Positions 1-64,000 of a DNA stretch of 64,000 nucleotides are shown here, piece by piece; the stretch's first letter is position 1, and each line of letters starts with the position of its first letter. The translations under genes were made by a program, and so were the position numbers. The DNA comes from the human T2T-CHM13v2.0 reference genome, Homo sapiens. The DNA lies in the NCBI RefSeq assembly GCF_009914755.1, contig NC_060929.1; one strand, given 5' to 3'. Under the pieces are notes generated by a model. It saw only the letters and a list, made by a program, of their open reading frames with translations, did no database searches and was not told the DNA's origin.

Positions 1-1790
1 AATTTTAAAGTTGTTATTTAGTGTTTCTACATGAAGCTATTGAGATTGATTTATGACTACCTTTTATTTCAGGATTTAATATTTCAGAAAAAAATGTATG
101 GACATTTTTCAGTGAGGTGGACTCTCCTTCAATGTGTTCAAATTCTTTCAATGAAACAAATTTTGGTTGAATTTTGCCAAGAGATGGGCATTTTAAAAAT
201 ACCTGATTTCTGCCCATATTGCTTGAGTATTGAGAAACCAAACTGGGCCCCATGCCAAAGTCTTCATAGATACCTACAGTCTAAATAGCTCACCTTTGAT
301 CACATGACAATTCAATGGCAGGATTGATCCTAAACTCACCACCTGTTTAAGCCTTGCCCACAAGCACCAAGCCTTTCTTCTAGTAGGAAAAGAGATATTC
401 CAAAGGGGCTAAGTTCCAAAAATAATTTTGGGATACATTAATGCCATCTTTAAATAGAGGTCTTTTTTTTGCATAGACTCCTTAGTTTCCTTAGTAGATT
501 TAGGGTGCAGGGAACTTATTAAGGAATCAATTAGTGCCTTATTGCTCTGTTGAGGACTGAAGGATACCCTTTCAGCACTGGGAAACTTTTTGTTCCTCTC
601 AAGTACCCATACACTTTCAGGTAATGACTAGGGGAATCTTTGATTTATAGATTGTGAACACAAAAATTCATTTTCGAGGTAGCCAGGAAAGGGAAAAAAG
701 TTTCAGAAGATCGACAGCATTAGAAACTATAGCTGAGAAAAAGAAAATCTGAGCAGAAATTATTGTGAGATATTATTCCTTCAATTCCCAGCAGCTAGAA
801 GGAAAAGGTACCTGTAGTCCTAGCTGGATATTACTTTATGATAAGCCTCTGATTATACACATTGGTCTTTCAGATTCCAACACAGGTAAAAGATTATGTA
901 GGTTTAAACCGCTGGTGCATATCAATGAGCAGATATAACCAACAATGGCCGATGGCTATCAATATGCTAAGGATAGTAAGTTGCCACAGGAAGCCTGTCA
1001 AAAAAAACTCCTCAATTCTGGCCACACAGCCACCATCCACCAGGGTCACCCAGAAACACCAGTGCTGGTTGAGGTCCCTCTTATGTCTAGTCAGGTAACC
1101 CCATTACAAAGCACTGGTGACTTGGAATCCAGGGTGATTCAAAAGACCAGGCTGATCACTAGCCACCAGCAGGTCAACTAAGTTAACTGCTGAGCACCTG
1201 AGTGCACCACTGAAGAACAAACTGGGGATGGAATTGTAACTACTGCACCAAATGGACACTGTAAGGAATGCACAAATGAAGAGACCAAGGCGTGATTCTT
1301 TTCCTGTGCACACCACTCCGGCTATTCTAACTCCCAATTCCTCTCTTCTTATTACTGCTCTATCTCTCCATGCCACTGAGGCACCATAACCCAGTTACAG
1401 AGCACAAAAGTTCCAATCCATCAATGTTTAAAAATTGGGGCATTTTTTCTCAAAGCCAATGCCAACTGCATCCTTTGGGAAAGTGTCTTCTAGCTTTCTG
1501 AATCATGCACTGGTAGGTGGTGGCTATATATTTCAGGGCAGTTATATATTGTGAGTAGCCCAGTGATGTGGGAAATGTTGTTTTTTTCATATGGGGCTTC
1601 CTCTTGTCAAGGCAGATGTAGCTGAACAAACCGGCATCCGTGACAGCCCTGGAAGCCCAGGCCCTGGAACATAGAACTACAAGCATGTCAGAATCTAAGC
1701 AGCTCCAGCGACCGCAGGAGCTACAGCTCATCCATGTTTGTTATAATTTTCTGTTTATCTCTCTCTGTCCTCATTCCTCTGTGTTTGGCT

Positions 1791-2650
1791 TATAAAAGAA
1801 AAATTATGCTGAACCAGTTAAACAGGCAAGGAAGACTTTATTCAAAATGATTACAACAGAGGAGAGAGCTTCAATTCAACACTGGAAACAAAGGAGGGAG
1901 TTAAGTGCTGAGATGGGCTAGTGAAGTACTCAAGGTTGGGAGGAAATAAGTTGATTAGTGAAATTTGACCATTTGTGTTTGCTAATTGGTACTTATCAAA
2001 TTTAGTCTCCTGCTTTTTCACAGAGACTGGGAGATAGGGTCGATGATATCTTCCTTGATGGTTACATTTCAAAAGGATGAGTTGCATGTCCTTGGGAAAG
2101 ACAGAATGGGTTGCAAAACTGGCAAGAGGCTGGGTGAAGATTTACATCTCAAAGGGGCAGAGAAAGGATTTAAAATTGCAAGTTTTCTCAAATAAATGCT
2201 CAAAGAAAAGGGAGGTGTATTAGTCCATTTTCACACTGCTGATAAAGACATATCCAAGACTGGGCAATTTATAAAAGAAAGAGGTTTAATTGGACTTACA
2301 GTTCCACATGACTGGGGAAGCCTCACAATCATGGTGGAAGGCAAGGAGGAGCAAGTCCCATCTTACATGGATAGCAGCAGGCAAAAAGAGCTTTTGCAGG
2401 AAAAATTCCTCTTACAGTAACCATCAGATCTCATGAGACTTACTCACTGTCATGAGAACAGCATGGGAAAGACCTGCCCCCATGATTCAATTACCTGCCA
2501 CCATGTCCCTCCCACAGTATGTGGGAATTCAAGATGAGATTTGGGTGGGGACACAGCCAAATCATATCAGGAGGCAAGAAGCCTAGGGTCAAGAGGAAAC
2601 CTGTCGAAAGTTTAGTTAAGTTGAGGGGAATGGTAATGCTGTTTTAATCA
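1791..2650 (-). mobile_element. ERV1-class solo LTR, MER67-like, interrupted by THE1
   Basis: Homologous to the LTR at 5690-6705 (shared aggaagact..attcaa, gagactgg(g)agatagg, ttacatttcaaa, gaaacctgtc..agtttagtt). The minus strand resembles the MER67 consensus as I recall it; AATAAA lies near its 3' end. Confidence 0.65.
2216..2569 (-). mobile_element. THE1 (MaLR) solo LTR
   Basis: Minus strand begins tgatatgatttggctgtgtccccacccaaatctcatcttgaattccc and ends ...ggactaataca; 5-bp TSD GGAGG at 2211-2215 and 2570-2574. Confidence 0.95.
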
Positions 2651-3448
2651 CTCTTCCCCATTTTTCTTATGGTAACAGTGGACTGACCTTTCTTCCTCTC
2701 ACGGCTCTTACCCACTGGCCATGGACCAAATAACCCATGCTCATCATCCCTTCAGCATCAGCTTCTGCTGTGAGGCCAAGGTACTGCTATGTCACAGTGA
2801 TTTCCTGCCAGCTGGCCTCAGGATTCATAGGCCTCACCCACTTTCTATTTCTTTTTTACATTGATTTGAATTATTTTGCTTTTTCTTCTGCCATCTGGAA
2901 TAACCACAGACCTAAGTATATCTTCACTAATTACGAATTTTTCTTTCTTTTGGAGATTGTAGTCAATGTTTATTACCTACAAATTGAGTTATTGGGTATC
3001 TTTTTTATTTTTGCGCACTTACAAATCACTGTCTACCTATAGATAAACTAAACTTCAATCATTTTTTTCAAAAAAACTTTTTCTTTTTTTACTAAGTTCT
3101 CTAACACACCATCATCCTTTTCCACTTAAAATTTAATTTTAAAGCCAATATTCATTTATTCAAAGATAAGGTCATCCATCACTCCCATAATCTCCTGGAA
3201 AGATAAGAGTAATAAAAAGAAAAGTAATATGTCATATTTCCTTGACAAATAAAGCCATAAGTTGTAAGAATTCACATGCTTGGGTCTATCTTTGGCAACA
3301 GAACTAAGAAAGATATCGTAAGTGATATATATTTATTTATGCCCACTGGTTAAAATTACTTTACCAAGTAGTATGACTGCAGAAATGCAAGGAATTTATT
3401 CAAGCAAGGTGGAAATGGAATGCTTTACTACAGTTTGAAAAAGACAGT

Positions 3449-3920
3449 GTCTGCTAGGAGGATTAGGTTCAGCTGCAAATTATTAAAAATTCAAGCAAAA
3501 GTAATAATAAAACTGTGGCTTAAACAAGATTTTTAAAATCTTGCATAACGAAGACCCAATATAAGTAGCCACAGACTACCAGCCTCTCTGTGGTCATCAG
3601 GGACCCAGACCTCTCCTCCCTGATGACTGTTCATCCCTGGCTTGTTTGCACACTGCTGGGGCTCCTTCCACAGGAAGGAGAAAGCAGGTGAAGAAGAGTG
3701 AGCCCTCGATTTTAAGAACACTTCCAGGAAGTTGAACAAAACATTTCTCCTACCTCCTTTTGGCCACAACTTACTCATATGGTCATCCCTAGCCTAAGAG
3801 AGGCTGGGAAATGTGGTCTTTAAACTTGGCAGCTGTGTACACAGCCAGAAATCTTAATTCTTTATTTTACTAAGGGTAAAAAGGCAGATCAGATACTGGG
3901 GAGACCCAGCACTCCCCACC
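3449..3920 (-). mobile_element. Old MLT1-family (MaLR) LTR
   Basis: ggattaggttcagctgc terminus and gaggctgggaaatgtggtcttt motif, the reverse complement of typical MLT1J/K/L sequence. Confidence 0.6.
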
Positions 3921-3974
3921 ACACTGACATTATGTGTCTGTGAAGACATAGATAGTGTCTTCCTTCTTTGTTCA

Positions 3975-4166
3975 AATATATATATATATATTTGAACGTA
4001 TATATATATATATATATATATACACGTGTATATATACACGTATATATACACACATATATATACGTGCATATATATTGTGTATATATATATACGTGTATAT
4101 ATATGTATATATATACCTGTATATATATACTATACTATACAGGTATATATATACATATATATATAC

Positions 4167-4201
<35 letters not shown>
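3975..4201. repeat. Compound (TA)n/(TACA) microsatellite ending in (CA)n
   Basis: Directly visible; it accounts for the spurious YI-repeat ORFs at 3854-4316. Confidence 0.97.
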
Positions 4202-4329
4202 AATAATTCCAGTGTCCAGGCATATACTTATCTAGGTGTACAGTGGTGAGAGGACCCATGAAGGAACTTGGAAGTGTCTGTGTTGTAGCCCATAACAGGA
4301 TTTCAGTAGTTAACAAAAATCATGTAATT

Positions 4330-4490
4330 GCTAACCTTTATTGGGCATCTATAATGTGCCAGGAATTGTTCCAAACACCTTACCCATGCTAACTGTAATC
4401 ACATGTAGTTCATTCTCACAAAACACAACTGTGAGAGGGACTTTTAATATCTACTTTTAACAAATGAGGAAACTGAGGCAGTGCACACTG
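4330..4490 (-). mobile_element. MIR SINE remnant
   Basis: atgtgccagg ... caaatgaggaaactgaggca MIR core. Confidence 0.75.
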
Positions 4491-5805
4491 AAGCAGCCCC
4501 AGCCCTTCAGCTTGCTGCTTTCTGCCGTCACCTTCCTCATGGTAGACAACATCAGATATTTTGATTTCAAGGTCATTCTCTTTGATTATTTCAGCATCAA
4601 AATTTTACAAAAGGATGTGGTGATGCCGACAAAATGTTGTGCCATTCTCTTATTTAGTATTGGTGTCTTCCACTCACACTCTGAATTGATACCTTGTTTA
4701 CACCACTGAAGGAAATATTAAACATGAATTTCTAAGAGATCCCACTAAATTCATGTTCAACATAAATCTTTAGTGATACACAGTGTATGTGTATACACAT
4801 AAACTGAATTTTAATGAAATTTCAATTGCGACCTTTTTATCTAGTGGTTTGAATTAGTGAGTTTGATAAGACAAAACTCATGTGGATCACAGAGGAAATT
4901 TGACTGAGTTGATTAAAATTCCCTAATATGCTTATAAATATGATTTATAAAGAAGCTCTTCTAGTAAATTTTGAAAACCCTGTTTCTTAAGATCTTTTTC
5001 ATTTTTTTCTCTCCTTGATATTACTTCTAGAATTTTTAAGACTTCTTCCTTAATGGGAAAGCTTAGTATAAAATGCAGACCCATAAGTCTTACCTACTTT
5101 TCACTTTTGATCAAGATGTTATATGCCACCCAATTTCTGAATTAACCTCAAAGTCATGCCTGCAAATAGTTTACACATTGGGCTTTCTTTACTTGTAGAT
5201 AGGAATTAGATTCTGAAAGCCTTAAAGCTCAGGAAGGACTTCATACAAACTCTAATTTCTCCTCATTTTTTTTTCCTTAAATGATGCCAGTGATGTTATG
5301 CCAAAGTGAACTAGATGTCAGATCCAGCCCAGGGAGTTGGTAAACCACTGGCCTCCTGGCTTGTGGTCAATTCAAATGAGAGTGGTGTTGTGATTTCTGC
5401 TAATAATGATCCAGGATTTCTGCAGGGGCTCAGCCCCAGAGTGCAGGATATGAGCTTCTCCCCGACCAGTGCTGTGGCCCAGAAGCTTCCCTGAGTTCCC
5501 AAGTGTTGCAGTGCAGCAGATAGTCCTGTCTTCAATTGGCAGAACAATGTAATTAGCAAGGATCCAGGGCACCAGTGGGCATTGCTCCTGCTGACTTGGA
5601 AGAATAGGCAGCTTGCAGATAAAACATTTGCCATCTAGAATGTTCTGCTTCCTGTGATGAACAAAAGGAGTAGGCCAGGGCCGTGGGCATTGTCTAAGAA
5701 AAGTTGCACCAGTCAAGTTAAATGGGCAAGGAAGACTATTCATGACTATTGCAATGGGAGAGATTGAATTCAACTCCATTGAAACATAAGGTGGGAAGGT
5801 TTTTA

Positions 5806-6299
5806 TTTTTATTTATTTATTTATTTATTTATTTTCCATTATTCTCTTTAATGTCATTAAATTTTTCTTTTTTTTTTATTATACTTTAAGTTTTAGGGTA
5901 CATGCGCACATTGTGCAGGTTAGTTACATATGTATACATGTGCCATGCTGGTGCGCTGCACCCACTAACTCGTCATCTAGCATTAGGTATATCTCCCAAT
6001 GCTATCCCTCCCCCCTCCCCCCACCCCACCACAGTCCCCAGAGTGTGATATTCCCCTTCCTGTGTCCATGTGATCTCATTGTTCAATTCCCACCTATGAG
6101 TGAGAATATGCGGTGTTTGGTTTTTTGTTCTTGCGATAGTTTACGGAGAATGATGATTTCCAATTTCATCCATGTCCCTACAAAGGACATGAACTCATCA
6201 TTTTTTATGGCTGCATAGTATTCCATGGTGTATACTTTTCTGCTGACTCACCCCAGAGTTTAAAAACCTTCCATGTGTTTATGCAGCCAAAAAACACAT
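5806..6299 (-). mobile_element. 5'-truncated young L1 (L1PA2-like) with a complex 5' junction
   Basis: L1 3' end at 5868-6234. Diagnostics gagatcac and gctagatgacGAG (not the Ta ACA). TSD ggaaggttttta at 5794-5805 and 6300-6311. Confidence 0.93.
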
Positions 6300-6340
6300 G
6301 GAAGGTTTTTAAACTCTGGGGTGAGTCAGCAGAAAAGTAT
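6232..6340. repeat. Perfect inverted repeat, 49-bp arms, 11-nt loop
   Basis: 6232-6280 is the exact reverse complement of 6292-6340. Confidence 0.97.
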
Positions 6341-7607
6341 TGAAAGTGTCTATCAGGGAGAGAGGCTGGTTGATGTGATGAGGCCATCTGTGCTTGCTAA
6401 TTGGTGCTTATTGAAGTTAGGGTTCTGTCCTCGCAAGGAGACTGGAGATAGGAGCCCTATCTTTCTTAGTGATTACATTTCAAAGGCCTAGCTCCAAGAT
6501 CCACCGGGAAGACATTTTCTGGGTTGTAAAACTAGCAAGAGACTGGGAGAAGGTCTGCATTTGAAAGGGGTAGAAAAAAATGTATAGAGGCAAGATTTCT
6601 AAAGTAAATGCTCTGAGAAAAGAAAGGCCAGGGGTCTAGAGTCAGGAAGAAACCTGTCTGCAGTTTAGTTGAGCTAAGGGAACTGTTAAGTTCACCTTGG
6701 TTGGTGCACATGGTACTTCTCCTACCGGGAATCACAGCTCAGCCCACCACATGTCCTCTGACTCTCTCACTCCTCTTCTCAGGCACTCTCTCACTCCTTC
6801 CCTTCTCAGTTCAAATACTGTCTCTGTGCCAGCCTCACTCCCTCAGGAAATCTTCCTGGAGTTCCACCACCACCCCAAGGCCGTGTCCCTAGTAATCAAA
6901 CCATATTACAATTCCTCTCTTGCTGTCTGTCCTCATCTGACACTTGTCCTGTGCTTTCTGAATCCTAGCCTGGTATTTAGATGATAGTAGAAATTCCATC
7001 AGTGCTGAGTGATTAGTCCACTAGTGGATGAACACCAGTTTCATCCAATTGTCTTAAAACACTTTAATATGGCATGTTTTCTAGAACAAGCTCAATCATG
7101 TGCAAATTTTTGCAGGGAATGTCATTTGTAATTCTTCACCTTGAGTGGACATAAAGCAAACAATGTTATGGCCATGTGGCGATCATATGGTATTTCTCCG
7201 GAATTTAAAAACCCTTCCTAAAAGTTATTATATTTGTCCATCACATTAACGTTTATATAAACATCCCACATTGCCTCATTTGATTTTTACAAGTAGTCCA
7301 TGTAGTAAAGGCATAGGACATTTTGTCCCCATTTTAAGGTAGCAATACTATCAAGTGACTGAGCCAGATGTTAATTTAACTCCAAGTCATGAGTTCTCTC
7401 ATCACCCACCCCCAACCCCTTCTTCCACTCCCACCCCCACCCCACCACATCTTTCAAAAAAGGTCCCTCCTTTCCACCAACTACCACAGTCCATCCTCAG
7501 CGAATATGGTGTGGACTCTATCTGATTCTGAATTTCTCTGACATAATAACATCTATTTTTTAATCAAGGAGTGAATAATCTGGAGGTAAAGACTTGAATT
7601 CAAGGAG

Positions 7608-7796
7608 AAGAACATCACACACCAGGGCTTGTCGGGGGGTGGGGGGCTAGATAAGGGATAGCATTAGAAGAAATACCTAATGTAGATAACGGGTTGATGG
7701 GTGCAGGAAACCACCATGGCCTGTGTATATCTATGTAACAAACCTGCACGTTCTGCACACGTACCCCAGAACTTAAAGTATAATAATAAAAAAAAT
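7608..7796 (+). mobile_element. L1PA 3'UTR fragment (about L1PA7-10)
   Basis: atacctaatgtagat..., aaacctgcacgttctgcac, gtaccccagaacttaaagtataataa followed by an A tail. Confidence 0.9.
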
Positions 7797-7825
7797 AGGT
7801 AATACAATCTCATCTTTTGATTGGT

Positions 7826-7830
7826 ATGTG

Positions 7831-7876
<46 letters not shown>

Positions 7877-7927
7877 GTATGTATATATATGTGTATATAT
7901 ATGTGTGTATATATATGTGTGTGTGTG

Positions 7928-7959
<32 letters not shown>

Positions 7960-7960
7960 T
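7826..7960. repeat. Compound (TG)n-(TA)n-(GA)n microsatellite
   Basis: Directly visible. Confidence 0.97.
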
Positions 7961-9479
7961 ACTTGAATTCACACTTTGGGTAATTTAGACACCTAGTATA
8001 GTGCTTATTACTTGAGGATATCTTCTTAAATGAATCACTTGCTTTCAAAGGCACACTGATGCTCCCCAGCGCCAGTCTTCCTCCGTAGTCTTTCCCTTTC
8101 TTTTCTCATTTTACTTTGTCAGAGAAGCAGGAAATTTCTGCCAATGAGAGGAAGTGTGGGCAGTGGAAATTTCTGCTCCTTATGCTAAAATAGTAAGAAT
8201 ATTATAATAATGAAGATAATGAGATGATTATCCAAAATCATCTTTGATAGGAAAAAAATGAGGAACAGTAGAGATAAGTGATCTGAACAATACATAGTAA
8301 TGTAGAACCATACGGCATTTCTGGAAATTATATTCCATAATTTCTTGACATTGAGAAAGCTTCAAGGAGCATAGAACCTGCTTAATTTTTCTCAAAGAAG
8401 TCATTACTATATTTATAGTTGATATTTTTTCCTTAATATAAGGAGCCAGAACTTGTACTTCATATACTTACCAGCACATAGTTTCTCTGCGTAAATGTTT
8501 GCTGATGGAAGAAAGGAAGGAAAGAGACATTCAAAGATTGAATGATCAAGTGGGGACCCTGCATCCCATGAGGCTGAGTCACTGCCAGTCCCCAATTCTT
8601 CCCCCTCCACGGCTGCAAGCCTGCCCTCCCGACACTACAGTGGCCACCTCCACTCCTCTGGGTTGAACAAGGAAAGGAGCAGCAGAAGTTGGATGATTTA
8701 GATTTCTTCTTCAGATTAGCTATTTACCACTTAGCAAAGCTAGGAGGAGCTGAATTTGAAGGGCTGAGGACCAAAACTTGGCTCATTTGATGTAAGCCTC
8801 ACAGCAATCCAGGCAGTGGAAATGAGACATGGACCAGGTCCAGGCGAACCTTCCAAAATGAACAGGGCTGGGCTGAGCTGCCCACACACAATGTACAGTG
8901 GGGAGGCCCCAGGCATGGGGCAAACAAGGCTCCAAGGGTATCATCCATGGCATGCCTGCTACATGCTACCACCCAATGCAGGGACGCAGTTATGATCCCC
9001 ATTACCCATGTGAGCAAATGAAGACTTAGGGCTTAGGCCTATCTGGCAGAGGCTAGAGACTTCTACTTCTACCTGGGGCTGGAAATAAGGTCTGTCTATT
9101 TGCAGAGCCTGAGACACTAATTACTTCTGCTATTGACCATATTGCTCCTTCTTTCACATAAATGTGACATAGTTTGTGGAGGTCACTCTTGGGAGATCTC
9201 TTCCTGCTGTCTCCTGCAGTAGACAGCCTGAGAATGAAACATGACTTGGAGCCTCACATATCTGTGATAGAATCAACAGAGCCTGCACACGCCATTCTCC
9301 AAGCAACAGGGACCCAAAAGCTGAGGCTTGAAGGTGGTTGAAGGAGGAGCCAAAGGGAGGGTTTCTCTAACTTTCTGAGCGTTAAAGTCAAACTGCAAAG
9401 CTTTTAAGGTACGGATGAAAGCACTTTTGCAGCAATATTCACTGAAAAAACCAAATAGCCTGCTTTCTAAGAAACTTTT

Positions 9480-9864
9480 TTTTTATTATACTTTGAGTTT
9501 TAGGGTACATGTGCACAACGTGCAGGTTAGTTACATATGTATACATGTGCCATGTTGGTGTGCTGCACCCATTAACTCGTCATTTAACATTAGGTATATC
9601 TCCTAATGCTATCCCTCCCCCCTCCCCCCAACCCACAACAGGCCCCAGTGTGTGATGTTCCCCTTCCTGTGTCCATGTGTTCTCATTGTTCAATTCCCAC
9701 CTATGAGTGAGAACATGCGTTATTTGGTTTTTAACCCAAATGTCCAACAGTGATAGACTGGATTAAGAAAATGTGGCACATATACACTGTGGAATACTAT
9801 GCAGCCATAAAAAATGATGAGTTCATGTCCTTTGTAGGGACATGGATGAAGCTGGAAACCATCA
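9480..9864 (-). mobile_element. 5'-inverted (twin-primed) truncated L1PA
   Basis: Minus-strand L1 3' end at 9480-9732 joined to a plus-strand upstream L1 piece at 9733-9868; 15-bp TSD ttctaagaaactttt at 9465-9479 and 9865-9879. Confidence 0.95.
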
Positions 9865-10199
9865 TTCTAAGAAACTTTTATAATTGAAGCCAACTATCTG
9901 CTTCCTTTCAAGTCATTTCAACAGAGACAGAAATATCATTGCATTGTAGAGGCAGAAATGTCACTATACAAAGTTCAAGGTACCTGAGGGTTTGGGCCAT
10001 GAATAAACTTCGAAGATCCATTAGCACCAGAAAAATATGCACTTTGGCTAGTGTCTGTGTGTGTTTTTCTTCACTAGGGAGCCAGTCCATTATGTAATTA
10101 ATTAAAAACATGTCTGTATCAAAATTTGAACCATAAGTCCATAATGATAAAAAATAAATAGACAGGTCAATAAGTCACTAAATGGGACAGGAGAAACTT

Positions 10200-11262
10200 C
10201 TTCCTATAGCAGAAGACCAATATTTAAATGTAGAAGAAAGGATGAAAAAAATCTATACATCCATCACGAGACTGATTGCTACCTGCATGATTCATCAAAG
10301 AAAGCTTAAGTCATTGATGCACGTTTCATGAGGAAAGAATATGTACCCAGCCTTACGGTGTCTTCACATGGATCAATTACTACTTATATAAAGGGAAAAA
10401 TGTTAACTCTGCAGTGAAGAAACACAGTAGACACCTCTCTAACCAAGTCAGCAAAGTGAATGTCACCAACAAGACAAACTGGCCTTTCAGCCTCCTGAAG
10501 AGATGTACAAGAAAGACATCTTCACTCCCACTGTCTTCTCACCCAAAATGCTCAGTGCCACCTGAGCATGAAGAAACCTCAGACTGACTCAAACTGAGGA
10601 CTGTTTTATAAAATCTCTGCTCTGCACTCTTCGAAAAGGTCAATGTCATGGAAGACCAAGAATTAGGAGAAAGTGCTTCAGACTAAAGGAGATCAAGGAG
10701 GCAAGACAACTGATACCAAAGTGAGATCCTGGGCTCCACTAAGAACTGGGGAAAACTGCTGCAAGGTACATTATTAAGACATTTGGTGGAATTTGAATAT
10801 GGATTGTGAATTAAAGCCCCCAATATTTCAATGTAGGTTCTATTTTCCCTGAGTGTCGGCTGGTCTGAGAAATAAAGAGAAAGAGTACAAAGAGAGGAAT
10901 TTTACAGCTGGGCTTATGGTTAATTTTCACTCACCATGATGTTGATGTAAATTTTTCTGAATTTGATAATTGCATTATGGTTCTGGAAGTGGTTGCTCTT
11001 GTTCATGTACACAGAAGTATGGGTATTTGGCCTAAAAGGCAAAAGATCTCTAACTTACTCTCATGTAGTTTGTCAAATATTAATAATTATATACTCCCAT
11101 TATTATTGTTGTTATTATATAAGGAGAAAGAAGCAAATGTGACAATATAAATAGTCTATGAATCTAGGCAAATGGGACCCTGGAGCTTATATAGTTGTAC
11201 TATAGTTGCAACTGTTCTGTAAGATTGAAATTTTTCAAATAGATGTTAAAGAAAGTTAAAAA
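10200..11262 (+). mobile_element. Ancient L1M (L1MC/L1ME-type) 3' region
   Basis: gtcaatgtcatg..agac, agactaaaggaga, gaatttgaatatgga, tttctgaatttgataattg motifs typical of L1MC/ME 3'UTRs; boundaries approximate. Confidence 0.65.
10816..10913 (-). mobile_element. About 98-bp fragment of a MER11/MER9-type (HERV-K) LTR U5 end
   Basis: Reverse complement gcccagctgtaaaattcctctctttgtactctttctctttatttctcag..ccgacact..ggaaaatagaacctac.ttgaaatattgggggc matches the recalled MER11 3' end. Confidence 0.75.
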
Positions 11263-12104
11263 TCTTGGACCTGGTCCTTCTCTCCTATTTTACATTTGAG
11301 AATTCCAGTCTCATAGCAATTAAGTTAAAGGTATCATCTGTCAGTGGAAGAAACTGTACTAAAATCTAGATTCCTGAGTCCTACAAAAATGTTCTGTCCA
11401 CTTCCCCAGAAAACTGACACGTGTGTATTTTTTTTAACAAATTAATTGAACAACCCAGGTCATATTGCGGATAGCCGGGAGCTGGTTTTTAATGTTCTTT
11501 TTTTTTTTCTATAAAGTAGATATTCATTCAATAGAACGAAAGTGGGAAGGATATCTGGATCAGGTAGAAGCTATTCTTACCTTCTTGCTGTAATAATTAG
11601 GAGATGCCAAGCACATTTTATTATACCACATTTTTCAACTTCTTCCAAATATATGTAGAAGCAGACAGATTTCACATGAAAGTAGCCCTACTGAAAGTGG
11701 AAAAACAAGTCTTTCTTCATTACTGAGCCTGCGACAATACAAAGAATTTTGCTCCCAGTTTGCCACACCCCATCCCAACCACCTGCCCAGGAAGCTAGCC
11801 CACATAAGTTCTGAGACTTGGAGCATTTGACTTGATAAGCTGTGCCATGGAGCTCCTGACCTCTCAGGAGGGATAAAAGGGCCATGGATTTCCAGGGAGA
11901 CTTTATGTATTCAGTTAAGTCTCTGGAAGGGTTCTCAACAGAGGGAATAGGATTCAAGCTAAATTCATGCTTTTATGGGCACCTAAGTTTTAACAAATAT
12001 GCTACAAGGACAACATTCCATAGCAAGACCTCCCCCAATGGAGTCAGGCACATAATCAAGGCCATGTCTCATTTATTTTTCCTTTTAAGTTGTATTTATA
12101 TTAC

Positions 12105-12245
12105 AGAGTTAGGGGCACAGACTCCAGAGCTCGAAAGTGTTTGTATCTGGAATGCCAGTCACTAGCTTGGTGACCTCGAGCAACTCACTTAAACTAACTT
12201 TACCCCAGGTCCTCACCTGTAAAGTGGAGATAATAATAGCTGTAT
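12105..12245 (+). mobile_element. MIR SINE remnant
   Basis: gtgacctcgagcaactcacttaa ... cctcacctgtaaagtggagataataata. Confidence 0.75.
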
Positions 12246-13213
12246 TCTTCATTTATGCTTTATAAAACCGATGATTGAAATTTAGTGGTCACATTTATGG
12301 ACTTATTTAAATCCTACCTTATTTCAACATAGGATCATGAAACAACAGATTAAAGACAAATAAATGATGACACTGAGCTGCAGGAAATACAAGGCAAAGA
12401 GAAAATGGCGAGGCCTTCAGCAGTCAAAGCCCTCCAGGCATGAAACCATTACTCCCAGGGAGCTGCAGAATTTTTGTGCTTTCTTGCTTCCGCAGTGAAA
12501 AATTTGTACATTTCTAATGCAATCAAACATAGACTGAGAGCTTTTTGCTGTCCTGAATTTTGTCTAATGTCTTGAAGCTGAGAATAGTGGGGTAATAAGT
12601 TAGCCCACATTCTAAAGGGAAGCACTGGATACTTTCCTACCAAATTGCCCAGCGATGGCCAACTTGATTCTCATGAACACCATCCCCAATAACCACCTAA
12701 GAGAAGACCAAGGCTTCAGTGGAAGAAATTCATTTAAAGAGGTAGAAAGTTGACATTGTTTCTTTCGTCTTCCAATGTTCGTGTCCTCCCAGCCTCCCCA
12801 AGCCAAAAGATGGACATGGGGGTAGGAGGGAGGAGGAGAGTGGCTTGCAAAAAGGAAGGGTAGCATCTCATCCTGGCTGGATGCCTGCTGAGCCATGGGT
12901 TATTCCAAGTCCAACCTGTTCAAACGGTGCTATTCAAATGTAGCACAATAGCTGAACTGGTGTCCCCACTCCAAGTTTGGGGGGTGTAGACACTGGGATC
13001 TACCCTTTGCCTCCAGAAACTGAAGGTGGAAAGCTGGCTGTGGAGCTGTTACAATGGAGGTTCCAGGTAAGAGGGCTGCAGCGAAAGCTACCTTTTCTGC
13101 TATGCCTTGGGAAGGTGGGCAGCCAAGGAGCCTTGAAAGAGCCTGTGCAAGGGGCCTGTGTGGTGGGACCTCAGCGGGGAGGTGCTGAGAGAGCATTGAC
13201 GAGGCCTGCTGAG

Positions 13214-13223
13214 GTGACGTCAC
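13214..13223. promoter_or_regulatory. Full palindromic CRE (GTGACGTCAC)
   Basis: Exact TGACGTCA at 13215-13222 with a retained CpG, in a locally GC-richer non-repeat segment; a second TGACG half-site lies at 13197-13201. Confidence 0.35.
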
Positions 13224-14164
13224 TTGGCTCATGAGACTGCGTAGGTTTGTGATTCCTAGAGGGGTGTCTACAAAGAGTCACACAAGCACCTAAGGAGGTG
13301 GGAACCCTTGGTATGTCTCTCCTGACAGCCTTTGGTAGCCAAGATAATTCTTAAAAAGCACCAGCTGAATAAAATGTCTTGTATTAATGTTTTTCTATTT
13401 CTTCTTTCTCTTATCCCAGACCCTATATCCTGAAGGTGGATCCAATGAAAAAAGAGAAGCAGCAAGGTAAATTCTAGGAAAGACTAAACATTTTCCTCTC
13501 TTTGGTGTAGAGAAAAGTGAATGAAAAACAGGAGTTTTTTTAGATTTTATTAATGTTATGATATCTGATAATGAGACTGTTCTAATACCCGAAAGGAACC
13601 CAAAATCTTCGGAATCCATCCAAGGTATCTTTCATACACAGCACAGGGAGAACTGGCTAAGCCTATTTGCAAAAATTATTTGTTTCCAGGATTGTAGCCT
13701 GCAGAGTCCAGCCTATTCCATTAAACGGTGGTGTCAATTTGTCAGGTCCACCGGGTGCAAAGGACCTAGTTCCCCAGAAGGAAGCTTTTCTGTTCTGACC
13801 CCATGAGAGATTCTCCCATTTCATGCAGAGAGATGTGCAGTGTCCTTCTTCATAGCCCTACATCCTATCCAGCACTAGGAAGGAGTTACCAAGAAATCTC
13901 TGTGGCCACATTTGAATATTTTTGGTTGATTATGCATCAAGAACCAGTTAGTATTTTATAATATGTTTAGAGAAACCAAATCTTTCTTGGTCTTCATTTC
14001 TCCCATACACAACAAACACATACAAATTCCCATCTCTACAGAATCTTTTAAGTATTCCATTGTTTAAGTATTTACAATGGAGGTTGGGGCCTACAGTAGA
14101 TGCTTCATATTCTCTAATTATCACCACAAATCATGCTGAAAGGCTTAGAGAGATTATGTAACTT

Positions 14165-14400
14165 GTTGGCCATGTCTAACTGAAATTCTGTATCCTTTGA
14201 CCAACCTCTCCCCAGTCTCTCCCCACCCCCAGCTTCTGGTAACTACCATTCTACTTTCTGCTTCTATGAATTTGTTTTTTTAAGATTCCATTTATGAGGA
14301 TCATGTGGTGTTTTTCTTTCTATTCCTGGCTTATTTCACTCAACCTGTGTCCTCTTGGTTGTTCCACATTGTCGAAAATGTTAGGATTTTCTTGCTTTTT
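14165..14400 (-). mobile_element. L1MA/L1MB 3'UTR fragment
   Basis: ctaactgaaa..tgtatcctttgaccaac, ctggtaactaccattctact, ctggcttatttcact. Confidence 0.8.
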
Positions 14401-15009
14401 TACCTTACTATACTTTCACGTCATAATTTTCTTGTTCTTTTGTCCTACATTCCTTGCTAAATAAACTATACATTTTTATGGCAGCAGATTTCTTATTCAT
14501 ATTTGTATATCAAACAAAGCTAAAGAATAAATATTGAATTACCAAAGGGATGAATCATTACAAAGCAATAGTAGATTACAAGAATTTGCAAGGCATGGGG
14601 GAACTAACTTTTTGAAAGAGTTGACTTTGCACACATATAGACCAACCTATGTATTTTATGGAAAAAACTAAAGTGCTTGAAAATACATTTCTAGAAACCA
14701 CTGTAAAAGCACTGTAAACCACCAGAAAATCATTTCTGTACACTTTTATCTAGAGGAAGCTAGCCACCTCTATAAAATAAAGACTAATTGAATATTTTGT
14801 TGACACCATTTTAGAAGCCAGAAAAGAACAATTTTGTAGTTCTTTAAGGTTATATTTACCCTAAACATTTGAAAAATCCAAATATGAGCTGAAAGATCAG
14901 GCATAAAATCCCATCAGGCCTTTGCTGCCATATATAACATTTTTTTCCTACATAAAATCTATCCTGTACACCTCTACCTACTGAATGAAGCTTTCTGTTT
15001 CCAGAGTGT

Positions 15010-15492
15010 GGCTTTTGTGGTGAACAGGGTTTGTACTGATTTAACAGTGTAAGCAGGCAATCCTCCAGCCCTTATCCGTTTCCCCCCAGTCCCATCCCAT
15101 TGCCTGTTCTCCTCCACATCCTCAGTCTCTGCCTTGGAGGCAGCTTAGATGGCTCCTGACCTAGTTCAGCCAATGGCAGGAGATAAAAGGGTGGAAAGAA
15201 GAGAACAGGTGTGGTCTCAGCCTTGACTGCAGCACCAGATCCCACCAGAGAGGACTTGGTGGCCCCACTCCTGTCTCTGGACTCACAGTGTTGCCTCCTC
15301 CCTAGGTCAGCCAAGCCTAGCGGTGGGAGTGACTTCATGTGTTTGCCAATAGCTGGGTCTCCCCACAATGTCCTGTTGGCCTCTCAACTTCTTTCATTAT
15401 CAAGTTACCATTCTCCCAAATTAAATCCTCTTTTTTGTTGTTGTACATATTTAGAGTGGCTTCTGTTTCCCTGGCTGGACTCTGAGTAATAT
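15010..15492 (+). mobile_element. LTR33-like ERVL solo LTR
   Basis: ttcagccaatgg, cctagcggtgg, attaaatcctc, tagagtggcttctgtttccctggctggac 3' end. Confidence 0.65.
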
Positions 15493-15699
15493 AGCAGCAA
15501 TAATTTCCCAAGGGAAAGGAGGAAGACGGGTTGGCTCCAATGAAGACACTTATGATGTGAAGAGTTCCCGTAACAGTTCACCATCTCTGGGGCAGTTATA
15601 CAACAGGGATCCCTGACTTCTTCAGAACCGAGAGTTCAAATCAGGACTATCTGGTGATGAATCTATCCACTAGAAGCTGGTAAGTGGCTTACATGGACT

Positions 15700-15813
15700 A
15701 TATGAGGTCTCACTATGTTGCCAGGGCTGGACTCATACTCCTGGACTTGAGCAATCTTTTTTCCTCAGCTTCCTGGGTGGCTGGGACTACAGGTGTGAAC
15801 AACCACATCCAGA
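15700..15813 (-). mobile_element. Alu monomer (FLAM-like)
   Basis: ggtctcactatgttgcc ... gctgggactacaggtgtga; single arm only. Confidence 0.8.
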
Positions 15814-16319
15814 CTCTACAGTTTTCATATAATTGTCCATCTGTGATGCCACATACCACATCTCAATTTTACAGATGTTCAGAGAGGTTAGGTAACTTTT
15901 CCAAACTCATCCAGCTAACAAATAACATTGTAAATTACATCAACTGGAGGATGCTTGTTATTGATTACAAATTGCATTTATCAGTTGGTCAGATGACTAG
16001 TCAGCCACTGGATTATTCCAAGAAGATTCTATCAATCATAATAAGTTATTAGAAAGTTGTTCTTGGACGAATTTTGTTCTTTCTCCCAGATCTGAAAAAT
16101 AACAAGGCACGTATATAAAATACGGTAATTCCCAGTGCTAATTTATCAGCAATCTGGAACTTCCACAAGTTACTTTTAACAAGTTAATCACCTGTCTTAC
16201 AAGTATATATGATCTTAATAATAATAGCTGAGGTTTATACAGTGTTTAATAAATGCCTGGCATTCTTATAAGCATTTACATTAATTAATTCATTTAATTC
16301 TCAAAAGAACCCTCTTAAA

Positions 16320-17744
<1,425 letters not shown>

Positions 17745-17764
17745 TTTGTATAGTATCATTTTCC

Positions 17765-20700
17765 CCATTTTATTGTTTTGTTGTTATACATTTAGGGGAT
17801 ACAAGTGCAGTTTTGTTATACGGATATACTGTGTAGTGGCAAAGTCTGGGCTTTTAGTTGTACCCATTGCCCAAATAATGAACACCGTACTCAGTAGGCA
17901 GTTTTCAACCCTCACCTCTCTCCTACCTTCCCAACTTCAGAGCTCCAGTGTCTATTATTTTACTCTGTATGTCCATGTGTACCTATTGTTTAGTTCCCAC
18001 TTACAGAAGAAAACATGGCATTTGACTTCCCATTTCTGAGTGATTTTACTTAGAATAACGGCCTCTAGTTCCATGCATGATGCTGCAGAAACCATGATTT
18101 TGTTATTTTATGGCTGAATACTATTCCATATATATATAATGGAATATGAATTCAGACAAGATTTTTAATAATTCAGACAAAATTTATATATATATTTTCT
18201 TTACCAAATCTCTGTTGATGGACACTTAGGTTGATTCCAAGATTTTGCAATTGTGAATAGGGCTGTGATATACTCTTTTCCATAAAGATTGTACTAATAT
18301 ACATTCCCACCAATGGTGTACAGTTGTTCCCTTTTCTCTGCACACTCCCCAACATCTGTTGTCTTTAGACTTTATAATAATAGTCATTCTGACTGGTGGA
18401 AGGAGAAATCTCATTGTAGTTTTAATTTGCATTTCTCTGATGATTAGTAATGTTGAGCATTTTTTCTTATGTTTGTTAGCTGCTTGAATGTCTTCTTTTG
18501 AAAAATGTCTTTTCATGTCTTTTGCCTGCTTTTTAATAGGGTTTTTTTTTCTTGTTGAGTAGTTTGAGTTCCTTGTACATTCTGGATATTAGGGCTTTGT
18601 TGGATGAATAGTTTGTAAATATTTTCTCCAGTTCTGTAGGTTGTCTGTTTACTCTGTTGATTATTTCTTTTGCTTTGCAGAAGCTTTATTTTAACTAAGT
18701 CTCATTTGCCTATTTTTATATTTGTTGCACTTGCTTTTGAGGTCTTGGTCATAAATTACCTGCCTATGCCAATGTCCAGAAGAATTTTTCCTAGGTTTTC
18801 TTCTGGAATTTTTATAGTTTCGGGTATTACATTTAAGTATTTAATCCATCTTGAGTTAATTTTTGTATATAGTTAGAGATAGGGATCTAGTTTCATTCTT
18901 CTGCACATGGTTATCCAGTTTTCCCAACACTGTTTATTAAATAGGGTGTCCTTTGCACAAGGTATCCTTCAACTTAGTTGAATATCCGTTGGTTGAGGGT
19001 ATGTGGCTTTATTTCTGGGTTTGCTATTCTGTTCCACCGATTTATGTGTCTATTTTTATGCACAGTATCATGCTGTTTTGATTACTGTAGCCTTGTAGTA
19101 TAATTTATAGTCAGGTAATGTAATGCCTTCCATATTGTTCTTTTTGCTTAGGATTGCTTTGGCTATTCAGGCTCTTTTATGATTCCATATAAATTTTAGA
19201 ATTGTTTCTTCTAATTCTGTGAAAAATGACACTAGTAATTTGATAGAAATTGCATTGAATCTGTGGATGGCTTTGGATAATATGGTCATTTTAATGATAT
19301 TGATTCTTTCAATCCATGAGCATGGAATGATTTTCCATTTGTTTGTGTCATCCACTATTACTTTCATCAGTGTTTTGTAGTTCTTCTCATAGAGATCTTT
19401 CACCTACTTGGTTAAATGTATTTCTAGTGATTTTATTGTTTTGTAGCTATTGTAAATGGGATGAGCTTTTGTTTTGGTTCTGAGCATGATCTTTATTGAT
19501 GTATAAAAATACCATTGATTTTGTATCCTGAAACTTTACTGAAGTCATTTATAAAACTTAGGAGTCTGTTGGAGGAGTCTTTGGAGTTTTCTAGGTATAA
19601 GATTGTATCATGGAGCAAACAGTAACTCTTATTTCTTTCACTTGCTAGATTGCTCTAGTTAAAACTTCTAGTACTATGTTGAATAGGAGTGGTGAAAGCT
19701 AGCATTCTTATCTTGCTCCAGTTCTTGGGGGAATGCTTTCAGCTTTTCCCCATTTAATATGATATTGGCTGTGGATTTGTCATGTATACGTTTTATTAAT
19801 TTAAGGTATTTTCCTTTGATGTCTAGTTTGTTGAGGGTTTTATCATGAAGGGATAATGAATTTTATTGAATACTTTTCTGCATCTATTAAGAGGATCATA
19901 TGGTTTTAAATTTTAATTATTTTTATTTGCTGAATCATATTTATTGATTTCCATATGTTGACCCATCTTTGCATTCCTGGAATAAATACCACTCAATCAT
20001 GGTGTATCTTTTTGACGTGCTGTTGGATTTGGTTTGCTAGTATTTTTTTTTTTAAGGATTTTTGCAGCTGTATTTATCAGGGATGTTGGCCTATAGGTTT
20101 TGGTTGTTGTTGTTGTGTCCTTGTCTAGCTTTGGTATCAAGGTGACGCTGGCTTCACAGAGTGAATTAGGGAGGATTCCCTTCTCCTTGATTTTTTGGGA
20201 ATACTATCGGTAAGATTGGTACCAGTTCTTTGTACATCTAGTAAAATTTGGCTGTGAATCCATTTGGTCCTTTGCTCTTTTTATTGTTCTTGGGAGATCT
20301 TTTATTACTGATTTATTTTCACTACTCATTATTGGTCAGTTAAGGATTTGTGTTTCTTTCTTGTTTAATCTTGGGAAGTTGTATGTTGCTAAGAATTTAT
20401 GCATTTCCTTTAGGTTTTCTAGTTTGTGTGTGTAGATATGATCATAGTATTTTCTGATGATGATCTTTTGTATTTCTGTGGCATCGGCTATAATGTCATC
20501 TTTATCATTGCTGATGGTGCTTATTTGAATCTTTTCTTTTTTTCTTGGCTAATCTAGCTAGTAGCCTATTAATTTTGTTTATCTTTTCAAAGAAGTAACT
20601 TTTCATTTTCTTGATCCTTTTCTTTTGTATTAATATCATTTAGTTCTGCCCTGATCCTTGTTATTTCTTTGCTCCTGCTAGCTTTGGGTTTGATTTGCTC

Positions 20701-22994
20701 TTGTTTTTCTAGTTTCTTTAGGTGCAACATTAGATTGTTAACTTGTCATCTTTCTATCTTTTTAATGTAAGCATTTAGTGCTATACACTTCTTTTAGCAC
20801 TGCTTTTGCTGTATCTCAGAGATTTTGGTATATTTGGTCTCTATTTTTATTCATTTAAAAACACTTTTTACTTTCTGTCTTAATTTCATCATTGACCCAA
20901 TCATCATTCAGGAACAGGTTGTTTAATTTTCATTTATTGCTATAGTTTTGAGAGTTCCTTTTGGTATTGATTTTTAGTTTTATTTTAGTGTGGTCCAGGA
21001 AGATATTTGATATAATTTTCATTTTAAAAAAATGTATTTAGACTTACCTTGTGGTCTAGTGTATGGTCTGTTTTGGAGAAAGTTCCATGTGCAGATGAAA
21101 AGAATGTATATTCTGTGGTTTTTGTGTAGAATGTTCTGTAAAAATTTGTTAGGTCCATTTGGTCTAGAGTACAATTTAAATCTGGATTTTCTTTGTTGAT
21201 GTTTTGTCTCAATGATTTGTCTAGTGCTGCCAGTGGGATGTCGAAGTTTTTTCCTATTATTGTATTGCTGTCTATCTCTTTTTTTAGGTCTAGTAGTATT
21301 TGTTATATGAATCTGGGTGCTTTAGTGTTGGGTGCATTTATATTTAGGATTATTATGTCTTCTCATGGAATTGATTTCTTTATCATTACATAATTATCTT
21401 CTTTGTATTTTCCCACTGTTGTTGATTCAAAGACTGTTTTATCTGATAAAGCGTAGGTACCCCTGCTCACTTTTAGCTTCAATTTGCATGAAATTTCTTT
21501 TTCCACCCTTTTACTTTGAGTCTGTAAATGTCTTTACCCTTTAGGTGAGTTTCTTGCAGGCAGCATATGGTTGGATCCTGTTTTCTAAATCAATTCCACC
21601 AGTCCATATCTTTTAAATGGACCATTTAGTCCATTTACATTCAATATTTACATATTGATATATGAGGTTTTATTCCTGTCATAATGTTAATTGTTCCTTG
21701 GCTGCTCTGTGGTCTCAATTGTGTGATTGCTTCGTAAGATCAGTTTCATACTTTCATGTGCTTTTATGATGATGAGTATTGCCCTGTTGTTTCCATGTTT
21801 AGAACTCCTTTGAACATTCCTTGTAGGTCAAATTTAGTGGTGATTAATTTCCTTAGCATTTGCTTGTCTGGGAAAGATTTTATTTCCCCTTCATTTATGA
21901 TACTTAGTTTAGCAAGATATAAAATGCTTGGCTGGCAGTTTTTTTTTCTTTCAGAAGACTGAAAATAAGACTTCAATCTCTTCTGGCTTATAAGGTTTTT
22001 ACTAAGAAGTTGATTGTTAGTCTGATGGGATTTCTTTTACACATGATTAGACACTTTTTTCTTGCTGATTTAGGATTTATTTTTCCTTCATGTTGACTTT
22101 GAATAGTCTAGTGACTATTTGCCTTGGTGAGGTTTTTATGGCTAAGAGTCTTCCACAAGTTTTCTGCAGTTCTTTTATCTCACTGTCTAAATCTCTAGCA
22201 AGACTAGGGAATTTTTCCTGAATTTGTCCCTTAAATAGATTTTCCAAGCTCTTTACTTTTTCTTCTTCTCCCTCAGAAACTCAAAGGTTTGGTTGCTTTA
22301 AATAATTGCATATTACTCAAAGACTTTTATTGTTTTTTAAATTTTTTTCCTCATTTTTGTTTGACTGGGTTAATTTGAAAGAATTGTCATCAAGTTCTGA
22401 AATTCCTTCTTCAGAATGGTTTAGTTTATTGTTAAGCTTTCAACTGTATTTTGTAATTCTTCAGTGAATTTTTTATTTTCAGAAATTCTGCATGATCTTT
22501 TAAAAAGTATCTCTTACATACATTTTTTCATTCATATCTTTAATTGTTTTACTGAATTCTTTGTGTTGGTTTTCAAATTTCTCTGGGACCTCATTGAACT
22601 TACAATTCACATTTTAATTATTTACCTGTCATTTCAGAATTTTCATTTTGGTTTGGATCCATTGTTGAAGAACTAGTGTGATCTTTTGGAAGTGTTGAAA
22701 CACTGGGTTTTTTTCATATTCATGGTGTTCTTACACTGGTTCCTTCTTATCTGCAGAAGCTGACTTTTTTTATTTTTGAATTTACTTTTGTTCGAATTGG
22801 ACTTTAAAAATTTTTATCTTTCCTCCTTGAGAATGTGACTGTTAATGTATGTTGTGTAGGTCATTTGGCTTTGATTCTGGGTGTTTTCCAGGGACCAAGC
22901 TCTGTATGATTTCCTTGGGTTATAGATAGCCTTTGTGTGATGGCTTTCTCAAATGTTGGTTCAAGTAGCAATGTACTGGGCATGTAAGCAGGCT
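17765..22994 (-). mobile_element. Old L1 (L1PB-like) with degraded ORF2/ORF1, 5' end missing
   Basis: ORF remnants 18226-18516, 19167-19403, 21024-21212 (ORF2) and 21764-21976 (ORF1 C-terminus); L1PB-type 3'UTR. Confidence 0.9.
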
Positions 22995-27910
<4,916 letters not shown>

Positions 27911-28073
27911 TTCATGTTGGGTCTTTAACTGCCATTGTACTTGTCAGTTAGCACACAGTTTAGCAGAAATGCTGCTTTGCTGACTTGACTTGATAAAATT
28001 TGGTCAAGAGTCTTATTATTTGTCTTTTTGCTGTGGATTTTTAAGAAAGTTGTTATCTTCATGGTCTGATTTC

Positions 28074-28378
28074 TTTTTGAGACAGAGAGTCCCACTCTGT
28101 CCCCAAGGCTGGAGTACAGTGGCCTAATCATGGCTCACTGCAGTCTGGAACTCCTGGGCTCAAATAATCCTCCTACCTCAGCCTCCCAAGTATCAAGGCA
28201 TATGTCACTACACCTGGCTATGTCACCATGCCCAGCTAATTTTTTAATTTTTACTTTTTGTAGAGATTAGATTCCACCGTGTTGCCCACACTGGTCTTGA
28301 ACTCTTGAGCTCAAGCTATCCTCCCACTTTGGCCTGGTAAAGTGCTAGGATTATAGGCATGAGCCACCCTGCCTGGCC
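28074..28378 (-). mobile_element. AluJ
   Basis: Dimeric Alu with J diagnostics (ctcctgggctcaa); imperfect TSD catg(g/a)tctgattt. Confidence 0.92.
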
Positions 28379-30256
28379 CATGATCTGATTTTCAACAAGA
28401 TATAAGCTAATCCTAAGACGATACTTTCACTCTCTCTCTCTCTCGTTCTCTCCCTTTCTACTTCATCTAAGAACCATAGTGGCAGAGATATAATTGTTAG
28501 GCAGTAATTTTACTAAATTATATAATTCTCCATTTCACACTCTTAAAGTTCAAGTTTGGTGATAATTATTCCACTATATTACTAATATTTCCACATAAAT
28601 TTTTTTCCAGATACTTCAGATTATGACAAGGGTTGAAAGAGCCTCACCATATTGGCTGCTTAAGAACAAAAGAAGGTATTGATAAGGAGGTAATGAAGAG
28701 AGAAATACAGTCTAAAATATAATCTGTAGTTTGTTTGGTCAACTATAACAGAAAGAAATTGAGGCAGAGAGGTTATGGACCATCCTTTCTCATCCCCACC
28801 TCCACTCTGCACCCTGTGTAGACCAGGAGACTGAAGTGAAAGCTCTTGAGTTTGACTTCTTTCTCCCAACATATCCACCCTGGCTTATAAACACCACCTC
28901 ATGAGCTAACTAACTAACTTTCATCATTAGAAAGGTGAAATGAGGCAATCCCTCTAAGATCCATCACTGAATCAAGAGTTAAGTAAGAACCTCCACACTC
29001 TGCCTCATTTTGAGATTTTTGGCAAATAAGACTGATTTTATTTCTTTATATTGTTATTGTACATAAAGTAAAACAAGACAATATTTGGGCAGCACATGAG
29101 GCAGAAAACACAGATGAGGCAATGATTGATCTAGACAATTTGTAAAGACATCGCTATTATTTCAGATCAAACAGATGAGCAAGAACACATACCCATGGAG
29201 AGGTTAATTGATAGGATCAGTGAAAAGCTCTATGGGCATTGAGACACAATGAGATATTGAGATCATTACAAAGGCATTGCTGTGAACTCTTCTTTGGAAA
29301 ACATCCATCCCATTTATTAAAAGAGTTGAATTCATCTCCCTTTTTATGTGTTACAACAGAGAAAGATGACCTTGCAGATTGTCTAGAAGTATTATATCTG
29401 ACAGCACACATGGGAGACTCTTTATGGTTGGAAAAGCCACTGCAGATCTTTGTGTCTTAACATTTCTAACTCAAAATAACAAAACAGGGAAAATGATTTA
29501 GGTTCCTTGGGATGAAAAGACTCTCCAGTTGTGCAAGTATGAATATATAATTATAAAATTATACATGTGTACAGAAAGTATTATTTGTAATTGTGTTCAT
29601 ATTTATTTATTTTGATACCTACTGCTAACTTATCTAGGATTAAAGATGGGAAACTAACTGAACTGTACAATTTCTTCTGAATACATGAGACCTGTTGGTC
29701 ATTTTTAGATTAGAGACACAATGTTGGTAAGCAAAGAAGGCTTCCTGAAATCCAAACAGGACTGCTTCCTTTTAGAACAAGGCTAGTGCAGAATCACCTC
29801 CTTTTTATCCGCAGGCCAAGTCCTGCTTCCAGGTAGGTTTTCTTTATCCCAACTGATGATTACAGAAAGTTTGTACTAACATTTAAATATTAGGAGTATT
29901 CACGTAACAACTTGGATATTTATCTCCTCTTGGAAATCAGAGGATCTGACCACAGAGAGGTCTTAAATCCCCAGAGGGTCACCACTGGCTCAAAGCAAAC
30001 AGTGGTTCCCTTTCCTTTCAGTTTGCAGTAGGTACCAACCTGCCCACTATTCATGCACTCAACTGCCTGCTCCTGTAGGAATGCAAGTTTGTTACCTTTT
30101 GTCTAGGGATTGGATTTCAGCTTTACAAGTTCAAAAACTTTATTTAAATTCATAAAAGGTTTGGTCCAGCATAAAACATCTGTTTCGCAGTATCCAAAGA
30201 TTCCACCTGACAAACAAAATGCCCATTTGTTAACTTATCATTAGAAATGTTGACCA

Positions 30257-30574
<318 letters not shown>

Positions 30575-30657
30575 GGACTTATTGACCAAACCATTGTTAT
30601 CAAAAGTTCCATACATTCTCTCTCAAGTATATGACTCCCTAAGAAAATCAAGCTGAT

Positions 30658-31415
<758 letters not shown>

Positions 31416-34400
31416 TCAGGGAGTGGATTTCAAGATGTTTTAGTAGTACCAAGCGCATGGAGGTGGCTTAGGTGAGTCACTGTCCCTCTGCTCCCCAAGC
31501 CCCACCTCCCACATACTTGAACACTTCAACCAGAGCGCCTCACTTTTTACATGGGCCACCCCATTTGAAAAGTGAATCTGTCTGTTCATAGAGGGGGGCA
31601 CTTAAACATAAAAGGAATTTTGAAGGCCACAAGCTTAGACACTCTTCTTGATGTTGGCAGAGACATCATCAATTGAGAACTGGCTTATGGTAACAGAAGA
31701 CGGCACTATCACAAGCCAGCTGTGTTTCCTGAGAATATTCCCTTGGGCTACTGATAGAGATTTCACTCCTACATAGAAATAATATCTTAGAATAGGTTGC
31801 TCTGCAGATAACTAGGCTCACACTTTCAACATCGCTCCTTGCAATCACTGTTTCAGAGAGTGGCTGTTTCCTAAACTCACTGCATCTTAAGAACTGTGTA
31901 TGGGTTATAGGATATTCACATACAGAATATGCATAGTTAAATAGGATTCTTCTTTAAGGGAAGAGAAGCTGCTTCCCCAATTTGGTATGTATCTTGCATC
32001 TTAGATAAGACTTTATAGAACGAGGAAATTCGTGTCTACTTCTAACACCCTCAATGGAGAATATCCTGTTTTAAAATGTTAGTATGTTTATATGTATACA
32101 TAAATAATATGTTGATATGTATAGTTTTTATACGTGTGTATGTGCATGTATACTCCATTGAGAAAATCACTTTACTCCACTGAGAAAATCATTCAGTTTA
32201 ATTATGTGCTCTTATTCAAGCGCATTGTTTGCTGTTGACAGTGGTAATGGCAATAAATGCACTGATACATTTTGGCCTTTTTGAGGTTTTGAAGAGTAAC
32301 ATGGTAACCTTTAGAAGGGCAGCTGATACAACAACATTCCATTTCTGATTTTCCTCTGGAAGGTTTTTTAAAAGCTCACATTTCTTCTAATCCCCTTACG
32401 TGACATTTTCTCCCAAACTATGATTTTGGCTCTATTTCTGTGCAAATGAATTGAATTTTATGAAGGAGTCTTTGGAAAGAGAGGGATGTGTGCTGTCCAA
32501 AAGATGCCCATAGAGCTTTTTATAGCATTTAAAACTTACCCACAAAATTCTGACCACAGGATAATCGAACCACAGATACTGCTTCTGTATGTTTACCTAT
32601 AAAACTACTATACATTAAATATCTGAAATATTTTAATACTTTGTATTCTATTATCATAAGTTAATTCAACATTTGATGGAGAAGTTAATGGAATCCCAAT
32701 AACTCTTGAAATTTTTAATTACTTATTATGGGTTCATGTTCAAAATTTTTTCTTCTAAAAAATTTCCATTATCATAAGTATTTTCATCCACCTCAAACCC
32801 ATAAAAAGAATAAACTATGCTATGCTTACAGAGTTATGCCAGAATCTTTGTTGTGGGATTCTTTTCTAATGAAAGTGGTTTTTTTTTCTGCCCATTTTTA
32901 AGTGAGGGACACAAGTAAATGTTTGAAAACAAAGCGAGAGTTTTTAAACCAACATGTTTGGTATCCAAAATATGAATAACATACAGGTGACTGAAAAGAA
33001 GATATTTCCTAAAATTTCACCAAGGAATGTCAGGTATGAGCTACTTGTTGGGAGAGCCAAAGATCGAGTTGTTGAAATAATACCAGGAACAGCTCATGGA
33101 AGCTGCCTTCCAACAACTACATCTTATTTCACCAGTGGAATTTGGAAGCTGTCAGCAAAATGTAAAATGTATCCCCAACGGCCTTCTCTGGTTTCTTCCT
33201 GGCTGTTCATTTGGTTTATTTAACATCATTTGCTTTCTTTTTAAACCCTAAGGGACAGAGATGGGGAAGAGTGTGTATTAAAAACCATTCTGTCTCCTTT
33301 TAGTTCCTCTGAGCCAGATGCGTATTTTCCTTGAGCGTATCATTGGTATTTCTGCTAAAATTCCAAGGGATTCAGAGAAAATCCATCTATATTTTTAATA
33401 AACATGCTGAAAATTTTTTGTTCAGTTGACAGAGTTTAAGTAAATGATCTGTGTTACTGCTAGAAAATCATCTTATTTGCCCATTTTTTGTATTTGCACA
33501 TATAGATTCTCCTGAAACTGTTTAGAATAAAGCAAGTCTTGTGAAGACCCTGTGTGAAGCTGGTGTTTAACTCATAGATTTAATAAATTAATGTCTAGAA
33601 TAGTCAGAGAGACCCAACGCTTTGGCTGTTTGAAAAAAAGACTTGTTATAATTCTCAACTTAGCTATTCTATTATACTATCCAAGTCAGCACAGCATGTT
33701 ACAGGCTTGGGATAGTATTGTGTTATGAGTATGATAGAATTACCTGTGGGTTGAGATGAGTTCAGTTATTTGGTTGAACTATGTGAAATTGCAGTTATTT
33801 GCCTGCTTTTGCCCTGTATAGTGGGGATTTCATACGATTCAATTTAATGTATAAGGTAATACTTCAACTTAAATTCATGTGAATCAATTTCTAAATTGAT
33901 CTATCAACTATACAGTAGCTCCTGAAAGGGGAAAAAGTGGGACAATATTGAGAATGCTGAATAAAATAAGGCCTACTTAGTAAGATACGTAGAAATCTCT
34001 GCTTTTTTTCTCTAAGAGTCCAACTAAGCTAGGTAAGCCTTAGCACTGATCACATCATCCAGAGAGTGGGCTAGGGCATTCTCTGGGCTCCCTGTGGCCA
34101 GGACATGTTGCTACGCTGAGAAGGACAGCATTGGGCCAGTGGCCACTGGATGGCAGTTGCTCAGGAGAGATGTTACAGGTAAAGACAGGATGTTGTCTCT
34201 GGATTTTAGCTTATATAACATCACTCAGTTCAAACTTACTCACATCAACAATGAATGGGTGATCCATTAGCCTGCTATCCTCTTATGCAAAGGTTAAGTC
34301 TTGAAGGACAAGTATGAGCACCTAAATGAAAGGAGGGAAGTGGAGCTGTGATGATTCAGACAGAGGAATCAGCCAGAACAGAGACTGAGCTACTTGGGAG

Positions 34401-36255
34401 AGGTGTCTGACCTGTCTTCGTTACATAGGTTCTTACTACCAACGTCATTCCTCATTTTCTCTTTCCTTCTAATGACTCATCTTCCTTCCGCTAAGTACAA
34501 GTAGACTGCTAACAATTTTATATGTATATGACTTAAAATTTTTTTGAAAAACAGATCATTAGAAACACTGAATTTGCCCTCAAGAGAATAGTTGACAATT
34601 ATCTTGAAGGTGATAATTTTACCGTAGTTAAGAGTGTGAAATTTGGAATCAGAAAGACCCAACTTTGATTCTTAACTCTACCACTTACAGAATGGGACCA
34701 AAAAAAGTAACTCGATTTCTTTAAACCTTGATTTTTATTGGCTATAAAAAGAAAATGAATTATTTATCTAGAACATTAATGCAATCAAACCCTTAGGCAT
34801 TGCTGGTGGAAATGTAAAACGTAGCTCTTTGGAAAACAGTTTAGTTGTATCTTAAGAAGTTAAACATAAACTTATCTTATCACCCAGTACTTATTTTCTA
34901 GTTAGTTACCCAAGAGTAGTGAAAACATATGTCTATTGCTGGATAGTTGGTAGATCCATTCAGAAATGAATTCACATGAACTCAAATTGAAGTATCATCT
35001 TAATCTTCATAACAATATTAGTTATAATAAGCAAAATGTGGAAAAATCAAAAAGTTCATCAACTGGTAAATGGATAAACAAAATGTGATTTATTCATGCA
35101 ATGGAATAACATTCAGTAATGAAAGCCAACAAAATACTTAGACATTCTATAACATGAATAAATGTCAAAAACATTATGCCAAATAAAGGAAACCAGATAG
35201 AAAAGGCTACATATTGGGGTGGAGCCAGGATGGCTGAATAGGAACAGCTCCGGTCTACAGTTCCCAGAGTGAGCAACACAGAAGACGGGTGATTTCTACA
35301 TTTCCATCTGAGGTACCGGGTTCATCTCACTAGGGAGTGCCAGACAGTGGGCGCAGGACAGTGGGTGCAGCTCACCATGCACGAGCCAAAGCAGGGCAAG
35401 GCATTGCCTCACTCAGGAAGCACAAGGGGTCAGGGAGTACCCTTTCCTAGTCAAAGAAAGGGGTGACAGATGGCACCTGGAAAATCGGGTCACTCCCACC
35501 CGAATACTGCGCTTTTCCGACAGGCTTAAAAAACGGCGCACCAGGAGATTACATCCCGCAACTGGCTCGGAGGGGTCCTACGCCCACGGAGTCTCACTGA
35601 TTGCTAGCACAGCAGTCTGAGATCAAACTGCAAGGCGGCAGCGAGGCTGGAGGAGGGGCGCCCGCCATTGCCGAGACTTGCTTGGGTAAACAAAGCAGCC
35701 AGGAAGCTCGAACTGGGTGGAGCCCACCACAGCTCAAGCAGGCCTGCCTGCCTCTGTAGGCTCCACCTCTGGGGGAAGGGCAGAGACAAACAAAAAGACA
35801 GCAGTAACCTCTGCAGACTTAAATGTCCCTGTCTGACAGCTTTGAAGAGAGAGAGCAGTGGTTCTCCCAGCACGCAGCTGGAGATCTGAGAACGGGCAGA
35901 CTGCCTCCTCGAGTGGGTCTCTGACCCCTGACCCCCGAGCAGCCTAACTGGGAGGCACCCCCCAGTAGGGGCAGACTGACACCTCACACGGCCAGGTACT
36001 CCTCTGAGACAAAACTTCCAGAGGAACGATCAGACAGCAGCATTCTCGGTTCAGGAAAATCTGCTGGTCTGCAGCCGCAGCTGCTGGTACCCAGGCAAAC
36101 AGGGTCTGGAATGGACCTCTAGCAAACTCCAACAGACCTGCAGCTGAGGGTCCTGTCTGTTAGAAGGAAAACTAACAAACAGGAAGGACATCCACACCAA
36201 AAACCCATCTGTACATCACCGTCATCAAAGACCAAAAGTAGATAAAACCACAAAG

Positions 36256-37271
36256 ATGGGGAAAAGACAGAGCAGAAAAACTGGAAACTCTAAAAAGCAG
36301 AGCGCCTCTCCTCCTCCAAAGGAACGCAGCTCCTCACCAGCAATGGAACAAAGCTGGACGGAGAATGACTTTGACGTATTGAGAGAAGAAGGCTTCAGAT
36401 GATCAGACTACTCCGAGCTACAGGAGGAAATTCAAACCAAAGGCAAAGAAGTTGAAAACTTTGAAAAAAATTTAGAAGAATGTATAACTAGAATAGCCAA
36501 TACAGAGAAGTGCTTAAAGGAGCTGATGGGGCTGAAAGCAAGACTCGAGAACAACATGAAGAATGCAGAAGCCTCAGGAGCTGATGAGATCAACTGGAAG
36601 AAAGGGTATCAGCGATGGAAGATGAAATGAATGAAATGAAGCGAGAAGGGAAGTTTAGAGAAAAAAGAATAAAAAGAAACAAACAAAGCCTCCAAGAAAT
36701 ATGGGACTATGTGAAAAGACCAAATCTACGTCTGATTGGCGTACCTGAAAGTGACGGGGAGAACGGAACCAAGTTGGAAAACACTCTGCAGGATATTATC
36801 CAGGAGAACTTCCCCAATCTAGCAAGGCAGGCCAACATTCAGATTCAGGAAATACAGAGAATGCCACAAAGATACTCCTCGAGAAGAGGAACTCCAAGAC
36901 ACATAATTGTCAGACTCACCAAAGTTGAAATGAAGGAAAAAATGTTAAGGGCAGCCAGAGAGAAAGGTCAGGTTAGCCACAAAGGGAAGCCCATCAGACT
37001 AACAGCAGATCTCTCGGCAGAAACTCTACAAGTCAGAAGAGAGTGGGGGCCAATATTCAACATTCTTAAAGAAAAGAATTTTCAACCCAGAATTTCATAT
37101 CCAGCCAAACTAAGCTTCATAAGTGAAAGAGAAATAAAATACTTTACAGACAAGCAAATGCTGAGAGATTTTGTCACCACCAGGCCTGCCCTAAAAGAGC
37201 TCCTGAAGGAAGCACTAAACATGGAAAGGAACAACTGGTACCAGCCACTGCAAAATCATGCCAAATTGTAA
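36256..37271 (+). pseudogene. L1 ORF1p, disrupted
   Basis: ATG at 36256, premature TGA at 36400-36402 (codon 49), further lesions near 36540-36590; C-terminal 218 aa open. Confidence 0.95.
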
Positions 37272-37319
37272 AGGTCATCGAGACTAGGAAGAAACTGCAT
37301 CAACTAACGCGTAAAATAA

Positions 37320-41158
<3,839 letters not shown>

Positions 41159-41859
41159 ACAATGAGAACACATGGACACAGGAAGGGGAACATCACACTC
41201 TGGGGACTGTTGTGGGGTGGGGGGAGGGGGGAGGGATAGTTTTAGGAGATATACCTAATGCTAAATGACGAGTTAATGGGTGCAGCACACCAGCATGGCA
41301 CATGTATACATATGTAACTAACCTGCACATTGTGCACATGTACCCTAAAACTTAAAGTATTATAATAATAAAATAAAATTAAAAAAAAGAAAAAAAAAGA
41401 AAAGGCTACATATTATATGATTACATATAAACGAAATGTTCAGAAAAGGCAAATCTATAGAGACATAAAGTACACTGGGGGCTGCTTGGGGTTGAAGACA
41501 GGAATGAATTCACTATATAAAGAGGCAAGAGAGATCTTATCAGAGTTATAAAAATGTTCTAAAATTAGTTAATACTACTAGTTGCACACCTTTGTAAATT
41601 TACTAAAAGTTATCAATTGTGTAAACAGGCAAATTTTACAGTATGTGTAATTTATATCTCAATGAACCTTTTTAAAACAAATCATAGCAATCAACCAAAA
41701 TGATTAAGTCATATGAGTAAGTTTAATGCAAATATTCACTAAAATATTGATATTTGAAAATAGTTTTCAAATAAACCAGTAATAGCCAATTAGAATATTT
41801 AGTGGAAAAAGGGTCCCAATTGTGGGAGCAACAAATACTAAAAAATATTGCTTTACTGG

Positions 41860-42070
41860 AGATATAGCAGAACCTGAGAAGCCTACATTCTTTACTAGTA
41901 TGCTTGGGTTTACAGCCCAGCTACCATTGTGGGAAGGTAAAATTAGCCTCTTCCTGTGTCAGTTTACTCACCTAGGAATGATAACAGTATCTGCACCATA
42001 AGGATGTTGTAAGGAATAAATAAGATAATATTTGCAAAATGCAAAGAGCAATGCCTGGCATATAGGAAAT
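41860..42070 (+). mobile_element. MIR remnant
   Basis: tcagtttactcacct..aatgataacagtatct, gttgtaaggaataaataagataat, aatgcctggcata. Confidence 0.7.
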
Positions 42071-42880
42071 GCTATATAGTGTTATACAATGTTCATGCTC
42101 ATGCATAAAATACAGAAACAAGAATATTCATTACAACATTCTTTGTACAAGTGAAAAATTAGAAATGTCTGTTAATTTAAGAAATGACTATATAAATAAT
42201 GCCAATATTTTGAAGACTATGTAGTATTTTTAAAGAATGACATAGAACCATATGTTTTAGTCTGGAAAAAATCTCAAGGATACACTGTTAATGGAAAATA
42301 GAAAGATACAGAACAATAAAAATAGAATGATTCTATTTAAGTTAAAAGCATGTTGCCTGTGCACATAAGTGTATGTGTGAGTTATTAAAAGAATAGGTTC
42401 TGAAACGATATATACCTATCTGGAGTGTGGATGGTAAGTGTGTGAGAGAAAAGACTTTAACTTTTTATTTTGCATTTCTTCCTTGTTTAAATATTTAAAC
42501 ATAAGAATATATTCAAGAACTCACATAAGGATTAAAGTGGAAAGTTAAACAAATAGGCCTGCTACGCATCTCACAGAGTGGGCGCTGCCATCCAATGAGC
42601 CTTTCTATGTAAAGAGTGCTGCACATCAGCGCATAAGAGCAAAACAGCTGTGCACCGATGTGTTCAGTAAGTGATGGCTTTTTAAATCCTGAAAGAGATT
42701 ACCCGTACACTCTCAGAAGCTGACTGAAAGTCTTTATGGAAAAGAGGAAATCTTGCCTCACAGGTCAACTTCAAAGCCATGATGGACATATGTAAAAGAT
42801 ATAAGAAAAGGCCCAGGTCTTAAGCCAAAGTATATTGTAAATCCTTTTATTTTCCTAGATTCAGTGAAACCATTCCTTTT

Positions 42881-42972
42881 ATTATACTTTAAGTTTTAGG
42901 GTACATGTGTACAACATGCAGGTTTGTTACATATGTATACATGTGCCATGTTGGTGTGTTGCACCCATTAAC
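42881..42972 (-). mobile_element. Very short L1PA 3' end
   Basis: attatactttaagttttagggtacatgtg ... gcacccattaact. Confidence 0.9.
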
Positions 42973-44499
42973 TATGAGATTTATTTCTTTAAAGCACACA
43001 TACACACACACACACCTAAAGTGCAATGTTAAGATGTGATAAAATTGTGTTATGGGTCCATGGATTTTTATTATATTATTCTCTATACTTGTCTGCATGT
43101 TTGAAATATTTCATTATAAAATATATATTTTTAAATAAAAAAAACATTCCTTTTGAATTGTGTTGCAAAGATGGCCTTCATTCAGAAATTGGAAAGTACA
43201 GTTAGTATTAGAAGAATATTGCCATCAACAACCTGCTTACTGTACAGTGTTGTCCAGATTAACATAGAATATTCTCACTCATATATTGGATGGTCTGGAT
43301 GAGGAAAGCCCAAGAGATATTTAATGTAAACAAAGCTCAGCTTCCATTTTTTCTGGCTTAGAATCTAATTTGAAATGTCCTGAGTGGTAGAACTCCTTTC
43401 TATCCATTCTCCAGAGAGCATTTCTATTAATCAAATATTTCCTATTAACAAGAAACATTTCCTGACATCCAGTCTAAGTTTTTATCTTTCTTATGGCATT
43501 ACATAATTTGGTTAATAAAATTATCCTATTAGCAGATCACAAATGACATTCATGTTGTTACCCATTTTCTTGTTGTTGCACCGTGATTATGTGGATCTAA
43601 AGCAACCAGGAAATGAAGTGAACGTCATTTTCTTTTATTTCCTTCATCTCTCCCATAGATATGAAGAGTCAGGTCACTAGAAAACAGAATATCATGTGAT
43701 TGTGTTTGACTGCACAACTGGTCTCTATCAATATCTATGCCTGAAGAGGAAGAATGTTTGCCTAGTAAGGTAAAATATTTGGTTATCTACCTCTGTTTGC
43801 CTGACTTATCCCTGCTGGTATTAGTAACCACTATAGAGGAAGAACAAATAGACAATTACAAGAATGTGTGTCAAGATCTTGGACACAAAATTATTTCATA
43901 TTGTTTACATGTAATACTAATCTAAAGCTTGCTAAGACTCAAGTAAAATGTTAGGGTCAGAAAAGACAACATAACTAGAAGCCCTCTTGTTATGTTGAAT
44001 AGGAAAGAAAAAAAGTCCACTGGGTATGAATCACATAAGTTGCCTCTGTGGCAGGTGCCTGCAGCAATTACTTTCCAATGGGTGCTTAATAAAAACAGAA
44101 GATGAAAAACTCAATACGTAAGGTCAATACTGATAACAGTTCATTAGCACAACAAGTTGAGGACAAGCGAAGGATGAATGTGCCTTGTCCTCCAAGCAGC
44201 TGAAGTGCACTTCCCCAGGCTTCTGTCTTCTCTTCTGAGTCACTGAGTCTCTGTGCTCTTTGACACCCTATAACTGGAGGATTATGATTACTTAGTAGGC
44301 TTCTGTGCTTAACTTGATAAAACAATAAAAAGTCACACAGAGAAATCTTAAAAACTCGAGGTAGCTTGTAAAGCCACAACTCCACTGTTATTTCATACCA
44401 CCTTCCTCTCTATCTCACTTCTCCACATTGAAATATGCCCCTTTCCTTGAGATATGAATCACTAAAGTACAAAAACTAGTTTTAAAGTATGCACAGTTG

Positions 44500-44819
44500 A
44501 CCAGGCACAGTGACTTACACTTATAATGCCAGCACTTTGGAAGGCTGAGGCAGGAGCATCACTTGAGGCCAGGAGTTTGAGAGCAGCCTGGGCAATAGAG
44601 CCAGACCCTCTTTCTACCAAAAATAATAATAATAAAAAACAGCTGGGCATGGCGGTGCAAGTCTGTAATCTCAGCTACTCAGGGGGCTGAGGCAGAAGGA
44701 TGAGTTGGGCCCAGAAGTTTGAGGCTGCAGTGAGCAATGATTGTACCACTGTACTTCAGCCTGGGTGACAGAGCAAGAGCCTGTCTGTTAATAAATGAAA
44801 AATATAAAATAAAATAAAA
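44500..44819 (+). mobile_element. AluJ
   Basis: cacttgaggccaggagtttgag..cagcctgggcaa, gaggctgcagtgagc; (TAAAA)n tail. Confidence 0.93.
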
Positions 44820-47800
44820 TATTGATAGTAGTATTTAGTGGGAAAACATTAATTTGAGTCTACTCATAATTTTGAATTTTGAGATCTGGATTCATTTAAT
44901 AAAAATCATGTTGAGTACATTTTCCAAACTATTTGAATACATGTTCTCCTTATCTTATGAACTAATTTAACTTTACCATAGCTTCAGAGAAAATGGCTTG
45001 CCTCGTGGTGTGTGATAACCTTTGGGTGGGCACAACTCCATCAGCAGCTATTCCTGAGACAGGAAATGGTGGCTCTGTGATCACAGTTTCATTGGAATAT
45101 TTGGTGTAAAATGTAAAAGAAAATATGGCAACACATGGGAGGATGACAACAGAGGGGCTACGGTGACATATTGCAGGGGTCATGAGAGTCATAGGAGACA
45201 CTTGGCATCCTAAGGACCAAATCTTAAAAGGAAAGCCCAGGACAATTGTGTATTTCCCTTTGTAAATAGTATTAAACGCATTTAAAAAGTATTACATCTA
45301 GAGAGCTAAGTTAATGTTCAAGTCCCTCTAATCTATCTGCCCACTTCCCACCGCTGCCTTCTAGCACATTTCATAGAGAGGATAATTCCTTTTAAATTGA
45401 TTTCTCTCTGGGCAGCATTTCCTTTCTTTGTAATAACGCATCCTGCACAACGAGCTCTTTAGACTTCAGAACATTATAATCTAAAGAAAAGGCAGAATCA
45501 TCTCCACCAAATGTGGAAATCTGATTGTGTAGTGGGGAAGACTTAGCTCCCTCAAGTTGTGCTCTAGGGCCAAACCCTTTTCCATTTCTACTGAGGATGT
45601 CAATGGAGTGCTGAGAGGTGGAACTCCAATTAGGGGAAGACTGAGGGGCTGTTCCTATAGACGCTCCATGGGAGGGCCACTTAATAACAGGAAGCTCATT
45701 GGTCCTGAAGCCCTCAGGGTCCTCCAGAGGGCTAGGGTGCCAACAGGGACATCCTTGGAGGGGTCCTCACCCTGGGCTTGGAGAGTCCATCTCACCATCA
45801 CTCTCAGATGATTGCCTGGCAGCTGCAGGATGTCCCAGGGCCCGACTTCTCCCTTTCACAGCCTCACTCATCTCCCTGAGGTATGTCTTTCCTGAGGTTC
45901 TGGAATCAAGAATGTTTAGTAAATCATATAGGCCTGTCTGGGACCTTTTCATGGCAGATGTTTCTGAATTCTTTCTCTCTTGACAGATAACTCTCCCATC
46001 TTCCAGGAATTATTAATGAGTTTTCTAGTTCTCTGATCTCTTGGTGATACTTTAACCAGCAAGACATTTTGTTGTCTTGTCATTTTGCCTAACCCAATTT
46101 TTATTTTTTCTTGAAAAAAAATCAGTATAATATGCTAAGATCAACAGAACTTTGGGCTGGTCTTCTAAGGAAATGGTGTCACCCTTTTAAAAGAAAACAT
46201 CAAAGCAAGCAACCAACAATTGCAATAGAAGGCCAACACTGTTCCTTCTAAAAACAGGTCAGAATCATCGTCTCTCTGGCTTTGAAGAACTTTGCATTGC
46301 TAGGTCTCTGTTATTTTCTCCCAGCCATTCTTTTCGGGATTTTCTGTCTGCTGCCATCCGCTAACCTTTGCATCCCCTTTCTCCAGCCTACCCCTCATGT
46401 TGGGGTAACAGCCTGTTGTATCTGTAAAAATACAACACATGTCTCAACAAGATTTCTAGCTTAGTCACGGCAGCCACCAGAACACTCTACAAATGTAAAA
46501 GATGACCCCAACCTGAAGGCTTTGGAATATCTAACTCAAAAATAAACTTTATTCTGGAGAAATAGGAAATGTATCCAGCAAAAACAACTTCAGCTCTTTC
46601 ACAGGTGAAAATAAAAGGACTGGTGGCAAATCAAAGCACTACTTGGTACAGAGATTGCTGTTTGCTTGGTCAAAGGTTGCACTGTCACCCTTTTCAAAGT
46701 TTAATTGCCTTCACAGCAATCTACCCGGTATTGGCTTTCCTGTTTGTCTTATTAGGGCAGCAAAGTACACCCTGTGTTCTCCTCACAGGGAATATCTTGT
46801 TTCATCACTAATTGTCAAGATTTGGGAAAAGGTCAACTAAGCTTATCTAAACGCCTACTAAAAATAAAAACCCTTTGAATGATTATCTTTTCTAAAAAGA
46901 TAAATTATGGTGAACATTACTTGTAAAATCTTAGTCTAATAATCTTTCTCAAGACATTTGCATTTCATTAATAATGTTAACATATTCCTGACATGTTATT
47001 AATGTTTTACAGATTAGAAAGTGTGTGTATATATGTGACTTTATTCATTTTCAAAACAGCATTTTGAGGTAAGAAATATTATTTTTTCTTTTTAAAATTA
47101 TAGATGATAAAATTACATTTCAAATAATGTATATAACTGGCTCACGAAAATATAGCAAACCAAAGTTTCCATTATTCCACATTGCTTCTCATCATTTCTT
47201 AGACTGAAGAATGGAAAGTTCATGGACCTGTAATTAGTGACAGACACAAGAGGGACAGATGAACTCCTGATATTATATCTAAAGCTTGACCCCTCCCTCT
47301 TCTTTCCAGAGTAGTTCAAAATTACACCCTATTCTACCCATTGTGGGCCAAGAAGCAGCACCTGATGACCCCATGTTACATGGCGAGCCCCAAAGGGACC
47401 ATTCTCACCTTAAATAATTTCATGGCACGCAAGACCAAAGAACTCCATAGTGGCACACACCAACTAGTTGCATGACAGAGGACACAAGGGAGATTCTGAA
47501 CCCTGCTACCTCTCTGTTTTGTGGCTAAAAGTTCAACAGATACAGGATTTGAAGGCATCCCATGCTGGGATTGGAGAGGCTCACCTTTACATTGTTTTGG
47601 GAAAGTATTATTCTTCTCCAATGAAGTTGTGTGTTAGATGCAAGTTATTCTGACTGACCTTGGGATTGTCAACCTTATCTTCTTCTTAGTTCAAGCACAA
47701 AAAGACAAGGTTTGTGCACCCCTTGTCTCAGTTGTGAATAAATGTTGGCCTAATCCTGAGGATAAAAATAGAGCAATCTCTCATTAAAATTCAAGTTATA

Positions 47801-48011
47801 TGAGGAGAAAGTTGTTTTCTTTTCTGTTTTGTTCACTGCTGCTTCCTTATTGTCTACAAACATGCCTGGTACATCATAGAGGCTGAATATGTAGTATTTG
47901 GATGGAATATAATATACGGATGTGTGTGTATCTGTCTATATGTCTGTCTGTCTGTCTGTCTATATCTCAACACTTTGTCAAATCTGACCCTCCCGACCTT
48001 AAGGAGCATGG

Positions 48012-48410
48012 TGTGGTAGACAATGATCACGCTCCTAATACACATTCTCCCCATTCCTTCCTGGTGATAAAACTCTCAATTTTTAGCTGGGTGCATGGCC
48101 ATTTAGAGGAAAGACTGCATTTCCCAATCTTCCTTGCAGCTAGACCTTGCCATGTGGTTAGGATCTGAGCAGTAGGTGGAGGGGAACGTCTCCTGTCCAA
48201 GTTCAGTAGGTATCTTGCCTCTTTCCCTCTGCCTAAATGTGCGTGAGATGGCTGGAACACCAGAGGCCAGGAGGTAGAAGCCACATGTTCAAGATGATGG
48301 AGCAATTCCATGGCTGGAGCCTGAGGTCCTGACAATCATGATGCACAGCCCCATAAGCCACTGTTAAGCCACTGTTATTTTGGGTTTTCTGTCACATGCT
48401 TTTTTCCATA
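48012..48410 (+). mobile_element. MLT1-family LTR
   Basis: tgtggtagaca start, aaagactgcatttccca..ccttgcagctag..gccatgtg, aagccactgttattttgggttttctgtcac end. Confidence 0.75.
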
Positions 48411-48554
48411 ATACCTTTATAAAGTTTTCTAATAGTTGAATGAATACAACATTCTATTTTATTGCTATATTCTTGCTTTTGTTTTCATTGAACACGAATT
48501 TTGTGGAGTGTTGCTTCTGCTTGTAATCAATGTTGACTCATCCTAGAAATCTAA

Positions 48555-49070
<516 letters not shown>

Positions 49071-50390
49071 TAAAACCAGTCCTATGCATTTTTCAAATAC
49101 ATGGCAAACAGGCCAGAGATACAGACTAATTATTTTCCCATGAAACTACTGTACTTCCTGTGAACAAACAGATTCCCACCTGCACTTTAAGGACCACCTC
49201 TCCACTAGTGGTCCCAGATTCCTCTTTCTCAACTGTTTCTTAAATAATGCTTTCTTGGTCTACATTCTTACAGCCAATATTTTATTGAAATTCATTTCAC
49301 TTCCTCTTATTTAAGAAAGAAATCACCATAAATAAGTTTTTCACTATCAGCACCTTCCCTGATATTTTCCCAATTCAAATGGCGTTTATTGCCATCACTA
49401 TCACCTTCTTGAGAGTTACTGCTTTCTTTTTGCCTGTATGTTCAATTGTATCTCAGACATCTCACAGGTTTTTCAAGCTCAGCATTTTCATATTTGAAGC
49501 TCTCATAATCATCCTCCCCTCCACACCTGTTCCATTTCCTATGTTGATAATTTCACTCTGTCTCAGTAGCCTGAGTCAGAAACCTGGGAGATATCCTATC
49601 TCAAAATGCTGTTTTGAAAATGAATAAGGCCACATATGTACACGCACTTTCTAATGCATGAAACATTAATAGAATGTCAGAAATATGTTAATATAATTGA
49701 TGAAATGTGAATTTCTTGAGAAAGATTATTATCTAATATTAATTTTCCATATTATTCAATATGAATTCATTCTTTCAATATGGATGAATTGGTTCCATAT
49801 TCAGTTGGTCACCAAGTCATCAATGCCAACACAGGCTTGGGTTTTCCTCTTTTGGCTATTATGTTATTTAATTTATCATCACTTATTACCTGAGATTTAT
49901 CAGGAGTCTTCACACTCTGCTTCCAATCAGCCCACTTCAGTTCATCCCCCACCCCTCAGTCACAGAGTTCTGTCTACACTGGAATCGTGGGCATAAGACT
50001 CTTCTCTTAACTCCCAAACTGAGCGATTCTGAACTGAAGCCCTGGCCACTGCCTGCTCTTGGGCTTCATCTGCCAGCCATCCCTTTACATTCTGTACTTC
50101 TGCCAGCAGCAGTCTGCAGTTGGGGGAATTGGGGGAATGGGCTTTGGGGTTAAACCTGCATCCTCCTCATATGCCCAGTTTCCTTCAAGACAGCCTTTAA
50201 AACCCAGCAGAACTGCGAACTGTCAAGCACTTCCCTGACCCCCAACCTTGACCAAGGATCAAGTCTTACCATGTAGAATCTACTAGATCACCTTGTGAGC
50301 AGCTCCATAGCTGAGATCACCTTTGCCTCTATCTTTGGCATCAAGCAAGGAACTTCACATCTAGTGGGTTGTTGGAAGTTAGTTGCTTAA

Positions 50391-50671
50391 TGAGCTAACA
50401 TAGGAACAGAAAACCTAACTGCATGTTCTCAATTATCAGTGGGAGCTAAACATTGAGTACACGTGGATGCAAAGAAAGGAACAACAGACACCAACGCCTA
50501 CTTGAGGGTAGAGGGTGGGAGGAAGGTAAGGATCGAAAAACCACCTATCGAGTACTGTGCTTATTACCTGGGTGACAAAATAACCTGTACACCAAACCCC
50601 CATGACACGCAATGCACCCATATAACAAGCCTGCACATGTACCTCTAAGCCTAAAATAAAAGTTAAAAGAA
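50391..50671 (+). mobile_element. L1PA15/16-like 3' end
   Basis: gtgggagctaaacattgagtacac..., aaacccccatgacac; 15-bp TSD aagttagttgcttaa at 50376-50390 and 50672-50686. Confidence 0.9.
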
Positions 50672-51498
50672 AAGTTAGTTGCTTAAATGAGTAAGTAAAA
50701 TTCCATTTGAATCATCCACGTCCCTCAAGGGAGAGCTATAGATTATCGGAATAGGTATGTTTATCTCCATTCTCTACCTATCTTTCCTAATTCAGAAAAA
50801 TTGTAAACGCAGGTAGATTAATTTATTTCTACACAGCACTGTCTTTTTTGGAACATATAGTTACTTCAAGTTCTACCTCAATATTTTCTCTCCAAAACAA
50901 GAAGCAAAAGCAACATCTCAACCAGATTATTTTAAGCCTTTTAACATTTTAGTTTTAGAGTTTCTAGCTTTGTTTTCAGACAGTACACAGATGATTAAAA
51001 ATCAATAAGGATTCAACATTTGAGCATTATCTCCTATGGGACAATCAATGCATAGAACGGCCAAAACAATTTGTAATTTTTGATCAAGTCCTTATGATAG
51101 AAATAAAAACCAGAGCACAACTAATCCCATATTGGAAAAAAGGTTAAGGGAATGAGAAGATAATTCATATTAACTGAGTACCTACTGTGTGTCAGACACT
51201 ATGCATGGAGGTTCACAGTGGTGAATTGAATCTTCACATATAATCTAGGAAGTAGTTATAATTAGTTATAATTACTATGGTTTGACTACTGAGTGCAGTG
51301 AGATGCAGAGAGGCACGCATCTACGGAAATTAGCTCACAGCCTTTCCAGTAGTCCAGACCACAAGTGCTGTTACTATAACCTGTGGGAATCCCTGACATT
51401 AAAGCCACAGTATAAGCTTTAGTTCAAAAATGTTCATGAACATATTTTTTTCTTTAATTTCAGTAGCTAATTCACTTGTTTGCATTTAATTTCATAGA

Positions 51499-52643
51499 TT
51501 TTTTTTTCTTCAACTTTTATTTTAAGTTCAGGGGTACATGTCCAGGATGTTCAGGTTTGTTGCATAGGTGAACGTGTGCCATGGTGATTTGCTGCACAAA
51601 TCAACCCGTCACCTAGGTGTAAATCCATCATCCATTAGCTATTCTTCCTGATGCTCTCCCTCCCTTCACCCGCCCCTGACAGGCCCCAGTGTGTGTTGTT
51701 CCCTACCATGTGTCCATGTGTTCTCATCTTTCAGCTCTCACTTGCAAGTGAGAACATGCAGTGTTTGGTCTTCTGTTCCTGTGTTAGTTTGCTGAGGATA
51801 ACAAAGGACATGGATGCTTAGCAAACTAAGGATAACAGTTCTATCCATTTGCAAGGATTCATATGCATATCCATTTGCAAAGTTCATATCCTTTGCAAGG
51901 ATATGGTGTCATTCTTTTCTATGTCTGCATAGTATTCCATGGTGCGTATGTTACCACCTTTTCTTTATCCAGTCTATCACTGATGGGCATTTGGGTTGAT
52001 TCCATGTCTTTGCTATTGTGAATAGTGCTGCAATGAACACACGCATGCTTGTGTCTTTATAATAAAATGATTTATATTCCTTTGGGTATATACCTAGTAC
52101 TGGGATTGCTGGGTCAAATGGTATTTCTGCTTCTAGATCTTTGAGGAATCGCCACACTGTCTTCCACAATGATTGAACTAATTTACATCCCCACCAACAT
52201 TGTAAAAGCGTTCCTTTTTTCTCCACAACCTCGCCAGCATCTGTTGTTTCTTAACTTTGCAATAGTCATTCTGTCTGGAGTGAGATGGTATCTCATTATG
52301 GTTTTGCTTTGCATTTCTCTAATGATCAGTGATGTTGAGGTTTTTTTCATATGTTTGTTGGCTGCAAGAGTGTCTTCTTTTGAGAAGTGTCTGCTCATGT
52401 CCTTTGCCTACTTTTTAATGGGGTTGTTTGTTTTTTCTTGTAAATTTGTCTAAGTTCTTTGTAGACTCTGGATATTAGACCATTGTCAGAAAGATAGATT
52501 GCAAAAATTTTCTTCCATTCTGTAGGTTGTCTGTTCACTCTGATGATAGTTTCTTTTTCTGTGCAGAAGCTCTTTAGTTTAATTAGATCCCATTTGTCAA
52601 TTTTGACTTTTGTTGCCATTGCTTTTGGTATTTCCATCATGAA
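51499..52643 (-). mobile_element. 5'-truncated L1PA (about PA10-13) with an internally scrambled patch
   Basis: ORF2 C-terminal remnants (51951-52646) plus 3'UTR. Confidence 0.92.
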
Positions 52644-52669
52644 CATTTTATATATTTTTTAAAAATAAA

Positions 52670-53670
<1,001 letters not shown>

Positions 53671-54507
53671 ACATAGCTTTCTCATCAGTGAAACATACAG
53701 TTTGAACTGAGTGATGGATTGAGTAGCTCCGATTTTTCCCAATGCTCATACTGTGCTTTACTGAAGAAGTTACATTAAGTCTTTCAGGAATCCACAGAAA
53801 ACATAAAACAGAGGCAAATTGGCTCCATAGAGACACATTTCCAATAGAGCTTCAGCAAGTGGATACAGCAGATATGGCCCTTCTCTTTTCAAATGCGTTA
53901 GGATAATAATAGATGCATAGAAATAAACATCAATTAATACTTCACAGCTATTATCAATCCAAAGATAACACCTAGGCTTTTAATGCCTTTTTCCCCTTTT
54001 ATTATAAAATGCCTTTAATTCTATTGTGCTTTAGTGGGAAATTACTAAGTGAAAGACCTAGTCCCACGTTCAGTGGCCCCTGGTTGTAAGCTCTTCATAA
54101 CTTTTAGGCACTGATAATGCATTTGGGGTTTCAAATCTCCAGGGATGAATGTTGGTAAGGATAACGCTGAAATGAACGTTAAGATAATGTGCTAATAAAT
54201 GTTATATCCTGCCTGTTCTGAAGGTTTGCAGGACTCTGCGGATTAATTGTGAGACTCAGAGAAGAAACCAACTAGACAGGTATCACATGTGCTAAAGAAA
54301 TAAAAGCTAGCCTGCTGTATGATAGAAAGCTGCCTTTCAGTAAATGGTTGCCGAATTGAGAAAAGACAACTGCAGTGATGATAAATAAAAAGATAAGGCA
54401 ACGACTTGCTGAAAAAATGTGCTACGTATCAGGCTCTGCCAAGTGCTTTCTAAGCATGGTTTTACTTAATCCCCATACAAATCCTATGTGGCAGCCACTG
54501 TTTTCAT

Positions 54508-54813
<306 letters not shown>

Positions 54814-56298
54814 TTCCATTCTCATTTTAGGATAAGGAAATGAGGCCAGGAGAAGTGACTTGCCCAAGGTCACATGGTCAGTAAGTAGTGACACCACCTG
54901 AGAGTTTCTGTCTGACCTTCTCAGAGCCACATTCCTTGATAAGAGGACACCCAATGAAAGGGAACAAGCTGAGGGCAGGAGAGTGCTTCTTGGGAAATCT
55001 CACAGCACAGAGATAAATACTTCCTCCCAGCCCCGAGTCTAAGAAGCCAGACAGTGAGACAAAAGCAGCTCCAGAGTCTACTCAGATTCTGACATCATAG
55101 TTGAAAACCTAATTGACGTGCCTTACATAGAACACGTGTGTCCCTCACCATCCCCGGGGTGACTCTCTGTGCAGAGTTTCTGCATTTAGTTATTTTCTGT
55201 ATTTGTGAAGGATAAACAAGGCTTCTTTTAGTGTTTTATCATTCATGAATTAGCTCTTCCCTGAGCCACTGTAAAGTCCGATGTAAGATGATCAGATGCC
55301 AGTAGGTCAACTCAAGGCTTTGAAAAATAAAAATTCTCCATGTGTGAACTACAAATCCAACCCACATTTGCTTGTTATGCAGAAAATTGTATTTGCCATG
55401 TCCTGCTTGCTTAGGGTAAAATGTTGGCTGTTGTTTTTTTTTTTCAGGCCATTAATATTGGCAAATCTTGCATAGACACAAGTGGTTGTAATTCTTACTA
55501 CCATTAAGACAGTAGATGGATGGCTTTGAATTTGGGCCAAGTGAGCAAAGGCAGCCCCTCCCTCTCTACGTTCCAGCCGTTTTGCTCACTGTGAGGACTC
55601 AGCTGTGACACGGCAAGTATCTTTTACGCACATTTCTGTGATTTGCCCAGCACACATAGAACCATCATGAGCCTTTTAATAGCCAGTAATAGTTTGTCAT
55701 AAACTTGTAAGATAAGATGCTTTTTGTTTAATACTCAAGTGCATTAGAAACCTGGCATCAACACAACAAGAAAATTTGTTCTCTTGAGATTCAGTAGAGA
55801 GATTCAAGGTCACATAATCATTCCAGAAATTTTAAAACGGCTTCCTTTTATTCGGTGCCAAGAAATGCTGAGCTCCAGAAACTTCCTATAAAGCTCATCT
55901 TGATAGTTTTTAAAATACTTTAGATATCACACTCACCCATGTTTTTTGAATGGCAGCTGGAGTTAAGAATTCTGTTTCCTTTGAGGTACTATCCCATAAC
56001 TCCTGATTTTTTTTTCAACTCTCTTTATGTTTGGATTTTTGCCAAATATTGCTATTGATCAAAGGAAGAAAATGTTGTGCTTAGTTTTATAATGCTGGGT
56101 CCATCAAGATTGAACATGGTCTTCCTTTCTCAAAACATAGACTTACTGTGTTGGTATTCTTCAACCTGCTCTGCCTCACCTCCATGACAGTCCATCGTCA
56201 CAGCTGCTGCCATTATAGATGTGGGATGATGTGTGGAATGTGTTCATTACTCTTTTTGTAAACACACACACAGGCACACACACACACACACATCATAA

Positions 56299-56636
<338 letters not shown>

Positions 56637-57099
56637 TAGTTAAACTGGGTTTACACTCTCATTTCATTGCCTGGACATTTCACGATCCTCTCCACAGCAT
56701 CTGCAAAGCTAGAAGATCTAGATTCTCAAAATTCCACCTCCTCCCATCTTTTGTCCACTCTCTCTGTTTTACCCCATATCAGTTTAGATATAACCACAGT
56801 CCCTTCACCAGTTTTCATAAGAAATCCACGTATGCCATTGATTTCTAGTTTAGTGAGCTTGGGAAATGTCTTGGACTTTGGGAGAGGGTCACAGTGCAGT
56901 GGGGCAGCTTTCCTCAGCCCAGCTGGCTTCTTTCTCATCCACCTCTCCCAGCTCTTCAGTTCTCCTTTCAGGATGGCTCTATGAAGATTACTTTCTTTCA
57001 TTCTTTCACTTATTCAGAACAAGGATCTCATCCCAAATTTGTACAGGATGGCTTATCGAAGCATTCTGAAGAATAAAGAGACTTCCATTTGGCATGCGT

Positions 57100-57335
57100 G
57101 GAGTAGCTATTTTCTCCCTGTGTCTTCACATGGTCTTCCGTCTGTGAGTCTACCCTAATCTCTTCCTATAAGGACACCAGTCATATTGGATTAGGGTCCA
57201 CCCTAATGACCTTATTTTAATTTAATTACCTCTTTAAAGATGCTACTGTGTTTCCAAATACAGCCACATGCTGAGGTATTGGAGGAGAGGGCTTCAACAT
57301 ATGAATTGAGGGCTGATACAATTCAGCCCATGAGA
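57100..57335 (-). mobile_element. MLT1A-C type LTR fragment
   Basis: ataaggacaccagtcatattggattagggtccaccctaatgacct ... gcttcaacatatgaatt..acaattcagcccat. Confidence 0.85.
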
Positions 57336-58670
57336 CTCCCCTTAAATGAGCAGCTCATATAATTGAAGATGCATGAGAACAGAGACCTTGTCTGCCTAAT
57401 TCTCTCCTGTATCCTTCATGCTTATGAGAGTGCCTAGAACATGCTAAAGAATGAATAGGGACTTTACTGTTGTTGAATAAGTTAAAGGTTGGAGGAGGTG
57501 CCCAGCACAGAGCAAGCAAGTGCTACTATATCTCTGCTGGATTTCCCAAACAGTCCTTACTTGATGTTTCCCAACTATGTTTTAGGAGAAAGTGAGGAGG
57601 GGCAGGCATATCATGAACACATATATGATGCTGGAAAATTTACTGCTGTCGTTTTATTTCCAAAAGGTAGAGGCAGGGTGTAGATATCATTCGCCTCACC
57701 TTCTCCCAGCCATGTGTCTACAGCACTAATACTGAACAACAAGGTTTCCTGGCATCCAATGTCAGAAGACCAATGTCACAAATGTGACTGAATTTATATT
57801 TAAATAAAAAGAAAATTTTAAAGTATATTTTTTCTTGAAAATTTTAGCACTTTTAGAAATACAGAACCACCATTTATATTCTTCAATAAAAGTTCTTTCT
57901 TTTTAAAAGTTCTGAGTTGCACACAGATGGGTCCTTAGCCAACATTAGTACAATATTAGTAGCCAATGCCACTTAGTAGTAGCATTGCTAGCTACTTAGG
58001 CCACACAGGTTTGAGAAGTTGACGGTATTTCTATTATCCATCTGAGAATCTCTTTTTGGTTTGTCTGTCTGTATTAGAACTTCTTGGAAAATTTTGTTGA
58101 TGTTATAATATTTGACTCATAGACTAAGAAGATAGAATAACTATTTCACAATGGTGTATTTTGAAAAAAAAGCATATAACTTACAGGGAAATAAAATAAC
58201 TCTTCTCTCATTACAATGTTTTATGATTCTTTCTGAATTCCAGCCATTGTCCATCACTATAACTGTGGGCATTCTTTTGAATCATCACTAATCAAAGATG
58301 TTTGTCTCCAGAGCTCTTGGCATCATATAATGTCTAGCAACCTCATGTGAACTATAAAGAACCTTGGCACCAAGGGTGCAGCATAGCTCCATAACAAAAA
58401 TGAATAAATTTTAGGCATCAACAGTGCATTCAAGGGGGGGAGGAGCCAAGATGGCTGAATAGGAACAGCTCCGGTCTACAGCTCCCAGCGTGAGCGACGC
58501 AGAAGACAGGTGATTTCTGCATTTCCATCTGAGGTACCGGGTTCATCTCACTAGGGAGTGCCAGACAGTGGGCGCAGGACAGTGGGTGTGCTCACCGTGC
58601 GCAAGCCGAAGCAGGGCAAGGCATTGCCTCACCTGGGAAGCGCAAGGGGTCAGGGAGTTCCCTTTCCGAG

Positions 58671-58886
58671 TCAAAGAAAGGGGTGACAGACGCACCTGGA
58701 AAATCGGGTCACTCCCACCCGAATATTGCGCTTTTCAGACCGGCTTAAAAAACGGCGCACCACGAGACTATATCCCACACCTGGCTTGGAGGGTCCTACG
58801 CCCACGGAATCTCGCTGATTGCTAGCACAGCAGTCTGAGATCAAACTGCAAGGTGGCAGCGAGGCTGGGGGAGGGGCGCCCGCCAT
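58671..58886 (-). CDS. ORF0: L1 antisense ORF0, intact 71 aa
   Basis: MAGAPPPASLPPCSLISDCCASNQRDSVGVGP...RFSRCVCHPFL*, ATG at 58886; matches the known primate L1 ORF0. Confidence 0.85.
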   Translation of the reverse strand: MAGAPPPASLPPCSLISDCCASNQRDSVGVGPSKPGVGYSLVVRRFLSRSEKRNIRVGVTRFSRCVCHPFL

Positions 58887-59341
58887 TGCCCAGGCTTGCT
58901 TAGGTAAACAAAGCAGCCAGGAAGCTCGAACTGGGTGGAGCCCACCACAGCTCAAGGAGGCCTGCCTGTCTCTCTAGGCACCACCTCTGGGGGCAGGGCA
59001 CAAACAAACAAAAAGACAGCAGTAACCTCTGCAGACTTAAATGTCCCTGTCTCACAGCTTTGAAGAGAGCAGTGGTTCTCCCAGCACGCAGCTGGAGATC
59101 TGAGAACGGGCAGACTGCCTCCTCAAGTGGGTCCCTGACCCCTGACCCCCGAGCAGCCTAACTGGGAGGCACCCCCCAGCAGGGGCACACTGACACCTCA
59201 CACTGCAGGGTATTCCAACAGACCTGCAGCTGAGGGTCCTGTCTGTTAGAAGGAAAACTAACAAACAGAAAGGACATCCACACCAAAAACCCATCTGTAC
59301 ATCACCATCATCAAAGACCAAAAGTAGATAAAACCACAAAG

Positions 59342-60357
59342 ATGGGGAAAAAACAGAACAGAAAAACTGGAAACTCTAAAACGCAGAGTGCCTCTCCTCC
59401 TCCAAAGGACCGCAGTTCCTCACCAGCAACGGAACAAAGCTGGATGGAGAATGATTTTGACGAGCTGAGAGAAGAGGCTTCAGACGATCAAATTACTCTG
59501 AGCTACGGGAGGACATTCAAACCAAAGGCAAAGAAGTTGAAAACTTTGAAAAAAATTTAGAAGAATGTATAACTAGAATAACCAATACAGAGAAGTGCTT
59601 AAAGGAGCTGATGGAGCTGAAAACCAAGGCTCGAGAACTACGTGAAGAATGCAGAAGCCTCAGGAGCCGATGCGATCAACTGGAAGAAAGGGTATCAGCA
59701 ATGGAAGATGAAATGAATGAAATGAAGCGAGAAGGGAAGTTTAGAGAAAAAAGAATAAAAAGAAATGAGCAAAGCCTCCAAGAAATATGGGACTATGTGA
59801 AAAGACCAAATCTACGTCTGATTGGTGTACCTGAAAGTGATGCGGAGAATGGAACCAAGTTGGAAAACACTCTGCAGGATATTATCCAGGAGAACTTCCC
59901 CAATCTAGCAAGGCAGGCCAACATTCAGATTCAGGAAATACAGAGAACGCCACAAAGATACTCCTCGAGAAGAGCAACTCCAAGACACATTATTGTCAGA
60001 TTCACCAAAGTTGAAATGAAGGAAAAAATGTTAATGGCAGCCAGAGAGAAAGGTCGGGTTACCCTCAAAGGGAAGCCCATCAGACTAACAGCAGATCTCT
60101 CGGCAGAAACCCTACAAGCCAGAAGAGAGTGGGGGCCAATATTCAACATTCTTAAAGACAAGAATTTTCAACCCAGAATTTCATATCCAGCCAAACTAAG
60201 CTTCATAAGTGAAGGAGAAATAAAATACTTTACAGACAAGCAAATGCTGAGAGATTTTGTCACCACCAGGCCTGCCCTAAAAGAGCTCCTGAAGGAAGCG
60301 CTAAACATGGAAAGGAACAACCCGTACCAGCCGCTGCAAAATCATGCCAAAATGTAA
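59342..60357 (+). pseudogene. L1 ORF1p with a single 1-nt frameshift
   Basis: gaagaggcttc near 59474 versus gaagaaggcttc in the other copy; ORFs 59342 and 59611 together give the full protein. Confidence 0.95.
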
Positions 60358-60413
60358 AGACCATCGAGACTAGGAAGAAACTGCATCAACTAACGAGCAA
60401 AATCACCAGCTAA

Positions 60414-64000
<3,587 letters not shown>

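What the first reader, a model, noticed from the sequence alone, without database searches (positions are those of the whole stretch)
6232..6340. Fold-back templated duplication at an L1 5' junction creates a perfect 49-bp hairpin
Seen: the order is minus-strand L1 body, an inverted copy of the right flank (6232-6271), a 23-nt sense L1 ORF2 piece tttatgcagccaaaaaacacatg (6278-6300, identical to 40584-40606 and about 400 nt upstream of the truncation point), then the TSD. Inference: twin priming copied 23 nt of L1 RNA, the 3' end snapped back through aaa/ttt pairing, re-copied itself and about 40 nt of target DNA, and was then joined to the first cDNA by microhomology (ata). The arms have no mismatches, so the structure could form a cruciform or a long RNA hairpin.
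Basis: partly seen in the sequence, partly recalled or inferred. Interest (0 to 1): 0.75.

Follow-up and report, generated by a model that had tools for sequence, protein, structure and literature searches.

The report
Fold-back scar at an L1 insertion
A short jumping-gene (L1) copy on human chromosome 5 has a perfect 49-base-pair hairpin at its 5' end, likely left when the cut target strand folded back and copied itself during insertion, a rare kind of scar already reported in gut and tumour cells and here likely inherited.

Summary
Confirmed. Arms 6232-6280 and 6292-6340 match at 49 of 49 bp around an 11-nt loop; 100 controls reach at most 12 bp. The hairpin sits at the 5' end of a 355-nt, L1PA2-type, minus-strand L1 with an 11-nt TSD. 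A paralog of the host repeat runs across the site with one TSD copy and no hairpin. The loop holds a 23-nt L1 piece from 400 nt upstream. The copied arm contains flank, the whole TSD and 5 nt of that new L1 piece, so the fold-back likely came after twin priming and on the same strand. The class is known: Nam 2023 saw foldback plus twin priming in one somatic insertion (0.1%), and Mendez-Dorantes describe self-annealed inverted duplications. This is a likely germline example that favours snap-back over first-cDNA invasion. Extra finding: a 34-nt insert in the tail maps to one empty L1 target site on chr3, a likely 3' transduction from a source absent from this assembly. No sign of function: perfect arms are expected at this age, and Rfam hits are below threshold. 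Ape orthologs and raw reads could not be tested.

The parts
5688..6701 (.). Host: old dispersed repeat of about 500 bp (LTR-sized; family not named, no repeat library was on hand) that the L1 interrupts
   Evidence: 40 genomic paralog matches at 70-76%; extent from 7 paralog loci; L002 contiguous across the site
5794..5804 (+). Target-site duplication, copy at the L1 3' end
   Evidence: identical to 6300-6310
5805..5832 (-). Outer A-rich tail, (TAAA)n type
   Evidence: sequence
5833..5866 (-). 34-nt non-L1 insert, likely 3' transduction; matches G000:C3:74256663-74256696 at 33 of 34 nt
   Evidence: only other match in the genome, E 7e-7; chr3 site single-copy, without an L1, starting at a TT|AAAA motif and holding ATTAAA
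5867..5879 (-). Inner A-tract (the L1's own poly(A))
   Evidence: sequence
5880..6234 (-). 5'-truncated L1 body, 355 nt (end of ORF2 and 3' UTR), GAG at the 3' UTR diagnostic site
   Evidence: 95% to the window's L1 at 41007-41378; 3-12 differences from 29 closest genomic copies; GAG
6232..6234 (+). 3-nt microhomology shared by the L1 body and the copied flank (final join)
   Evidence: junction alignment
6235..6261 (+). Inverted copy of 27 nt of flank (reverse complement of 6311-6337)
6262..6272 (+). Inverted copy of the TSD (reverse complement of 6300-6310)
   Evidence: family I4 and I1
6273..6277 (+). Inverted copy of 5 nt of the new L1 piece (reverse complement of 6295-6299); found neither in L1 at this place nor in the target: the order-of-events marker
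   Evidence: L1 has other letters before the 23-mer, and the target has other letters before the TSD
6278..6299 (+). 22-nt L1 ORF2 piece, inverted relative to the body (twin-primed cDNA); 6278-6280 pair with 6292-6294; 6281-6291 is the loop
   Evidence: exact match at 40584 and 63672; same site 419-424 nt before the body start in relatives
6300..6310 (+). Target-site duplication, copy at the L1 5' end; followed by AA, giving the TTTT/AA endonuclease site
6311..6340 (+). Original flank that served as template; right arm of the hairpin ends at 6340

Best explanation
The hairpin is an inverted copy of 27 nt of flank, the TSD and 5 nt of an inverted L1 piece at the 5' end of a truncated L1, likely made in one insertion event by twin priming followed by snap-back of the same strand. 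Steps: (1, shown by TSD, TTTT/AA site and tail) ordinary target-primed reverse transcription made a first cDNA of tail plus 355 nt; (2, inferred) the second-strand 3' end primed on the L1 RNA 400 nt further upstream and stopped after about 22 nt; (3, inferred) its 3' AAA paired with a TTT 11 nt back and was extended on its own strand for 43-46 nt, through the new cDNA, the TSD and the flank, whose partner strand was resected or displaced; (4, inferred) the new 3' end was joined to the first cDNA through 3 nt of microhomology and the gaps were filled. The polymerase (ORF2p, Pol theta or Pol delta) is not identified. The product is most likely a neutral scar in an intron of a predicted lncRNA.
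For: All 49 bp and three junction overlaps are accounted for with no left-over base. 6273-6277 copy L1-derived bases that exist in neither the target nor L1 in that position, so the template was the strand that already carried the twin-primed cDNA; that strand is continuous by construction. Paralog L002 shows one TSD and no hairpin. The same outcome occurs de novo: foldback upstream of the target n=3, with twin priming n=1 (PMC10191854 section 11); inverted duplication on the reciprocal end with 2-bp self-annealing and TSD kept (bioRxiv 2024.12.14.628481 passages); 22 templated insertions under 250 bp within 15 bp of the site (bioRxiv 2024.08.27.596794 section 4). ORF2p copies DNA and RNA templates about equally, extends 5-nt primers and jumps templates (PMC10830420 passages); foldback priming at 3-15-bp repeats is shown in yeast (PMC10622511 passages).
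Against: The starting hairpin is not stable by itself (+0.3 to +1.7 kcal/mol; other folds are lower), so an enzyme must hold it. The twin-priming overlap is only 1 nt (3 of the first 4 bases could pair). The 400-nt internal deletion is far above the 14.5-bp median for twin priming. No ape ortholog, second human haplotype or raw read was seen. No second germline example turned up: 0 clear cases in 30 other junctions and 0 of 18 other matches to the loop motif.
Confidence: 0.82

Rival explanations
1. [quoted passage not shown]
For: It uses the same two 3-nt overlaps in reverse order. It is the model given in the Nam preprint (passage).
Against: The plus strand of the upstream end starts at the endonuclease nick (6311). 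To copy the TSD and 6295-6299 it would first have to be filled in, for example from an RNA remnant, or the polymerase would need two more jumps. Inference from the anatomy.
Confidence: 0.08
2. A normal 5'-inverted L1 inserted first; a later replication template switch made the inverted duplication and deleted the L1 between the pieces.
For: It would explain the unusually large 400-nt gap and the very short inverted piece.
Against: The turn lies 22 nt from the TSD, where the break end was; such products arise during insertion at 0.1-0.6%; the element is young, leaving little time.
Confidence: 0.05
3. The 22-nt piece was captured from L1 DNA elsewhere (end-joining with a templated insert), not reverse-transcribed from the inserting RNA.
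For: The 23-mer is common to many L1 copies (two in this window; most relatives), so its donor cannot be named.
Against: Position (upstream of the body), orientation and abutment on the TSD are those of twin priming. The near-repeat inside the body (6203-6217, 14 of 15 nt) matches less well than the upstream site (23 of 23).
Confidence: 0.03
4. Assembly or read artefact (fold-back chimera).
For: Raw reads were not seen.
Against: An artefact would not place an upstream L1 piece in the loop, keep the TSD and show microhomology at each junction.
Confidence: 0.02

Closest known systems
Foldback inversion upstream of the target site plus twin priming ('both' class), Nam et al. 2023, PMC10191854 (section 11 whole, supplement passages; figure 4 not visible)
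   Same: Inverted duplication of upstream target DNA at the L1 5' end together with an inverted L1 piece.
   Different: Their cases are somatic (3 foldback only, 1 both) with 52-220 bp of extra synthesis; this one is likely germline with 43-46 nt. Whether their single 'both' case turns inside the twin-primed cDNA could not be seen. Their preprint model has the first cDNA do the copying.
Inverted duplication on the reciprocal end by self-annealing, bioRxiv 2024.12.14.628481 Fig. 4D,E (passages)
   Same: 3' end of the second-cut strand self-anneals through 2-3 nt, primes synthesis, TSD kept, small hairpin.
   Different: In the passages read the turn is in genomic DNA; here it is in freshly made L1 cDNA.
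Templated insertions and 'twin priming and switching', bioRxiv 2024.08.27.596794 (section 4 whole)
   Same: Short copy of DNA next to the site built into the L1; twin priming with internal deletion.
   Different: Their switches move along the L1 RNA; orientation of the templated copies is not given in the text read; the deletion here is 400 nt against a median of 14.5.
5' extra nucleotides copied from flanks in LINE inserts, PMC4245944 (passages) and PMC2912911 (passages)
   Same: Extra 5' bases derived from flanking DNA; germline junctions with extra bases are known (3.9% of 5'-inverted L1).
   Different: The passages read give no long perfect hairpin; the second paper left out insertions inside repeats, as this one is.
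Foldback priming at double-strand breaks in yeast, PMC10622511 (abstract and passages)
   Same: Intra-strand annealing at a short repeat near a 3' end, then fill-in.
   Different: There the hairpin is ligated and replicated to a dicentric; here synthesis stopped after 43-46 nt and the end was joined to the L1 cDNA.

Membership tests
TPRT insertion of L1 | TSD around the whole insert, TTTT/AA site, poly(A) tail | tested here: met
Twin-primed (5'-inverted) L1 | Inverted L1 piece from upstream of the body, abutting the 5' TSD | tested here: met
Twin-primed (5'-inverted) L1 | Microhomology between target end and L1 RNA at the second priming site | tested here: inconclusive
   1 nt exact (6300), 3 of the first 4 bases could pair; as likely as chance
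Foldback plus twin priming (Nam 2023 class 3) | Inverted duplication of target DNA upstream of the L1 5' end, together with an internal inversion | tested here: met
Foldback plus twin priming (Nam 2023 class 3) | Made in the insertion event itself (absent from the pre-insertion allele) | tested here: inconclusive
   proxy only: paralog L002 has one TSD and no hairpin; true empty allele not available
Self-annealed inverted duplication on the reciprocal end | Microhomology at the turn, small loop, TSD kept | tested here: met
   3 nt, 11-nt loop, 11-nt TSD
L1PA2 or older subfamily | GAG at the 3' UTR diagnostic site (PMC7026601 passage) | tested here: met
   GAG in the window and in 27 of 29 closest copies; the narrower label L1PA2 rests on 99% identity to the closest copies and on recall, no subfamily library was on hand
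L1 3' transduction | Unique sequence between two A-tracts that maps to one other locus | tested here: met
   33 of 34 nt, one other locus
L1 3' transduction | A source L1 directly upstream of the tag at the donor locus | tested here: not met
   no L1 within 1.5 kb of the chr3 site in this assembly; the tag starts at a TT|AAAA motif, so it works like a transduction from an absent source, but membership is not shown
Known RNA hairpin families (Rfam 15) | Score at or above a family's gathering threshold | tested here: not met
   12 matches, all miRNA precursor models, all below gathering, several from plants and on both strands
Cruciform-forming or edited palindrome | Structure formed in cells (S1-END-seq, editing, small RNA) | not testable with these tools
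   only folding energies

The most novel reading that the evidence does not exclude
ORF2p itself turns from the L1 RNA onto its own few-nucleotide cDNA and copies back into the target, aborting twin priming; such snap-backs are a recurrent, uncatalogued class of germline L1 5' ends and a standing source of long perfect hairpins in primate genomes, and this locus is a fossil that fixes the order of events and names a lost source element on chr3.
Probability: 0.2. Interest if true: 0.6.

Novelty: new member of a known kind. Interest (0 to 1): 0.35.

Why it matters
How an L1 5' end is joined is still argued. Two published models explain foldbacks at L1 5' ends (first cDNA invades, or the cut target strand snaps back). 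In this copy the duplicated arm includes bases that were reverse-transcribed moments earlier, which favours snap-back and orders it after twin priming. It also suggests that a scar described in somatic and cancer cells passes through the germline and lasts. The rule 'does the arm include TSD and L1-derived bases' can be run genome-wide. As a single locus it has no shown function.

Tried and rejected
Hot spot at this L1 position: the 27-nt loop motif has 19 genomic matches at up to 2 mismatches, 1 being this locus; none of the other 18 loci has a perfect arm over 10 bp; they are ordinary or truncated L1 copies. Germline frequency: of 60 loci given (this one, 29 closest copies, and the first 30 of 7,990 motif matches), 1 had no anchor, 28 had the junction outside the locus, 31 showed it; of the 30 others none has a clear fold-back and one (L072) has an AT-rich imperfect 18-bp hairpin that cannot be told from its microsatellite setting. 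At 0.3-0.6% about 0.1-0.2 cases were expected, so this says little; a larger sample was not obtained. Selection or gene conversion keeping the arms perfect: not needed, P(0 mismatches) 0.38-0.66 for 3-7 pairwise differences per 355 nt (the relatives are top hits, so age may be underestimated). miRNA: Rfam below threshold. Polymorphism: six position prefixes of this site and three of the chr3 site were not found in the 3 supplements held for PMC12350158, one of them cut when stored; no evidence either way. Siblings sharing the chr3 tag: none. Print: searches showed no paper on this locus or on a germline catalogue of such hairpins; the library lacks most subscription papers and bioRxiv supplements were not seen.

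Full report
Observation. The inverted repeat is real: arms 6232-6280 and 6292-6340, 49 of 49 bp, loop 11 nt, -62.3 kcal/mol as DNA with z -14.7 and 0 of 200 shuffles as good. It is the longest perfect inverted repeat with a spacer up to 100 nt in the window; the next are TA microsatellites. In 100 Markov controls of the surrounding 2.5 kb the longest arm was 7-12 bp. In genome coordinates it starts at chr5:7,074,232.

Anatomy. A minus-strand L1 interrupts an old dispersed repeat (40 paralog matches at 70-76%; extent about 5688-6701). The TSD is 5794-5804 and 6300-6310, with TTTT/AA at the nick. Read in L1 sense from the flank: TSD, 22 nt of inverted L1 (6299-6278), a copy of 5 of those bases, of the TSD and of 27 nt of flank (6277-6235), a 3-nt overlap (6234-6232), 355 nt of L1 body, an A-tract, a 34-nt insert, a second tail, TSD. 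The L1 piece matches two other L1s in the window exactly over 23 nt and ends 400 nt before the body starts; the same spacing holds in close relatives. Paralog L002 aligns without a break across the site: left flank and right flank meet on a single TSD copy. None of the 7 paralog loci has a hairpin there. This is a proxy for the empty allele, not the allele itself.

Age. The body has GAG at the 3' UTR diagnostic site, as do 27 of its 29 closest copies; GAG marks L1PA2 or older, and L1PA2 is thought to be mostly fixed (PMC7026601 passages). It differs from those 29 copies at 3-12 of 355 positions and from their majority at only 2, each shared by 10 of 29. So it is likely a germline insertion of a few million years (the time scale is recalled, not computed). 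At that divergence the chance of no mismatch in 98 arm bases is 0.38-0.66: the perfect match needs no selection.

Mechanism. Shown: TSD, endonuclease site, tail, the inverted L1 piece, three junction overlaps. Inferred: after first-strand synthesis, the second-strand 3' end primed on the RNA 400 nt upstream (1-nt overlap at 6300), stopped after about 22 nt, folded its AAA onto a TTT 11 nt back, copied itself for 43-46 nt and was joined to the first cDNA through 3 nt. The key bases are 6273-6277. They are the reverse complement of L1-derived 6295-6299 and occur neither before the TSD in the target nor before the 23-mer in L1. The template therefore already carried the twin-primed cDNA joined to the TSD, and only the second-cut strand is continuous in that way. 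Against this reading: the starting hairpin is unstable alone (+0.3 to +1.7 kcal/mol), the priming overlap is weak, and the 400-nt gap is far above the 14.5-bp median. ORF2p can copy DNA, extend 5-nt primers and jump templates (PMC10830420 passages), and Pol delta fills in foldbacks in yeast (PMC10622511 passages); which enzyme acted here is open.

Known class. Nam et al. 2023 report short foldback inversions upstream of the target site in 3 somatic L1 insertions (0.3%) and together with twin priming in 1 (0.1%), with 52-220 bp of extra synthesis (PMC10191854 section 11; they called it undescribed at the time, supplement passage). Their preprint has the first cDNA do the copying (passage). A later preprint shows inverted duplications on the reciprocal end, primed by 2-bp self-annealing with the TSD kept (2024.12.14.628481 passages). 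Another counts 22 templated insertions under 250 bp within 15 bp of the site among about 3,600 somatic solo L1s (2024.08.27.596794 section 4). Flank-derived extra 5' bases are an older observation (PMC4245944, PMC2912911 passages). Figures were not visible, so I cannot say whether Nam's one 'both' case also turns inside the L1 piece. Searches showed no report of this locus or of a germline catalogue; PMC12350158 and PMC13174262 (passages) do not describe the class in the passages seen.

Tail insert. 5833-5866 matches one other place, G000:C3:74256663-74256696, at 33 of 34 nt, E 7e-7. That site is single-copy, has no L1 within 1.5 kb, begins exactly at a TT|AAAA motif and holds ATTAAA about 16 nt before the end of the match. 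The likely reading is a short 3' transduction from a source L1 that is absent from this assembly. Capture of a chr3 transcript by template switching is the rival; the source itself was not seen.

Recurrence. The loop motif has 18 other genomic matches at up to 2 mismatches, none with a perfect arm over 10 bp. Of 30 other L1 5' junctions visible in 59 loci, none has a clear fold-back and one is ambiguous. The sample is too small to estimate a rate of 0.1-0.6%.

Function. The locus lies in an intron of the predicted lncRNA LINC02196 (hub annotation). Either strand folds as RNA at about -86 kcal/mol. The 12 Rfam matches are all miRNA models below their thresholds, as expected for any long stem. 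Inverted Alu pairs with a 12-bp spacer stall forks (PMC7999016 passage), but those arms are far longer. Nothing here shows a function.

Verdict. Its value lies in being a likely germline case whose sequence fixes the order of events, plus the chr3 tag. Interest 0.35.

Noticed in passing
window 5833-5866 and L089 (G000:C3:74256663-74256696): 34-nt insert between two A-tracts of the L1 tail matches one empty L1 target-like site on chr3; likely a 3' transduction from a source element absent from this assembly.
   Followed up: yes
window 6203-6217 and 6280-6294: Both cDNAs stopped close to the same 10-15-nt internal L1 near-repeat (14 of 15 nt): the twin-primed one 2 nt past it, the first one about 15 nt past its other copy. 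May be chance; could mark a pause motif.
   Followed up: partly
window 9476-9868: Another short minus-strand L1 with a 5' inversion (pieces 9476-9732 and 9781-9868 in opposite orientation).
   Followed up: no
window about 1816-2636: A second, 72-75% similar copy of the host repeat family, same orientation, 4 kb upstream; a further relative lies about 650 nt from the chr3 site.
   Followed up: no
window 3970-4181: TA-rich microsatellite with perfect inverted arms up to 28 bp.
   Followed up: no
L072:about 605-646 (reverse strand): Imperfect 18-bp AT-rich hairpin ending at an L1 5' junction; could be a small fold-back or microsatellite noise.
   Followed up: partly
L010:about 1485-1527: An old L1 on contig 11 matches the 27-nt loop motif exactly through a small local duplication, without a hairpin.
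   Followed up: partly
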